DNA of 64,000 nucleotides from a virus, in the IMG/VR virus record IMGVR_UViG_3300035034_002581. One strand, 5' to 3'. The position numbers and the translations under genes were made by a program. Positions 1 through 64,000 of the stretch are shown here, piece after piece. Every line of letters begins with the position of its first letter. Position 1 is the first letter of the stretch. The notes beneath the pieces are model-generated. The model was not told where the DNA came from, made no database searches, and saw only the letters and a list, made by a program, of their open reading frames with translations.

Positions 1-237
1 CTGTACGATGCTTAAGGAATTCACGAACCGCGTAAGGACCAAACTTCTTAGGGTCAAGATCTCCGAACTTCGTACGGAAGTCTGGAAATGATCCAACAGT
101 TATGGGGACGAACGCAGGTCCTTTAAGTGATGTACCGATAATACCCGCAGGTGTACCGACAGGTGATTGCTCTCGAGTAGAAATATCAATTTCTTGCTCG
201 AAAAATCCTGGTGAACGAAATGTCTGTTCTGCCATGA
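1..237 (-). CDS. Tail sheath protein, N-terminal fragment (gp18-like). The gene continues beyond the window start.
   Basis: A minus-strand ORF starts at ATG 237..235 with an AAGGAG RBS upstream and has no stop before position 1. The translation MAEQTFRSPGFFEQEIDIS...GTPAGIIGTSLKGPAFVPITVGSFPDFRTKFG matches the remembered T4 gp18 N-terminus (SPGIELKE...GTAALAGKFQWGPAFQIKQVT...NTFG). Confidence 0.55.
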
Positions 238-319
238 GAAATTTTACTCCTTAGCGCACAGGTCTAAAGCCAGCTCTATCTTATACATATCGAGCTGACA
301 GCCAAAAAACGCTTGTCAT

Positions 320-1534
320 TTAGTTAGTTATGTCTTCGATGTCTTTAATAATTGGTGCTATACCTAAAACTGTTTCACCCTTTCTCTGATTGCGAGACTT
401 TACTCTCAAGAATTTTCTTTCTCTTTTTCCAGTAAAAGGGTTTTCAATGAGCTCGACCTTTCCATAGGGTGAGTGATTTCTTCCGACAACGTCATTGCCG
501 CCCTTATCCAATTCTTTAACATCTGATAAGATGAACTTGTTAACATCACCTGAGCCGGCACCGTTTGACCTTGGACCAGTTATGCCAGGTGATGCTGTTG
601 AAACACCGAACTCAATCATTGGTGCAGAACAGAAGACTCTTAAAGGAGATCTCTGTCCATTGTGTTGCGGAGCTACAAGATAACCTGTTGTTGTAATACT
701 AAAAGAGTATTTAATAATGCGTTCATCTTCAGCATAGTCTTCAAAGTTATCATTTGCAGTTAACGCATCGTCAACAAATGCAACAAACCAATATCCTTTC
801 TCTGTATCTATTCTGAACTGGTTACCTTGCGCATGATACGACGATATCATCTGTTCGAGTAGTTCATTCATCTGCTGCTGATATTGTGTCCAGAATACAA
901 CTTCGTATTTGACACTAAAGAACTCTGGAAATGGTACTGTTATTATTTCGATAATGTTGTCTGTGAGGTTACCTCTAAGCATATCACCTTGGCGCTTATC
1001 ATTTCTATTATCACCCACTGCTCTACGTGTACCAACAGTTCTTCTTGCTATTCCGTCTTCAATCACTTCCCTTTGAGTTTCATGAACAGGAGCAGTGACA
1101 TTAGTTTGATTCTTTAGGTTAAGCTTGTTTTTGATCGCTTGATATTTTCTATCATCACTGGACAATCTCGTTTTTATGACAAGATCTCCCGAGTCCTGAC
1201 CAATACCTCTACCAAGACCACCCATATTCTCAGACTGATCAATTCCAGTTCTTGCTATTGAAATCATAGGCAAAACAAATGCACCGTTTTCATCTCTCGC
1301 TGGCTGATTTTTAACCATCGCAAACTTCTCAGCACCTGCAAAGATTACTGGAACTGCCCTTGAAGACTGTTTACTAGAAATTGTGAAACCTATTTTCTTA
1401 TCAAACAAGTTAAATAGTGCTCTGTCAATATCTGCAAGCCCACAAGAGGGTAGATAGTAATCTTCGGGAACATTTTGGCCTTCATATCCATCAGGAAGTT
1501 TTTCAGTTACGTCGTATGGATTATCTGATGCCAT
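320..1534 (-). CDS. Tail completion / sheath stabiliser protein (gp15-like)
   Basis: A 404-aa ORF lies immediately upstream of the sheath gene. The segments DIDRALFNLFDKKIGFTI...VPVIFAGAEKFAMVKNQ...LPMISIARTG resemble the remembered T4 gp15 (LMGDLFSNIQIKRQL...IRVPITYASKEHFMMKLNKW...LPRINLHLVDF). Confidence 0.4.
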   Translation of the reverse strand: MASDNPYDVTEKLPDGYEGQNVPEDYYLPSCGLADIDRALFNLFDKKIGFTISSKQSSRAVPVIFAGAEKFAMVKNQPARDENGAFVLPMISIARTGIDQSENMGGLGRGIGQDSGDLVIKTRLSSDDRKYQAIKNKLNLKNQTNVTAPVHETQREVIEDGIARRTVGTRRAVGDNRNDKRQGDMLRGNLTDNIIEIITVPFPEFFSVKYEVVFWTQYQQQMNELLEQMISSYHAQGNQFRIDTEKGYWFVAFVDDALTANDNFEDYAEDERIIKYSFSITTTGYLVAPQHNGQRSPLRVFCSAPMIEFGVSTASPGITGPRSNGAGSGDVNKFILSDVKELDKGGNDVVGRNHSPYGKVELIENPFTGKRERKFLRVKSRNQRKGETVLGIAPIIKDIEDITN

Positions 1535-1543
1535 GTGTTATTC

Positions 1544-2212
1544 CTATTGATCTTCGTAAAAAGATGAACCCGCTGATCCTGTAAGAGTGCCTCTTGGTGA
1601 CACTTCTGATGGTCCTGTCAACGGTTCATCGAGTACGTTTTTCTTTTGCAAATCTCGAACGTCGCCAGTTACACCGTTCGCATTTTCAGCAAATCCTCGC
1701 TGTTGATGGAACGTATCTTGTACAGCATCTGGATCTGAGAGCCCTTCGTATGTCGGTCCCAGAAGTTTTGATGCGAAGTTGCTTTTTCTTGATTCCTTCC
1801 CTATTAGTCTTACTCCGCCTGTGTATTCAATTTGACCGTAGATCTGATGTGTTTCTTTGATCTGGACTATTTCGAAGAACTTTGTTCCATAACTGAAAAA
1901 GTCACCTGATGAGAGCTTAATTCTCTTGTCAATCATATCTCTGTTCGGTATGAGCACTTCAATTCTCGAAACTTCTTCTTGACCGAATCTATCTGTTTTG
2001 ACGTCTTGAGGTTCCCAAGCAACCCAAGCGTCTATCTCAATAGGTTGCTCAAAAATCTTCTCAGGCGCTTCTCGATAGATGTCATGAACATGTGTCTTCT
2101 TCTCTGAGATTGAAAAGTAGTAGATTTTTTGTCCATTGACATCTTTCAAGATCTCTTTGTTGATGTCGTTGATGAAATCAACTTCTCTTGGTGTGATAAA
2201 AAGACGTGCCAT
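1544..2212 (-). CDS. Hypothetical virion protein, probable neck or head-tail joining protein
   Basis: A 222-aa ORF packed tightly in the morphogenesis module between the capsid gene and the sheath gene. No motif recognised. Confidence 0.3.
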   Translation of the reverse strand: MARLFITPREVDFINDINKEILKDVNGQKIYYFSISEKKTHVHDIYREAPEKIFEQPIEIDAWVAWEPQDVKTDRFGQEEVSRIEVLIPNRDMIDKRIKLSSGDFFSYGTKFFEIVQIKETHQIYGQIEYTGGVRLIGKESRKSNFASKLLGPTYEGLSDPDAVQDTFHQQRGFAENANGVTGDVRDLQKKNVLDEPLTGPSEVSPRGTLTGSAGSSFYEDQ

Positions 2213-2685
2213 TATATGATTTCCTGCTTAATGATTTGTGATGGGTTCCAGATAATCAGCGCCTTTCCGCCAGCCTCTCCTCTATTGTCATAAGCGATTG
2301 CATCGTACCCTAGTTCTTCTAGGAGATGTCCTAGCAAAATATTCTCGTGAGTCCTCATACTCCTTCCGTCTTCTTTTGCATTTTGGGATGCTTTTTTCTT
2401 AATGTCTATCACCTGCTGTCTAGGTAGGCGTAGTTCTCTCGCAATATTCTGCAAATCCCATCTCATAACATCAGGAAGCTCTAAAGGGCTGTCATAACGA
2501 AGTGTAACACGAAAGAGCCTAACAGGGGATCTATGTTGTGCAGACTCAGGTGTAAGTGCAAAATGAAAACCAAATTCTCCTGTCAGTTCTGGATCAAATT
2601 TCGAGAACTTTCTCGAAGTGCCATGGTAAGCTATTACTGTAGTCTCAGTAATCATCCGTCTAATAGCTTCTCTTAGGAGCATCAT
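2212..2685 (-). CDS. Small protein with a possible H-Y-E (diphtheria-toxin-like) ADP-ribosyltransferase signature
   Basis: This 157-aa ORF has an N-terminal IAYHGTSRKFSKFD segment (YHGT, as in diphtheria toxin and exotoxin A). It also has GFHFALTPE and a C-terminal GEAGGKALIIWN that resembles the catalytic-Glu region SVEYINNWE. The match is weak and rests on memory alone. Confidence 0.25.
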   Translation of the reverse strand: MMLLREAIRRMITETTVIAYHGTSRKFSKFDPELTGEFGFHFALTPESAQHRSPVRLFRVTLRYDSPLELPDVMRWDLQNIARELRLPRQQVIDIKKKASQNAKEDGRSMRTHENILLGHLLEELGYDAIAYDNRGEAGGKALIIWNPSQIIKQEII

Positions 2686-2690
2686 TTTAG

Positions 2691-3899
2691 TTACCCCGTA
2701 AAGATAGCCATGCCATTAGGCATTGGTACCATCTTAAGTTGTTTCATGATCATTTCTGCTCTGTTGGCATCTGTCTCAACAAGCTTATCATAAGTCAAGC
2801 TTTCAAGCATTTCTTTGATCTCGTCTTTGAGTGCAGTTTTCTCCTCTCTTCCTTGTGAGATGAGATCAGCACCATTAAGAGTTAGATCACCTCCCGGAAT
2901 TGGAACTGTTGAAAACTTAGATCTGATGAGTCCAAGCAACTCTTTAGCTCTTGCTAACGTGTATTGCCTTATCCATTGCTTAGCAATACTGTTAATCTTA
3001 GAATATGCAAGGTTTCCAAACGGTATGTTTGATATGTTTGATACACCAAAAATCGTACCGTCTTCTATTGAACCAGACTCTGACATTGAAGAAGAGTTGT
3101 AAGATGTTAAGGCCGATGTCGGATCTGGAACAAACTGCACTCTCATAAATAGCTTTCTTCGTGTCTGTGAAGATGGAGATGGGAACACTCTAATGTTTCG
3201 CCCCATGATCTTGTAAGAGTAGTTTGATCTCCTAACCCTCTGCGACAGATCTAACTGACCAGCTCTAAGAATGTCTTCAAAAACAGGCAGTACATAGAAG
3301 ATTGTCTCTGGTGTAAAACTCTCAAAAGAAAATTCGTTGTTGAGGTAGTTTACTGCAGAGTTTGTATCAAAAAACCTGTAAGCAGCATTAGGAGAGAAGT
3401 GAAGTACCTCTCTGATCCTCATCTTGCTCTTACTAGCGTTTAGCGGATGATCAAATACTGGATTACCGTCTGCATCTTTAAGTTCTGTGTAGATGTCATA
3501 ATCTTGTCGTCCAGGCTCTAGCTCAATTGAACCTGAGACAGAGTCATACGAACCACCGATGCCTGCTTCCATTGCATACGGCTCAGCAAATCTAATAAGA
3601 AACTCTAAGTTTTCTCTTGGGAAAGTCTGCTCAGCACCTTCGAGACTTCCTGTTGGCTGGCCTAGAAAATTGTTGAGCTGCGACTTTGCCTGATACTGGT
3701 TGATGATACTTGAATATTCTAGCATCGATTCTTCGAGGCAAGCCCAAATCTGTTTTCTAGTAAGCTCAACGGACATTATATCATCGCCAAGCATTCTTTT
3801 TACGAATACGACCATATTGTCAGCTTCTGTTTGAAATGCAGAGTCTGCATCGAACAGCCCGAATGGTGTAGGCGATACTGTGTTAATGAATGTCGGCAT
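2691..3899 (-). CDS. Hypothetical virion protein, neck candidate by position
   Basis: A 402-aa ORF with 1-nt-scale spacing to its neighbours. No recognised motif. Confidence 0.3.
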   Translation of the reverse strand: MPTFINTVSPTPFGLFDADSAFQTEADNMVVFVKRMLGDDIMSVELTRKQIWACLEESMLEYSSIINQYQAKSQLNNFLGQPTGSLEGAEQTFPRENLEFLIRFAEPYAMEAGIGGSYDSVSGSIELEPGRQDYDIYTELKDADGNPVFDHPLNASKSKMRIREVLHFSPNAAYRFFDTNSAVNYLNNEFSFESFTPETIFYVLPVFEDILRAGQLDLSQRVRRSNYSYKIMGRNIRVFPSPSSQTRRKLFMRVQFVPDPTSALTSYNSSSMSESGSIEDGTIFGVSNISNIPFGNLAYSKINSIAKQWIRQYTLARAKELLGLIRSKFSTVPIPGGDLTLNGADLISQGREEKTALKDEIKEMLESLTYDKLVETDANRAEMIMKQLKMVPMPNGMAIFTG

Positions 3900-3974
3900 G
3901 TAAAGGCTCCCAACTCGACATTAATACATATCGTGTCTAAGTCCTCACTTCTCTAACAATCAGCAATGTCGGCT

Positions 3975-4214
3975 TTATTTCCAGAATGAAGCAATAACCT
4001 CTAGGAAAGAAAGCTTAATAGCACCGGAGAAAGAATCAGCGCTCCCGACCCTCTTAAGCGCGAAGGCCCAAAAGTTACCATCATTTGTGCTGTTTAGAAA
4101 GAAGGGAATTTCTACAATGTATAGTTTTCCAGCTGTTGTCGTTAAGATTGATCTTGTCTTTGAATACAATTTGTCTGCCACAGCTTGTGTGTCGACATTA
4201 GTGCCCTCTCTCAA
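3975..4214 (-). CDS. Hypothetical small protein
   Basis: A 79-aa ORF fills the only gap in this region. Coding status is uncertain. Confidence 0.25.
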   Translation of the reverse strand: MREGTNVDTQAVADKLYSKTRSILTTTAGKLYIVEIPFFLNSTNDGNFWAFALKRVGSADSFSGAIKLSFLEVIASFWK

Positions 4215-4247
4215 AGACTCCGCAATATAGAGATCTAACTTGACATT

Positions 4248-4685
4248 TCATGCAGCATCAGTTGCGGGGACAAACCCAAGTCTCATTATCAATGGCCTTG
4301 ATGTGTCAATTCCAAATGGAAGCCCGAGAAGCTGGCCAACTCCATCTGTAGAGTTTCCTGCAAATTGATTGTTTTTAGCTCTAATTCGAATGTTTGCTGA
4401 GACTTGAACTGCGCCGTTTGCAGGTGCTGCAGAAACTAAGTCATCTACTGTAGATAGACTGACACTTGGGAATGCTCTTAGATCAACAACACGTCCGAAC
4501 TTTTCAAAAAATCCGTCACTGTTTATTTGAACTCTGCTTCTTCCTAGTTTTGTAAGACTAATAGTTGGTGAGGCAGTAATCGAAGAACTAACCTTAAGAC
4601 GCGCCCAGTATCCGTTGACACCATTAACTGTACCTGTAACATGCCCTGGAAGATCTGATTCAACACCGATAAGTATCCCGTTCAC
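4248..4685 (-). CDS. Hypothetical protein
   Basis: A 145-aa ORF. No motif. Confidence 0.35.
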   Translation of the reverse strand: MNGILIGVESDLPGHVTGTVNGVNGYWARLKVSSSITASPTISLTKLGRSRVQINSDGFFEKFGRVVDLRAFPSVSLSTVDDLVSAAPANGAVQVSANIRIRAKNNQFAGNSTDGVGQLLGLPFGIDTSRPLIMRLGFVPATDAA

Positions 4686-4731
4686 GTCATGACTGTCAAT
4701 AAACTAGAGAAACACATTTTGTAAAGGCAAA

Positions 4732-4799
4732 TATTGATGCGTTTTTAGTTATCTACCCTGATACAACCATAAGGGCAAGAAGGCAAAAACGCATCAATA
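4732..4799 (-). promoter_or_regulatory. Perfect 15-bp inverted repeat enclosing a 38-nt loop, just downstream of the methyltransferase stop codon. Putative terminator or regulatory hairpin.
   Basis: tattgatgcgttttt occupies 4732-4746 and aaaaacgcatcaata occupies 4785-4799. The pair lies in the 115-nt gap between CDS 4801..6870 and CDS 4248..4685. Confidence 0.35.
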
Positions 4800-4800
4800 A

Positions 4801-6870
4801 TTACCGTCTGGGTATAAATACGAGGATCGGTTCTGTAAGAGGCTTACTAACTGACTTTTTGCGAGAGAAATGATCTCGACCTGCACTCAAGTAAAAGGTT
4901 TCAACGAGCTCAAGACCAGCAGACTTAGCAGATTCAATCACGTCCTTCTCAAGCGCACGTGAGATATTGATGACGACCCTTCCATTATGTGCTAAATGAT
5001 TTTTAGCACGTGTAAGCGTAGGCACTAAGTACAGATCTTTCCAGGCATCAATATTCGGATAATCTCTCCAGCATTGTCCAGGTTCATCAAAGTATTTTTC
5101 AAGATCAAAATACGGTGGGCTTGTAAATACTAGGTCAAAACTGTTGTACTCATCAAATTTGACACATTCACTACCCGATTTAATGACACTAACTTGATTG
5201 ATGAATTTCCCTTTTTTGAGCTTGTTGCCCAAAGCAGTTAATTCATGAGACAAAGACACACCAGGTTCTGTACACGTATAAGAACCTTCGGGAAACATCG
5301 CTGCAAATCCAAGCATTCTAGCGCCGAATCCGCCAGAAGGATCCCACACAGAGGGTTTTTCTAAGTGCCCTAAAAACCTTTGATAGATCACGGCAGCGGC
5401 AGTTGGCTTGAAAAAACTCACAGCTTTTCTTTGTACAATAAATCCCCGTCTGATTGTGCTAAAGCTTATGTCGAAGTGTTCGTTAGTAGAAAACATTTCG
5501 CCATTGTCAAGTTGATATTCGTACTTTTTTGAGTTGTTTATTCCGAGACGATATCTAAGCACTGCATTGAATGATTTATCATCCATAAAAGATGCCACAG
5601 GACCATCAGACACATGCCAAAAAGATTTGATGTGTTCCTTTAGATATGCATTTCCAACGACTCCGAGTGAACTAATCGGTTCTTTGTGACAATCTCGCAG
5701 ACCAATCTTTCTGACGCTTACCAGAGTCTCTCTCAGGCTTTTCCTTGATTTGGGATAGAACCAATCATTAGCGCTTACAAAAGCTCTCATAAACTCGCGT
5801 ATAGCAGGCAGATAAACGTTTTCTGTCCACTCTTTCCCTTTGCCTCCAAGTTCTACATGGTTTTGTTCAATAAGCTTGCTTCGCGTCAAAAAGCGCGTCT
5901 TGTCATCGAATTTTTGTCTTTCATCTTTAATGATAGAACCTGATATGTCCTGGTGATAATATGCTAAGTCAATGAGTTCCTGAATTGTTGTTGCGTTTTT
6001 CCAGTTACATGTGCTGTTGATTCGTATCAGTGACTTCTCTTCAAGTTTTGCGATCTCGTTCTTTTTAAGATCATTTGTCATTCCTGATAGTTGTGAGACT
6101 GTGAAGTTCTCGCTTCGATCTAAGCCGTGCCAAAATACGCCATCGAATTCAATCAGCAAGTTATGTGAAGGTATGAAAGCGTCAAAACATTTCGTGTATT
6201 CTGCACTATTGACCCAGTAACTATCAACTACTTTATCATTCTTTGACGCTGCTGTCAATACTTTGATGAAAGCTTGTTCTTTCTTCGATGTGTTTGTTAG
6301 ATTTCTTGACATGTTTGCGAGCGAGATCTTCTTCTTAAATTCATCTGTGAAAATCTTCTTGTACATTTCATCATAGTTCTCTCGCCAGACTTTCTTACGC
6401 AGTTTTGATATAGATTCTGTGGTCCAACCATTGTCTACATATTGTGTCTTTCTTTTAAGCTCCCAACGTTCTCTCTTTTCATTGTCTTGCCAGGCTGCTT
6501 CTAGTGATTTTGAGATCTTTGCCTTTATTGACTTACTGTTCTCTTTATAAGCACGCCTAATTGCAACATTTCTGTCTTTGACTTGTTCTTTCGTAAACGT
6601 AGGCTGTTTGTTTGCTGTGAATCTATTGTTGTGCCCATTGACGTATTCGCCAAAACAATACTTTGTCTTCTTCCACTTGACGTCTTCTCCGCAACCGCAT
6701 TTACACTTCGGATTAATTCCGTTAAGGTAAAACTGCAAGACATAACTTTGAATATCGTATCCATTGTGTGATCTTGCAAGGTGATTGCCGAGTGATCTTC
6801 TATTTTTACAATACTTTTCACAGAGCTTGCATGTATGATCATCGAACAGTTTTAAATAGTTAAGTGACAT
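4801..6870 (-). CDS. Multidomain protein: N-terminal C2H2-type zinc finger, Vsr/DUF559-like PD-(D/E)XK endonuclease domain and C-terminal SAM-dependent DNA (N6-adenine or N4-cytosine) methyltransferase
   Basis: A 689-aa ORF with three recognisable parts. The N-terminus has HTCKLCEKYC...HLARSH and CKCGCG...C zinc-ligand patterns. At aa 228-250, FDAFIPSHNLLIEFDGVFWHG matches the Vsr core (PDF...GCFWHG). At aa 510-518, DPSGGFGAR is motif I, and at aa 583-587, FTSPPYF is motif IV (DPPY class). Confidence 0.6.
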   Translation of the reverse strand: MSLNYLKLFDDHTCKLCEKYCKNRRSLGNHLARSHNGYDIQSYVLQFYLNGINPKCKCGCGEDVKWKKTKYCFGEYVNGHNNRFTANKQPTFTKEQVKDRNVAIRRAYKENSKSIKAKISKSLEAAWQDNEKRERWELKRKTQYVDNGWTTESISKLRKKVWRENYDEMYKKIFTDEFKKKISLANMSRNLTNTSKKEQAFIKVLTAASKNDKVVDSYWVNSAEYTKCFDAFIPSHNLLIEFDGVFWHGLDRSENFTVSQLSGMTNDLKKNEIAKLEEKSLIRINSTCNWKNATTIQELIDLAYYHQDISGSIIKDERQKFDDKTRFLTRSKLIEQNHVELGGKGKEWTENVYLPAIREFMRAFVSANDWFYPKSRKSLRETLVSVRKIGLRDCHKEPISSLGVVGNAYLKEHIKSFWHVSDGPVASFMDDKSFNAVLRYRLGINNSKKYEYQLDNGEMFSTNEHFDISFSTIRRGFIVQRKAVSFFKPTAAAVIYQRFLGHLEKPSVWDPSGGFGARMLGFAAMFPEGSYTCTEPGVSLSHELTALGNKLKKGKFINQVSVIKSGSECVKFDEYNSFDLVFTSPPYFDLEKYFDEPGQCWRDYPNIDAWKDLYLVPTLTRAKNHLAHNGRVVINISRALEKDVIESAKSAGLELVETFYLSAGRDHFSRKKSVSKPLTEPILVFIPRR

Positions 6871-6935
6871 TTAGACCTCTATACATTCTATTGAGACTTA
6901 CTTCCTTGTATAGGTATCATGACATCAATGATCGA

Positions 6936-6972
6936 GAAAACAAAAAAGGCGTCCTCTTTGCAGAGGACGCCT
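6936..6972 (-). terminator. Rho-independent terminator after the major capsid protein gene
   Basis: On the minus strand the sequence reads aaggcgtcctct-gcaa-agaggacgcctt (a 12-bp perfect stem with a 4-nt loop), followed immediately by TTTTTTGTTTT. It lies 20 nt downstream of the MCP stop codon. Confidence 0.8.
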
Positions 6973-6992
6973 TGATTAAAGTGCTGCCAGAA

Positions 6993-8918
6993 TTAGATAA
7001 TGTTAAGGTCGAGAACCGTAACTGTACCGTAGAAGTCGGCACGTACCATCTTCTTGCCGTATCTGGTCATAACACCTTTACGTGGTGTGAAGTCTTCCGG
7101 AGCGAAGATTGTTGGTGTCACGATGAGTGGGACATACGGAGCATAGACGTATCCAGTCTCGAGGTATGAACCGCCCTTGTAACCAACAAGGATCTTCTGG
7201 CGTGGGAAGTATGGGTCCTTGTAGACCGTGAATCTGTTAGTAAGTGTACCAACGGATTCTGCACCAATGCTGAATGGCGCGCCAACCTGTCCCATTCCAT
7301 CGATTGAAAGCTGCGGCTTGTAAAGCACGGAGGACTCAAGGATGGTGCAGATGTCAGGTGAAGTCACGATGAAGTTCGCGGAACCTCGAAGTGTCTTTCT
7401 GTGAATCTGGTTAGCAACGTCGATGATTGTCTCAGTTAGCGTCTCGTACCATTCGCGGACGTTACCGGTGAATGTAGGACCTGTTGCAAGTGTGCTAGAA
7501 AGATTCTGGACTACGCCATTTGTCTTGTTAACGAACTTACCAGGAGCACGTGACCAGTAGAAGTTTGCACCACGAGCTTCAGTTAGAAGGTCGTTGAGGA
7601 TCTCACGGTCGATCTCAAGAGCAATCTGCTCAGAAAGAATCTGTGTAAGTTCAACTTCTGCGTCGAGGCTGTGGTACGCGTTGAGGTCCTGAGCAAGCTC
7701 TGGAGACCAACGAGCACGTAGCTTACGAGTTGTTGCTGTAACGGCAATTGACTCAACCTTGATGTCGATTTCAGGAATCTGTGGCGATGGTGAAGTCGCG
7801 AAGTCAGACTCGAAACTTGGGATAGTGAGCGTTGAAGCATCACTGTCTACATCAAGGGATGCACCGATTGCGTAAGAACCTGTGAGACCAACAGCAGCAG
7901 TAGTGTTAGCAGCCTTCTCCGGAACATAAGCACCGGAGACGACAACTAGAATCGCAGCGCCTGTATCAGAACGCCCAACTAGTGGGTTAGGTGTGAAGAC
8001 TCCGCCTGTGTACGTACCAAGCTGGTTGAGACGACGTAGGTTAAGAATGTTCTTGCCACCCTGGAAGGTGTCTGTAAGAGGTGTGAGACCTGCAGTAGTT
8101 GGAGCTTCTGAGAATACGGAGAAGTCCTTGATGTTACTAAGGTCAACATCAGATCCAATCTGGTTAAGGTTGAACACGAGGAACTGCCAGCGGCCAGATG
8201 CGTCATAAGTACCATCTGCTGCGTCTTCTTCGATTAGCGTACCAATCTGCGGGTCGAACATTGTAAGACGACCGTCTGTACCAGTTGCGTGCATCGAAGC
8301 ACCACCAGTAAGCGTCTGTCCAACACCCCAAGAACCAGAAGCAAGAAGCGCGAGCTCATTGCCAGTAGTTGTTGCGTGTACCTTCGAGAACGTAGAACCT
8401 ACGAGGTCGTACTGTCCACCAGTTGCAAGTGAACCGGAACGAACACCCTTGCCTGTTGGAGAGTTGTAAATCGACTGACCTGCACGGTAAGTCTCTGCCG
8501 ACGCAGCGCCTTCAGCACCAGTCTGGAGACTTGCGTCACCACCGACATTTGTACCATACGTGTAGTCAAGGTAGAATAGGAGGCCAGATGGAAGGCTCAT
8601 TGGCTGAATTGAGACGAGCTCATTCGCTACGAGACCACCGAAAACACGACGAACGATTGGGAACGCAATGTTACTGAATCCTCTGATGTCGCCAGATCCT
8701 GTTCCGCCACCACCGCCAGTTGACAATGTGCTGGTTTCTCTAAGAAGCTGAGACGCCTGGTTTTCAAGGAGACGCGACATAACTTCGCGCTTCTCTTCCT
8801 TTAGGTTACGAAGAAGACCTGTACGGCTCCACTTCTCAACCAATCGCTGACCACCATTTCTTAGGTGACGAGAGCGAATACCCTCAGTCAGCTGCTCTAA
8901 TGTAAAATCTTTACCCAT
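6993..8918 (-). CDS. Major capsid protein (T4 gp23 family)
   Basis: A 641-aa ORF. The segments IVRRVFGGLVANELVSIQPMSLPSGLLFYL, ELAQDLNAYHSLDAEVELTQILSEQIALEIDREILN and YKGGSYLETGYVYAPYVPL...TRYG align to the remembered gp23 blocks (VRRAIPNLIAFDICGVQPMNSPTGQVFAL; ELAQDLRAVHGMDADAELSGILATEIMLEINREVVD; GYKGPNEMDAGIYYAPYVAL...TRYG). Confidence 0.85.
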   Translation of the reverse strand: MGKDFTLEQLTEGIRSRHLRNGGQRLVEKWSRTGLLRNLKEEKREVMSRLLENQASQLLRETSTLSTGGGGGTGSGDIRGFSNIAFPIVRRVFGGLVANELVSIQPMSLPSGLLFYLDYTYGTNVGGDASLQTGAEGAASAETYRAGQSIYNSPTGKGVRSGSLATGGQYDLVGSTFSKVHATTTGNELALLASGSWGVGQTLTGGASMHATGTDGRLTMFDPQIGTLIEEDAADGTYDASGRWQFLVFNLNQIGSDVDLSNIKDFSVFSEAPTTAGLTPLTDTFQGGKNILNLRRLNQLGTYTGGVFTPNPLVGRSDTGAAILVVVSGAYVPEKAANTTAAVGLTGSYAIGASLDVDSDASTLTIPSFESDFATSPSPQIPEIDIKVESIAVTATTRKLRARWSPELAQDLNAYHSLDAEVELTQILSEQIALEIDREILNDLLTEARGANFYWSRAPGKFVNKTNGVVQNLSSTLATGPTFTGNVREWYETLTETIIDVANQIHRKTLRGSANFIVTSPDICTILESSVLYKPQLSIDGMGQVGAPFSIGAESVGTLTNRFTVYKDPYFPRQKILVGYKGGSYLETGYVYAPYVPLIVTPTIFAPEDFTPRKGVMTRYGKKMVRADFYGTVTVLDLNII

Positions 8919-8951
8919 TTCTATTTTCTCCTAAAGAATTAATTTCTTCGC

Positions 8952-10451
8952 TTACTTGTTGTTTTTGATGCCTGCAAGTGTTGCCCATCGTTCAGTCTGG
9001 TTAGAACCTTCAGATAGTGTACGTGAGCTTCCGCCGCCCCTAGAGGCTCTTGACGAGGAACTACGACGTCCACCTTCATTCAAAGAACTAGCAGTCTTAC
9101 GACGCTTGCCACTTGCTGATTCGTTAACAGTCTTGTATATCAATCTAACTTCTCTCAAAGTCTTAGCCTTATCAACCGTTTCCACGATACTCTTGAGAGA
9201 TCTCTTGGAAATTGATTCATTCTGCATAAGCTTATTCACGTAGAGTAACTTAGAGTTGAACAGATTCATCTGTTCAAGGTGCTCACGGAGTTTAGAAGTT
9301 ACCTTCTTCAATCCGGATACCTGGTTGCGAAGAACTCGATTCTGGCGGTTCTCTTTCTTAAGCTTCTTCTTGAGCGTGTCATGAACGTTAAGGTTGCTAT
9401 CATCGCTATCGACGAAAGCCTCACGATCCTTCTTTGCTCCTCCGAAATCTGTAACGCCGTCACCCTCATCGAGTGAAGACCTCATGCGAGCAAGCTCTCT
9501 CTTGAGCATTGCTTCGTCAATTTCAACGACTTCATCGTCGTCTTCTTCATCATCTTCCATGTCGTCGTCATCTTCATCGTCCATGTCCATGTCGTCCATG
9601 TCCATTTCTTCATCGTCCATGTCATCGTCGACGGAACCCTGTAGGACGTCAAGAAGCTGCTGTGCAAGATCTTCAGGGATCTCAACGTCGCCACCTTCCT
9701 CATCGTCTACATCCATGTCCATGTCCATGTCGTCTTCAACGTCCATATCGTCGTCTTCAACTTCATCATCCATGTCCATGTCCATGTCGTCGTCTTCAAT
9801 GTCACTTTCATTTAGACCAAGTTCAGCGAGGTCGACATTAAATACCTCGTTGCTTTCTTTTAGTTTCTGCTTACGCGAAGCCATTTCAACAATCTCCTTG
9901 CGAACTTTTTGAATTTCAGAACTCATTGCAGCATGATTGCCGTATGAGCCCTCTCGAACTATACCTATTACATCGTTTTCCAAAGTTTTTGATTCGCTAA
10001 GCATTTTGGTTACTAAACGATCAAGTATTTGCTTACCGTTGCCGCCTCTAGAAGCATTTGATTCTGCGAGCTCCTTAGCGAGTTGCAGCTTAATAGTGAC
10101 GCGGTCATACTTTTCTTTAATGCCTTCTAGAGTCTCAGCCTCTTTAACGGCGTCTCGACCTTCAAGTAAAGATGCTAGAATTTTTGCACCCTCTTCATTT
10201 AGAAGAATATCTTTTTTGCTCTTAGAACCTTCTGAGAGATTTTCTGTGTTATCTCCCAGCAATTCATCAGCAACTTCGGTAAAAACATCAGAACTAGCAT
10301 CTGTGTCTTCTCCAAGTAGTTGTTTTTCTATCATCTCGCGTATACGAGGTGTGATTGCTTCGACAAGTGCATTTTTTGCATTGTCTTCTGCGATGGATCG
10401 AAGCTTTTTAGCATCGAGAAGTGCATCGTTAAAAATTGATGTATCAGACAT
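8952..10451 (-). CDS. Prohead scaffolding core protein (gp22-like), extremely acidic
   Basis: A 499-aa ORF directly upstream of the MCP gene. It has a long D/E/M-rich tract (DDDMDMDMDDEVEDDDMDVEDDMDMDMDVDDEE...) and coiled-coil flanks, as in T4 gp22. Confidence 0.65.
   Translation of the reverse strand: MSDTSIFNDALLDAKKLRSIAEDNAKNALVEAITPRIREMIEKQLLGEDTDASSDVFTEVADELLGDNTENLSEGSKSKKDILLNEEGAKILASLLEGRDAVKEAETLEGIKEKYDRVTIKLQLAKELAESNASRGGNGKQILDRLVTKMLSESKTLENDVIGIVREGSYGNHAAMSSEIQKVRKEIVEMASRKQKLKESNEVFNVDLAELGLNESDIEDDDMDMDMDDEVEDDDMDVEDDMDMDMDVDDEEGGDVEIPEDLAQQLLDVLQGSVDDDMDDEEMDMDDMDMDDEDDDDMEDDEEDDDEVVEIDEAMLKRELARMRSSLDEGDGVTDFGGAKKDREAFVDSDDSNLNVHDTLKKKLKKENRQNRVLRNQVSGLKKVTSKLREHLEQMNLFNSKLLYVNKLMQNESISKRSLKSIVETVDKAKTLREVRLIYKTVNESASGKRRKTASSLNEGGRRSSSSRASRGGGSSRTLSEGSNQTERWATLAGIKNNK
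9536..9800. repeat. Low-complexity tandem codon repeat (gacatg/gacgac units) encoding DMD/DDE tracts of the scaffold protein
   Basis: catgtccatgtccatgtcgtc-type units recur twice within about 260 nt. Confidence 0.6.
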
Positions 10452-10516
10452 TGTTGTGTTTGCCCCTGTGACTACTAACGTACATATTCGCTCAGACTGT
10501 AAGTTGACAAAATCGA

Positions 10517-10738
10517 CTACCTTCGCTTGCTCTTCTTTTCTTCTCTTGCTCTTCTTCTTTCTGATCTGGCAATCTTATCTCTTCTCTTTTGGGAGTTAGA
10601 TTTAAAAAATCTGCCGTCTTTGTACTCTTCGACAATTCTTTCTTTCTTGCAAAGCTTTAAAAAACGACGAATCATCTTCTCTGCTGTGTTGTATTTTCTG
10701 TCATACTTGACAGTGACATGTGAAGGTTTCTTTTTCAT
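10517..10738 (-). CDS. rpsU: Ribosomal protein bS21 homologue (phage-encoded)
   Basis: A 73-aa, highly basic ORF. IRRFLKLCKKERIVEEYKDGRFFKSNSQKRRDKIA aligns with E. coli S21 [36 protein letters not shown], and a basic R/K tail follows. Phage-borne S21 genes are known from marine myoviruses. Confidence 0.6.
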   Translation of the reverse strand: MKKKPSHVTVKYDRKYNTAEKMIRRFLKLCKKERIVEEYKDGRFFKSNSQKRRDKIARSERRRAREEKKSKRR

Positions 10739-11340
10739 TTTGATTCCGTGGAGATTCTTCTAATAAGCTGTTTGAACTCTTTTACAAGGCGATCATGCGT
10801 TTTTGAAGCCTTATCGAGTGCCTTCTCATCATCTGTTAAAAAATCGTCCAAATGGTAAGCGTTATCCATGTCTTCATCATGCTTTAGCGGAGGAGGTCGT
10901 GTTGACCAACCTTTTTTAGAACCGACGCCGCCTTTCATTCCAGGGCGTGTCTTATAGACGGACGGAGATGTTCCACCCGCTGTAGCTGTTCTGTTTTTGT
11001 ACATATTAGGGAATGGAACCATTCCCGTTGCTTCACCTAATCCACGAGCTGAAGAGTGTGCAAACGAGCTTTTGTCAGTTCGCTTCTGATTTCTTCCGCC
11101 TGACTTAGATCCGCCGTAAAAGTGATTTGACATCTTGTTGACAAACCGATCAGCAATAGCAGGTCCATCAAGCACGCCTTCTTCATCTTCGTCAAACTCT
11201 TCAACTTCTTCATCATATGGAAAAGAGGTGTTTTTTAGCCAGGTCGTTCCGGCGCCTTTCGGCTTTCCTATTCTTCCATAGCCACCGCCCTGATTTGCAT
11301 CATGGCCGGCAGCTGCGAATTCGTTGAGTTTATTTTTCAT
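10735..11340 (-). CDS. Hypothetical Gly-rich head or core protein
   Basis: A 201-aa ORF in the head module, with an acidic N-terminal half and a G/K/S-rich C-terminal half. Confidence 0.4.
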   Translation of the reverse strand: MKNKLNEFAAAGHDANQGGGYGRIGKPKGAGTTWLKNTSFPYDEEVEEFDEDEEGVLDGPAIADRFVNKMSNHFYGGSKSGGRNQKRTDKSSFAHSSARGLGEATGMVPFPNMYKNRTATAGGTSPSVYKTRPGMKGGVGSKKGWSTRPPPLKHDEDMDNAYHLDDFLTDDEKALDKASKTHDRLVKEFKQLIRRISTESK

Positions 11341-11353
11341 TAGCTGCTACTTC

Positions 11354-11824
11354 TTATGATGAAGAACCAAAGACGTAATCACCAATTGTCTGCTTAGCAA
11401 TAGCTACCGTTGTTTTATCAGGTGACGCTAATCCACCTTCGCCAGAACCATACTCAGTTCCTGCGGGTGATGGAAATTCACTCGGCGGCTCTGGGATGTC
11501 TGTCGGGTTCATGCTTCCAGGACCAGGCGAACCTGGTGCAGGTGCATAAGGAGAACCAGGAAGCCCGCCACCACCGATCTTAACGTCACCCATAACAGGA
11601 GCGTCAGCGTAGTCTCTATTGAATACGCCGAAGGTGTGACCGCCGTCGTTGACTTCAGTACCTACAAGCAGTTCATTACCGAGCTCTTCAACAACTGCTC
11701 TAGTAAGCTCACCCGAGTGAATCGGAGAGTTAGGGAACATTGATTGAAGTGTCGAAGTATCAGACTTCCCGAGACCGCGCTCAGAAATTACTGCATCGAC
11801 TGTTTTTTGATCGTGTGTAGGCAT
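11354..11824 (-). CDS. Hypothetical head-module protein (P/G-rich)
   Basis: A 156-aa ORF containing a PGSPYAPAPGSPGPG tract. Confidence 0.4.
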   Translation of the reverse strand: MPTHDQKTVDAVISERGLGKSDTSTLQSMFPNSPIHSGELTRAVVEELGNELLVGTEVNDGGHTFGVFNRDYADAPVMGDVKIGGGGLPGSPYAPAPGSPGPGSMNPTDIPEPPSEFPSPAGTEYGSGEGGLASPDKTTVAIAKQTIGDYVFGSSS

Positions 11825-11843
11825 TGATTAGTTTTCCTTTAAA

Positions 11844-12098
11844 TTAGCTTTTAAGTCTAAGACGACGCTTGATCTTATTGCTCTGCTCTTGAATCTGCTT
11901 AAGCTCGATCTTCTTCTGCGCTTCTTTAATCTTAAGTGCAGCGAGGTGATCGATATCTTTTTCAAGTGTATCTGCATAGCCGTCAGCTTCTACTTTCTTT
12001 GTCTTCTTAGCTTCTTTCTCAAGATCGCAATTGTATCTAGCTTTCTCTTCTAAAACAAGACTGTGCAGTCTCTTTGCTGTCAACTTCTTGATTCTCAT
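11844..12098 (-). CDS. Hypothetical small basic coiled-coil protein
   Basis: An 84-aa K/E-rich ORF. Confidence 0.35.
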   Translation of the reverse strand: MRIKKLTAKRLHSLVLEEKARYNCDLEKEAKKTKKVEADGYADTLEKDIDHLAALKIKEAQKKIELKQIQEQSNKIKRRLRLKS

Positions 12099-12173
12099 TG
12101 TAAAACTCCAATTTGGCGGGGGTTCGCACTATTACATATCGACTTACGAGTAGTTTTAACTACGCTTTTAAAC

Positions 12174-12596
12174 TTACTGTCCATCAAAAGCTAAATGATT
12201 CCAACGATCTGCGTTGTCGTCAATCAAGCTATCAACAGCACTTTGAGAAACTGTAGCATCGCCTGATATTAAATCTTGGGGCGCAGCATTGCCTGGCGTT
12301 TCACCGGCAATCTGTTCTTGAAGTGTAGTTCTAGCTGTGTCTGCGAGAATTGAACTTAAAACAGAGTCGTTAGTTAATACACCAACTCTCTCTTTAATTG
12401 TGTTGTCAAAGTTTCTGTTCTTGACACTTCTTGTTTCTTCCTGTGTTACACTTCTGCTTTTTCTTCTAATCTTTGGTCTTGGTTTTGTCTGTAAAGACTC
12501 TACAAGCGAAGCGTCTTGTCCCAAGCCCTCTGTCATTATTTCTACTAAGCATTCTTTCACAATCGACTTGATCATGTTTCTAGTTACTTTTGCCAA
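12174..12596 (-). CDS. Hypothetical head-module protein
   Basis: A 140-aa ORF. Confidence 0.4.
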   Translation of the reverse strand: MAKVTRNMIKSIVKECLVEIMTEGLGQDASLVESLQTKPRPKIRRKSRSVTQEETRSVKNRNFDNTIKERVGVLTNDSVLSSILADTARTTLQEQIAGETPGNAAPQDLISGDATVSQSAVDSLIDDNADRWNHLAFDGQ

Positions 12597-12608
12597 CTCA
12601 GCCTCCTA

Positions 12609-13034
12609 TTATCCAACACCTTCAAAACCGTTGGATCCTGTTATTTCGTCTGCGCCTAATAGAGCTGACATATCAATTCTTGTTAAGCCAGCTAAAACGT
12701 TAAAATCTGACGCAAGTGTGCCTTTGACAAATACCTTTCTAACTCTAAGCTCTCCTGTAAAGCTTTCGCCGACCGATAGGTCAAAAAAGTTCCCTGAATC
12801 AAATCCATTTTCTGTGAACGCAAATGCTAAAGAACCAGAATTACACTTGATCGTAACGTCTTTTGTCACTTTAGGAAAATTAATTGCTTCTATCGCATCA
12901 GCCTCAACTGCAGAAGAAGTTACCCAAGGAACACCTGACAACAGATATTCATTCGCGCTATTGATCCAAAGCCTTGGATTGTCTAATGCCATTTTATTCT
13001 TCCCATCCGAGTATGTCGTTAAAGATTCTGTCAA
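12609..13034 (-). CDS. Hypothetical head-module protein
   Basis: A 141-aa ORF. Confidence 0.4.
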   Translation of the reverse strand: MTESLTTYSDGKNKMALDNPRLWINSANEYLLSGVPWVTSSAVEADAIEAINFPKVTKDVTIKCNSGSLAFAFTENGFDSGNFFDLSVGESFTGELRVRKVFVKGTLASDFNVLAGLTRIDMSALLGADEITGSNGFEGVG

Positions 13035-13602
13035 CCCTATCAGACGTCGTGAAGTGCTTCTTTAGATCTGCTGATCTGACTTCTTTTCCTTCGCGCATCA
13101 TAAATGCTCCAGGTGTAGAAGGCTCACTAACAAAATCCCAGCATATCAACTGGAAGTCTTCTTGTACGATTTGTCTATCGCCTTCGCTTCTTGTACTGCC
13201 AACGCCCCTGGAGGAAATTCCTAACGTAACGTTGGATTCCACAAGGCTTTGAAGTATTTTCCCTGACGGTGTATCTAGGAGCTCAACTTCACCTAAAACT
13301 ACATCGCCCTCCATCCAGGCACGACGAATAATATGTGATGAGTTTTTGAGCTCGACAACAGAAGAATCAGGGTGATCACATTCGCCTAGTGCTCTGCGCT
13401 CTTTGATAAACTTCTGGTAGTTTCTAATTTCTCTCTCTAAAATAGCTCTCGGATAGATTCTTCCGTTTTGATTGAGAGTATCTGCCTTCTGGAGGATTCC
13501 TTTGAGGATGATCTTGCCATTGTTTTCTTCCCTTGATTCTCTGATCATTTCATCTGAGTAGTTAAAGGGTGTCCATGATGTGAGTAGTACGCCAGTGCTC
13601 AT
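12994..13602 (-). CDS. Prohead core protease (gp21 / peptidase U9 family)
   Basis: A 202-aa ORF downstream of the portal gene. It contains NGRIYPRAILEREI...LGECDHPDSS...GISSRGVGS, typical of T4 gp21-type prohead proteases. Confidence 0.65.
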   Translation of the reverse strand: MSTGVLLTSWTPFNYSDEMIRESREENNGKIILKGILQKADTLNQNGRIYPRAILEREIRNYQKFIKERRALGECDHPDSSVVELKNSSHIIRRAWMEGDVVLGEVELLDTPSGKILQSLVESNVTLGISSRGVGSTRSEGDRQIVQEDFQLICWDFVSEPSTPGAFMMREGKEVRSADLKKHFTTSDRVDRIFNDILGWEE

Positions 13603-14492
13603 TACAAGCCCTCCTCTGTAATTGTACGATTGAGATGTGAAATCGTCAAGAACCTTGTGATTGTACTGTCGTCAATCTGGTCTGTTGATACACTCTTTAC
13701 GTCGTTAATAACTCTGTCTGCTTTTGCATTAAGAACTGCATTGTTTTCTCGAATCAAGTAGTCGCCAAGCGTCGTTAATGTATCTGTCCTTACGGATTCT
13801 AGCATTTCTCTAAGCTCAGACTTGTTTTCATTTTCACTTGATAGAACGTATGCACGAAGAATCTTTTTCTGATCTTCGTTAAGGGACGATTGATATTTCT
13901 TGTCAATCTTCTCAGACATGATTCGAATGACCAATTTGTCAGCGTCGGGATTTGTCATGTTTTCAATGTTAGGCTGTTGTACTTTTTCTTTGATTAGCCA
14001 TGTTCTAACCTTTTCTTCAAATTCAGCAATTCTAGTAAAGTTGCGACTTTCGTTTAGAGATCTCCAGTCATTTAAAAGAATTTGAATTGTCGCATACATT
14101 CTGTATTCTGGCAAATGCCTTTTATAGAATGTCTCTCGGATCAGATTGTGATTGACACTATGAATCAAGCTTGTCTTTTCAGATGATAGTTTCTTTTGAT
14201 CTATTGTCTGTGCGTATTCTCTAGCCTCTGAGAGGATTGTATTAGCTATTGACGGTGACGATGCTGTTGTCTTTACTAATGCATTGAATAGACGAAACTC
14301 CTTGTATAATTCAGAGCTTTTCTTAAAATGACGCTTGACAATTGACATTGCAACATCTGCTTCTTGCTGCTTATTTTCTACAATGCAGCTCGAGACATGC
14401 CTAAGAAGAAGCTCATAAATGATGCCAACATTTCTTTTTTTATTGTGCTTAATCATTAGTGTCTTCACTCTCCGTGTTATTACCCTCAGCAT
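13602..14492 (-). CDS. Hypothetical head assembly protein
   Basis: A 296-aa ORF between the portal and protease genes. No motif. Confidence 0.4.
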   Translation of the reverse strand: MLRVITRRVKTLMIKHNKKRNVGIIYELLLRHVSSCIVENKQQEADVAMSIVKRHFKKSSELYKEFRLFNALVKTTASSPSIANTILSEAREYAQTIDQKKLSSEKTSLIHSVNHNLIRETFYKRHLPEYRMYATIQILLNDWRSLNESRNFTRIAEFEEKVRTWLIKEKVQQPNIENMTNPDADKLVIRIMSEKIDKKYQSSLNEDQKKILRAYVLSSENENKSELREMLESVRTDTLTTLGDYLIRENNAVLNAKADRVINDVKSVSTDQIDDSTITRFLTISHLNRTITEEGL

Positions 14493-17400
14493 CAGATTCA
14501 GTAATAATACTTCGGGGCGCCTTCTTACTTATCTCTTTCTTAAGTGATTTTAACGTTGACTTTAGAGATAGTGATATTCTAGCTTGTTGTTTGACACTTC
14601 TATTGAGGAATGCGTCAAAAGGATCTTCTCTGCCGACAATCTCTTTCATCGGATCTATTTGATTAAGGCGATGTGTATCATAAGGATCTGTCAAAGAATC
14701 GCCAGGCCTCTCGTGATTTACCATACGCTTAAAATCAGGGATTCCTGTCTTTTCTGGGCCATGAGTCTTTCTTCTCTTTCTATTTTTAAGAACTTTGTCC
14801 AATTGAGCTTGTGCTTTAATTGGTGCATCGCCATCATTAATTGAGTAAGTAAACTCTTCATCAGTGTCATCGTCGTCTTCGTCTATTAGAGTAAGACCCT
14901 TTATGGTTTGTGATGCAAAGAGATCATCATCAAGATCTCCATCATCTTCATCTCCGCCAGCGTCTTCTCCATCGGCAGGTTCTTCACCTTCCTCGCCTGG
15001 CTCTCCTTCGCCTTCTTCTCCAAAATCTTCGCCGCCGCCGCCTAGGCCTCCAAATCCTCCTCCACCACCGCCAGAGAAATCGTCGGATTCACCGCTAGTT
15101 TCTTGCGAGATACCTTCAATCTTAAGATCGGATGTCTTATCGTCAACGCGACCCTTTTCGATACGATCGATTTCATCATCTGTGAGGTTCATGATATTCT
15201 TTCGAATCCAATATCTGTCAACAACACCCTCAGGAGCGGATCCTGCTATTTCAAGTCGTGTTCTGTAGATTTCAAGCTTCTGTTGCTGCGCAACAGTTGA
15301 TGGATTGCATAGATTAAGCTCAAAGTCTAGAAGATCTTCACCTTCGTATCCATTTGAGTACAAGTGTATAATCGCAAGTTTATTAAGCTCAGAGATGACA
15401 GTTCTTTGTATTCTGTTGATTGTTCTTGAGAATCGAATATCTTCTTGGCTTAGTGTTGCCTTTGATCCGATAGCTTCATCGTATCCCAAGTAAGCCTTAG
15501 GAATCTTTAGCGCAGAAAATAGCTTCTTCTGGATGTACTCAACATCTTCAATTGCAGTTACGTTTGTGCCACCTGCTAGAGTCTCTATTTTTGATCCTCC
15601 TTCTCCACCTCTAGTTGGAATGAAGTAATCCTCATCGACTGAATTCTTTACAAAGATACCAGACGGTAGAGTCGTTCTTCCCGATGATGGTGTTAAGTTT
15701 TTGTCCTGACGAACTAATCCTTCTAGTGAATTAAGAGTTGATTCCTTGGAACCTTCTTGAATAGTCTGCATTGCAAAGTTGTGTCTGTCGTCTTGACCGT
15801 CCGGACCCACTACGGTCATGCAATAGACATCTTCGTTTTTGTAGACTTCTTCAACTCTAGACACACTGTGATTCTTGTACTCAATCTCTCCTTCTGACAT
15901 AAGTGCTCTGAGCTCTGTCCAATTATTGCAAACACCATTTCGCTTGAATGCATTTATAATTGCAGCAGAGCTAAAAAGATCAGGATCTCGTCTATTTTCA
16001 CTGTTAGCAACAGCTAGATCTTCAATTAGCGTTTTGTTGTTTCTAATGGCTTCCGTGAGATTTTCTCTTGTTAGCCTTGGGTTTGTTTGAGCCTTATGAA
16101 TAGAAAACTCTACGATTGATGCAGGTATGTTCCATGACATGTTATTGCATCTATTACGACTGTGTATTTTATCATTCCAGTAGCTTGACTGAACCTTACT
16201 TCTGATTTCGTTATGTTGCTTGTGAAGTAGACTTCCATTGTACATTTTAGCCATGTTTTGGCCCTTGTTGTACTTCTTGTTATTCATTGAAACAAGATCG
16301 CGATGTGCCTGAGTTCTGTTTGCAGATGCATGATGTGCCTTGTGCTCGAACCATGTCATCGCCTGCAGATTTTCAGGTCTATTGTCCCACTTCTTATGAT
16401 TTACGTGATGGATCGTTTTGTTTTTAAGCTTTCTGTCGTGATCAATACACGCAGTTCTTGAAATTGCCTTGTGGGTATAAATAAACCTGCTTGTATGTGG
16501 ATCGTAGACCTGTTCGTAATCATCAACATAATCACCGTCAGATTTGTTACTTAGTCTTCTGTATAGCGGCATTAGTCGATCGCCCGCCGTAAGTTTATCA
16601 GCTCGCTTATTAGAACCATCCCTAAGTACAAACGGGTGCTCTGGTGCTGTCATGGCCCATGTATCATCATCAAGCCATACTTTAATTAACTTCTCTGCAG
16701 TATAGTTCTTACCACACCAAACTACTTTTCCTGGAACGATCCTCTGTGTATCGTCTTGAATTGAGTAAACCCAGTTTTCTTTACCTTCATCAAACTCTTT
16801 TGCAAGATCTTTGATAGTAATTGTTCTACCATCAAGTAGAGGAATTGGTGTCTTCGACCAGACAGGTAATGGGTTGTATCGTAAGTCGACTCTTCCTGTT
16901 TGACTGTCGACAACTTGGTTACTTCTTAGTATTGTCTTAGCTTGCTCCATGTAGTTAGGAACATCTTCTGGTGGCACATTTCCGACGTCAACGTAGAAGA
17001 CTCTTCGCTCTGGAGATCTAACAACTCTATAGACTAGCATAGCGTCTTCAATGAGTATTAGTTGTCGCCAAATTCTTCTTGCTGACTCTAAGACTGATGT
17101 ACCGTATGGCAAGAATGCATCATTACCCAGAAGCCTAAAGTGTGTGATCTGCCAGTTTTCGAGAATAGTGTTTCCGTTTGTGATCCACCTAAACCTTACA
17201 GCCATCGGATCTTGTGGATCGTACCCTTCTTCTCTTTCTATTTCGTTAACAGGAATTGGGAATACGTTAAGCACCCCATATTCTGGCGACACGTCATTAA
17301 ACAAGAAGAAATCGCCGTGTTTAACCATGTCTCTTGACCAGGGTGTCAAGTTGAATTCAACATTTAGTGTGTCGTAGAATAGCTCTTCGAGCAGTCTCTG

Positions 17401-17730
17401 AATCTGCCTGTTTTCAGAATAGACAGTTAGCACTCTACCTTTGTCATCGTTAGCAACAGTCTCTTCAGAGTAAATGTCGAGTGCACTTGCAATTTCTGGT
17501 GTGTACTCCATCTCTGCATAGTCACTATATCTTGACATTCTATCATAAGTGCCGTAAGCACTCATTGCTGTACTGTAACTTGTGCTCAGAGACTTCTTAA
17601 AAACTTGATTAGCTGACGAGACCGAAGGCTCTTTAAATGCTTTGACTTTTCTCTTAATGACTGGACCGCTTCGAAACAGCGTTGTGAGTCTCTGAAATAG
17701 ATTTTGATTATCTTCTTTGGCCACTTTCAA
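14449..17730 (-). CDS. Portal protein (gp20 family) interrupted by an intein of about 405 aa, with a Gly-rich/acidic C-terminal extension
   Basis: A 1093-aa ORF. LIEDAMLVYRVVRSPERRVFYVDVGNVPPEDVPNYMEQ aligns to T4 gp20 [37 protein letters not shown]. The downstream extein EDYFIPTRGGE...IETLAGGTNVTAIEDVEYIQKKLFSALKIPKAYLG aligns to EDYWLQRRDGK...[36 protein letters not shown], leaving an insertion of about 405 aa. Confidence 0.8.
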   Translation of the reverse strand: MKVAKEDNQNLFQRLTTLFRSGPVIKRKVKAFKEPSVSSANQVFKKSLSTSYSTAMSAYGTYDRMSRYSDYAEMEYTPEIASALDIYSEETVANDDKGRVLTVYSENRQIQRLLEELFYDTLNVEFNLTPWSRDMVKHGDFFLFNDVSPEYGVLNVFPIPVNEIEREEGYDPQDPMAVRFRWITNGNTILENWQITHFRLLGNDAFLPYGTSVLESARRIWRQLILIEDAMLVYRVVRSPERRVFYVDVGNVPPEDVPNYMEQAKTILRSNQVVDSQTGRVDLRYNPLPVWSKTPIPLLDGRTITIKDLAKEFDEGKENWVYSIQDDTQRIVPGKVVWCGKNYTAEKLIKVWLDDDTWAMTAPEHPFVLRDGSNKRADKLTAGDRLMPLYRRLSNKSDGDYVDDYEQVYDPHTSRFIYTHKAISRTACIDHDRKLKNKTIHHVNHKKWDNRPENLQAMTWFEHKAHHASANRTQAHRDLVSMNNKKYNKGQNMAKMYNGSLLHKQHNEIRSKVQSSYWNDKIHSRNRCNNMSWNIPASIVEFSIHKAQTNPRLTRENLTEAIRNNKTLIEDLAVANSENRRDPDLFSSAAIINAFKRNGVCNNWTELRALMSEGEIEYKNHSVSRVEEVYKNEDVYCMTVVGPDGQDDRHNFAMQTIQEGSKESTLNSLEGLVRQDKNLTPSSGRTTLPSGIFVKNSVDEDYFIPTRGGEGGSKIETLAGGTNVTAIEDVEYIQKKLFSALKIPKAYLGYDEAIGSKATLSQEDIRFSRTINRIQRTVISELNKLAIIHLYSNGYEGEDLLDFELNLCNPSTVAQQQKLEIYRTRLEIAGSAPEGVVDRYWIRKNIMNLTDDEIDRIEKGRVDDKTSDLKIEGISQETSGESDDFSGGGGGGFGGLGGGGEDFGEEGEGEPGEEGEEPADGEDAGGDEDDGDLDDDLFASQTIKGLTLIDEDDDDTDEEFTYSINDGDAPIKAQAQLDKVLKNRKRRKTHGPEKTGIPDFKRMVNHERPGDSLTDPYDTHRLNQIDPMKEIVGREDPFDAFLNRSVKQQARISLSLKSTLKSLKKEISKKAPRSIITESDAEGNNTESEDTND
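15643..16857 (-). mobile_element. Intein with an HNH homing endonuclease domain inside the portal gene
   Basis: Hint block A-like SIQDDTQRIV / LLDGRTITIKDL and block B TAPEHPF are present. The HNH motif IHHVNHKKWDNRPENLQAMTWFEHKAHH sits at nt 16330-16413. Block F is DVYCMTVV...RHNF. The C-terminus GIFVKN is followed by Ser+1 (SVDEDYF). The boundaries are accurate only to a few residues. Confidence 0.6.
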
Positions 17731-18319
17731 TTTCCTTTATGAAGCTTGAAACTTCACTTTGAGGCATGTCACCTAAGTCTTTGTAGGGTTCTGGTGTAAT
17801 ATAGGACTCACTAGCAAATCTGCCGAGTTTCTTTCCTACTTCACTCTCATCGTTGTCTAAAATTGCAATAATTTTCATACTAAGTGAATACAGCCAGTTT
17901 GTAAGGTGTTTTGGATTATTTGTAAAGACAGCAAGTACTGCTTTTCCTAAGTTTGCAATTTTAATTGCATCAAAGATTCCCTCTACAATATACACTGTCT
18001 GTGTAGAAGGTGTAATAGTTTCCAGCCCCCAAACACCAATCTTCTTGCCCTTCCCTTCGTCTCCTAAGAAGGTAAAATAGCGTCCAGCTTTAGGATCATT
18101 GTTTTGTGATTTAGAAGCACCAGGCCTATATTGTTGATATCCAACTAGTTGACCCGAAGAATTGTAAAGCAAGAAAGCTGCTGTGTTTTCTTCTTCACTA
18201 ACTATTACACGTGTCTTGCTAGTATCGACGCCTCTTTCTTTAAGATTGTCAGAAACACTTATTGACTCAAGAGTAATCTTTATAAGTTCTCTCAACATAG
18301 TGCTACCTCTTTTTATCAA
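17708..18319 (-). CDS. Stand-alone Toprim-domain protein
   Basis: A 203-aa ORF. YIVEGIFDAIKI is the Toprim Glu motif and IIAILDNDESEVGKK is the DxD motif. There is no zinc finger and no helicase domain. Confidence 0.45.
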   Translation of the reverse strand: MIKRGSTMLRELIKITLESISVSDNLKERGVDTSKTRVIVSEEENTAAFLLYNSSGQLVGYQQYRPGASKSQNNDPKAGRYFTFLGDEGKGKKIGVWGLETITPSTQTVYIVEGIFDAIKIANLGKAVLAVFTNNPKHLTNWLYSLSMKIIAILDNDESEVGKKLGRFASESYITPEPYKDLGDMPQSEVSSFIKEIESGQRR

Positions 18320-19928
18320 GAAGCCATCTAAGATCAGATACTGCGCCTGTCTCTCGTCTCGTCTTCTTGTTCATTCCAACAAAACTATTTCCTGATGGCT
18401 GAATTGGCATAAATGGATTTACTTGCTTTATTCCGGAGCCTTTAATTGCAGGTTGCTTAAACTCTTTGTTTGTAGTGCTCATTCCTGCCAGCATTGCCAT
18501 ATTTTCTGCTACACTGTTTTGGCTATATCCGCCTACCGAATCATATAACCAGACTCCGATCGCCATTGCCATTACTAGGTCATCATTCCTGCCTTTCATG
18601 GCTTGTGCTTTTTCATGATGCCAGACAAAGGTCTTTAGCTCATCAGCAAATCGAGTAGAATAACAGCGTATCGTTTTGTTTCTTATGACCTCTTCAAGCT
18701 TTGCAAGTACGCGGTTTCTTGAAGCTCCGTTAGTATTAAACCCAGCCTTTGAAAGCTCTTGTGGTGGTGTATACCCGCCAATAAATACAGCTTTGTTTGA
18801 TTGATAGTACATATTGTTGTACCCGAGCTCCTTAAGCTTCATACAAACTGCGTATCCGTATGAGTTGTTTTCGGGACAAACTAGGGCTGAATTGTACTTT
18901 TCGCCGTATTCAGATAGCAATTCTGCCAAACTGTCGGGTCGTATCTTTCCTTTATACTCTGCTGCAACTTCACCTTCAGTTACATCGAGAACTACAAATG
19001 TAGAGAAATCTTTAGAGTCACCTCGAGATACGTCAGCTGCAATAACATACTTGTGCCTGGACAATGGCATTTTCCATATCCAGACGTTGTTCGCAGGGCC
19101 AGTCCTTCTAATTGGTGGCATTGTCGTTCCTGCAATCCACTTTACTTCGCCTGCACTTAGAAAGGTATCACCAGATGCAAGGAAGTCGCACAAGAACTCT
19201 TGAGCAATTTTGCGTTCACTAAAGTTTGCAGTTTGTGATTCAAACCACTCCTGATCACGTTCTGGTTGCACGTCCCATGGAAGCTTAATAGCATTAAACT
19301 CATTGAGTCCTGCTTCTGCTTTGGAGTAAATATCGTGATAGGTCCCACCAACACCATTAGGTGTTGACAAAATAATCGCTCGTCCACCTGTTGAAAGTGT
19401 AGGATACAAAGCAGTCCAGAGATCTTCAAAATTTCTAATGAATGCTGCTTCGTCAATGATTAGAAGTGATAGTGCTTCTGAACGGCCGGCATCATCAGAC
19501 GTTGGAACGGCTTTAATTGTTGAACCGTTGGCGAACTCTACTTCCTGCCTGTTGTTCGTTACTATATTAACAAAGAACAGCCATCTTGGCAAGTTATTAA
19601 GTACAACCTTGACTTTTTTAATGATGTTCTGAGCAACAGCTTTCTTTGTAGCGATGATCAGTATGTTTTGATCTTTGTGAAACAGTGCAAGCCACACAGC
19701 ATAGGCAGCAGAAAGCGTCGATATTCCCAACTGTCTTGACTTCAGTATAACATTGAACTTATGATCAATGAAATCTTGGACACAGTCGTCTTGGAATGGG
19801 AAAGTCTCAAACGGAATAACACCCTTAAGTGGGTGCTGGATCTTACAGTAGTTGTTAAAGAAGTAGACTGGATCTTTGCCGCACTTGATTATCTCTTTTA
19901 CTTGGCGCTGTGTAGTGCCACTCGCCAT
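18303..19928 (-). CDS. Terminase large subunit (gp17 family)
   Basis: A 541-aa ORF. Walker A is LKSRQLGIST (compare T4 gp17 SRQLGKT). Walker B is LLIIDEAAF. A C-terminal RNase-H-like nuclease region is present. Confidence 0.8.
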   Translation of the reverse strand: MASGTTQRQVKEIIKCGKDPVYFFNNYCKIQHPLKGVIPFETFPFQDDCVQDFIDHKFNVILKSRQLGISTLSAAYAVWLALFHKDQNILIIATKKAVAQNIIKKVKVVLNNLPRWLFFVNIVTNNRQEVEFANGSTIKAVPTSDDAGRSEALSLLIIDEAAFIRNFEDLWTALYPTLSTGGRAIILSTPNGVGGTYHDIYSKAEAGLNEFNAIKLPWDVQPERDQEWFESQTANFSERKIAQEFLCDFLASGDTFLSAGEVKWIAGTTMPPIRRTGPANNVWIWKMPLSRHKYVIAADVSRGDSKDFSTFVVLDVTEGEVAAEYKGKIRPDSLAELLSEYGEKYNSALVCPENNSYGYAVCMKLKELGYNNMYYQSNKAVFIGGYTPPQELSKAGFNTNGASRNRVLAKLEEVIRNKTIRCYSTRFADELKTFVWHHEKAQAMKGRNDDLVMAMAIGVWLYDSVGGYSQNSVAENMAMLAGMSTTNKEFKQPAIKGSGIKQVNPFMPIQPSGNSFVGMNKKTRRETGAVSDLRWLLDKKR

Positions 19929-20350
19929 TATTTCACTTCGTGCATTGATGTGAATCTAAAGAGCACAGTTCTTTTTGGCGATACGTGTCCTTGTAGGCTT
20001 ATTACTTCTACAGAATGATCGTGACTCACCTTTGTTGTTCTGAGCGTTTTTCCGCATCCATCCTTGTATTCGTCCTTGATAAACGTCAAATACTTGTTAG
20101 ATGCCTTCTGTCCTTCGTCTACGAGTCTTGGAATCTGTTGGCTCATTGCAACGTTGGAGGCAAATGTTGCGATAGTTGTAAATATCACAGTCAACACATC
20201 TCCTTGAAGCTTACCCTTCATTGACATCGTTGGAGATCCCATCGTTGAAGATCTTCCCCAAGTTGTATCAAGGACTTGGCCCAAGCAATTTACTTCTTTT
20301 GTTGATAACACAATACTCTCCCGAAATAGAGTTACACCATTAACTATCAC
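19928..20350 (-). CDS. Hypothetical protein, terminase small subunit candidate by position only
   Basis: A 140-aa ORF that ends 1 nt upstream of the TerL ATG. Confidence 0.25.
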   Translation of the reverse strand: MIVNGVTLFRESIVLSTKEVNCLGQVLDTTWGRSSTMGSPTMSMKGKLQGDVLTVIFTTIATFASNVAMSQQIPRLVDEGQKASNKYLTFIKDEYKDGCGKTLRTTKVSHDHSVEVISLQGHVSPKRTVLFRFTSMHEVK

Positions 20351-20366
20351 TCAGCGTACAAGACTT

Positions 20367-20675
20367 CTATATTGAAAGCTTGGGCACTCTACAAAGACGT
20401 GTAGCAATCTCGTCAGTTACTTGCTCTTCAGATGGTCGCCATCCCGCAATCCAATCAGCTTTTCTACTTTCAGCCCATCTAAGTGTGCACAAATGACAAC
20501 ACCCATAAGCCTTAAACGAATGATTATCATCCGCAGTTCTCATGGGAAACTCACAAACACTGCAAGAAAACGGGACAGCGTCAGACTCTGTATCTGGTTT
20601 AATTACAAAAAAAAGATCGGGGTGACTCATGAGGAGTCTGCCCCGACCAATGTTTTTCCACTCTTGTTCTAACAT
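20367..20675 (-). CDS. Hypothetical Cys-rich (zinc-binding?) protein
   Basis: A 102-aa ORF with CSVC...YGCCHLC. Confidence 0.35.
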   Translation of the reverse strand: MLEQEWKNIGRGRLLMSHPDLFFVIKPDTESDAVPFSCSVCEFPMRTADDNHSFKAYGCCHLCTLRWAESRKADWIAGWRPSEEQVTDEIATRLCRVPKLSI

Positions 20676-20713
20676 GCAGCAACATCCTGTTACTACATTT
20701 TAAGTCTTACGTG

Positions 20714-23700
20714 TTATTCGTAAACAACCTTGGCATCCTTTCCTTCCCATGTGATGTCAATAACATTGTCTACAACATCCTTGACTCCGTCAACATGAGT
20801 AATGATAATGATGTTCTTGAACCACTTTTTGAGAGAGACTAGAAGCCTATTGCATGCCTCTACGTTTACATCATCTAGAGAACCAAACCCCTCGTCAATA
20901 ATTAGCATGTCTGTTTTAGGAAGAGAAGAGATGTTGATTAACGCAACACGAATGGCGAGAGAAGAGATCATCTTTTCCATTCCAGATGCTACTTCAATGA
21001 CCCTCTTGCTGTCGCCGTAGTTAATATAGACATCCATTGAGTTTGAATTTGGATCTGCTTCAAGCTCAACTGTAAACGAAACAACGCCTTGAAGAATTTT
21101 AGAAACTTCAGCATTAATAACTGGCAATTGAGACATGATTATCTGAAGAGGGAGACCTCGCTTAGAGACAGCCTGAATGAAGTATTCATAGATTCTCCAC
21201 TTCTGCTTAAGTTTTTGATACTTGGATTTCTCACTCTTAAGATTTTGTAGTGTGACTTCAAGCCGTCCAATTGAACTTGCACACGATATTCTCTTTGCAT
21301 CCTTTGACGAGATTAAACTTTTCTCTTCGTAGAGTCTTGCCTTTAAATTATTAAGCTCTTGATCAATGTCACTGTCAACCATTTTAGACTTAAGATCTTC
21401 TAGATCTTGCTCACTCTGTGTGATTTTGCTTTCAAGGCTTTCAATGTCTCTTTTGATTGACTTAGCATTGCTTTGATTTTGCGTCAATTCAATTTTAAGT
21501 GTTGACTCCATTCGCATGATCTTTTCGTACTTATCAATCTTGTCTTCAAGGTCTTCACTCATGACTTGATCAAACTGTTCTTGAGCATTTTCAATATGCT
21601 CAAGAAGTGCCTTAATCTTCTCTTCTTGTGCTTCTATTTTTTGCTTATCTTTGTGGGAGTCCTTGATGAACTTGCACATTGGAAAAGAGTCACCACAGGG
21701 TACGTCCTTAAGCTTTGCAACAGATCTTAACTGTGACTTAAGGAGGGTTTGTTCTTTTTCATGAGAGTGCTTGATTTGTACTAGAGACGCACCTAGTGCT
21801 CTTTGATTTTTAAGTGATGCTTTAAGATCTTCAATAGAAGTAGACTCTTTGACTTCTTGGATCTTCTTGATTTTGACTTCTAGATTTTCAATTTTCTCAA
21901 AGATTGCATTTCGTCTAGTGATAAGGTTTTCTAGACTCTTCTTTGCAGAATCTGTAAGTGTCTGCTGTCTTTCAACATCAGCACACGTTACAACATCAGC
22001 GTTTTCAAACTTGCTTAGTTTAATCTGCAGTTTCTGTTCATCGAGTCTCATTTCAGAGAGTTCATCTTCGATACTGTTAACTCTACTCGACAAATCCTTG
22101 ATTTCATTTTTTGCTTCGTGAATCAATGAATCCCAATCACGATCTGGTGCAGATTTAACTTTAGTCTGTATCTCTCTTGACTCTTCTTTTGCAAGATTAA
22201 ACAGATTTTCAAATATGTCAAGGCCCAAAAACCTTGTAAGCATGTGCTTTCTAGCAGTGCTACGCTGCTTGATAAATGCGTTTATCTCACCCTGTGATGC
22301 GAGTGAAGTTAGCAAGAAATCATCTGATGTGCCGAACTTTTCACGCAGATCCCTTTCAGTTACACGCCTCTGCTCTTTACTTAAATCAGCAAGCTCATTT
22401 CCATTGTTATCAATCTTAAAGATATTGAGATGTGTTAAAGCCGATTCGTGACCCTTTGCGTTCTTGTTTTTGACAGACTGTCTCTCAACCCTAAGCAGGT
22501 TTTCACCTTGCTGTATTGTTGCCTTAGCACGGCAATAGTCTTTTCTGGTATTGATTACGTGTAGGTTTTTAATAGGACCACGATCTGTTGTGTTAAACAG
22601 ACAGTACATTAATGCACCTACAATTGATGACTTACCTCGAGCATTTCTACCAAAGATTCCCGTTATGCCATTCATTGAGTCAAAGTCAATGACGTTTCCC
22701 TTGCCATAAGAGAAAGTGTTATCAAACTCAAGTTTCTTAACTGACCACTTATGATTTCTTGACAACGAACCTGATCGTGATATTGACTTGACATAACTTC
22801 TCGTTAGTGCCTCAAGATCGTTCCAGTCTTTCTCAGAGAGCGATGACTCTTTAAAATACTCTTCAAGTAGGTTGACAATCACATCGGGATCTTTGAGATC
22901 GTTCTTAAAGAGAGTAACAGCCTCAGTTGAAATTTGTTGTGTATCTACAAGTCGTTCATCCTTAGATACAACTTCTGATGGTGCTTTTAGAATTTCTAGT
23001 TCATTACACAGTTGCTTCCACTCAACTGACGGGATCGATTCTTTTGTGCGTATCCTGACTCTTGAGCCGTCTTTAAGATCTTTGAGTGCCTTAAGTGTTT
23101 TCTGGACATTCCCTTCCCAGTTTACTGTAACAAACGGCTTAGGGCCTTCGACTTTATGAAAGTTAACATCAAAGTCATCTTTGTCCCTAATATCCCAAAG
23201 CAGATACCCTTTGTTTGTATCCTCTCCGTAGTTTTGCTGAACTGTGCTTCCACAGTAAGCAACTGTCTTCTTTGGGTTAAGAAACTGGACTTTGTGGATG
23301 TCACCGAGTAGAGCAAAATCGAATCTTTCAAAGAAGTTTACGTCAACTTCTCCTTCAATATGCCAGTCAATATCAGTAGTTGAACCAAGCACTCCACCGT
23401 GAAATAGTGCTATGTTAATGTCCCCAGGTTTTGGGCGGACTTTACTCCAATTATCTTCATCGAAGCAAGAAAAAACGTTCCAGCTGAACCCTGGAATACC
23501 TATTGGATACGTTCCTGACTCTTTATAGAGTTTGATATTTGGATGGCTAAGTGCTGTGATAATCGGAGTGATTGTGTCTTGGCGATCTTTGTTTAGTAGA
23601 ATACCATCGTGATTTCCAAGAATGACTTCTGTTGGAGCAATATTTGCAAAGCCTGTAAACATCCATACAAGTGCATCAATAAGCTCTGGAGAGATTCCTT

Positions 23701-23881
23701 GAGTTTTGCTATGAACAATATCGCCGCCAATGTAAATGATATCGGGTTTTTGTTCACGAAGCATTTCAAAAATCTTACTAAAGACTTCACGATACTCTTT
23801 GTGTCGTGTCAATCCACGCCAGTGTATGTCTGCAAAGTGTGCAATCCTGACATTTTTCTTTTCGCTCTTCATGTTTGTCAC
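20714..23881 (-). CDS. Fused Mre11-like nuclease / Rad50-like ATPase (SbcD-SbcC, gp47-gp46 equivalents in a single polypeptide)
   Basis: A 1055-aa ORF. The N-terminal calcineurin-like phosphoesterase motifs are FADIHW, GGDIVH, GNHDG, ALFHGG and GDIHK. It then has the Rad50 Walker A GIFGRNARGKSSIVGAL, a coiled-coil region of about 400 aa with a central PCGDSFPMC Cys pair (a possible zinc hook), the signature/Walker B SSLAIRVAL...MLIIDEGFGSLD, and the H-loop IIIITHVDG. Confidence 0.75.
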   Translation of the reverse strand: MTNMKSEKKNVRIAHFADIHWRGLTRHKEYREVFSKIFEMLREQKPDIIYIGGDIVHSKTQGISPELIDALVWMFTGFANIAPTEVILGNHDGILLNKDRQDTITPIITALSHPNIKLYKESGTYPIGIPGFSWNVFSCFDEDNWSKVRPKPGDINIALFHGGVLGSTTDIDWHIEGEVDVNFFERFDFALLGDIHKVQFLNPKKTVAYCGSTVQQNYGEDTNKGYLLWDIRDKDDFDVNFHKVEGPKPFVTVNWEGNVQKTLKALKDLKDGSRVRIRTKESIPSVEWKQLCNELEILKAPSEVVSKDERLVDTQQISTEAVTLFKNDLKDPDVIVNLLEEYFKESSLSEKDWNDLEALTRSYVKSISRSGSLSRNHKWSVKKLEFDNTFSYGKGNVIDFDSMNGITGIFGRNARGKSSIVGALMYCLFNTTDRGPIKNLHVINTRKDYCRAKATIQQGENLLRVERQSVKNKNAKGHESALTHLNIFKIDNNGNELADLSKEQRRVTERDLREKFGTSDDFLLTSLASQGEINAFIKQRSTARKHMLTRFLGLDIFENLFNLAKEESREIQTKVKSAPDRDWDSLIHEAKNEIKDLSSRVNSIEDELSEMRLDEQKLQIKLSKFENADVVTCADVERQQTLTDSAKKSLENLITRRNAIFEKIENLEVKIKKIQEVKESTSIEDLKASLKNQRALGASLVQIKHSHEKEQTLLKSQLRSVAKLKDVPCGDSFPMCKFIKDSHKDKQKIEAQEEKIKALLEHIENAQEQFDQVMSEDLEDKIDKYEKIMRMESTLKIELTQNQSNAKSIKRDIESLESKITQSEQDLEDLKSKMVDSDIDQELNNLKARLYEEKSLISSKDAKRISCASSIGRLEVTLQNLKSEKSKYQKLKQKWRIYEYFIQAVSKRGLPLQIIMSQLPVINAEVSKILQGVVSFTVELEADPNSNSMDVYINYGDSKRVIEVASGMEKMISSLAIRVALINISSLPKTDMLIIDEGFGSLDDVNVEACNRLLVSLKKWFKNIIIITHVDGVKDVVDNVIDITWEGKDAKVVYE

Positions 23882-23917
23882 GCCTTTAGTTTAGATCTTA
23901 TACTGTCAAAGACAGTT

Positions 23918-24931
23918 TTATAATGCTGCTCTTGTAGTGGGAGACATGTTCATTATCTTTTCACGAATTGCATCCATTCTCTGCCACTGCTTTGCATTAC
24001 TTCTTGCTTCTAAGAATTCTTTGTGAGACATCTCGCCTACATCACCAAATTTTCCAAGGTCGAGTAATCTAACATTGATAGCGTAGCTATTTAGCAGTTT
24101 TGCAAATTTGTTTGCTTTTTTCTTAGCATCTGCGTCTAGGGCAAGGAGCACATCAGTTTTATTTTTAACTAGCTTCCAAAACAAAATGTAGTCTTCTGTT
24201 AGGCCGCTTCCTTGTATGCATGTTGAGTTAGTGTTGCATTTAACCAAATCAAATGGCCCTTCGACAATTGTTAGTTCTTTTGACCAGTCTATGTTACACT
24301 CATTGAATACAAGCTCTACTTTACCTACTGGTGGCAAAACATAGGGCGGCCAAGATTTTCTATCAATAGCACGCGCTGTATAGTAATTGATAAACCCGTC
24401 TTTGTCAAAAGAAGGCATGATAACTCTTCTGTGAAACTTGCTCGCACGTGAAACACCGAGCTTGTAATACCAGAGGTCTCGCTCTCTTACTCCTCGTCGT
24501 TTAAGGTATCGAAGTGTATCTTGGATATCAGGTACTCTTGAGTTTATCAAAGTTGCCAGCATTCTAAAGTCTTCGGGGAAGTCAAGCAAAACTTCATTGT
24601 CAGTGCTTTCATCTCTTTTTTCGCCGAATAGATTTGAATCATTCTTGCGTCGAGCCTGCTTAGGTAGGTACTTTTCAATGTAATCTTGAATCTGATCATT
24701 TGTGCAGACACGCCTTAGTACAGGAACTAAGTTTGAATGTGTTTTAAGTTCACACACCCAGCAGTGAGCCTGATCTGTGTCGATTCGAATTGACAGTTTT
24801 TTCTTTCCGTCAATTCTACTTTTGCATTTTTTATTTGGGCAACGAACAGCAATGTTAACGCCGTCTCGTGCGACATCAGCACCCTTAAACACACGGCGCA
24901 AGAATGCTATTTTTTTGTCATTTGAATGCAT
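23918..24931 (-). CDS. DNA primase (zinc-finger plus Toprim, gp61/DnaG-like)
   Basis: A 337-aa ORF. The zinc finger is CPNKKC...HCWVC. Toprim is TIVEGPFDLVKC and LLALDADAKKKA. Confidence 0.6.
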   Translation of the reverse strand: MHSNDKKIAFLRRVFKGADVARDGVNIAVRCPNKKCKSRIDGKKKLSIRIDTDQAHCWVCELKTHSNLVPVLRRVCTNDQIQDYIEKYLPKQARRKNDSNLFGEKRDESTDNEVLLDFPEDFRMLATLINSRVPDIQDTLRYLKRRGVRERDLWYYKLGVSRASKFHRRVIMPSFDKDGFINYYTARAIDRKSWPPYVLPPVGKVELVFNECNIDWSKELTIVEGPFDLVKCNTNSTCIQGSGLTEDYILFWKLVKNKTDVLLALDADAKKKANKFAKLLNSYAINVRLLDLGKFGDVGEMSHKEFLEARSNAKQWQRMDAIREKIMNMSPTTRAAL

Positions 24932-24966
24932 GATGTATTATAACGAGTTACATTCAAATCTATAAA

Positions 24967-25239
24967 TTACCAGATCTTCTTTGATCTCTTCATTCTACGA
25001 TGCCCTCCGACGCCGCCCTTGTAGCGTCGCGGTCTGCCACCATATCCACCATAGCTGTCGCCGTCCATATTGTCTAGTGACTTTCCATAACGGGCTAAGC
25101 ATGCTTCGTATTCTTTTTGAGTAAGTCCGCCTGCCTCATAGTCTCTTCGACAATCAGAAGCTTCTTCGTCAAGTGGCTCGATTGATTTTTCAATCTCTTC
25201 TTTAATAATACGCTTTAGCTGTGAAAGTTTGATCTTCAT
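24967..25239 (-). CDS. Hypothetical small protein with an RGG/GY-rich basic C-terminus
   Basis: The likely start is the internal Met (MKIKLSQLKR). The C-terminus reads GGYGGRPRRYKGGVGGHRRMKRSKK. Confidence 0.35.
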   Translation of the reverse strand: MKIKLSQLKRIIKEEIEKSIEPLDEEASDCRRDYEAGGLTQKEYEACLARYGKSLDNMDGDSYGGYGGRPRRYKGGVGGHRRMKRSKKIW

Positions 25240-25268
25240 GTGTAAACTCCTGTCTCTACATATCTTGG

Positions 25269-25832
25269 TCACGAAGAAATAGTTTTCAATCCTGCCTTTG
25301 CCATAACATAAGCATCTGCCATGTCTCCACATTCGACAATCTTTACTACCATCCCCTTTCTTGGTCCTCGGCTAATTACTTTCGTAGGCCAAAATTCATC
25401 AGGAAGCTCTTTGATGATCCACTCAAAAACCTTCTCTTTAGTTGTCTTTGACTTATCTTTTTTATTGTAAGTGCAACCAATTAGCTTTCTTGCTGTGTTT
25501 ACGTTTATGAGTTGCGGCTCCATGTCAAGCTCATCATATACAATTAGTGATGCCATGCCGTTAAACCTTGAAAGCTTTCGAATGACTTTTGCAGATGAAA
25601 ACCCCTTTCTAAATCGCTGGAGATCTTCTTCAATAAAAACATCAGTAATGTCGTTAGCGCTGATGATTTCTTTTAATGCAACCCGAAATTCTGCAGCCTT
25701 CTGGTAGAGATTTTCAAGCTTCCCTAATGGTATGTAACCCATTTCTAAGGAAAAGCCATCATGGGTCATTGTGCACCACCCTATTGTGGTCGTAGATATA
25801 TCTAGTCCTAATACTTTCTTAGCCATCACCAA
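25269..25832 (-). CDS. RuvC-like Holliday junction resolvase
   Basis: A 187-aa ORF. LGLDISTTTIGW (compare RuvC LGIDPG), FIEED and ECGDMADAYVMAKAG (compare the RuvC DAADA region) match the RuvC catalytic-site patterns. Confidence 0.7.
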   Translation of the reverse strand: MVMAKKVLGLDISTTTIGWCTMTHDGFSLEMGYIPLGKLENLYQKAAEFRVALKEIISANDITDVFIEEDLQRFRKGFSSAKVIRKLSRFNGMASLIVYDELDMEPQLINVNTARKLIGCTYNKKDKSKTTKEKVFEWIIKELPDEFWPTKVISRGPRKGMVVKIVECGDMADAYVMAKAGLKTISS

Positions 25833-28147
25833 TCCATCTTAATTTTGAACATAACCTTGTCTGCGCTTCGCTTAACAATAGGTTGAGCGAGATTCGTTCG
25901 TGCGACAACGTTTAGATTCTCATCATGGATCGCGATGTTAGTAATGTAAACAAATTCGCTGTCTTCATCATTGGCGTTAAGTGATGCTGAGAGATGCTTG
26001 TATGATGGGTTTGACGACGAATTTATCATTGAGGCTTGTGAAGTTACATTAACTTTTGATACAAAGATCGATCTTTCTCCGTTAAACTCTACTTCAAATG
26101 AGTCTTTTCCAAAAAAGCTAAGATGCGGAGACTTAATAAAGACAATTCCCTCATTGTAGAAGATATTCCCTACGCTGTTCCATGATGCATTTGTACCCGA
26201 TGCGTTGTGACGATACAGTGAGCCGTCACCATTGTCTCTTAGTTCTATCTGGACGCTTTCACTTGATCCCGACAGTGAGTTATCCCTAATAGTTAGAGAA
26301 CCAGGTTTGATTCGTTTTCCGTAAAACAAAGACGGTATATTGAATATTGTTACTTGATTTGAACTTGAGTCTCTCGTCCTTTGAAATACGGTCGGGACAG
26401 CGCCTACGACAACTGTCGGATCTTCAGGTGATGCTCCGTAAATATTATCTTCTAACTGACCAGAAACAGCAGTCTGCAGCACATCATCGCTAATAAAGTT
26501 TCGCAAGCTAATCTTTTTAAAGTCAGTCACTCCAAGATCTGATCTGAATCTCTCTGTTGGTGAACCTGATACGAAAAGGGCTGTTTCACTTCCTGACTTT
26601 AATAGCTTGAAGTTTGGTGTGAACCTTCCGTTGTCACATGGAAGAATTGTCAGATTCCTTTTAGCGAAGGCAGGATCAGAGTATAGTCGATCTGTTGTAC
26701 TCAGTGAAGTTTGTGTATGAAGTGTTCCTGTCAAGTTGTATTGTCGTGGATATGCAGATCTTGCAAAGTCTCTAGTAAAATTGTCTATATTTATCTCATG
26801 TCCTCCAACTTGAAAAGCAAGGCCGACATTAAATGGCGCAGCCGATTCGGATTCTCTTTTTTCAAATTGTGTAATGTACCTGTCTCTACTCGGAGATTCT
26901 CTGGTAAAGAACACAGGCACGTAAAAGAGCATTCCGCTTACAGACTCTTGACCTTGAATCGATGATGTCAAGATCTGGCTAATTGTTCTGTAGCTGTTAA
27001 ATACTTTGACGTCATGCATTTCTGCGTTGAGAGGATGAGAAAAAGAAAATCCAGATGGATCTGCTGATCCTGAAGTGAGAAGTTCGAGTCCTTCTCTACT
27101 ATTTACAATCGCATTAAAGAATCGCTCAGGTGTACTGCTGGGTGGTGCCGTGTAATAATTTCCCAAATACAACTGTGATGATGATGTGTCTTTAATTGAT
27201 GCAGACGGTACATTAAATTCACCTTTAATAACACTGTCAATAACAAATGAACCGGTCCCTTCGTTATAATCTTTTGTCCCCCATCGAGCAACAACGTTGT
27301 GCCAGGTGTCTCGTGAAAGAACATTGTCTGACGACAAAAAGACAAGATCTTCGGGATAAGTTCTGTCATTGTTACTTACAGTCAGATCTATTGAAGAAGG
27401 CTCTATGTCTGCACTATGGGACAACTGCAACATAACACGAAATGATTCAGGGTTTCCGTTCTTATCTTTTCTTGAACCAGAAACTATTGACAATGCAAAT
27501 GTAGAAGAAACATGCATTATTGTACCTGCATGGAACTCTTGATCTTTGTCAAAGAACTTGGGAGAAGGTTTAATTTGGAGATCAAGTGAGAATGCTCCTG
27601 ATGGGTGATAGTAACGCTTGGTTGTGTCACCCTCAGTTGCGCCTGGGTATATCAAGACGGTGTCTTCAGGCACACTTGATGCTGTGAAGAAGTTAAGTGA
27701 ACTATAGTTTGTATAGCTAAAGTCCATGTCTTGATATCTTGTTGAATAAAACGGCATCAAAGTATTGACAATGGCCATCTTTTTTAAATGGTTCTTGTTA
27801 ACTGTCAAGCCGGGAGTAACCCTACTTATAGCTAGCGACGCGTTTTGCCTTGTAGATAACGATTCACTACTTACAGCGTCGAGATAGTCCTGGACTTTTT
27901 CAGATAATTCTCCGCTGCTAGCATTTTTTGCAGAGATTAACTCTATCTCGACGCCTACTGTTTCGTCAAAAGAAGAAAGCCCACCGGAGAAGTAAGTAGA
28001 AGTTTCTTTGACAATCCTGTTCTCTCTAGCGAAAAGATTGACATCTCCAGTTGATCCATCTAAAGAAGATGAAGCAAAAACTCGCTTTGGATTTGTGACA
28101 AGATTAAAATTCTCAAACTTATCTTTTGTCAGCTTTACTATTGACAT
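25826..28147 (-). CDS. Large virion structural protein. Its C-terminal domain is paralogous to the next gene.
   Basis: A 773-aa ORF. Its C-terminus YITNIAIHDENLNVVARTNLAQPIVKRSADKVMFKIKMDW is clearly homologous to the C-terminus of CDS 28185..29420. Confidence 0.5.
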   Translation of the reverse strand: MSIVKLTKDKFENFNLVTNPKRVFASSSLDGSTGDVNLFARENRIVKETSTYFSGGLSSFDETVGVEIELISAKNASSGELSEKVQDYLDAVSSESLSTRQNASLAISRVTPGLTVNKNHLKKMAIVNTLMPFYSTRYQDMDFSYTNYSSLNFFTASSVPEDTVLIYPGATEGDTTKRYYHPSGAFSLDLQIKPSPKFFDKDQEFHAGTIMHVSSTFALSIVSGSRKDKNGNPESFRVMLQLSHSADIEPSSIDLTVSNNDRTYPEDLVFLSSDNVLSRDTWHNVVARWGTKDYNEGTGSFVIDSVIKGEFNVPSASIKDTSSSQLYLGNYYTAPPSSTPERFFNAIVNSREGLELLTSGSADPSGFSFSHPLNAEMHDVKVFNSYRTISQILTSSIQGQESVSGMLFYVPVFFTRESPSRDRYITQFEKRESESAAPFNVGLAFQVGGHEINIDNFTRDFARSAYPRQYNLTGTLHTQTSLSTTDRLYSDPAFAKRNLTILPCDNGRFTPNFKLLKSGSETALFVSGSPTERFRSDLGVTDFKKISLRNFISDDVLQTAVSGQLEDNIYGASPEDPTVVVGAVPTVFQRTRDSSSNQVTIFNIPSLFYGKRIKPGSLTIRDNSLSGSSESVQIELRDNGDGSLYRHNASGTNASWNSVGNIFYNEGIVFIKSPHLSFFGKDSFEVEFNGERSIFVSKVNVTSQASMINSSSNPSYKHLSASLNANDEDSEFVYITNIAIHDENLNVVARTNLAQPIVKRSADKVMFKIKMDW

Positions 28148-28184
28148 TTGACTTTCCTTTTAGCGGACCCGACCTGTTTGCAAA

Positions 28185-29420
28185 TTAGAAGTCAAGTCTG
28201 ATTCGGAACGTCAAGTCTTTCTCTGGGTTGTTTTCAACTGGCCTACTAACTTTAGCAACAGCAAGCAAATTATCATTTGCATCGTACATTCCAATACCTG
28301 TGATGAAGGAGAACGATTGCTGTGTGCCTTCTTGACCTTCATCAATTACTACGAGTCTATTAGAAGAGTCTGTGTACGTCGGATTTGAAGAGTAATTAAA
28401 TTCATCAGCTGTAGCTTTGCAGAATATCAGCGTGCTGTTAATGTTAGTTGTGTTCTGGAAGGATATCGACGTAAAAGAACCAGAATTGAATCTTACAGAC
28501 GCAATGTGGTCTAGAATGTTATCCATAGATGCTGATACCATAAGATCCGGTATAAACTTGGCGTTTCTATTTCCACTGTTTACGCCACCGAGGACTTCCT
28601 TTCCTGCTGGTAAAACACCGTCTGGGCTAGTAGCTAGAAGTGCATCAATTGCACCTGACATGTGCTGATTAGCGTCAAGTGCTTTCTTTGCGTCTAAAAC
28701 TACAATTCCCTGATCATAGAAGACGAGACCGACGTTTCGTGTTGTTTGTGAAGAATCTACAAGATTACCTACATTTCCACCAAACGAAACTAGCTGGTTT
28801 CCTGCAGAACCAATGTCTGTGAAAATAGTTGAACCTGATGGTGTGACTTCTTGCAGATTAGGAAAGTCTTCAACTGATCCTGTGTCAACTAGAGTTCTTG
28901 CGCCAGTTGTAAACATCTTCATTGCGAAAGTTTCTCTTCTTATAGAGTCTCTTGCAAAAAGTCGCTTGAAAGAGAAGAATAATGCTTCGTCTATCTGATC
29001 TACGCTACCTGTTGAATTAAAGGGCGCAGTAAAGTATGAAGACGCATTTCCAAGAAGGTTCTGCGCAAACTGTCGATAGACGTCTATCTTTTCTCTCATC
29101 ATCAAACTTGACGATGGAAACAGAATCTTTCCTGATGTGTCCTCTCCTGTCTTTGCATTCTGGACAGTGTTGCCTGACACATAAAGACCAAGTGTCATGT
29201 CAAATATTGGGTTTGCAGTCTGTAGGTTAAAGTTTTGGTCGTACACAGTCTGGAAGATTGATGACGTTACACCTGGTCCAACTCCGCCTGTGACAAATAC
29301 TGGGTAAGATTTTCTAGAAGTCGATCCAGATATATCTTCTCTTAACACATCAATTAGCTGTGTAAGGAATGTTCTACTTGTTTTAATATCTTGAGCTGTA
29401 AGCTCTTTAAATGTTGCCAT
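28185..29420 (-). CDS. Virion structural protein, paralog of the 773-aa protein in its C-terminal domain
   Basis: A 411-aa ORF with the C-terminus FITGIGMYDANDNLLAVAKVSRPVENNPEKDLTFRIRLDF. Confidence 0.5.
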   Translation of the reverse strand: MATFKELTAQDIKTSRTFLTQLIDVLREDISGSTSRKSYPVFVTGGVGPGVTSSIFQTVYDQNFNLQTANPIFDMTLGLYVSGNTVQNAKTGEDTSGKILFPSSSLMMREKIDVYRQFAQNLLGNASSYFTAPFNSTGSVDQIDEALFFSFKRLFARDSIRRETFAMKMFTTGARTLVDTGSVEDFPNLQEVTPSGSTIFTDIGSAGNQLVSFGGNVGNLVDSSQTTRNVGLVFYDQGIVVLDAKKALDANQHMSGAIDALLATSPDGVLPAGKEVLGGVNSGNRNAKFIPDLMVSASMDNILDHIASVRFNSGSFTSISFQNTTNINSTLIFCKATADEFNYSSNPTYTDSSNRLVVIDEGQEGTQQSFSFITGIGMYDANDNLLAVAKVSRPVENNPEKDLTFRIRLDF

Positions 29421-29431
29421 TATTTTGTCCC

Positions 29432-30154
29432 TTAAGCAGCGTTAGTCTTAGAGATTTGAATCTCAAAGTTTTTAGTTACACCAGATTGCAAACCGGTAAT
29501 TGAAGCGCGTGTACTAATTGTTGTCTTATCGTTGACATTGCCCTTAACTGTAAACGTTGTATCTGTTATTGATTTAACACTAATGTCAAGAGTCAATTGA
29601 GATCCTCCTGTCGAGAGTGATGTAGAATCCCTTGTAAGAAGGTAAGTTGCGATGTTGTCCTTGTCAATACTATCAGGTGTCCGACCCGTAACTTCGATTA
29701 AGTTGTTAGGCATCGATACCTGGAAGGCTTGGTCTCTTAGCTCAACGTCAATTGCATCTTCATCTTGGATGTTCTGTGAAAGAATTATTCTGCGAGATCT
29801 TCCTGATCCTGTTCTTCCCATTGCTAGGACTGCACCCGTTGTATCAAGCCCTTCTCCTGTCAAGTTTAAAATAGGAAGTCTAAGAAGGTTAGGATTTGAT
29901 ACACTCACAAGCTTGAATTTTTGTGCAAAGTTTTGATTAGTAAGTGCTTCGAGAACGGGTGTGTTCTTTTCAATCTTTTCTTTTCCGACTGCGCGTCCAA
30001 ACTTCTTGATGATAGTGTAATCTACTTCGTCATCAGAAAGAGCAAATTTAACAATAGAAAAAGATCCATCGTTTCTTGCTAAGAACTCTCTGCCTGTGTC
30101 TGTTAGAACAGCATCAAGAATGATGTTGTTAGTTGAATGATCTAGAAAACCCAT
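29432..30154 (-). CDS. Virion structural protein. Its N-terminus is paralogous to CDS 38661..39569.
   Basis: A 240-aa ORF. MGFLDHSTNNIILDAVLTDTGREFLA resembles MAGILDNKSRIFDTILTTEGRRQLAA. Confidence 0.4.
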   Translation of the reverse strand: MGFLDHSTNNIILDAVLTDTGREFLARNDGSFSIVKFALSDDEVDYTIIKKFGRAVGKEKIEKNTPVLEALTNQNFAQKFKLVSVSNPNLLRLPILNLTGEGLDTTGAVLAMGRTGSGRSRRIILSQNIQDEDAIDVELRDQAFQVSMPNNLIEVTGRTPDSIDKDNIATYLLTRDSTSLSTGGSQLTLDISVKSITDTTFTVKGNVNDKTTISTRASITGLQSGVTKNFEIQISKTNAA

Positions 30155-30193
30155 TTTCGGATTTCTCCTTAGCTGTTAGTAAGTATATGCTCA

Positions 30194-32068
30194 TTATTCT
30201 TTCCGTAAACTACTAAGATTACGTCTTAAACTTCTTGGCGTAGGAGTTAATTCTCTTGCACCGAGCGATTCTGTTGTGTTTCTGTCTCTTCGTCTATCGT
30301 CTATTGTAAGGGTAACTGTTTCACTTGCTTGCAAATCTGTGTTTATTACCTGGACTTTGAACTCACTGTATGCTTGTGAGCTTGGAAGCAGATTCAGGTC
30401 ATTGTTTTTATCATCTGTTACTCTTAAGTATTCAGGATCGAAAAAGATAGACATATTTTCGTAAGACGAAACTTTTATAGTGTCAATGAACGCAGAAGTC
30501 TTCAAAAACATGTTTGGGTAAGCTTTGGGTGCACCAGATCTCGATATTGCTTTTGTCACAAGTTTATTTGTAAACCTATTGAATGAAACTTCATATTGGG
30601 CTGAATAGTTTGATGTCAGTCCGTGTGCGTCTATTGAGCACAGCGTGTATATGAAAGTGTCATCTTTGCCGAATTCTTTATCATAAAAGTAAGTAACTGG
30701 ATCTTTCATTTTGTATACGAGATAGTCATCAATATCTTCTCCTCTATCAACAGGAATGATACTGTTGTCAAAGTCAAATTCCCTAATTAACTCAAAGGGT
30801 TCATTGATTGTTCTTCTGCGGAATATTTGAAAATACTTGATGTCTCTCTGTCTATTGACTGGGAAACTCCAGATAAGTCTAAACGATCTCTCTCCATAAT
30901 CCCACGTTGGCTTAATATCAGCAGGGAAGGGAGGTGGTGTTGCATCAATGCAGTTTATAAATCTAACTGAAGATGCTTGTGATGCAACGAGACCTGTTGA
31001 CTTGACTTTTCTGTTTTGTGAATCCCTTCCCATTAGAGAGACAGATGCAATTGCGTTTACTTTGTATTTGTACACGCCTCCGAAGACAATCTCTGGATCA
31101 ATTACTGTCGTTGCCTGAGATCCTTTGATCATAATTGGATCAAAGGCAATTTCACTACCATCCGCTGCGAGCTGAACTTTTGTAATAATGTAACCTACGA
31201 CTTCAAATCTCGACACTTCGAAGCTTTTTGCGTTTGATTTTATTCGCTCTTGTACAATAGGAACGAAGCTTGAATCCCATTCAGAACTTCTAATAGAAGT
31301 TGACTCCATTTTTTCTATGGAAACATCCTGTAAGTCTGCTGCAATATCAATGATTTTAGATAGTTCGTCTGCATATGGACTCAAGCTATCCTCAGCAACA
31401 GTTCTAATTATTGATCCAACAAACTTATTATTGATCTGTGCTCGTATCTTGAGATCTTTCACTTCTTCAAATGATGACTTTCGATTACTTATGAGTGGAC
31501 TTGGGTCTGTACTTAGAATTCCGAGTTTTGACTTATTGTTTACAGCATCAACAAGTATATTTCCGTTTACAGTTTCTCTTGTGAAGTCATTGAGAGACTT
31601 TGCAGCATCACTTAGGCTATTCAAGTCGATGTTCTTAATGTTTGTAGAACCTGATACTAGAGAGAATAGTTTTTCGTCGATGTTTGTGTCTTGAAACGTA
31701 ATTGACGAAAAGTCAAAGTTAGAAAAGGCTTGTTCTGATTGTATGTAGTCGATGTTTTCTTGAGAGAAAATGTCTTCACCTTCGACTCTTGTACTTGCAA
31801 TATTCTGTCTTCTTGATACCTCTTCATTTCCGTCTGTTTTGCATTTCTTAATATTGATTGGAGACCAGGTGATCTTGACAAAACGAGGTACCTTGTCAAT
31901 AATGTCAATAATGTCAGCGTCTTGAATAGATCTTTGACTTATGCTGTCACCCGAGTCATTTACTCTTTCATCAGGCGTAAAGTAGTTGTACTGAAATGAG
32001 ACTGATACATTCTGTGGATCAGGAACATCGACCAGCGTTGCAATTCGTGAAGGATATGTTGAAGGCAT
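30194..32068 (-). CDS. Large tail or baseplate structural protein
   Basis: A 624-aa ORF in the fibre/baseplate run. Confidence 0.4.
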   Translation of the reverse strand: MPSTYPSRIATLVDVPDPQNVSVSFQYNYFTPDERVNDSGDSISQRSIQDADIIDIIDKVPRFVKITWSPINIKKCKTDGNEEVSRRQNIASTRVEGEDIFSQENIDYIQSEQAFSNFDFSSITFQDTNIDEKLFSLVSGSTNIKNIDLNSLSDAAKSLNDFTRETVNGNILVDAVNNKSKLGILSTDPSPLISNRKSSFEEVKDLKIRAQINNKFVGSIIRTVAEDSLSPYADELSKIIDIAADLQDVSIEKMESTSIRSSEWDSSFVPIVQERIKSNAKSFEVSRFEVVGYIITKVQLAADGSEIAFDPIMIKGSQATTVIDPEIVFGGVYKYKVNAIASVSLMGRDSQNRKVKSTGLVASQASSVRFINCIDATPPPFPADIKPTWDYGERSFRLIWSFPVNRQRDIKYFQIFRRRTINEPFELIREFDFDNSIIPVDRGEDIDDYLVYKMKDPVTYFYDKEFGKDDTFIYTLCSIDAHGLTSNYSAQYEVSFNRFTNKLVTKAISRSGAPKAYPNMFLKTSAFIDTIKVSSYENMSIFFDPEYLRVTDDKNNDLNLLPSSQAYSEFKVQVINTDLQASETVTLTIDDRRRDRNTTESLGARELTPTPRSLRRNLSSLRKE

Positions 32069-35000
32069 TTATGAACTTGCTCCTAATTCAACCACAGCAA
32101 ATATCTCAGAAAACTCGTAGCTGCCTTCTGACTTCTTTCTTGGTGTAATTTTCTTGATTCTGTTTCCAAACTTGTCTTTCTCTTCAATTACACAACTGTT
32201 TAAAAGAAGACTGTTGAAGGCTTCGCGTCCTGTCTCTGTATTTAGTGTTGCCTCCTCATCGATAATAAAATCATCAGGGTCAACAGGTAGGATGAAAGTT
32301 CTTTCAAATAGTTTAGGTTGCATAGTCTTATTTGCTTGATCTGCTGATCTAAATATCAATGAGTTCAAGAAACGCTTAAACTGTCGAGCTGCTTCTGTTG
32401 ACTGCACAACGCGTGTTACATTTTGCTTTTGCGTTTGGAACTTCTTTGCACTGCTTGAGACAGATGCACTCTTAGGTTCAGATTTAATCTTTTTGTTTAT
32501 CTTTGATGTATTGGGATTCTGCCCAGTTGTAACTTTTTCTCCAATAGGAGGTTTTGTTGCTATAAAGTCATAGTCTGTAGTAAGAGTTTTTGAAATTGTA
32601 GCGCCTTGTTTAATTGACTCAAGTATTCCTTGTGCTCCACTTACAGAGTCAGTTTTTTGAAGTGAAGTAAATGATTGTGACGGTGTGACGCTAATTTGTG
32701 TTAATAGCTCTGTAATTTCTTGACTAATCGTTACATCTTGCCCTTCGTTTGCAACAAACGAAGATTCGGAAAAATCAAGCCCTGTTAATAGTTTCAAGTA
32801 CGTTTTAAGGATACTGTCAACTACGTGATTTTCAAATAGTTCTTCTTGCTCTTCTTGCGTCAAAATGCTATATTCTTTTTCTGATTTGATGTCTGACTGT
32901 AGCAATGATTGCCCAATGCCTTTTCCGTCAATATTTTTGAGCTTAAAGTCATCATCTAAGAGTCTAGTAAAAGTTTTATTTCTGCTTGAAAGATTTTCGT
33001 TGATCTGTGTAAACCTTGACATGTCAAAAATAAAGTTTAGTGGCTTGAAAATAATTTCAGAAAACTCAGGATCACGCTTGAAGACTTTGACTGTTATTAA
33101 ATCTGCAAGAGAAGACTCTAGTTCAGTGTTCTTTCCGACAGTAAAAATTGGGTTTTGAAGCTTATTAAGTGTACCTGCAGGAAGACCGACGACCATTAAC
33201 TTCATGTTGTTTGCAGCTGTTTCTTCAAATCTACTTTCTCTAAGCATCGAGTCTAATGCTATCTTTTGAGAGTTACTTGTGATCTGTGACTTTGAAATTA
33301 ATGATTTATCTGGCGTCAATAGTGTTTCATTGAAGCTCTGCCATGATAAAGCAATTTGTTGAGGTGTGAGATTGGCAAGAGCACTCTTGAGTGTTTCGTC
33401 ATTTATTATTTCGTTGACCCTTTGTGATGCAGGATCGTTGTTATTATTTTCAAAGAATATGACTGCAGAGTCTGTCTTCTTCTTGATGCCCTCAGTTATG
33501 CTATAAAGCATGTCAACAAGATCTCTCGTAATGTTGTCTTCAAGCACAGTTGCCTTAAAAATACTATCGAGTAGAGATGTTAGTGTGCTATACGACGACG
33601 TCTCTAATTGTCTTTCGTCATTGCTAGAAACAGCAGTCATCTTGTCTGCAATCGTTTTGTTTTGCTTTAAAATTAAGCTGATTGTCAAGGGTGTGGAATT
33701 TTTTGGGTTCGGCCCAAAATCAGCAGAAACAAACTCTGATATCATGGCAGAAAATATTTCAAAGACTATCATCAGCACTGTGTCGTCTGTATATTTTCTA
33801 AAACGAGTTGCTCCATTTTCTGTCTTATGCCCTGTGCTACTTGAAGAAGATGAAGGGCCTCTCGAGCTTAGTGTTAATGCATCAGATGTAAGTGAATCAG
33901 TCAAAGAGGAAATTGCATTAAATATTGATGAGAAGTCTTCCACACCCTTGTTAAGAATTGACTCAATATCGCCATCAGAAACGTCAAGTAAAAGTTTACT
34001 ATTGTCAGGTCTTCTACCTCTCCTGTTAGAGTTAAACAGTGCCATGACTCTTTTTTCAATTTCAAACGGAAAAGAGTTCGAAGAAATGACACCCTCTACC
34101 TCACCTGTTGACTCATTAATCTTGGCCTCTTCAATTGAGTTTTCATCAGATTTGTTTGTTGGATTCGCTCCAGCTTTACCTTTTGACTTGTCTTCGGGAT
34201 CAAACTTTTCAAGTGGTTTATCATTTTTTGTATCTTCTACTAGGTCTTCTAAGTCTTTAACGTAGTCTTTTGTGCCTAGATCGCTTGCAGTATTCGTCTC
34301 TATGTTCTTGTTTTCAACAGGATCGTCTGATGTGCCTCCAGTTTCTTCATTTCCTGTATTCTCGTCGGAAGCGTCGACAACTTTTGTTACAGTAACTTTT
34401 CCTGTTCTAATTTCTTTTGTGTATTTAAACAGAAGATGACGAAGCTTACTGTCATCTCGTGCTGCTCTTATTAGCGCTGTAGTAATAGCGGAAGTCCTGT
34501 CGACACTTCCAAGTGTGCCCAAGCTTTTTGATATTTCTGACGCGACATTAAAGATTTCTGTTACAACTCTTTCGCTGTGAAGTGTATTGTCTGTGCTGTC
34601 AAAATTCATTAAATAGTTAATCATTGCAATATTGCTACTAGCGATACTTGATGCACGTTGATTGAGACGCGTAATTGGAAGAAGATTAGGTGTTATTGCA
34701 GAGTCTAATATAGAATCTATAAGAGCAGTATTTCCGGGAAGGTATCGCCTATTGTCGCTAGGATCGTCCACCTCTCTTGTTTCAAATGGCAAGATTACAC
34801 CATCTGTTGCGGGATCTTCGTAACGAACTAAAGAAGATAATGTTCCGTCAGTCGGAACTTCTCCTGTTATCTTCTCTCCAGTTGAACCAAATATGTTTTC
34901 AATTAGCTGTCCAGAATTTTCGACAGCAAACTTTCTTCCAATATCTGTATTGATCAACCTAGCAATTCCTGCAGAGATTCGAAGTTCCTTAGAAAGTAGG

Positions 35001-36001
35001 GTGATCAAAAGCTTAATTCGATCTTTTTCAAGAACGGGTAGTGACTCTACAAAGCTGTTATAATTTGACTGTTTGTTTGGGTTAAACAGTGCAGGGTTTC
35101 TAGTACTTCGACCTTGTCGTCTACTTACATTATTGACAGGGAAAGAAGCTAGATCTTTCGGTTCAAATGAAAAATCTGATGATGCCTCAATTGACTTAGC
35201 AATGTTTACAGGATCTCTGTCTTCGGCTCGTGATGGGACAAATTCGTTAAATAGTCTTGGCGAACTATTTGATACAACACTTCGCAGGCCGATAATCAAC
35301 TGCGAAAGAACTTTTGTATTAGACATGCTTTCATAAGCATCATCACTAAATAGTAAGTGACACACTAGAATATCTCTTAATGTTCTCAAAACTCCGGGTG
35401 GTGTGGGTTGTATTGTGCTGTTAATTTTTGATCTGCCTCTTGAGTTTCTTAGTTTAGAAACAGATGCAGCAATTTGATTTGTATTGTCTTTGATGTCGAG
35501 GGTCTTTTTTGCAGAAGCTAGGTTCTGGTATATAACGGAGAAAAGTTTGAGATCTCTCTTAGTGTCTTTTGTCAGGCTGTTGTATGCATCAATTGCTTTT
35601 GTCAATGCAATTGATGCAATTGGATCACTTGACAGATCAGAGATTAAAGATGATACATCATCAGTCTTAAGTGACCTTGCCATGAATTGAGTGTCTAATA
35701 ATCTTGATGCAGGTGTCTTTTCGCTTATGTGATTAGTTGCTAAAAAGTCAACCATAGCTATGATTTCTGGCTTGTTAGCGTTTAAAGAATGTGCCAGCAA
35801 TATTTTTGAAACACTGTCAATAGAGTCAATTTCAATCTTTTCTTCATCTGCATCAGGTGATACCTTCTGTTTAAAAGAACTGACTTTCTTTCCAACGTTT
35901 ACATCAAACGTAATAGAGCCATCGCTAGATGCAATGTTTTTACTAGACGGTTGTGTAGAAACCGAGTTGTTTGTCACTTCAAATAGTTTCTCAGTAGGCA
36001 T
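32069..36001 (-). CDS. Very large tail structural protein (fibre or tape-measure candidate) with a flexible acidic S/T-rich central region
   Basis: A 1310-aa ORF. No catalytic motif. Confidence 0.4.
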   Translation of the reverse strand: MPTEKLFEVTNNSVSTQPSSKNIASSDGSITFDVNVGKKVSSFKQKVSPDADEEKIEIDSIDSVSKILLAHSLNANKPEIIAMVDFLATNHISEKTPASRLLDTQFMARSLKTDDVSSLISDLSSDPIASIALTKAIDAYNSLTKDTKRDLKLFSVIYQNLASAKKTLDIKDNTNQIAASVSKLRNSRGRSKINSTIQPTPPGVLRTLRDILVCHLLFSDDAYESMSNTKVLSQLIIGLRSVVSNSSPRLFNEFVPSRAEDRDPVNIAKSIEASSDFSFEPKDLASFPVNNVSRRQGRSTRNPALFNPNKQSNYNSFVESLPVLEKDRIKLLITLLSKELRISAGIARLINTDIGRKFAVENSGQLIENIFGSTGEKITGEVPTDGTLSSLVRYEDPATDGVILPFETREVDDPSDNRRYLPGNTALIDSILDSAITPNLLPITRLNQRASSIASSNIAMINYLMNFDSTDNTLHSERVVTEIFNVASEISKSLGTLGSVDRTSAITTALIRAARDDSKLRHLLFKYTKEIRTGKVTVTKVVDASDENTGNEETGGTSDDPVENKNIETNTASDLGTKDYVKDLEDLVEDTKNDKPLEKFDPEDKSKGKAGANPTNKSDENSIEEAKINESTGEVEGVISSNSFPFEIEKRVMALFNSNRRGRRPDNSKLLLDVSDGDIESILNKGVEDFSSIFNAISSLTDSLTSDALTLSSRGPSSSSSSTGHKTENGATRFRKYTDDTVLMIVFEIFSAMISEFVSADFGPNPKNSTPLTISLILKQNKTIADKMTAVSSNDERQLETSSYSTLTSLLDSIFKATVLEDNITRDLVDMLYSITEGIKKKTDSAVIFFENNNNDPASQRVNEIINDETLKSALANLTPQQIALSWQSFNETLLTPDKSLISKSQITSNSQKIALDSMLRESRFEETAANNMKLMVVGLPAGTLNKLQNPIFTVGKNTELESSLADLITVKVFKRDPEFSEIIFKPLNFIFDMSRFTQINENLSSRNKTFTRLLDDDFKLKNIDGKGIGQSLLQSDIKSEKEYSILTQEEQEELFENHVVDSILKTYLKLLTGLDFSESSFVANEGQDVTISQEITELLTQISVTPSQSFTSLQKTDSVSGAQGILESIKQGATISKTLTTDYDFIATKPPIGEKVTTGQNPNTSKINKKIKSEPKSASVSSSAKKFQTQKQNVTRVVQSTEAARQFKRFLNSLIFRSADQANKTMQPKLFERTFILPVDPDDFIIDEEATLNTETGREAFNSLLLNSCVIEEKDKFGNRIKKITPRKKSEGSYEFSEIFAVVELGASS

Positions 36002-38649
36002 TACTTTCTCTTAATTCTTTGTGTATCTGTTTCTTCGGACCCAATAATGATTTCTTGACCCTTAGAGAAATCAAGGTAGACAGGGTAGACTGAATATGTT
36101 GTTGTGCATACGCACTTACTAAGTACTCTATCTTCAAACCTTACTGCGTTTGTGTTGACAAGTGCATGGGCTTTTCCTAATATTGATCTCATTCCGAGTT
36201 GTGTTCCCATTACAACGAAGTGATCAATTCTTTTCATATCGCCCTTTACAATCCACTTAAGCTCTACGTTTCCACGAGAAGTTTTCGTTGCTGTTCCAGT
36301 AGTAATCTTAGGTAGGCTCGTTTTTGTACTAACATTGACGAACTTCTGAACGCCTGTAAATCCTTGCTTGAATTCACTATCTATTTGAGCAGCTAATATT
36401 GTCTTCTTAGTTCTTAACACTCCTCTTGACAGAGTAGATGGGTGTAACCACTTAGCTGGCTGCAGTGCATAAGTTTTTTGTGTCTTGCTATCTACTACTT
36501 CTCTCACAGTAGTGGGTAGTATTTCATCAATTTTTCTTCTATAGACAGAGATAACATATCGATACTCTGTTTGCGATCTAAGCTGCGAGACATTATTAAA
36601 GGTTCTGTTTGCAAAGTCAGAAAAGCTAGTCTCAGTAAAGAACCCGAAGTCTTCTGTAACTCCTCTTGTCAAGTCAATTCGCTCTATGCCGACAATTGTA
36701 ATTTCTTCAAGCTTTTCTTTTTGATTTCGGATTTCTGTCTCAAAAAATGTACTTAAATTTGAAGATTGTAGGAGTGCAGTTGTTGCTGATATGTTGTTCT
36801 TGGGTACCTTGACGTTGATGTCAAATTTGACATCAAGAATGCCGCGGGAGTTAATTGACACTTCAGGTTGTGACACAATCAGATCTACAGCGTTTTGAAC
36901 AAGAGGCTCGTACTTAATGAGACTATACGCTGTTGAAAAAATTTCACGACCTCTCCTTGTAAATATTTTTGCACGATACTCATAGATGTGATTTAGCTTG
37001 GTTTGTGTGTCAACAAATGTAACTGCAGGTGATTTATTACTGACAACCTGGTATGGTTCTGGAACACTTATGGGTGTGAATTTTTGCTCATTTAGCGTTG
37101 TATCTTTTCTGACGACTACGACTGTGTAACTGCTTTGAAAGTTGTCAAGTCTAATTGCGATTCCGCCCTTTCTTAAAAAAGTAGACAAAGACAAAAACCT
37201 ATTGTCTGTCTCAGAAACTGTGTTTCTTAAAATAGGATTCGCTGTAGATAGATTTCGAGATGGAGAGGGCACTATTAAATCATCAAAGTCCGGAGTAGTC
37301 GGTGAAAATCCTTGACCAATTATCCTTTCGATCGTTGTTGAACCTTTAGGGGTTGAAGTCGGATTGTCTAACATTTCACTTATCTTCCAGGTTGAATCCG
37401 AAATCGGACCGAACTGTGAGAACACCCTAGAGTACCTTTCGAGAGTTCTTGGTTGACCACTTCCGCCGCCGCCTGGACTAAGATCTGTCGGCGTGTCGCT
37501 TGGAGAAGAATCTCTATTAACACGATTCAGTCTACTTTTTAAGTTTATGTTTAAGTCTAGGTCATCTGTGTTGCTTTTAATCCTTTCAAGCCCTTGCAGT
37601 TTCCCTTTTGATCTATCAAAAGGAGACTTAAGGGAATCTGCTTCGTTGATCTTTTCTACGATGTCTACAGCACATGCAGCTGATGAAACTTCGTTGCCTT
37701 TCTTATCAAGCGCAGCGATTTTTAGTATTCCTGTGTTTCCTATGCTTGCTAGATCTTTACTGCTAACTGTGATTGTGGATACAATTTTAACATTTTTTCT
37801 CTTAGATCTTCTAAGAGAAGGAAAAGGTGTTGAGCCCTTTCCAATATCTGATGCCTTGAAAACGTCCTTTAAAGATCCTTTAATGTTGCTGCTTATAATA
37901 TTGTCAACTGGACTAACATTATCATTGAGTTTCTTCTTAATGGGTGAAAGTATACCACCGAGTGTATCTTCAGCAGGTGAGAATGGGATAAGTCCATCAG
38001 ATGCTTTTGTCGGCGAGAGGTTTCCAATAAAGATTGAATCTAAGCTTAGTTCACTTGTGTCCTTACTGTCTTCAGTGAGATTGACACCAGAAAAAGTCGG
38101 TGTTTGTAATATCGGTGTATTCTCTATTGAAGATGCTAAAGAGTCAGGTGAAAGGTTTACAATTTCTTGCTGGAACCCTTCATTTGAATTTTTGCCGATG
38201 TTGTTCTTAGCTGTAGTGTTGTTAAACTTAGATGTAATATCTGTCTTTTGCTTGATCACACTCTGATTTTCGACTTTCTTATTGAGTAGATCAGCGTTAC
38301 TCGAAGATTCCAAGATATTTTTAAGCACGTTATCAGGTGCAGACTTATCACTCTTTTTTGAAGGATCTTCACCTCTTTTGCTTAAAGAGACTTCAAGAGT
38401 ATTTACATCACTGTTTATTGCTTCGTTTTCATCTATTAAAGTCTCAATAGACAGAACAACTGACCCATTTGAGTTCTGACTAACTACCTTGACGTCATTA
38501 TGATTAATCTTGACACTAGTAGAATTTCCGCGTCGAGGAGATTTAGGCTTGAAAGTACTTTTGCTACTAGTTGACTTTGACTTTCCTTTCTTTGAAGTCG
38601 AAGTACTTTTTCCAAAATTTGTAGGTGGTGTCTTAGTAGATTTTGGCAT
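36001..38649 (-). CDS. Large structural protein with a Lys/Ser-rich basic N-terminal tail
   Basis: An 882-aa ORF. Its N-terminus reads MPKSTKTPPTNFGKSTSTSKKGKSKSTSSKSTFKPKSPRRGN. Confidence 0.4.
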   Translation of the reverse strand: MPKSTKTPPTNFGKSTSTSKKGKSKSTSSKSTFKPKSPRRGNSTSVKINHNDVKVVSQNSNGSVVLSIETLIDENEAINSDVNTLEVSLSKRGEDPSKKSDKSAPDNVLKNILESSSNADLLNKKVENQSVIKQKTDITSKFNNTTAKNNIGKNSNEGFQQEIVNLSPDSLASSIENTPILQTPTFSGVNLTEDSKDTSELSLDSIFIGNLSPTKASDGLIPFSPAEDTLGGILSPIKKKLNDNVSPVDNIISSNIKGSLKDVFKASDIGKGSTPFPSLRRSKRKNVKIVSTITVSSKDLASIGNTGILKIAALDKKGNEVSSAACAVDIVEKINEADSLKSPFDRSKGKLQGLERIKSNTDDLDLNINLKSRLNRVNRDSSPSDTPTDLSPGGGGSGQPRTLERYSRVFSQFGPISDSTWKISEMLDNPTSTPKGSTTIERIIGQGFSPTTPDFDDLIVPSPSRNLSTANPILRNTVSETDNRFLSLSTFLRKGGIAIRLDNFQSSYTVVVVRKDTTLNEQKFTPISVPEPYQVVSNKSPAVTFVDTQTKLNHIYEYRAKIFTRRGREIFSTAYSLIKYEPLVQNAVDLIVSQPEVSINSRGILDVKFDINVKVPKNNISATTALLQSSNLSTFFETEIRNQKEKLEEITIVGIERIDLTRGVTEDFGFFTETSFSDFANRTFNNVSQLRSQTEYRYVISVYRRKIDEILPTTVREVVDSKTQKTYALQPAKWLHPSTLSRGVLRTKKTILAAQIDSEFKQGFTGVQKFVNVSTKTSLPKITTGTATKTSRGNVELKWIVKGDMKRIDHFVVMGTQLGMRSILGKAHALVNTNAVRFEDRVLSKCVCTTTYSVYPVYLDFSKGQEIIIGSEETDTQRIKRK

Positions 38650-38660
38650 GCTTTACTTCC

Positions 38661-39569
38661 TTAGTCAAATGAGATTACAAAGATGTTTACAAAAGTTGAA
38701 TGGCCAAATTCATCTTTGAAGATTTTTCCCACAAAGTAGACTTGCTTAGTCCTGCTTTCGTTTTCTCCGACAGTAAATTCTCCAAAGTCAATTATGTCAA
38801 GTTTTATGACTTTTCCACTTGAAGCCTCAAACATCTGTATAACTAGGTTGTTATCAGCTGATGTCGATGGAAATGTTATGTCAATTTTTTCTTTGTTAGC
38901 AAGCTCTGAAGAGAGTTCATCGAATGTCGTGATCTCGGGCTGATTTGGTACTGGATAGTTTCCGAGCGGTTTTGTCTTTCCTTTATTTACTGGTGGGAGG
39001 TATTTAAAGTTAGGGATGTGGGACAATCGTTTGTCTTGATAAAAACTCTCTATGCTACTAACAGATGCTTGCGTTACACCTCTTCTTGTATCTATGGGCA
39101 GTTCATCTGTGATGAGAAACGAACCAGACTGTTTTGACAGAGAAAATCTATCAATTTCTGAGAAGACATCTTTGCTACCAAGTAAGTACATGTTTCGGAA
39201 GTTGTCGATGGACGACTCCAATAGTCCATCGACAGTTGACGCAAAATTATCATCACTACTTACTATTGATGTGCCAGATATTATCTTGTCGCCAACTATC
39301 TTTAAGCTGCTAGGCCCAATGTATGGTACAAGCGCTCCATCATCACTTGTGACAAGTGTAACTTGATTTCTTCCATTAGCTGTAGCTTCAAAGAATATCC
39401 TTTTGCCGGCGTCTGTTGAGCCGCTGGATACATCACCTTCGTAAAAAGTATTTGCATCAGAAAAAGATGCGAACTCAAACTTTAGTGATCCGGCAGCTAA
39501 CTGCCGTCTACCCTCAGTTGTCAGGATCGTATCAAATATTCTGCTCTTGTTATCTAAGATACCTGCCAT
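38661..39569 (-). CDS. Virion structural protein (N-terminus paralogous to the 240-aa protein)
   Basis: A 302-aa ORF. Confidence 0.4.
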   Translation of the reverse strand: MAGILDNKSRIFDTILTTEGRRQLAAGSLKFEFASFSDANTFYEGDVSSGSTDAGKRIFFEATANGRNQVTLVTSDDGALVPYIGPSSLKIVGDKIISGTSIVSSDDNFASTVDGLLESSIDNFRNMYLLGSKDVFSEIDRFSLSKQSGSFLITDELPIDTRRGVTQASVSSIESFYQDKRLSHIPNFKYLPPVNKGKTKPLGNYPVPNQPEITTFDELSSELANKEKIDITFPSTSADNNLVIQMFEASSGKVIKLDIIDFGEFTVGENESRTKQVYFVGKIFKDEFGHSTFVNIFVISFD

Positions 39570-42500
39570 TAGATTACACTTGTCCAGTTGTTAAACACAT
39601 TATCTACATATGGTAGCGAAGAAGTTGCGGCATTGCTTCTATTTGAAGAACCACTCAATACATCAAGTCCGCCACCGTCGATTAATTCTCCATTTTGAAC
39701 AAACTTAACTGTGACCGGTGCTTGAAGAAGGCCTTGGACTGTCGAGACATCGTCTTTACCTTTTGACTGTTTGAAAACTCTGCTATCTTTTCGTTGTTCA
39801 AGCGTGTCTCGAAATTGTCCGTATCTTCCTGGTCTGAAGATGGTAGTAGGGTACTGTGGAAACACGCTCATTATTCCATATTTGTAACCTGTTGATCCTG
39901 ACACACTGTGATGAAGTTTTCTTGGGTCATAAAGATCGGCACCTTCAACTGACAATCTATAACCTCTTCCAAAGAGAAGTGTTCGCAGCATATATACACT
40001 GTTGATTACTACTTCACGATAATAATCGTTTACTGAGCTGCTTATGACAAGTTGCATCTCTTCGTTTTTAAAACGAGCTGGGTTATCTGAGTAGGGGTAG
40101 GGATTTAGTGCGCGATCGGAAAGAAATGGATGTTCGGCTTTTTTGACACCTAGCGAGCCTAGTGTTCCTGTCACTGCATCGCCTCTAAATGCAAACCCGT
40201 CAGGTGTACCTCTTAATATTGGATCAGGACTCGGATGTGGATCGAATATAAAAGATCCTGTAGGTGTGAAGACAGTTTCATTACTGGATGCACCATATTT
40301 CTTAAGGCTTGGCAGCATAGAATCATAGAATCGTTCATCAGTTGAAGCAATCGTAGTTCTAAAAGATCGCCCTCGCCCGAGATCTCCAAAAAACAAATCG
40401 TTTCTGCTAGCAGAAACTTCATTGTTTGCAAAAATTAGATCTGTTTGGAACGGGTTACCATTAAGGACTATGTTTTTTGGTTGACTATTTGCTGAAAGAT
40501 ATCTTACACGCGAAACTTCTTGAAGTTCATCGGGCTGAGTATTCTCAAGGTCTAATTCACCAAAAATACTTCCTAGCATTACGTCGTCTCCGTTTGATCC
40601 AGAGTACATCTCGCGAGGCGCTATTATGTATTCATCGACAATTTCTTCACCAATAAACTCATGAACTGTATCTGTAGTCAATTCTTGGTTTAGAGTATTA
40701 TGATACTGCTTGCCTTCTCTAAGTAATGATCCAAACATTTTAACAGAGGCTTTGCCCGGTACAACTGTCATGTAAGAAGCTGTATGGAATCCAACATTTG
40801 TTCCACCACCGGTTCCATTCACTATTGACGTTTGTGTATCAATGCCAAAAACAAGTTCATCTGTAGGTAACAATAAGTATGGTGAAACTTTTGACTGTGG
40901 GTCTAGTACACTGACAGATTCGTCAGCATCGCCTATGATTACTAATCCATCATTGTCTGCATTTCCAGCACCAAAAGGTGAAAGAGTTCTTGGATCATAC
41001 TTTTCGATAGGAAGTTGATCAGTCGTTTTTGAGTAACTTGTGGGATCAATTTCATTAATAAAGTATCTAAAGTTAGTATCTGACGTTGGTACCGGTGCTT
41101 TGCTTACAATTGATGCAGAAACTTCTGGTATTCTTCCTGTCAAACTAATATCACCAAAAGCTCGTGTTGTTGTCCCACCAGGCCAGTAATTAAAGTAAGA
41201 AGGGTACTCGCTAGCGCTATCGGGTGGACCTTCTCGCCAATCAATTCCAGATGAACCGAGCATTAATTTATTTGCTACAGCCGGTTCAAGATCGAGAACA
41301 ATAGAGCCAGTAAAAATGCCTTCTGCTACAGCACTACCATAGTTAAATCTTGAAATATCAAAACCATACTTAAATGATGGTGAATGTTGCGGTTCAAAAT
41401 CTTCTGTAAGTGCATTGAGTCCTGTGCCGCCGAGTTTATAAAAACAAATTGATCCACTAAAAACAATAAATCGATCACTTGATGAAATATCTTGAAGGCT
41501 GTCAACTACGTCGTTGTGGTTTTTTCTTTCTTGTCTGTACGCGAAGAATGTCCAGTTCCAGATATGCTGTCCTCGCTCCATAGGGTAGCCATTCTGTGTT
41601 ATAGGGGCTATTCTTGCTGTAATCGGTAATGTGACTTGTACTTTCTCAAGTAGAAATGGTTGCTTGATCGATCTTGACATATCATACGCAGAACTTGCTG
41701 TTGCGTGATATTTTGTGGCAAATGGTGCAAATGCAACACAAGTCGGTGATCCAAGTTTACTAAGGTTTGAATTGTTTTTAACTTCCGCTAATGTTGTTAG
41801 GCTGTTTAAGCTTGATGATGTCTCACTTACAAACTGTTGGACAAACTTCTCTGTGCCATTTGTTGGTTCTGTGTTTCCTAGTGAACCTGTTATAGTCCAA
41901 CTAAAATCATATGGGTTTCCTGTTGCATAATCTGTAATGCCAATTTGATCCCACGTTCCATTGTCAAAGTTAAAATAAGCCATCCCAGAATAGTCTTTTC
42001 CAAAAAACTGACTATTAGCATAATCTGTTGTGTGTGTAGACATATAATCTTTAGGATGCTTAACAAAGATCTGTTCATTCTGTGCTGAGAGGTCGATTTC
42101 AAATGACGTCTTGCTTAGTAATTTATCGCTAAAGCCTGGCAGAATTTGTATTGAAGTTCCTGTTAGAAAGAAACTAGGATTAGACACGGGTGGATTTACA
42201 TTTTGATTTTCTACAGACCCAGATGGTGAACCATTGTATAACATTGCTGCTGTAAAGGAAGTACCCCTTGACACCAATCTTGTTTCATCAAATGGCGAAA
42301 GTGCTGCCGACTGTGTCTGATTGTCTATAACATATTCGTCAGAGATTCCCTTGACAACATTACCAGTTCCTGAAAGATAGCCTGCATAAGATGAAGAAAC
42401 AACTGTGTATTCAGACCCTGATTTAATCATCTGTGAAAAGATGATATCGTTTTCCTGCTGAAACACAATGGACTTTGTATCATCATAGACTGACGTACCG

Positions 42501-42610
42501 GTTCCTGTCCTTTGATCGCCGGTTCTTTTAATCTTAGAAGATTTTTCGCCTTTGTTGTCCCTGTCTCTTATTTGAACTCTTGGTGAATTATTAATAAATC
42601 GATCACTCAT
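39569..42610 (-). CDS. Large tail fibre / baseplate structural protein
   Basis: A 1013-aa ORF. Confidence 0.4.
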   Translation of the reverse strand: MSDRFINNSPRVQIRDRDNKGEKSSKIKRTGDQRTGTGTSVYDDTKSIVFQQENDIIFSQMIKSGSEYTVVSSSYAGYLSGTGNVVKGISDEYVIDNQTQSAALSPFDETRLVSRGTSFTAAMLYNGSPSGSVENQNVNPPVSNPSFFLTGTSIQILPGFSDKLLSKTSFEIDLSAQNEQIFVKHPKDYMSTHTTDYANSQFFGKDYSGMAYFNFDNGTWDQIGITDYATGNPYDFSWTITGSLGNTEPTNGTEKFVQQFVSETSSSLNSLTTLAEVKNNSNLSKLGSPTCVAFAPFATKYHATASSAYDMSRSIKQPFLLEKVQVTLPITARIAPITQNGYPMERGQHIWNWTFFAYRQERKNHNDVVDSLQDISSSDRFIVFSGSICFYKLGGTGLNALTEDFEPQHSPSFKYGFDISRFNYGSAVAEGIFTGSIVLDLEPAVANKLMLGSSGIDWREGPPDSASEYPSYFNYWPGGTTTRAFGDISLTGRIPEVSASIVSKAPVPTSDTNFRYFINEIDPTSYSKTTDQLPIEKYDPRTLSPFGAGNADNDGLVIIGDADESVSVLDPQSKVSPYLLLPTDELVFGIDTQTSIVNGTGGGTNVGFHTASYMTVVPGKASVKMFGSLLREGKQYHNTLNQELTTDTVHEFIGEEIVDEYIIAPREMYSGSNGDDVMLGSIFGELDLENTQPDELQEVSRVRYLSANSQPKNIVLNGNPFQTDLIFANNEVSASRNDLFFGDLGRGRSFRTTIASTDERFYDSMLPSLKKYGASSNETVFTPTGSFIFDPHPSPDPILRGTPDGFAFRGDAVTGTLGSLGVKKAEHPFLSDRALNPYPYSDNPARFKNEEMQLVISSSVNDYYREVVINSVYMLRTLLFGRGYRLSVEGADLYDPRKLHHSVSGSTGYKYGIMSVFPQYPTTIFRPGRYGQFRDTLEQRKDSRVFKQSKGKDDVSTVQGLLQAPVTVKFVQNGELIDGGGLDVLSGSSNRSNAATSSLPYVDNVFNNWTSVI

Positions 42611-43359
42611 TTTTTGAGTCCTCCAAATGCTATTGAGTCTGTACCTGCGACATTATTGTTATATGTTGACCCAGCGCCTGCAGATCTGTGATCGTTTGGT
42701 AGTAAATCGTCAGTCTGCGGCTTCATGTCACCAATTGCTCCAATTAAGTCGATACCTGTCAATGTTACGCCTAGTTTGTCATACTCAATTTCATTTTGCT
42801 CATCAAACGGAGATAGAATAGCTGTGTTAGATGATACGATACCTGGTATTTTAACAGCTGCTGTTATAGTATCGCCCATGTATTCATCAGAGTCTACAAA
42901 CGGAACAATTGTATCAGGTATCTCGATTTCGAAAAACTGATTGACAATAGATGTTCTTTTAAATGTGTCTTCGTTTCCTGACATCAAAGTACCAAATACA
43001 TCGTGCGCTTCATATGGGTGATCAATGGAATTTCTGCTTGCTTTACTTCTAATTGTAAGGGGCTCTATTATTCCGTCTAAAGATTCTGGATCTCTGATAT
43101 TTAGGTTTCCGAGAATCGCAGGGAACATTTGATCGCCATTGACGTCATTGATATAGGATACAGGATCGTAATCAGCTAAATCTTGAAACCCTAAGTTATC
43201 AGAATATGTTTTTGGTTGTCCAAAAGCACTTTGTGACAGAAAAGAACCATCAAGTTCAGGACCAAGAACAGGTAGCGAGCCTCGTGCAACTCTTTTAGAT
43301 GAATTGACACCTTGATAGAACTGACGAACTTGTAGATAATTGGATCCTGTCACTGCCAT
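42607..43359 (-). CDS. Tail / baseplate structural protein
   Basis: A 250-aa ORF overlapping the 1013-aa gene by 4 nt. Confidence 0.35.
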   Translation of the reverse strand: MAVTGSNYLQVRQFYQGVNSSKRVARGSLPVLGPELDGSFLSQSAFGQPKTYSDNLGFQDLADYDPVSYINDVNGDQMFPAILGNLNIRDPESLDGIIEPLTIRSKASRNSIDHPYEAHDVFGTLMSGNEDTFKRTSIVNQFFEIEIPDTIVPFVDSDEYMGDTITAAVKIPGIVSSNTAILSPFDEQNEIEYDKLGVTLTGIDLIGAIGDMKPQTDDLLPNDHRSAGAGSTYNNNVAGTDSIAFGGLKK

Positions 43360-43398
43360 ACTAAACCTCTATTGTAAACATAGGCAGTTTTTTGATAC

Positions 43399-46300
43399 TC
43401 AGTCAGAAAAACTGCCGCCGTCGTTGCTTACTATTGTTGTGAGTAAAGAACTTCTTAGATCTTCACTTAAGTGTACTTCTTCTTCTATGTATCTTACCTT
43501 GGGCCTCTCTAGCATGTGTGATTCAATCACAAAGTTAGTTCCCAAGTAGTTTGTCTTTCTCGGTAGCAGTTGCTCAATAAACATTCCAATAGAGCCGTCG
43601 AACCACTTAAAGAACTCAAAGAAACCTTTAAGGTTGACCTTGTCAGTCAGTCTATTAAAGTAAATCTCACGCATAGATTCAAGATCAGGATAATCTTCTG
43701 AGTACCTTAATTCTGGGTTTCCTATTGCAGACTCAAAGAAGTCAAATGATTCAAATATTTTAACTATGTCTTCGTTTAGGGCATCAACTATTGAGAAGTC
43801 AATTGTAAATCTTGTATCATCTTGAGGTAACTCACTGGGAGTAATTTGATACACAGGTGCTGTGGCTGTGTCAAATTGATCTATGTTTTCTTGTTGCAAA
43901 AACCCGCGCACTCTAACTTTATTGTTTGTTGCAGCTTCATCGAACTTAGTGGAAAGTGTACTAAACCTAAATGTCTCAGGTTTGATTACTTTTTTGCTTG
44001 GCTCAAAACCTGTACCTACAAACGTAAGATTGTTCTGAGTAAAGTCTGTGAGCGTAACAACTCCCGATGCATTAGATTCAGTTATCGGCTGATCTGTTGT
44101 TGCATCTAAACGTAATCTCTGGAAGGCCCCAGAGGTTTGTGTGTTGAAATTGAAGTTAACCTTGGGCGTTTTAACACCTATAGACTTAAAATTCCTTACG
44201 TGTTCTTTCCATTCATCTGACGTAAGGCCTTTTGACCAGAACCTTATCTGGCTAACTTTACCACTAAATCTAGTCTCAAGTGTCTCATTTGTCAAACCCT
44301 GAGCGTTTAGATACAATCCAGGATCTATCGATCTTGATAGGCTCTGTGAACCTATTGTTATGAAGGAACCACTATCATTTACGGTCGCTAAAGCATTTGA
44401 GTATAAGTTGTCTGGGTCTGTAAAATAGAAAGACGATGTTGTGTATGTCTTCTCGAGTTCACCAAAATTCTGTTTACCTGCTCTAATAAAGAATGATGAA
44501 GAAACACTGCTTCCTATTAAATCATTGCGATTTTTGCCTACAGATACTGACCATACAGAGCCATCAAAAATGTTGACGCCTGTTAGAGGTAGACTAATAA
44601 GTTCTGCATTTGTACCTGATACAGGTCGTGTGTAGAATACAATTCTTGATGTGTCACTTGTTGACCCAGATATTGCGACAAGGTTAGCAATCGCTATCTC
44701 ATTTGAGTTGATAGCACCGAGAGTTCCTGTAACATTTAGCCTCATCAAGCTTTGACTTACTGGGTGCGATCCTGTCAGTAGATTTTCAAATTTGTATAGG
44801 GACTCGAAAGTCCACGAACCAGACGTCATCAGACCATCTGAAGGACTATCTGAGATGCCGTGAATTGGTGAGTTTTCTTTATTCACAAATGTTCCATTAG
44901 CTAATGGAACTCCGGATTCAATCCTTGAACCCGACAGATAGGCAGACTTCAGAAACGGTTTGTTGTTAGGCACACCCGATATGTCAAACGTTGATGTATC
45001 AGTCGATAGAGTTCCTGACATGTCTATCATGGTCGAAACTTCTGTCCTGTCAAGTCGCAGTGTCTTAAGATTTCCTTCTTTCGGTCCACCAAATTCTCTT
45101 ATTCTAAGAGTCGTATCTGGGTTAATTCCGACAGATCTAATTAGCGACTTGATAGAGTGAAGCGTGCCTTTTGACTTAACGATGTCTCCCATATTGACAA
45201 GTATTCTTCGCCAAATCTGATTCTGAACGGATTTCAGACTGTTTTCAGAGATGTCAAAGCTATTGCCGATGTTTTCACCATCAATAAATTGATCAAAATT
45301 TGAATTGTTAAAGAAACCTGGTGCTTCTATACCGTGATATTTAAAGATCATTGGTAAGAATTGATCTGCTACAGTGTCGTTAACATCATAGTCTACATGT
45401 AAGACATTTGACAGTTGGTCGATGTAGAGCTTCATTTCGTCAAAGTATTTTGCCCAAACAAACAAGAAGGCAGAGAGGAGTTGAGGGCTTCCAAGTTCGC
45501 CTGATCCTGGGACATTTCCTCCTGTATACTGATCTCCGATTGTTCCTACTTCACTATTAAGTCCCTCAAATTGTTGTCCTTCAGCAAAGTAGTGTTGAGG
45601 GACAAGCCTTGTAATCATGTTCGGGTTTTTTTGATCGTATAGACTTGCTGATGTCAATAGCACTGCATTAAATAGTACAACCTCTCTCTTTGTTGAAAAA
45701 AGCACAGGGTTGAGACTTCTATTCTCTTGCAACAGTGGATTACCAAACGAGTAACTACCAGTCGCTCTGTTTAGCGACGTAAATCCTTGTATTCTACTAT
45801 GAAGAGAATTACCAGAACTATCTAAGACTAAGTTGTCAAGATTGCCTAAAGTTCCAGATGGTTCATTGAATTTGAAATACAACTTAAGTTTGTCATCTTG
45901 GTAGACATTCTTATTAGCAAACTTAAGCTGTGTATCTTCTGTCAAGACTTTGTGATACACTCTTAGCTCATCAATCACACCATCCCAAGTGTTGTTTGGC
46001 GTCATTGTTCCAGATGGGTAGACATGAGACGATCCTGATCCAATAAGAAACTTCTCGGATGTAAATCCGAAAGATCCAATCTCAGCCTGTTTAGAAGATG
46101 TAGCAACGAGAACTGAGTCTCTGAATATCTTAAGTCTGTTTACGCCAGGTGTTCTATCGAATGTAAATGTAACATGTTCCCAATCGCTCTTTGACAATGT
46201 TGTTGATGCTGAAAGTGCGAGGGTTCCGGACGTAACTACGAAGTGGATGTCATAGGACTCCGTTGATGCTGTATCTTGCTGATAAACTGTAAACCCTGCT

Positions 46301-46902
46301 TGTTGTGTGTCTTCGGTCAAGTATTGAAAGAGAACCTCTGTGTTGTTTTCTCTCGGCATTTGATATATTTGACTTTCTAGAGTAAATGACTTAAGGCCAG
46401 GATCTATTGTCTTTTCTCCCGTTTTATTTTTTGAGAATGAAGGGCTTTCAGATCCAGCAAAATCATTTACTGGAATGTAAGTTGACGATGCACTTAGAAA
46501 TAAGAGCTGACCAAGATTCTTGGGAAAATTATCGTAAACCCATTTTTCAAAACCTGTTAAATCGTCAAAGAATGATTCTGTTTCTTCACGTGTTCCATCG
46601 AATGGGAATTCATTGATTATTCTATCAAATGCTACGTTTACTTTCGCCTCAGCACTATTAAAGAATGTGTGATTTTCAAATTTTGACCAATCAAGGTTAA
46701 TCTGTTGTGTTGACTTTAGACCTACACCAGGAGGATCGTATCTAAAAGATGATGTATTCTGGATATTTGAGTCAGATAGCGAGTTGCCTACAACCTCTCT
46801 TACTTCACCTTCTGTGTTTAAAACTCTACGAGAAAATGCTGACGAGAACAGTTTTGGCTTTTTGAAATTATTAAGATTATTATTCGGTGTGATCTTTGAC
46901 AT
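43399..46902 (-). CDS. Tail fibre protein with a concanavalin-A-like / LamG-like lectin domain
   Basis: A 1167-aa ORF. SDWEHVTFTFDRTPGVNRLKIFRDSVLVATSSK...FLIGSG and ELRVYHKVLTED fit the LamG/ConA-like jelly-roll pattern (WHHVAVTYDG...LYVDG). Confidence 0.45.
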   Translation of the reverse strand: MSKITPNNNLNNFKKPKLFSSAFSRRVLNTEGEVREVVGNSLSDSNIQNTSSFRYDPPGVGLKSTQQINLDWSKFENHTFFNSAEAKVNVAFDRIINEFPFDGTREETESFFDDLTGFEKWVYDNFPKNLGQLLFLSASSTYIPVNDFAGSESPSFSKNKTGEKTIDPGLKSFTLESQIYQMPRENNTEVLFQYLTEDTQQAGFTVYQQDTASTESYDIHFVVTSGTLALSASTTLSKSDWEHVTFTFDRTPGVNRLKIFRDSVLVATSSKQAEIGSFGFTSEKFLIGSGSSHVYPSGTMTPNNTWDGVIDELRVYHKVLTEDTQLKFANKNVYQDDKLKLYFKFNEPSGTLGNLDNLVLDSSGNSLHSRIQGFTSLNRATGSYSFGNPLLQENRSLNPVLFSTKREVVLFNAVLLTSASLYDQKNPNMITRLVPQHYFAEGQQFEGLNSEVGTIGDQYTGGNVPGSGELGSPQLLSAFLFVWAKYFDEMKLYIDQLSNVLHVDYDVNDTVADQFLPMIFKYHGIEAPGFFNNSNFDQFIDGENIGNSFDISENSLKSVQNQIWRRILVNMGDIVKSKGTLHSIKSLIRSVGINPDTTLRIREFGGPKEGNLKTLRLDRTEVSTMIDMSGTLSTDTSTFDISGVPNNKPFLKSAYLSGSRIESGVPLANGTFVNKENSPIHGISDSPSDGLMTSGSWTFESLYKFENLLTGSHPVSQSLMRLNVTGTLGAINSNEIAIANLVAISGSTSDTSRIVFYTRPVSGTNAELISLPLTGVNIFDGSVWSVSVGKNRNDLIGSSVSSSFFIRAGKQNFGELEKTYTTSSFYFTDPDNLYSNALATVNDSGSFITIGSQSLSRSIDPGLYLNAQGLTNETLETRFSGKVSQIRFWSKGLTSDEWKEHVRNFKSIGVKTPKVNFNFNTQTSGAFQRLRLDATTDQPITESNASGVVTLTDFTQNNLTFVGTGFEPSKKVIKPETFRFSTLSTKFDEAATNNKVRVRGFLQQENIDQFDTATAPVYQITPSELPQDDTRFTIDFSIVDALNEDIVKIFESFDFFESAIGNPELRYSEDYPDLESMREIYFNRLTDKVNLKGFFEFFKWFDGSIGMFIEQLLPRKTNYLGTNFVIESHMLERPKVRYIEEEVHLSEDLRSSLLTTIVSNDGGSFSD

Positions 46903-48422
46903 TATTTCTCAACCTTAAATCTTCCGCCGACGGCCTTGTAAATCTGTTCAACGTTAGACTCTACTACTAAAAGGTCTACCGCGTATACCGCACCAGGTGC
47001 GAAGCTATCCATATACAGGTCAAAGTACATTCCCCTGCTGTCTGTGGATAATCTGGTCGTATTTCTCGTTCTATCAAAGGGTATAATTACGTCTCCTGTA
47101 TTTACATCCCTTATAGAATAATACATGAAGGGTATGATTTCACTCTTCTTTTCAAACGGAAGCTTAGAGAACTTAAAGTCAGTAAAGTGTGACTCATCTT
47201 GTGCGTGGACTCTAAACCTTGATTTTTCTGAACTTCCGTAGACAGAGTGTATATTAGTAATGTTCATCGAGTATCGTTTCTGTTCGACGTCAAAACTAGT
47301 TCTGTTGGGTGATTTTATGACAAGTGTACTTGACAAGAACGGGACCGTTCCATCGAGCGAGCCCCACACTTCTGTGAATGTTGCTGATCCTGCATTCTGT
47401 ATCTCAGTTTTAAGCAATGCATTGTTAGATTGTATTGCAAATGATGCAGAGTATACGCCTAAAACTGGATTTCCAGCTATAGTGTGTTGTGAGGCAATAA
47501 ATGACTCAGAGAATGAACCTGATGTTAGTGTGATTTGAAGGCTTTCACTTCCTGTGATTTGAGTCCCTTGCGAACCTGACACAATATTTGCGTAAGAACC
47601 GCGAGGAGTATTGTTCAGAAAAAGTGAACCTGACGTGTCAAATACAAAGTTTTCATGATTATCTTGAACGTTGTCATCAAAAGTGACAATAATACGAGGC
47701 GTCTTTCGTTTATTTGTCGAGTGCCTTGTTATAAACCTCTTTACGAACCTTGTTCTATTATCAGTCTCTTGTGAACCTGAGAATGATATTCTGAAGCCGC
47801 AATCTGGAATTAGATTTGCAACTGTTGCAGACACTATCGTTGTAACGTCCATGTAGAGATCTTCTTCTCCGCTAGAGAAGAGCTGCTCTGCCCACAAGTT
47901 TTGAATACCTACACCTGCATCGAGGACTCCACTTGATATGATGTCAATATCACTTGATCCGAGTAGACCTTGTTTATCAGCGCCTTCTTGATTCCAGAGA
48001 GAGATCACAGACTGACCTGACGCTGTTAAAAAATTTGCAGTGTCTAGGTCTTGGTACTTGCTTAAATCCCGCCCGAATCCTTCATCAAAAGACTGCGATA
48101 GAGGAAATAAGATAAGTTTAAAGTTTGTCGGAACACTTTGCCCACCATACACATCAGACAACTTTATAAAACACCTAAGGCTCGGATCATTAAGATTAAG
48201 ATTTGATGCAGTCATTGCTCTAATAGGATCGAGATCAAATTTGATTAGTGCCCTCGATAGTTCAATAGGCTCTGTAGAACCACTAATGTAAGACTCATCG
48301 TATAGTTTGAACAAATCGATAGTTCCTGCCCTACCAACGTTGCCATCAGTAGCACGGAAAGAACTGTCAACAATTTTGTTTGTAATGTATGTGTCTTTGC
48401 TTGCTGTTAAAATTCTATACAT
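46902..48422 (-). CDS. Baseplate / tail structural protein
   Basis: A 506-aa ORF. Confidence 0.35.
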   Translation of the reverse strand: MYRILTASKDTYITNKIVDSSFRATDGNVGRAGTIDLFKLYDESYISGSTEPIELSRALIKFDLDPIRAMTASNLNLNDPSLRCFIKLSDVYGGQSVPTNFKLILFPLSQSFDEGFGRDLSKYQDLDTANFLTASGQSVISLWNQEGADKQGLLGSSDIDIISSGVLDAGVGIQNLWAEQLFSSGEEDLYMDVTTIVSATVANLIPDCGFRISFSGSQETDNRTRFVKRFITRHSTNKRKTPRIIVTFDDNVQDNHENFVFDTSGSLFLNNTPRGSYANIVSGSQGTQITGSESLQITLTSGSFSESFIASQHTIAGNPVLGVYSASFAIQSNNALLKTEIQNAGSATFTEVWGSLDGTVPFLSSTLVIKSPNRTSFDVEQKRYSMNITNIHSVYGSSEKSRFRVHAQDESHFTDFKFSKLPFEKKSEIIPFMYYSIRDVNTGDVIIPFDRTRNTTRLSTDSRGMYFDLYMDSFAPGAVYAVDLLVVESNVEQIYKAVGGRFKVEK

Positions 48423-48433
48423 TTTTGTGCCCT

Positions 48434-50281
48434 TTAGACTGCGCTTCCGATAATGTCAAAGTCTGGATATCTTACTTCAAATATTGAACCTGGTGGCCCA
48501 ATTATGAGTCCCTTGAATGTATTTGAACTAACATTAAACGCAGAGTTTGAGTAAGCCCTCTCAAGTACGTTTCCACTAATCCCAGTAATTTTTAGATTGA
48601 TAATTGATAAGACACCTGGTGTATTAATGATGATGTTTGTAATATCTGCAGTTGATATTGGCTGATCTATCTGGAAGTTCTTGATGTTAAAGTACTCCTT
48701 AAGATCAGAGATTACGTTTTGAACTGCCAATCTCTTGTTTGTATTTGGTTCAACTGCAACTTGAAATGTCACCTTTGTGTTTATTACTTGAGCATCAAGA
48801 ATGTCAATTGCATCAGAGATAAGACGGAACTGGTTTAGATAAGTTCTTAGATTCTTCTTAAGTGTGTCAGGAGAAGTCACAAGTTTCTTCTGTCTATCCC
48901 TGCTTGTTATGAATAGCTGCGTAGACAGTGGATTGTTTGGATTAGATCTTACGCCAGCTCTAAAAACTCGACCAAAACCAGATGGCATTGTATACACACG
49001 TGCCAATAGATCTTCTCGTGTGACAATCCTTGATTGTGCATTTCTTGCTGCTGGTATTTTTGATCTTAGTTCATCAAGAGTTAGAGCGTCGTCTCCTCCT
49101 CTTGCTACAGAGTCATTCCTAATGTCTATAGACGCTCTTACCTGCGATGCTACGGTGCTAGACGGCATTCCTGGAAAACTTATAATCAGCTTATCAAGTG
49201 TTCTTATTGTTCCTGCAGCAACATTGTGAGAAAGCCCGCCACCATGTCTATACTGAATTGTAAGTGTAGTATTGACGGGTGCAATTCCCAAAGTCTGCGT
49301 TCGAAGAAGACTGTTAGGATCTATTGCAAACCTTGAAAAGTTATTTTTTCCATAAAGCGGAACTCCCAAGTCACTTGGATCAGGAATAATATCGTCATCT
49401 AGGGAATCAGCGCGGCCGCCGCCAAACTGAACTGTTGTAAGTCCTGTCTGTAAACTTGTACTTTTGACGTACCTATACGGTGCAGGGACTACTTCGAGAT
49501 TTTCTTTTACGAGCTCGCCGTCCTCATCAAGATTAGTAATACCTCTAAACACTGTATCTTGTGTAAGCGCTTCGACTTCATAGTACTCATTGTTGTCAGA
49601 GTCTTTAACACTAATAATCTGTGTAACATTTTCTTGTGACAGTGTTAACTTTCTAAATCTGACTAGTGAATCAGGAATTCTAAATGTCTGAGTCGCTGTA
49701 GAACCTGACACTGCTAAAACTGTCCTTACAAGCACATAAGACGTTGGGACTCCGCTTGAGTCAGTTGATGCGATTATAACATCTGACGTGAGAAGACCTG
49801 TTGTTTCGTCTTGTTCACCAAAGTCAATGTCAGACAGTATTTCGAACAATACACCACTGTTCGATCTAGAAACTGATCCCTGTAGTATTTTCGGCAGTGC
49901 AGAGGACTGGGGCTGGTAGTTACCAGATGATAACTCTGCAGGGACTTCAATTGCTACTTTGATTAGTACAACCGCAGGAGGCGCACCTTCTATTTTGACT
50001 CCTGCAGCTCTAATCAATCTTTCAATGTTTTTTGTTTCTACTGCACTTTCAACATTAAGTTCATTAAACTGGTGATCAAGATAGAATGAGTTTACATCAC
50101 CAACATAAGCAGCAAGATCTAAAAGTAGACCTCCTAGAGAAGCCTCTGAGAAGTCTTTGATCCTATCTGGGAAAAATGTCTTAGTGTATCTAGACAGATC
50201 ACTTCTGAAGCCGTCAAAATCTTTGTTAAGATAAGTTCTGCTTCTTTTTGTGCGAAGTTTCTTTTTAATGTCAAAGGTCAT
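48434..50281 (-). CDS. Baseplate wedge protein (Baseplate_J / gp6-like)
   Basis: A 615-aa ORF adjacent to the gp25-like gene. Its N-terminal FPDRIKDFSEASLGGLLLDLAAYVGDVNSFYLDHQFNE...IERLIRAAGVKIEGAPPAVVLIKV matches the Baseplate_J pattern. Confidence 0.5.
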   Translation of the reverse strand: MTFDIKKKLRTKRSRTYLNKDFDGFRSDLSRYTKTFFPDRIKDFSEASLGGLLLDLAAYVGDVNSFYLDHQFNELNVESAVETKNIERLIRAAGVKIEGAPPAVVLIKVAIEVPAELSSGNYQPQSSALPKILQGSVSRSNSGVLFEILSDIDFGEQDETTGLLTSDVIIASTDSSGVPTSYVLVRTVLAVSGSTATQTFRIPDSLVRFRKLTLSQENVTQIISVKDSDNNEYYEVEALTQDTVFRGITNLDEDGELVKENLEVVPAPYRYVKSTSLQTGLTTVQFGGGRADSLDDDIIPDPSDLGVPLYGKNNFSRFAIDPNSLLRTQTLGIAPVNTTLTIQYRHGGGLSHNVAAGTIRTLDKLIISFPGMPSSTVASQVRASIDIRNDSVARGGDDALTLDELRSKIPAARNAQSRIVTREDLLARVYTMPSGFGRVFRAGVRSNPNNPLSTQLFITSRDRQKKLVTSPDTLKKNLRTYLNQFRLISDAIDILDAQVINTKVTFQVAVEPNTNKRLAVQNVISDLKEYFNIKNFQIDQPISTADITNIIINTPGVLSIINLKITGISGNVLERAYSNSAFNVSSNTFKGLIIGPPGSIFEVRYPDFDIIGSAV

Positions 50282-50286
50282 AGTTT

Positions 50287-50817
50287 TTATCCGGCAAAGA
50301 AGAGAGAAAGCTCAAGGGCCTTGCTGTTTAGCGATATTTTAGGTACGTCGTATGTAATGAGAAGCCTAATCTCTGTTACATTACTTTCTTGTACACGTCC
50401 AACAATTGTCTTTTGAAAGTCTTTGAGTTCAATGTAAGACATCCATTTGCTTGTTGCAGATTTTATCCGAGTCATTACTTCACTGTCAAACTCGTCAGAT
50501 GTAAGCTCAATTGTCAGAGGTTTAAGATTTGCACCAAAGTCATAGAAACCGACTCTCTCACCCCAATTTGTTAAAAGTAAGTTTCTGAGGTTGTCTTGGA
50601 TTTGATCACCAAGACTAAAGTGCATAGCGAAAATGCCATCATTCTTCTCACCAAGTCTCAATGGAGTTTTAAGGCCGATCGGAGATTCGTTTACTTTTTG
50701 TTTAAAAGTTCGATCTGTTGACAGAACACCTACACTCTTAAAGCTATAAGTCTTAGGACGAGATTCAATTGTAGTCACCCCATCAGATGAATTGGGATAT
50801 GTAATTGTTCTTGCCAT
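50287..50817 (-). CDS. Baseplate wedge protein (gp25 / GPW family, lysozyme-like fold)
   Basis: A 176-aa ORF. NLLLTNWGERVGFYDFGANLKPLTIELTSDE...SKWMSYIEL matches the GPW_gp25 pattern (GER...P.FG..L..L+FE). Confidence 0.55.
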   Translation of the reverse strand: MARTITYPNSSDGVTTIESRPKTYSFKSVGVLSTDRTFKQKVNESPIGLKTPLRLGEKNDGIFAMHFSLGDQIQDNLRNLLLTNWGERVGFYDFGANLKPLTIELTSDEFDSEVMTRIKSATSKWMSYIELKDFQKTIVGRVQESNVTEIRLLITYDVPKISLNSKALELSLFFAG

Positions 50818-50855
50818 TTAGTTCCCCTAGAGCTAAGTAGGCTTTTCCTCCGAAA

Positions 50856-51101
50856 TCATGTAATGTTTCCGGTTCCAGTCACTCTACCATTTGACAAAGG
50901 TCTACTTGATGTGGACGTTACCTTAGTTTTGACTGTGCCCGATTTTACATATGCTTCAATAGCCTTCTTAAGCTCTTTTGCTAATTCTGTATACTTCTCT
51001 TCGGATTCTTTTCTAGCTGATTCTGGTATCTTGTCAGATGAAAACACTTTGATAAAAGCTTGTACAAGATCATTTTCTAACTTTTTAGAGTCTAGTGACA
51101 T
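50856..51101 (-). CDS. Hypothetical small protein
   Basis: An 81-aa ORF. Confidence 0.3.
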   Translation of the reverse strand: MSLDSKKLENDLVQAFIKVFSSDKIPESARKESEEKYTELAKELKKAIEAYVKSGTVKTKVTSTSSRPLSNGRVTGTGNIT

Positions 51102-51102
51102 T

Positions 51103-52581
51103 TTACTCTCCGAATATCTTTTTTGATTGTGCTTGATCTAGTCGTGCAGAAAGCGCGTTAAGTTTTGCTATTTTTTGTGTCAAAGACGGGATTGATCCAA
51201 CAAGTCCAGGTGCTGGGGTTCCTGGTGCAGCTACAGGCAGACCAAACTGTGTAATCAATGTAGTATAAAGATCAGTCGTAATATCAATTAGCTCGTTCAT
51301 TTGATCTTTGTATTCGCTAAATTTGATGTAAGGTTCGGTACCTTTAGGACCTGGTCCACTACCTCCGGGCCTTCCCATATAAATAACTTCTGCATCTATT
51401 TGAACTGCACCATCATGAAGAAGGTAAATAGCCGCTCTGTCTTCTCCTGATGTTCCTTCTTTGATGATTCTTATACTTCCGTTGATATTGTTTTCATCAT
51501 CTTTTCTGGCAATTATTCTAACTTCATCGGACTTCATGACCGCTGCAGCTGTGTCTACTTTTTCATCAATAGTAGAGCCGATTCCATCTGCTATCTCATA
51601 TGGGAACCTTCCGTCTACGTCAGTCTTCATCGACAAATACACACGTGAAGCATCACTTATATAATTCGGATCACCTTCATTTGGATTAGGCGTGTTTCCT
51701 GACTCTGCTGTATTCTTGTCTGTTTCTACGTAGCCACGAGTATTTTCAACGGTTGGTTGTTGAGTATTTTCTGGAACCTCTCCTGGACCTTTCGGAAAAC
51801 GACCACGACCAACAACTGCATCGATTGTTCCCGACTTATCTTTTGTGTTTTCTGATTGGACTGGTCCTTCTCTGTCATCTGTTAAGACGATCAATGAATT
51901 GTTTGATCCTTGAATGACAAGATCTCCAGGTCTCTTTGTAAATCTTGGAACAGATTCAGCACTAAAGCTCGAGAACGACGGATCGCTATTTACAATATTT
52001 TCATAGCCTTTTTCGTCAGACAATGTCTTAGAGTTTTTTGTTCCAGCACCGTTGGGGAACCCTGGCACTTTACTGTCAGGCTCATTTGTTTTGTCAAGTG
52101 TAGATCTTACAATCTTTGAAACAAATTTTCTATCTGCATGTGTATAGTTTGCATCTTCAACATGATCAGGCTCACTAGTTTTCCATAGCCAGTACGGAAG
52201 GCTTCCACCTGCTCCTGGATTTTCATATGCAATCCATACTTGTTCGCCTGCCTTTGCAGGAAAGCACATGTGAGAAGGCAAAAACGGGTATGCTACAATA
52301 GGTTCGCCGCCTCTATTATCCTGGTTGCCTGTGACAACCCTAATAACAACAGAATTTCTTGGTGCAGAGAGCAGGTATGATGGATTCAAGACAAGCTCTT
52401 CAATCTCTTTAAGATCTTCTGGCGTTAGTTGTTTGGGATCGTGAAGATATCTGACAACTACTGCTCTAAGAAATGTTCCGGGTGTACCTCCAGTTCTTAA
52501 AGAGCCGATTTCAGCTTGAACACCAGTGCTCGCCGGTGCTGTTATTCTTCGTGATACATTAATTCCTTTACCAGTACTCAT
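51103..52581 (-). CDS. Baseplate central spike / hub protein (gp5 / VgrG-like OB-fold)
   Basis: A 492-aa ORF. SVVIRVVTGNQDNRGGEPIVAYPFLPSHMCFPAKAGEQVWIAYENPGAGGSLPYW matches the gp5/VgrG OB-fold signature (GRVRV...WARV...P.GE.V.V.FE.GD...P...G). Confidence 0.45.
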   Translation of the reverse strand: MSTGKGINVSRRITAPASTGVQAEIGSLRTGGTPGTFLRAVVVRYLHDPKQLTPEDLKEIEELVLNPSYLLSAPRNSVVIRVVTGNQDNRGGEPIVAYPFLPSHMCFPAKAGEQVWIAYENPGAGGSLPYWLWKTSEPDHVEDANYTHADRKFVSKIVRSTLDKTNEPDSKVPGFPNGAGTKNSKTLSDEKGYENIVNSDPSFSSFSAESVPRFTKRPGDLVIQGSNNSLIVLTDDREGPVQSENTKDKSGTIDAVVGRGRFPKGPGEVPENTQQPTVENTRGYVETDKNTAESGNTPNPNEGDPNYISDASRVYLSMKTDVDGRFPYEIADGIGSTIDEKVDTAAAVMKSDEVRIIARKDDENNINGSIRIIKEGTSGEDRAAIYLLHDGAVQIDAEVIYMGRPGGSGPGPKGTEPYIKFSEYKDQMNELIDITTDLYTTLITQFGLPVAAPGTPAPGLVGSIPSLTQKIAKLNALSARLDQAQSKKIFGE

Positions 52582-52586
52582 ATTTA

Positions 52587-52973
52587 TTAGCCTTCTTGGA
52601 TCTGAGCGAATATTGAATCTGCATCAGCTCCCTTCTCTTCCTCGTCTTGCGCTTTTTGAACTAACTCGGCAAGCTTAATGAGTTGATCATTAGCCCTTGA
52701 CATTCTCTCAACATACTTTGCAAGAATTGGACCATTTAACTGGTGCTCAGCAGCTTTTGACTTTGTCTCAATAAATAGATCAGTAAACAGTATATATGCA
52801 TGCATTCTGTCGTCTACAGCATTTTCGTAAATATGCATCCACAGCATTTTCTTTTTGTCTTGTAGCGTTTCAAGTGATGTTAGAAGCTCTTTGAACTCTC
52901 CGATTTTATCTTGTTTTACCTTTTCAAGATCGCCAATTCCTTTTCTCAAAACTTCTTTTTTGTCCTTGCTCAT
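52587..52973 (-). CDS. Hypothetical coiled-coil protein
   Basis: A 128-aa ORF. Confidence 0.35.
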   Translation of the reverse strand: MSKDKKEVLRKGIGDLEKVKQDKIGEFKELLTSLETLQDKKKMLWMHIYENAVDDRMHAYILFTDLFIETKSKAAEHQLNGPILAKYVERMSRANDQLIKLAELVQKAQDEEEKGADADSIFAQIQEG

Positions 52974-53008
52974 TTTATGTCTTCACCCTTCGTAATAGGT
53001 ATCACAGT

Positions 53009-53737
53009 CTAGAAGATCCCAAAGTCGTCTGACCTCGAAAGTTCACGATAATGTTTTCTAATCTGTGACATTGCAACAGATAGCTGCTTAGGATTAAGTC
53101 CTGATAGATCTCTGATGTATACGAAGATCGCTCTTTTGTTCAAGAACTCAAGATTGTTAATGTGATCGAATATCTTGATAACAGCGTTAATGCAAAGAAG
53201 CTCATTTTCATTTGATGTTCTGAGTTTTATCTCTTTAAGGAGCTTGACAATCTCATCGGTCCTTTCTTTTTCGATCATTACAGCATCTGGTGGCGGAACA
53301 ACCTTGTAACTTGCAATCTCTGACTTCTGATCTATACTGAGAGATTCTTGATCGTCCATACTGATGTGGCGCCTGTTTCTCTTTGACTTTTTCTTTGATT
53401 GAATTATCAACCAGTTCCTAGCAACGACGTTAAAATAAGAGAATGCCTTAGTCCCTCTTTCAGGCTTCCATTTGTATATCGTCTCATAGAGGAAAGAGAC
53501 ACAGTCATTCTTTAGTGTTTCAAATGAGTCGAAAGACTTATTAAAACCGTGCATAAAGATTAAGTTCTCTGCCAATTTATCAAAAGCAGGAAGGATATCT
53601 TTCTTGTACAAGACTTCTTTTTCACGATCTGATTCAGTATCTTGATATTGAATAATCGCTGCCTGTGTATCAAGATTGAAATACATATTTCGCTTTGTCT
53701 TTTTCCTTCTAATAGTTCGTTTCTTCTTGACTGCCAT
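53009..53737 (-). CDS. Late-transcription sigma factor (gp55-like)
   Basis: A 242-aa ORF with a basic N-terminus. [15 protein letters not shown] resembles gp55 [38 protein letters not shown] resembles [48 protein letters not shown] resembles [28 protein letters not shown] (a region-2-like block). Confidence 0.55.
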   Translation of the reverse strand: [242 protein letters not shown]

Positions 53738-54064
53738 CTACTCCCCCTGTTCTTCAATTGCTGTCGTATCTATAGCTGCTGTCATTGAATTAGCAACATA
53801 GAGTATTGCATCTCTAGTCATACTTATGTCCTCGATCGCCCGCCGGACTTCAGGACTATCGAAAAATATGTCTTTTTCAAGTAGTTTAGACAGGGAATCA
53901 TACCTTTCATCAAAAATATCAAGAGAGGCTTCGATCGCTGATTGGACGTCCAGGATTACTAAGCCCCACTTGTAGTTAATTAACAAAGAAGCTAATAGAA
54001 GCACAGCAAGAGAAATTGTCATAGAAATCAAGGCTGCGAACCACAGTGTTGGTATTTGAATCAC
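53738..54064 (-). CDS. Small membrane protein (single N-terminal TM helix)
   Basis: A 108-aa ORF. LWFAALISMTISLAVLLLASLLI is a predicted transmembrane segment. Confidence 0.4.
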   Translation of the reverse strand: MIQIPTLWFAALISMTISLAVLLLASLLINYKWGLVILDVQSAIEASLDIFDERYDSLSKLLEKDIFFDSPEVRRAIEDISMTRDAILYVANSMTAAIDTTAIEEQGE

Positions 54065-55227
54065 TTAAAATATCCATCTAGTTCTTTGTTATACTTTTCT
54101 TCAACTGAAGCCTGACTAAACTCTTTCTGTATCTTCACACTTAATTCTTTAGCCCAATCAGCTGGTGCTTCAGAGCCATTTCTAAACTTTTTGATTTTTT
54201 TCTTAAAATCTTTCTCGTTTGGCTGTGCCCAGCTAGTATTGGGAAGAAAAATTTGATTGTCAACTCTTTCTTTTGGAATCGGTATCATAGAGTAGTTAAT
54301 TTTTATGAACTTACCTAGATTCATAAAATCTAGATGTCCAGACCAGTTTGTTGCTACGACTGGCAAACCTGAAGCGGCGGCTTCTAGAATTGGTAGACCG
54401 AAGCCTTCGCCCCTTGTTAGATTGACTAGAGCTTTTACATCGTCTCTTCTATAGAGACCAACCATCTCTGATGTTGTCATATTGCCGTGCAGTAAATACA
54501 CAGCAGGATACTGTCCTTTTCTGTTCTCTTGTAAGAATCGATTTAACATTACCTGTGTGTTCTTTCTATCAATAGAAGTGTTTCTGCTGCTATTTGTTTT
54601 CAATATGATACCTACATTAGGATCGTTATGAAAAGCATCACAGAGCCACTTCAGGGTTCCGAAAGTATTCTTTCTATCGCTATTGCTATCGTTACCTGTA
54701 ATTTGGCCGACCATTAGAAAATTAAAGCTAGTACTAAGCTCAAGATCAAGAGATGATGTGTCTTCATCAAATACATCTTCAAAAAACGATTCATGAATAA
54801 CAGAGACTTTTGTGCTTGTCTTTCCTGTTCTTTCAATTGTTTCTTTGACATGGCTTGATGGAACAACTACGTGATTCATCGAATTACAGCATGCTAACCA
54901 CTCTGGATTACATTTATCTGTCTCTACAAAAGCTGATACGCCGATGTTCGTCTTTGCCAATGCGGGATCCCACTCATTAGGTAACAAAACCTGGACTGAT
55001 ACGTCAGCATGATGTTGAACACTAATTGACGTGGAACACGCCATAATTTTTCCAATTAGCCCTTTCTCAACGTCAGGATCTAAATACCAGGAAGTTCTTC
55101 CCCACGGAACGATCTGTGTTATTAGCTTAATGTCATTTCGATTTGAAAGCCATCGAAATATTTGTCTGGAGTGGACGCCATATCCACTAGCTGATAGTAG
55201 CGGTGCACGAAGAATAACTGTCTTCAT
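54061..55227 (-). CDS. Glycosyltransferase, GT4 family
   Basis: The ORF-track start at 55320 overlaps the upstream gene. The likely start is MKTVILRAP at 55227. GEGFGLPILEAAASGLPVVATNWSGHLDF is an E-x7-E GT4 motif. Confidence 0.65.
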   Translation of the reverse strand: MKTVILRAPLLSASGYGVHSRQIFRWLSNRNDIKLITQIVPWGRTSWYLDPDVEKGLIGKIMACSTSISVQHHADVSVQVLLPNEWDPALAKTNIGVSAFVETDKCNPEWLACCNSMNHVVVPSSHVKETIERTGKTSTKVSVIHESFFEDVFDEDTSSLDLELSTSFNFLMVGQITGNDSNSDRKNTFGTLKWLCDAFHNDPNVGIILKTNSSRNTSIDRKNTQVMLNRFLQENRKGQYPAVYLLHGNMTTSEMVGLYRRDDVKALVNLTRGEGFGLPILEAAASGLPVVATNWSGHLDFMNLGKFIKINYSMIPIPKERVDNQIFLPNTSWAQPNEKDFKKKIKKFRNGSEAPADWAKELSVKIQKEFSQASVEEKYNKELDGYFK

Positions 55228-55228
55228 A

Positions 55229-56485
55229 TTATTTCCCCTCGATCTTTGTGCAAGACCATCTTGTGTAGTTTTCTTTCCAGTTCTTGATTGTGTCTTTGAG
55301 AGTTTCATCCCACTTATCAATTGTGTCTTGATGATTAAACTCAGACTTTACATAATCTATGCACTTCTTGCCTAGCTCTTTTCGACCTTCTGGTCCAAAG
55401 TTGTACATTTTTAAGAACCCCTCAGCTACTGTCTCTATAGTAACGTAGTCTTCGTAAATGTAAGGTACTTGTTGGGATCCGACTAGTGATTTTGTTTCAA
55501 CGGGTAGAGCGACTCCGTTCTCAGAACCATCTCTGTGATCCACAACTTGTCGTGTCAAACCACCGGTCTTTACAGCAATGATGGGTGTTCCAGTTTGCAT
55601 AGCCTCAAGGGTACCAAGACCAAAACCTTCTGCAAAAGAAATATTTACATAGCAGTCAGCAATGTTGTGAAGAACATTTATTTTTTCAAAGTTCAATCTA
55701 TCTCGCGAGAAGATAATGTTAGGGACAACGCCGAATGCTTCAGCGGTCGCAAAAAGATTAGGACCCTCAGAATCAGTAGGATCTGTGTGCATAATGAGAG
55801 ATGCATTTCTATGACCATGTTCTTCTTCAAGTCTGTCAAGGAATTTTGCCCAAGATGCAATAACATCGTTTGGGCGCTTCCGCTTCGCGTTTCTATTAAT
55901 CCAGAGAGCAACGAAATGATCTTTGCGATCTGGACCTAGAATCTGTGGTTTGAGTGTCTTGATTGCGTCGTCTTCAAGTTTAAAAAACAATTCTTCTGGC
56001 AAAGAGTGTGGTATAAAGTTTGTCTTTTCTGGAAAGTTCTCTGAAACCATCTCGAATGTAAGATGTGAATGACAGTTGATAAGATCTGTTGCATCATACA
56101 AAGGATTGTTGAAGATTGGTGTAGGCCTATTATCCCAGACATGCCACCAGACTATTGGGCAAATCTGATGTATCTCGTCTTCCATTTCAAACAACCATAT
56201 GAAGAACCTTGGATCTGTGAAGATAAAAAGTGCGTCGGGTTTTTCTTGAGCAAGAATTAAGCGAAGCATATCCGGACTTCCAAATCCATCAATTGGTTTG
56301 ATGATAAAGTCTGGATTTACGACGGTGACATTATAGTCTTGATGCTTAATTGCTGCACCGAGTTGCCTAAATGTCCAGTCACCTTTCTTGATTAGTCCGT
56401 TGATTAAGTGTCTACTCTGTGTACCTACGCCTGACGTTGATAGTGCGTGGTCAGAGATCATCAAAATCTTTTTCTTTTCTGACAT
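55229..56485 (-). CDS. Glycosyltransferase, GT4 family
   Basis: A 418-aa ORF with AEGFGLGTLEAMQTGTPIIAVKTGGLTRQV. Confidence 0.65.
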   Translation of the reverse strand: MSEKKKILMISDHALSTSGVGTQSRHLINGLIKKGDWTFRQLGAAIKHQDYNVTVVNPDFIIKPIDGFGSPDMLRLILAQEKPDALFIFTDPRFFIWLFEMEDEIHQICPIVWWHVWDNRPTPIFNNPLYDATDLINCHSHLTFEMVSENFPEKTNFIPHSLPEELFFKLEDDAIKTLKPQILGPDRKDHFVALWINRNAKRKRPNDVIASWAKFLDRLEEEHGHRNASLIMHTDPTDSEGPNLFATAEAFGVVPNIIFSRDRLNFEKINVLHNIADCYVNISFAEGFGLGTLEAMQTGTPIIAVKTGGLTRQVVDHRDGSENGVALPVETKSLVGSQQVPYIYEDYVTIETVAEGFLKMYNFGPEGRKELGKKCIDYVKSEFNHQDTIDKWDETLKDTIKNWKENYTRWSCTKIEGK

Positions 56486-56538
56486 GTTTCCTCACAAAAA
56501 GCTTAGTCAATCATACCAGCCATTGCTGAGAAAGTTAA

Positions 56539-57393
56539 TCAAATCAATTTGCAGTGTTCTGTTTCAAAGAACTCACAGAATTTGCAGCTGTATCTATTCT
56601 TAAGGTGCATCCTTCTGTTGACAAGAGTGAACATACTCTTTACTTTCTTGACAGCTCTCTCAATAGTGACTGGACCCGCTGATACTTTGAGAATAGAACA
56701 TCTGTTGCCGCTTGACTTCTTTGTCATGTCCGGGTTGTTTCGCTTAAGAAGCACGAAGGCACATTGAATAGATTTGTAATCAATCTTATGCTTTTGCGCC
56801 CAAAAATACTTATAGAGCACTAATTGCATTCTGACATTGTTGTCACGTCGCTTCTGTGGGTGCCATCCACCATTTCCGGCAGTTTTCCAGTCAATAATGT
56901 AATACTTAGTCTTTCCTTTCTTCTCAACTTTAATGATTGCGTCGATGAAACCCTTGAAGTAAAATCCAGTGTCAAGGAAAGGTTCTCTAAATCTTTCTTC
57001 TACTGCGACTACTTCCCAGCCGGGATATTGTTCTTCCATAAATGATGGAACACTAGCTAACATATTTTCTGCTGTGTCTAGCCAATATTGAAGAACAGGA
57101 ACTGCAGACTTATACTCTGGCCAATTATCTACGTCTGGGTAGCCGCGCTCTTCCCAAAAAGTTTTGATTTCAGATAGTGCTGACGCCGTGTCCATCTTTC
57201 GTGTTTGTAGGTAGCCTTCACAAGCTGTGTGAATTGCTTTTCCAAAGTCAGAGTATATGCTGTCTTCAAAGTCAGAAAGTTTGTCAATGTGGATAAGCTT
57301 GTGTGCCCACCCACATTCAATCCAAGTCTTAAGCTCAGAAAATGATATGTGACCCTTTCCAGTAGGTAGGGTAAGTTCTTTTTGATTAGTCAT
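56539..57393 (-). CDS. PD-(D/E)XK nuclease, Cas4 / RecB-exonuclease-like, with an Fe-S-type Cys cluster
   Basis: A 284-aa ORF. IDAII...YYIIDWKT is the D...D/ExK motif. QLVLYKY is QxxxY. There is an N-terminal Cys (IECGW) and a C-terminal CKFCEFFETEHC. Confidence 0.55.
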   Translation of the reverse strand: MTNQKELTLPTGKGHISFSELKTWIECGWAHKLIHIDKLSDFEDSIYSDFGKAIHTACEGYLQTRKMDTASALSEIKTFWEERGYPDVDNWPEYKSAVPVLQYWLDTAENMLASVPSFMEEQYPGWEVVAVEERFREPFLDTGFYFKGFIDAIIKVEKKGKTKYYIIDWKTAGNGGWHPQKRRDNNVRMQLVLYKYFWAQKHKIDYKSIQCAFVLLKRNNPDMTKKSSGNRCSILKVSAGPVTIERAVKKVKSMFTLVNRRMHLKNRYSCKFCEFFETEHCKLI

Positions 57394-57424
57394 ACCCTTA
57401 TTATACTACTTTGTGTCAGATTTT

Positions 57425-58336
57425 TTAATACTTTAAGATCATATCTACAAGCTTGAACTTTGGTGCCCAGCCGAGCATTAATTTTCCCTTTGTATTGTCT
57501 GCTCGTGTCTCTTGAGCCTCACCTGGTCGCTCGGGCACATTTACTTGGTTATCACTAATCATGTCAGCTATCTGATTTACAGAGTAATTCATTCCTGTGC
57601 CGACATTAACTACTTGGTGTGGTATATCTTTCTTAAAGACATCTGCTGTACTCTTAGATGAAGCTACTATGTTTGCCGAGACAACATCGTCGACATAAGT
57701 AAAATCGCGTCTTTGCTCTCCGTCACCGACGATAGTTAGTGGCTCGCCTGCTTCTTTTTGGCGCTTAAATATGCCAATGACAGGTGCGTACCTCCCCTTT
57801 AATGGTTCACGAGGACCATAGACATTAAAGTATCTCAATACGACAGTTTCAATTCCATGCATTCTAGAATATAGCTTACAAACTTGCTCTCCTTGATATT
57901 TAGAAAGAGAGTACGGGTTAAGACAGTCTGATGTCATATTTTCTCTATGTGGTGCATTCTGTTGCCCATAAAAAGAAGAGCTACCGGCATATACAACACG
58001 CTTTACTCCGTGCTTAACGGCAGCTTCTAAGACACATTGAGTGCCTATAACATTGTTTTCAAATGTATGACGTGCTTCATTGAATGCAGGTTGAATTCTT
58101 GAACGTGCCGCCAAGTGAAATACAACATCAACACCCTTGTATAGCTTTACTGTAGATGGATCAGATATATCTTTGTTGACATACTTGACCTTCTTTAGTT
58201 TTGTAAATTCAAAGAACTCACCATTTTCAGGCGCGCTTTCATCGTCTATAACGATGACTTCATGCCCATCTTTTGCAAGTGCCTCTGTTAGGTGGGATCC
58301 AATAAATCCCTTTCCACCTGTCACTAAGTATTTCAT
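57425..58336 (-). CDS. NAD-dependent epimerase/dehydratase (SDR), UDP-glucuronate decarboxylase (UXS) / GalE-like
   Basis: A 303-aa ORF. The N-terminus LVTGGKGFIGSHLTEALAKDGHEVIVIDD is a Rossmann motif resembling UXS [28 protein letters not shown]. YSLSK is the YxxxK motif. Confidence 0.6.
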   Translation of the reverse strand: MKYLVTGGKGFIGSHLTEALAKDGHEVIVIDDESAPENGEFFEFTKLKKVKYVNKDISDPSTVKLYKGVDVVFHLAARSRIQPAFNEARHTFENNVIGTQCVLEAAVKHGVKRVVYAGSSSFYGQQNAPHRENMTSDCLNPYSLSKYQGEQVCKLYSRMHGIETVVLRYFNVYGPREPLKGRYAPVIGIFKRQKEAGEPLTIVGDGEQRRDFTYVDDVVSANIVASSKSTADVFKKDIPHQVVNVGTGMNYSVNQIADMISDNQVNVPERPGEAQETRADNTKGKLMLGWAPKFKLVDMILKY

Positions 58337-58363
58337 CTGTTGTTTCTTCCTTTATACTGCGTT

Positions 58364-58750
58364 TTAGTCTTCTGACACTGCTCGACCTGTCATACTTAAC
58401 CAATCTCTTTCTTCGAATGGCCTAACTTCATCATTCTTTTTATTGACTGCATGTAAGACAAGAGGTTGTACATCAAGAGATTTAGCAAGAGAAATCATTG
58501 CATTGACGTCTTTTGGAAAACAATTGTGAGTCACGACGCAAGAATTTTCTTCAACCCAGAATAGATCATCTTCAGTATGCGATTGAGAAACTAGTTCAAG
58601 ATTGTAGACTTGGCCTGAAAACTTTTCCCTCGTAATACTTTTTATTTTGGTTTCGCTAATAGGCCCTGCGTTCTGAGGTTCAAATCGTCTATCTGACTCT
58701 CTAGCGACCTGTTTGAATTTCTTTACATTTTCTGTCATATTGTGACTCAT
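58364..58750 (-). CDS. Downstream half of the fractured ugd gene: C-terminal intein segment (IntC, about 76 aa) followed by a truncated Ugd C-extein of 52 aa that begins at the catalytic Cys
   Basis: GQVYNLELV is block F. DDLFWVEENSCVVTHN|C is block G, ending in HN followed by Cys+1. The extein CFPKDVNAMISLAKSL matches the Ugd active-site region GG(S)CFPKDVLNLVYL. The ATG overlaps the upstream endonuclease stop codon (ATGA). Confidence 0.6.
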   Translation of the reverse strand: MSHNMTENVKKFKQVARESDRRFEPQNAGPISETKIKSITREKFSGQVYNLELVSQSHTEDDLFWVEENSCVVTHNCFPKDVNAMISLAKSLDVQPLVLHAVNKKNDEVRPFEERDWLSMTGRAVSED

Positions 58751-59087
58751 ATTAGTACACCTAGTTTTTGTAAGTCATCCTTGAACAACATAATCAAGTT
58801 GATTTCAGGATTGTCTCGTGTTATCTGGTCGAACTTTTTACGCTGGATGCTAAAGCGGTATTTGTTTTTGACTTCAACGTACGCATTCCAATCTGTAAGG
58901 TAAAAGTCGGGGAAGTAAGTTCGCTTTATTGCCCATCGAAGTATTTAATTGTACCTCTATGGGCAATAAAGTTTATTTCTTGTTTATCTAGCCACGTTGC
59001 AAATGCGAGCTCCCACGTTCCTTGCACTTTGATAGTTTCGCCTGTTCTTTTAGAAAGACTACTTGCATCATACTTTATAAACGTCAT
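58747..59087 (-). pseudogene. Free-standing PD-(D/E)XK (Vsr / DUF559-like) homing endonuclease gene lying between the split-intein halves, with its frame disrupted
   Basis: The ATG at 59087..59085 overlaps the TGA of the upstream ORF (ATGA). Frame 1 encodes MTFIKYDASSLSKRTGETIKVQGTWELAFATWLDKQEINFIAHRGTIKYFDGQ*. A frame shifted by +2 then encodes ...TYFPDFYLTDWNAYVEVKNKYRFSIQRKKFDQITRDNPEINLIMLFKDDLQKLGVLI*, with PDF...(E)VK motifs, and its stop overlaps the next ATG. Removing the 26 nt at 58912-58937 restores a single 105-aa ORF. Confidence 0.55.
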
Positions 59088-60277
59088 GATGAAATCAAAG
59101 TGAATTTTGGAGCCGTACTCTCAACTGTAAATAATATGTCTGTTTCTAGGACATCCTCGGCTTTGACAATTAGATGTTGTCCATCTCTTTTAATAGGCAT
59201 CAAATGTTCAGGTGTGCACTTAAAGAGTATGTTTTCACCTGGACGTCCGATGTCAAATACAATAAGCTCACCTTCAAAATCATTGCGAGTGACATCAGAT
59301 ACTCGCTTCCCGCCCCTGGTAAGGCTTTTACAGCCTGGATTGGCGCTCTTTATTTTAAAGTAGTCTTTTGGCGGCATTGAATGAAAAAGTTCATATAACT
59401 CTTCGATTGTAACCTTACCTTCATATACATCATGGATATCACGATCAGTAATATCAGCTCCATTGCTTCCTGGTATGACGTAAGATAGGTACATTGCAGA
59501 AATTAATGAATCACCAGGAACGCAATGACCGCCGAATCCTAGCGAACCATCTGGACCAGGTACTGTCAAATGTGTATCACCGATCCTCTCATCATGAAGT
59601 GTATACTCAACAACTTTATCATAGTCAATGTTGATAGCATCACATATCTGCTTCATTTCATTTGCAAATGATACCTTAGTTGCAAGGAAGCAATTAGTGA
59701 AGTACTTGACAAACTCTGCTTCTGTTGAACCTGTTTTTACTATTGTGACATTAGGAAAAGCTGCTGAGAATACTTGCTTAACTATTGTTGATGCTGGACG
59801 AGGACCACCAATAATAATCCTGTTCTGTTCTCGCATATCGTCGATAGCGTTTGCCTCTGTCAAGAATTCAGGATTAAAGACAACTGTCAGGCCTGAACTT
59901 CTGTACTTGGCATTCCAGATCTTTGTTGTTCCAGGTGGTATCGTTGACTTTACTACTGCGATCCTATCTCCTGGAATTTCTGAAAGCTCATCAAGTACAG
60001 ATTCAACTATTCTTATGTCTGCTGAGCCATCTTTTCTCATTGGCGTTGGGACACAAACAAAGTAGATTTTAGACTGTGCTCTTTCAAGCGTTTGAACTAA
60101 TTCGTGAACAGACTGCTGGTGAGCGTATCGCCTATGAGGCTTTAGATAGTTATTTCCTTTATCAAATGCAAAAACGTTAAAACCACGTTCTAAAAACACT
60201 GTAGCTAGGCTACCACCTACAAACCCTTGGCCAATTACACCTATTGTATCTTCTTTGTTTTTCACAAATTCTCCCAT
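59084..60277 (-). CDS. ugd: Upstream half of the fractured ugd gene: UDP-glucose 6-dehydrogenase N-extein (about 251 aa) fused to an N-terminal intein segment (IntN, about 146 aa)
   Basis: The NAD-binding motif is IGVIGQGFVGGSLA. The sequence ...LGFGGH immediately precedes C|VPGDSLIS (Hint block A), and TPEHLMPI is block B. The ORF stops 146 aa after the intein start, with no endonuclease domain in frame. Confidence 0.65.
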   Translation of the reverse strand: MGEFVKNKEDTIGVIGQGFVGGSLATVFLERGFNVFAFDKGNNYLKPHRRYAHQQSVHELVQTLERAQSKIYFVCVPTPMRKDGSADIRIVESVLDELSEIPGDRIAVVKSTIPPGTTKIWNAKYRSSGLTVVFNPEFLTEANAIDDMREQNRIIIGGPRPASTIVKQVFSAAFPNVTIVKTGSTEAEFVKYFTNCFLATKVSFANEMKQICDAINIDYDKVVEYTLHDERIGDTHLTVPGPDGSLGFGGHCVPGDSLISAMYLSYVIPGSNGADITDRDIHDVYEGKVTIEELYELFHSMPPKDYFKIKSANPGCKSLTRGGKRVSDVTRNDFEGELIVFDIGRPGENILFKCTPEHLMPIKRDGQHLIVKAEDVLETDILFTVESTAPKFTLISS

Positions 60278-61230
60278 TCAAACTCGATCATTTCTTCGAT
60301 CATTTCTTCAAAAGTGATCTCAGGTTTCCATCCTAATTCTTTTTCTGCAAGAGTATAACTTCCTATCAATGTATTAACTTCAGCTGGTCTAAAAAACTTA
60401 GGATTTATGATTATCTTATCTTCATAGTTTTCAACACCTGCAATCTTAAACGCAACTTCTACTAAATCTCTTACAGATCTTGTTTGTCCAGTTGATAACA
60501 CAAAGTCTCTTGGTTCATGATGTTGCAACATCGTGTGCATTCCTCTGACAAAATCTTTTGCGTGCCCCCAGTCTCTACGTGCCTCAAGGTTTCCGAGTTC
60601 AAGAACATGTTGGTCGCCATTAGCAATTTTTACTGCTGCTTTACAGACTTTTCTAGTAACAAAGTCTCCGCCTCTTCTTGGGGATTCATGGTTGAAAAGT
60701 ATTCCAGAACATGCGAACATGTTGTAAGCTTCTCTATAGGTTTTCACCATGTGATGTGCAAAAAGCTTACTAACTGCATAAGGTGATCTGGGATTAAACG
60801 GTGTGTCTTCATTTTGAGGAACTTCAATAGCGTTTCCAAACAGCTCTGATGTTGACGCTTGGTACACTTTTGAATTGAAATTTGATATTCTTACTGATTC
60901 GAGAATGTTAAGGGCACCCTGCGCTGTGACGGCGGCTGTAAAGTGAGGCATCTCGAATGATTTTCCAACATGAGATTGTGCTGCAAGATTGTAAATCTCA
61001 TGTGGTCGGACCCGTTGGATGGTGGAGCAGACATGACTAAAGTCTGTCAAATCGCCTTGGATCAATGTTATCTTGTCAAGTATGTGCTTAATGTTGACAT
61101 ACTCACTCTCTGTTGTCGAGTGCCTTACAAGACCGTGAACTTCATATCCCATTTCGAGCAGATGCTCTGCAAGATAAGAACCGTCTTGACCCGCGATACC
61201 TGTAATTAGTGCGCGCTTAGCAGCTTTCAA
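60262..61230 (-). CDS. gmd: GDP-mannose 4,6-dehydratase
   Basis: A 322-aa ORF. KRALITGIAGQDGSYLAEHLLEMGYEVHGLVRHSTT is the typical GMD N-terminus. YAVSK is the YxxxK motif. Confidence 0.75.
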   Translation of the reverse strand: MKAAKRALITGIAGQDGSYLAEHLLEMGYEVHGLVRHSTTESEYVNIKHILDKITLIQGDLTDFSHVCSTIQRVRPHEIYNLAAQSHVGKSFEMPHFTAAVTAQGALNILESVRISNFNSKVYQASTSELFGNAIEVPQNEDTPFNPRSPYAVSKLFAHHMVKTYREAYNMFACSGILFNHESPRRGGDFVTRKVCKAAVKIANGDQHVLELGNLEARRDWGHAKDFVRGMHTMLQHHEPRDFVLSTGQTRSVRDLVEVAFKIAGVENYEDKIIINPKFFRPAEVNTLIGSYTLAEKELGWKPEITFEEMIEEMIEFEWENL

Positions 61231-62204
61231 TTCACACCTCCAATTGTTTCTATTATACTGCGAAAGCTGTCAAATGATTCAGGCATGAAAAGCTTACTAA
61301 CTTTATCATACGCATATTCAACGTCAGATCTCACAGTGTCAAGAATGTCATGCTCATAGATGAATTCGTCTTTGATACATTCATCACCAAAAATACTATG
61401 AGGAGCCAGAATTGATGACGCAATTCCAACATCAGTTGAAACTATAGGTGTTTTAGATGCAGCACATTCAACAACAGACTGTGGTCCACCCTCGTACCTT
61501 GATGCTACTATGTATAAGTCTAAAGCGTTGTACATTACATTAAGGGTTTTCTCTCGAGGCATTTCGTTAAATGTATACTTGATCCCTTTAGATTCGAGTC
61601 TTGATATAACATATTGACGTCTCCATGCTCCCAAAAGTACTTCTACATCGCGATCTGTGTGCTCAACTATGTTTTCTACAATATTACAGAAGAGGTCTGG
61701 TCCTTTTTCAAGCTTGGGCTGAGTGAGATTGCGCCCCATTGTATCCCGCTGAAATGATCCGATTACGAACCTGTCCTCTTTAATTCCGAGACTCTTTCTT
61801 GCAGAACTTTTGTCAATCGGAAACCACAGTTCTTGATTGACCCAGGGTAGAATAAGCTTAATAGGTTTTGGATTAGCTACTAAGTGATTCTGTATTTCTT
61901 CAATTTGCTTTTTTGACTTTAGACTCGGTGCATGATACAAGTCAACGTACTGATCTCTTTTTGCAAAGTCATTTAAACTATGATTGGTGAACCTTTCGGG
62001 AACAGCATGCCACATCGTGACAATAACTTTCTTCTTCTTCAATAGGTCGAGAGATATGTGATTCCAACACCATCCAGCAAGTAACCAGATTAAGTCAGCT
62101 TCTTCTGGTGTACTTACAATTATGTCTTTGTTGTTTTCATTAAATTCCGATACAAGCCTATCTACAACCCAGTTTTCTTTGGGCGCTAGCATGAATATTT
62201 TCAT
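61227..62204 (-). CDS. Glycosyltransferase (GT4-like)
   Basis: A 325-aa ORF with SRYEGGPQSVVECAASKTPIVSTDVG. Confidence 0.5.
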   Translation of the reverse strand: MKIFMLAPKENWVVDRLVSEFNENNKDIIVSTPEEADLIWLLAGWCWNHISLDLLKKKKVIVTMWHAVPERFTNHSLNDFAKRDQYVDLYHAPSLKSKKQIEEIQNHLVANPKPIKLILPWVNQELWFPIDKSSARKSLGIKEDRFVIGSFQRDTMGRNLTQPKLEKGPDLFCNIVENIVEHTDRDVEVLLGAWRRQYVISRLESKGIKYTFNEMPREKTLNVMYNALDLYIVASRYEGGPQSVVECAASKTPIVSTDVGIASSILAPHSIFGDECIKDEFIYEHDILDTVRSDVEYAYDKVSKLFMPESFDSFRSIIETIGGVN

Positions 62205-62240
62205 TCTAAAATCCTTTCTTTAATTGTAGATGGCTTTGAA

Positions 62241-63137
62241 TCAACGTACAAACATTTCTTCATACTGATCTGCTACTGTCCCTATTTCAAGATCGGTAGT
62301 ATCAAATGATGGAATATCTCGTAGTTCAAAGTTTGATAAGTCAAGTTTCGGAGGATTATCATAGTCTACTAGTTCGAACTTATACTCAGTTTCTGGAACG
62401 ATTATTCCTCTATCCCTTACAAGTTCATCAGTTCCACCTGCAGTAGTACAAATTACTGGGCAGCCTTGTGATAGCGCTTCAACAACTACATTTGGGCAAT
62501 GATCTAGCCAAGCTAAATGGATGAACCAGTCGGCCTGATTGTATATTTCTAGACACGACGCATGATCTATGTTACCTAGTACGATTTCATTACTTCTGAA
62601 ACCTAACGGAGATGTGGCGTTAGATCCCATTATGAGAAGCACATCGTCTTCTTCTTGTACTTGACGAAATAGTAAAAGGTTTTCTGTCAGTCTTTTTTGG
62701 TTGTGCCAGTTTGCAGAACATACGAATTTCCTTCCCTTGATGTGGCTTAGTGGGTAATTAGAAACAGGTTGGGGTTTAACATCAATTCCATTTCTAATTA
62801 CCCTCCCAGACCTTTTACCCCAATGATGCTCAGACATGTTCCTGTCAAAGTTAGACTGCCAAATCACCTGTTCAGCGTTATCATATGTCCACTTAATCCC
62901 AACGTTATGTGTAATGAATTCGTCAGGTTTAAACCAAATTCCGTCAAGTCTTTGAATAAATTTTGCGTGTGCTGGAGGTCGAGATGCAGCTTCTATAAAA
63001 GCTAGAAATACTTCGCACTCTTCAGGATTGCCTGTTATTTTATGGCCTCTTCTTGTTAGTTCACGCCCTAGCCTATATGCAAATGAGTTAGGTCCTGAAC
63101 GTGAGTTAAAATTGACATTTGAAAAGTGAATAATCAT
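62241..63137 (-). CDS. Glycosyltransferase (GT4-like)
   Basis: A 298-aa ORF with HLAWLDHCPNVVVEALSQGCPVICTTAGGTDELV. Confidence 0.5.
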   Translation of the reverse strand: MIIHFSNVNFNSRSGPNSFAYRLGRELTRRGHKITGNPEECEVFLAFIEAASRPPAHAKFIQRLDGIWFKPDEFITHNVGIKWTYDNAEQVIWQSNFDRNMSEHHWGKRSGRVIRNGIDVKPQPVSNYPLSHIKGRKFVCSANWHNQKRLTENLLLFRQVQEEDDVLLIMGSNATSPLGFRSNEIVLGNIDHASCLEIYNQADWFIHLAWLDHCPNVVVEALSQGCPVICTTAGGTDELVRDRGIIVPETEYKFELVDYDNPPKLDLSNFELRDIPSFDTTDLEIGTVADQYEEMFVR

Positions 63138-64000
63138 TTTGATTGATCCTGGTTTATTATTTTGACGACTTGATTAGCTGCATTGACGCACGTATCAAGT
63201 TTTCCCGAAAACATGTTAATGATCTTAGGAGATATACGAGATACTACAGTGGGTCGTGCATCTGTTTTATCGAGATTTGGTAACACAGCTCTTACTGTAA
63301 ACATTGACGCAATATGTTCGCAACGTTCTGCAGTTGGAAAAAACTCTGATGCTGACTGAATGAAATCTTTGAAAGCGGTATTTGGTGGGTTTCTTATTGG
63401 GCCGGAGTTGAGTACAGAGCTGAGGTCTTTGGGGATTGACGGAAACATGCCTACATTTGAACTTCTGATTGCATGGACGACATTGCCCATAAGAGACAAT
63501 CCGGTATTCCCGAGAGGATCAAAGCACATAAAGGGTCCGTCCATCACCACAATACTCTTATTCTTAAGATCCGGAGGTGGCTTTACGATGATCTTCTCAC
63601 ATACTTCAAACTGGTATTTTCTTCTTAGTTCCTTTGGTACGATACTGTTGACACTTGCATAAGTGCAATTAATGACGTAATCAAAACCCTCAACATCTTC
63701 AGGTAGAAACTCTGTTAAATAGTGAACTTTAACTTTGCTGTTATTTAATCGACTAAGGCAGATGTTGCGAAGGGACCAAAAATCAATGAGCGATTCTTTC
63801 GCATTTACTATTGTTTCAATTTTATCCTTGTCAACAGGGCATGTGTTATATGAATAATCATCTTCTCGAAACTCTAGATTGTTTTTTCGACAAAATTCCA
63901 AGAATTCAGGACCGCTTACTTTACTGCCAGACTTAGCAATGCAGTAATAATGTGAAAAATCATTAAGAACTACACCATGGTATTCTTCTAGAAATGAAGC
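63134..64000 (-). CDS. Hypothetical protein in the glycan island. Its 5' end lies beyond the window end.
   Basis: The ORF-track start at 63901 is a TTG codon. The reading frame remains open through 64000 (...ASFLEEYHGVVLNDFSHYYCIAK...). Confidence 0.4.
   Translation of the reverse strand, partial: ASFLEEYHGVVLNDFSHYYCIAKSGSKVSGPEFLEFCRKNNLEFREDDYSYNTCPVDKDKIETIVNAKESLIDFWSLRNICLSRLNNSKVKVHYLTEFLPEDVEGFDYVINCTYASVNSIVPKELRRKYQFEVCEKIIVKPPPDLKNKSIVVMDGPFMCFDPLGNTGLSLMGNVVHAIRSSNVGMFPSIPKDLSSVLNSGPIRNPPNTAFKDFIQSASEFFPTAERCEHIASMFTVRAVLPNLDKTDARPTVVSRISPKIINMFSGKLDTCVNAANQVVKIINQDQSK

Follow-up and report, generated by a model that had tools for sequence, protein, structure and literature searches.

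A dehydrogenase gene broken at its catalytic cysteine

All parts of the locus lie on the minus strand, at positions 58364–60277 of the window, the whole 64,000-nucleotide stretch of viral DNA analysed here. The initial annotation described it as a fractured ugd gene with a split intein at the catalytic cysteine, an endonuclease-derived ORF between the halves and frames chained by ATGA overlaps. This core description holds. The features of the locus and its neighbours are as follows.

61227-62204, 62241-63137, 55229-56485 and 54061-55320: four GT1/GT4 glycosyltransferase genes of a glycan-synthesis island
60262..61230, minus strand: GDP-mannose 4,6-dehydratase gene, upstream neighbour (PF16363, E 4e-122)
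60277..59084, minus strand: ORF1, 397 aa, a 251-aa Ugd-like N-extein plus a 146-aa N-intein
59525..60277, minus strand: N-extein, short Ugd-like nucleotide-sugar dehydrogenase, 251 aa, ending ...LGFGGH (PF03721, PF00984, TIGR03026)
59087..59524, minus strand: IntN, 146 aa, with Cys1 in CVPGDSLIS, block B in CTPEHLMPI and the end FTLISS, then a TGA stop at 59086-59084
58747..59087, minus strand: endonuclease remnant (pseudogene), from three-frame translation and homologue alignment
58750..58364, minus strand: ORF3, 128 aa, a 76-aa C-intein plus a 52-aa C-extein from the catalytic Cys
58523..58750, minus strand: IntC, 76 aa, a 33-aa extension, then KIKSITREKFSGQVYNLELV (block F) and later CVVTHN (block G)
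58364..58522, minus strand: C-extein, 52 aa plus stop, catalytic Cys first, CFPKDVNAMISLAKSL...GRAVSED
57425..58336, minus strand: NAD-dependent sugar epimerase/dehydratase gene, downstream neighbour (PF01370, E 8e-58)

ORF1 runs through ...LGFGGH into CVPGDSLIS...TPEHLMPI, and exactly 146 intein residues were counted, as originally stated. ORF3 does contain VYNLELV...CVVTHN followed by CFPKDVNAM, but it does not open with these blocks, which are preceded by about 47 residues. Both reported ATGA overlaps were located, at 59087-59084 (ORF1/middle ORF) and 58750-58747 (middle ORF/ORF3), and they recur in a sister genome, L009. The same epimerase/dehydratase gene follows the C-half in L001, L008, L009 and L019, showing conserved synteny. 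Loci of this kind are currently annotated as a truncated "UDP-glucose 6-dehydrogenase" and hypothetical ORFs. A promoter and terminator scan inside the locus gave sites no commoner than in shuffled sequence; therefore, no internal control elements are claimed.

Residues 11–257 of ORF1 match PF03721 (E 3.6e-27), PF00984 (E 1.2e-19) and TIGR03026 (E 1.9e-56; 191.6 bits against a cut-off of 189.8). The PF00984 match is divided between the two frames, with model positions 2–68 in ORF1 and 60–93 in ORF3 (E 4e-4), and the second part directly continues the first. The C-extein also matches positions 267–299 of the AglM Ugd model and is colinear with the C-termini of intein-less homologues. The N-extein is 60–67% identical to intein-less proteins of 300–315 aa. 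Joined, the exteins make a protein of 303 aa with a computed mass of 33.6 kDa, colinear with thousands of intein-less "short Ugd" proteins over 96–98% of its length. There is no gap at the extein junction in alignments with the intein-less homologues; in P0001, GFGGHCFPKD aligns gap-free to the joined GFGGH-CFPKD, in agreement with the earlier reading that the gene is broken exactly at the catalytic Cys.

The core of the Ugd family, an NAD-binding and a central domain, is present, and the motif GFGGHCFPKD is formed only by joining the exteins. The UDP-binding C-terminal domain PF03720 was found neither in ORF3 nor in any of the ~300–315-aa homologues. A tblastn search of the whole window with canonical Ugd C-exteins gave a sole match at 58522..58427 and no C-terminal UDP-sugar-binding domain. 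Because this domain is absent, "Ugd" is used here as a family label.

The initial annotation considered Ugd an unusual intein host. This is not the case: contiguous inteins occupy the catalytic-Cys site in more than 100 bacterial and archaeal genomes, and Ugd is already listed as an intein host (PMC2874743, PMC4760082). The contiguous UDP-GlcDH inteins (InBase; Novikova et al. 2016, PMC4760082) have the same insertion point, G-G-x/C-F-P-K-D, and the catalytic Cys is therefore the +1 residue. They are encoded in single ORFs, as inserts of ~450–500 aa in full-length three-domain Ugd of cellular genomes, whereas the phage family consists of mini-inteins, either contiguous or split, that lie mostly in short two-domain enzymes. 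The novelty lies in the split, fractured form of the Ugd intein in phages. A literature search that combined split intein with Ugd terms, incomplete in its coverage, found no paper.

Split intein halves and their relatives

The window carries the full set of splicing residues (C1, C-T-P-E-H, V-Y-N-L-E-L and T-H-N/C). Cys1 and C-T-x-x-H..P of IntN, and V-Y-N-x-x-L and T-H-N of IntC, are invariant in 9–10 divergent loci, and all splicing residues are unchanged across loci that share merely 34–41% intein identity. Of the profile searches proposed in the initial annotation, those with Ugd models were positive, those with Vsr and DUF559 models were negative, and the curated intein models scored under their cut-offs. 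With the window sequence alone, the fused halves gave 23.0 bits against PF14890 (E 7.5e-5; gathering score 35.8), and IntC gave 14.1–14.4 bits against TIGR01443 (intein_Cterm), slightly under the cut-off of 15.6. A profile built for the intein family matched the solved structures of the KlbA, PolII, NrdJ-1 and gp41-1 inteins, with a best E of 9.5e-12.

The AlphaFold model of the fused intein from the single sequence had a pLDDT of 33 and was not usable. We used the AF2 model obtained with a 12-sequence alignment, which had a pLDDT of 83.2 and a pTM of 0.80. Its core lies above 90, the IntC strands reach 90–98 within the Hint fold, and disorder is limited to the split-site linker. In a Foldseek search of the PDB, every hit from rank 1 to 37 was an intein or Hint domain, including the NrdJ-1 and Aes123 split inteins, with TMt values of 0.7–0.8 to mini-inteins (target-normalised, with a predicted structure as the query). 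The two halves are thus predicted to form the Hint fold jointly. They are the longest in the family (IntN 146 aa, IntC 76 aa), and the 33-aa N-terminal extension of IntC is unique to the lineage of the window. Electrostatic complementarity has been proposed as important for the association of split-intein halves (Dassa et al. 2009, PMC2677866); it is not evident from the simple net charges of the halves here.

Relatives were gathered with degenerate DNA patterns for the junctions and exhaustive phmmer searches; a word-indexed search with IntN missed even the identical P0049. At least 25 divergent metagenomic viral contigs share this split intein; their endonuclease is full-length, decayed or absent. 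The same IntN/IntC pair flanks an endonuclease ORF of 239–298 aa in at least 19 ugd-type viral contigs and in 8 of a second nucleotide-sugar dehydrogenase type. Relatives in which this ORF stands intact between the halves, in its own frame and with its own start, include L006, L007, L014-L018 and L141-L165. L001 and L002 keep both halves and have no endonuclease. Contiguous mini-intein relatives also exist (P0122 and others). The cellular loci L026, L061, L071, L084 and L091, whose open frame ahead of the HN/CFPKD junction is short, look like frameshifted contiguous inteins in high-GC MAGs and were left out of the split-intein count. Among deposited phage genomes, the locus has no close DNA relative, and tblastn with the intein returned nothing.

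Sequencing or assembly errors could in principle have cut a contiguous endonuclease-containing intein into three ORFs. One frameshift does indeed lie in the middle ORF, and the nearly identical L003 (1829/1830 positions) possibly comes from the same data set as the window. L009, however, is a distinct genome (99.4% identical over 8.9 kb, with 45 substitutions) and has the same stops and the same two stop/start overlaps. More than 25 divergent contigs, drawn from many samples, share the three-ORF layout and give the endonuclease a separate frame and start, and homologous endonucleases stand free at other places. Such an artefact is extremely unlikely. By the same sequence comparisons, recurrence in L009 and the shared architecture of the divergent viral contigs exclude a chance origin of the stops and overlaps.

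An endonuclease gene in decay

The first frame of the middle ORF encodes 53 aa (59087..58926); its ATG (59087-59085) overlaps the stop of ORF1, and its own stop is at 58928-58926. A 1-nt deletion at 58932/58931, relative to L009, places the remainder in another frame, which ends with a TGA at 58749-58747 that overlaps the ATG of ORF3. Restoration of the frame gives 113 aa, rather than the 105 aa first reported. The restored remnant matches DUF7487 (3e-7; 31 bits against a gathering score of 27), phrog_15137 (1e-13) and Phage_endo_I (1e-4); scores for Phage_endo_I, with the remnant and with full-length homologues, are 22–27 bits, slightly under the cut-off of 29.1. The remnant aligns to the first 6 and the last ~105 residues of homologues of 253–258 aa. 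The ~140 aa between, which contain the zinc ribbon and the basic region of the full-length relatives, are deleted. The catalytic E...PD...ExK residues are still encoded.

The previous assignment of this ORF as PD-(D/E)XK and DUF559-Vsr-like stands in its first part only: the canonical E...PD...(D/E)xK motif is present, but Vsr, DUF559 and I-Bth0305I are unmatched in Pfam and the PDB. PF03852 and PF04480 gave no match at E values up to 1 with the remnant or up to 0.1 with three full-length homologues, and a PDB profile search to E 10 returned no Vsr or I-Bth0305I chain. No similarity to the Vsr-like/EDxHD type (I-Bth0305I) was detected, and the PD...(D/E)xK motif of the family has a lysine. The closest solved relative is T7 endonuclease I (1m0d/1fzr, E 3.7e-5). 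The last ~90 aa can be aligned to it, which brings the PD and (D/E)xK motifs (PDF and V(E/D)xK) into register. I-Ssp6803I is, according to Dassa et al. (PMC2677866), a homing endonuclease of the type-II PD-(D/E)xK kind. Unlike T7 endonuclease I and I-Ssp6803I, full-length members of the family carry two further parts ahead of their T7-endonuclease-I-like PD-(D/E)xK domain, a 4-Cys zinc ribbon at the N-terminus and a basic region. The basic region resembles the NUMOD3 DNA-binding motif by inspection alone.

Homologues of the endonuclease occur within split inteins of at least two dehydrogenase subfamilies, directly downstream of intact ugd (L155, L157, L162-L164, L168) and free-standing at other places. 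Full-length copies have dN/dS values of 0.15–0.21, and PADLOC gave no defence-system match for the full-length protein. Deposited phage genomes contain only relatives of 25–32% identity, in T4-like coliphages, a Citrobacter phage and an Aeromonas phage. Judged by sequence, the 253–258-aa family would be a third, so far undescribed, endonuclease type associated with the fractured-gene arrangement.

The comparison of the window with L009 indicates the state of the remnant. Its frameshift in L009 is at another place, so neither frameshift is conserved. The endonuclease segment, 341 of 8898 nt, took 13 of the 50 mutational events (p = 4e-8), including all 3 indels, and changes ~9 times faster than its flanks. 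It is very unlikely that the truncated gene is still functional, either as a 113-aa nuclease made by frameshifting or as a 53-aa peptide, in homing or in a new role. The catalytic codons remain and the frames are still translationally chained through the ATGA overlaps, as such a function would allow. Yet the zinc ribbon and basic region found in all full-length homologues are gone, no shift is shared by the two genomes, substitutions and indels accumulate at the raised rate given above, and no Shine–Dalgarno sequence is obvious, by inspection, before the ATG. Given the missing ~140 aa, the frameshifts in both genomes and the excess of changes, the functional free-standing endonuclease gene of the initial annotation is not upheld; the middle ORF is best described as a deleted, frameshifted pseudogene, and the window's endonuclease gene is no longer functional.

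The decay might extend to the whole locus, with ugd inactivated by insertion of a mobile element, the halves surviving as relics and no functional dehydrogenase made. Phage glycan genes are often dispensable, the adjoining endonuclease is clearly decaying, and the substitutions between the window and L009 are too few to measure selection on the exteins and intein of the window copy. Against this, the halves are intact in both sister genomes while the 341-nt segment took the indels and the excess of changes, and the splicing and catalytic residues are all kept. The split also persists among loci at 34–41% intein identity and after complete loss of the endonuclease; where the endonuclease is full-length, it and both intein halves (IntN and IntC) have dN/dS values below 1. 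We consider a dead gene unlikely.

Trans-splicing model and relation to known fractured genes

Most likely, on the sequence and the structural model, the locus is a fractured gene in the sense of Dassa et al. (2009), with its halves ligated by trans-splicing. The carrier would be a T4-like phage with a gene for a short two-domain, 303-aa Ugd-like nucleotide-sugar dehydrogenase, into which a class-1 intein was placed immediately before the catalytic cysteine. A free-standing homing-endonuclease gene would have split the intein coding region in the loop that links block B to block F, the usual place. One transcript probably carries both halves, in keeping with the lack of promoter or terminator signals above chance inside the locus, and would yield two proteins, N-extein-IntN of 397 aa and IntC-C-extein of 128 aa. 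IntN and IntC would then associate as a Hint fold, and the exteins would be ligated by protein trans-splicing through Cys1, the block-B Thr/His, the penultimate His, the terminal Asn and Cys+1. Splicing would make the GFGGH-CFPKD active site, and the enzyme would therefore be active only after splicing.

The intein halves could instead act as high-affinity domains that hold the Ugd fragments together non-covalently. Phage enzymes in fragments can work without covalent ligation (discussed by Dassa et al., PMC2677866), and a fragmented ribonucleotide reductase is reported to be assembled via interaction domains derived from a mobile element (PMC3045599). In Aeromonas phage Aeh1 nrdA and the SbcD-like locus (Dassa et al.), a free-standing endonuclease gene likewise splits an enzyme into adjacent ORFs, whose products assemble non-covalently; the window locus differs in having the complete set of splicing motifs. 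The splicing positions named above are invariant in every locus, which is unexpected if the chemistry were dispensable, and a ~220-aa Hint domain sitting at the catalytic Cys would probably block the active site. We regard docking without splicing as quite improbable, and ligation by trans-splicing remains the preferred reading.

The layout is identical to that of the fractured genes gp41-1/8, NrdJ-1, NrdA-2, IMPDH-1 and others described by Dassa, London, Stoddard, Schueler-Furman and Pietrokovski (2009, NAR; PMC2677866). As in those, N-extein-IntN, a free-standing endonuclease gene and IntC-C-extein follow each other on one strand of phage-like DNA, the endonuclease and downstream frames overlap, and endonuclease-less alleles exist (gp41-7 there, L001 here). 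A single break divides the gene into two ORFs, colinear and on the same strand, with IntN and IntC motifs and Cys+1, and the NrdJ-1 and gp41-1 inteins are relatives detectable by profile and fold. Unlike in those genes, the host is a sugar-nucleotide dehydrogenase rather than a DNA-metabolism enzyme, and the endonuclease belongs to neither reported family (GIY-YIG, Vsr-like). IntN and IntC, at 146 and 76 aa, exceed the published ranges of 88–105 and 33–54 aa. The window has an ATGA overlap upstream of the endonuclease and neither a non-coding spacer nor a hairpin there, and between the halves lies a pseudogene in place of an intact gene.

Cyanobacterial DnaE and gp41-7 share with the window a Hint domain in two pieces, divided between blocks B and F, with Cys1 and Cys+1 chemistry; the direct counterparts of these natural endonuclease-less split inteins at the ugd site are L001 and L002. 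Unlike in DnaE-type split inteins, the halves of the window lie side by side and probably share a transcript instead of occupying separate loci; unlike in DnaE and gp41-7, a decaying endonuclease remnant is still present between them. This remnant is frameshifted and lacks the zinc ribbon and basic part, and the locus therefore represents the "endonuclease decaying" step of the homing cycle. It stands between the loci with a full-length endonuclease and the gp41-7-like endonuclease-less state.

We consider the chances about even that the 253–258-aa proteins are undescribed homing endonucleases specialised on nucleotide-sugar dehydrogenase genes, and that insertion of such a gene into a contiguous mini-intein created the split-intein family. 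The mini-intein, fractured with active endonuclease, decaying (the window) and endonuclease-less stages would then all be represented at one site.

The locus adds a new example, real and fairly widespread, to the fractured genes of Dassa et al. (2009), and sequence points to trans-splicing as its mode of assembly. Every intermediate of the Dassa gene-breaking model is found in one intein family at one site, so phylogeny and biochemistry can put the model to a direct test. Fractured genes are hereby extended from DNA-metabolism enzymes to a phage glycan-synthesis enzyme. The class is the source of the engineering split inteins gp41-1, NrdJ-1 and IMPDH-1, which are generally regarded as the fastest known. 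The present family is new and sizeable, and its many divergent alleles are candidates for orthogonal trans-splicing pairs. If the 253–258-aa proteins are indeed such homing endonucleases, these loci would form a natural series capturing the birth of a split intein and would provide new orthogonal Cys1/Cys+1 pairs.

The fractured ugd locus and its host protein

Every gene of the ugd region is carried on the minus strand, and inspection of ORFs and translations confirmed the coordinates, motifs and both ATGA overlaps of the initial annotation. The locus contains the following features:

60277..59084, minus: ORF1, 397 aa; residues 11–257 match the UDP-glucose/GDP-mannose dehydrogenase family in its NAD-binding and central domains
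59087..58747, minus: middle ORF, an endonuclease remnant in two frames
58750..58364, minus: ORF3, 128 aa; a 76-aa intein C-half ending ...VYNLELV...CVVTHN, then CFPKDVNAMISLAKSL...

The TGA of ORF1 (59086–59084) overlaps the ATG of the middle ORF (59087–59085), and the TGA of the latter (58749–58747) overlaps the ATG of ORF3 (58750–58748). The three ORFs are chained as first described, but the middle ORF is frameshifted, and ORF3, initially said to start with block F, has approximately 47 residues ahead of it. The first frame of the middle ORF gives 53 aa from the ATG (MTFIKY...KYFDGQ, then a stop); the second reads ...KRTYFPDFYLTDWNAYVEVKNKY...LGVLI.

Residues 11–257 of ORF1 match PF03721 (E 3.6e-27), PF00984 (E 1.2e-19, profile positions 2–68) and TIGR03026 (191.6 bits). 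Past ...LGFGGH, exactly 146 further residues follow (CVPGDSLIS...CTPEHLMPI...FTLISS). The C-extein of ORF3, CFPKDVNAMISLAKSL..., matches PF00984 positions 60–93. The joined exteins measure 303 aa (33.6 kDa) and retrieve thousands of proteins of 300–315 aa with 60–67% identity over 96–98% of the query. These homologues run uninterrupted across the junction (for example P0001, ...GFGGHCFPKDLNAIV...), and all have PF03721 and PF00984. None has the UDP-binding C-terminal domain (PF03720), which is not encoded anywhere in the 64-kb window either. A truncated Ugd was rejected for these reasons; the host protein, as judged from sequence, belongs at full length to a widespread family of short, two-domain putative Ugd proteins. 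This family (homologues P0001–P0120) is very large, with members of approximately 300–315 aa.

The window belongs to a T4-like phage with a gp23-type major head protein, a baseplate wedge protein, a tail-sheath stabiliser and a primase. The ugd locus is set in a sugar-metabolism island encoding GDP-mannose 4,6-dehydratase, an epimerase/dehydratase, four GT1/GT4 glycosyltransferases and a PD-(D/E)xK (PDDEXK_1) nuclease. Elsewhere, a 689-aa ORF (4801–6870, minus) adjoins the major head protein gene. It matches the PHROG 'homing endonuclease' family phrog_3339 weakly (E 1.9e-7) and Vsr PF03852 below threshold (E 0.0085), and may be a second mobile-endonuclease-related gene. The gp23-type capsid protein itself (6993–8918, minus; 641 aa) matches Pfam Gp23 in two stretches. 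An extra segment of approximately 250 aa in its N-terminal half, rich in Gly, Thr and Ala, looks like an insertion domain; no intein motifs were found in this protein.

Identity of the inserted halves

On the window sequence alone, the curated intein HMMs stayed below cut-off: PF14890 gave 23 bits (E 7.5e-5, sub-threshold) on the fused halves, and TIGR01443 gave 14.1 bits against a cut-off of 15.6. We aligned the fused IntN and IntC (N- and C-terminal intein halves) from nine loci located by junction-pattern scans. Cys1, C-T-x-x-H..P (block B), V-Y-N..L (block F) and T-H-N followed by Cys+1 are invariant, with overall identity to the window of only 34–41%. Searched against the PDB, the resulting family profile matches solved inteins and almost nothing else, namely Mja KlbA (9.5e-12), Pab PolC (PolII; 2.2e-11), the NrdJ-1 split intein (1.6e-6) and gp41-1 (0.03). 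Modelled with AlphaFold from a 12-sequence alignment, the fused window halves reach a pLDDT of 83.2 and a pTM of 0.80, with predicted disorder confined to the tail of IntN and the extension of IntC (residues ~135–175). Compared with the PDB by Foldseek, this model draws only inteins and Hint domains in its first 37 matches, which include the fused NrdJ-1 and Aes123 PolB1 split inteins. Motifs and predicted fold together identify the inserted halves as a putative intein. The core of the initial interpretation, that ugd is fractured and bears a split intein, was right; it is borne out by extein colinearity, the invariant splicing motifs, the intein profile matches and the Hint-fold model.

A naturally split class-1 intein is the best-supported reading. 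ORF1 and ORF3 are probably co-transcribed: within the locus, promoter and terminator signals are no more frequent than chance would give. Their products would associate via IntN and IntC, and trans-splicing would ligate the exteins, setting the catalytic Cys (the intein +1 nucleophile) beside GFGGH. We infer expression, splicing and enzyme activity alike. Trans-splicing is proposed with caution, mainly because the halves are unusually long and IntC has a 33-aa extension, present only in the window and in L009, its sister genome.

The definition of fractured genes, in 2009, drew on 26 loci from ocean metagenomes, with gp41, NrdA, NrdJ, IMPDH, DnaE, ligase and terminase as hosts, GIY-YIG or Vsr-like endonucleases, IntN of 88–105 aa and IntC of 33–54 aa (Dassa et al., PMC2677866). 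The Ugd host described here is not among theirs, and the window-type endonuclease falls outside their two families. Ugd had been considered an unusual intein host; it is in fact an established host of contiguous inteins, named as such in the literature (PMC2874743), with 10 inteins in euryarchaeal UDP-GlcDH (PMC4760082 Table). A scan of genome contigs for H-N-C-F-P-K-D gave at least 120 loci (L021–L140). Most of the matches listed are open frames of 700–1000 aa with the N-junction ~450–500 aa upstream, and their sources include Actinomycetota, Chloroflexota, haloarchaea, Aquificales and Nanoarchaeota. Over 100 genomes of bacteria and archaea carry a contiguous intein at the catalytic Cys of Ugd; in a few high-GC MAG loci (L026, L061, L071, L084, L091) it is broken by frameshifts. 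Three viral contigs also carry contiguous inteins at the ugd site (L004 1696–3637, L005 4521–6453, L010 276–2070), as inserts of ~340–390 aa in open frames of ~600–650 aa. Their endonuclease domain was judged by eye to be LAGLIDADG-type, and they form an intein lineage other than the window's (…ANN[IM]LTHN/CFPKD). Among the papers open to searching, none joined 'split intein' to Ugd terms, and a search of deposited phage genomes found the window intein in none.

The endonuclease remnant and its decay

Contrary to the initial interpretation, the gene between the halves is not intact; it carries an internal deletion and a frameshift. The frame-restored 113-aa product matches DUF7487 (31 bits, above the gathering score), and also Phage_endo_I, TnsA_N and PHROG 'endonuclease' families. 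Its counterparts in related loci are 253–258 aa long and consist of a 4-Cys zinc-ribbon-like motif at the N-terminus, a basic region that by inspection looks similar to a NUMOD3 DNA-binding motif, and a C-terminal domain, VQGTWEL...YYPDF...YVDIK. The window copy is an internal-deletion derivative, because it retains only the first six and the last ~105 residues. With the family profile, T7 endonuclease I structures were the only significant solved relatives (E 3.7e-5). The PD and (D/E)xK motifs line up in this match, and the PD-(D/E)xK label holds. The Vsr/DUF559-like label does not: the family has no Vsr or DUF559 match in Pfam, and Vsr and I-Bth0305I were absent from the PDB profile search even at E up to 10. 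These searches ruled out a Vsr-like identity in favor of a T7 endonuclease I-like one.

L009 (IMG/VR 3300035698_022074) is clearly a distinct genome, with 99.4% identity to the window across 8.9 kb. A 1-nt deletion affects the window at 58932/58931, where L009 is in frame; L009 has a net 5-nt insertion near 59046–59063 that breaks the ORF's N-terminal part. The 341-nt endonuclease segment holds 13 of the 50 mutational events separating the two (binomial p = 4e-8) and all three indels. This pattern reflects independent decay of a gene no longer under selection. L003 (JGI 3300039191) is identical to the window at 1829 of 1830 positions, stops and frameshift included; the two may stem from one data set.

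Recurrence across loci and evolutionary series

Scanning IMG/VR for the C-junction T-H-N-C-F-P-K-D gave 16 loci, seven of which (L006, L007/L011, L014–L018) have an N-half with IntN, a full-length endonuclease, and IntC with the C-half. In L008, the endonuclease is reduced to fragments of 40 and 66 aa. L001 and L002 (Logan assemblies, found via P0046) lack an endonuclease; their halves overlap by 26 nt, and the epimerase and PD-(D/E)xK nuclease genes that lie downstream are the same as the window's. An endonuclease-family search added L142–L145, L153, L156, L165 and L166; a 77-aa open frame takes the endonuclease position in L166. L153 has a divergent dehydrogenase-family host with the same split intein and endonuclease (FGGK/C...THN/CLPKD). 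The same search turned up eight loci (L147–150, L158–161) in which this intein and endonuclease interrupt a second dehydrogenase-family member at its catalytic Cys (381 aa spliced; GMGDGG[AG]/C...HN/CHPRDN). In six others (L155, L157, L162–L164, L168), an endonuclease homologue lies directly downstream of an intact, intein-less short ugd. It is free-standing there, with the match at ~2501–2800 in most. This suggests that the endonuclease family is tied to ugd even without the intein, as in intron-less or intein-less homing.

For the loci with full-length endonucleases, dN/dS was 0.15–0.21 (endonuclease), 0.06–0.53 (IntC) and 0.27–0.73 (IntN), values that are approximate because dS is near saturation in distant pairs. 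Between L007 and L016, dS was 0.06 for IntN, 0.26 for the endonuclease and 0.5–1.1 for IntC and the C-extein. This ~17-fold spread in synonymous divergence among adjacent segments suggests a mosaic around the element, made by recombination or gene conversion, as homing would predict. In L014, a 255-aa ORF (6913–7680) lies directly upstream of the fractured ugd N-half. It carries two GKKHSEE-type repeats, NUMOD3-like by inspection, as well as the PD-(D/E)xK motif YVPDF...IEEVKG, and is a putative second endonuclease-like gene flanking the same target.

An exhaustive phmmer search showed that this intein family also has contiguous mini-inteins at the same site, among them P0122 (465 aa), P0123–P0127, P0130 and, in a 593-aa dehydrogenase, P0143. 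They are ~150 aa long, have no endonuclease and are likely the ancestral state of the split intein. Aligned to P0122, the split falls in the canonical B/F loop. The endonuclease gene would have created this split and has since decayed in the window's lineage. The locus corresponds exactly to steps I–III of the gene-breaking model (Dassa et al. 2009, PMC2677866), with every stage in one intein family. It contributes a large split-intein family and a candidate homing-endonuclease family, both so far undescribed, together with a complete evolutionary series.
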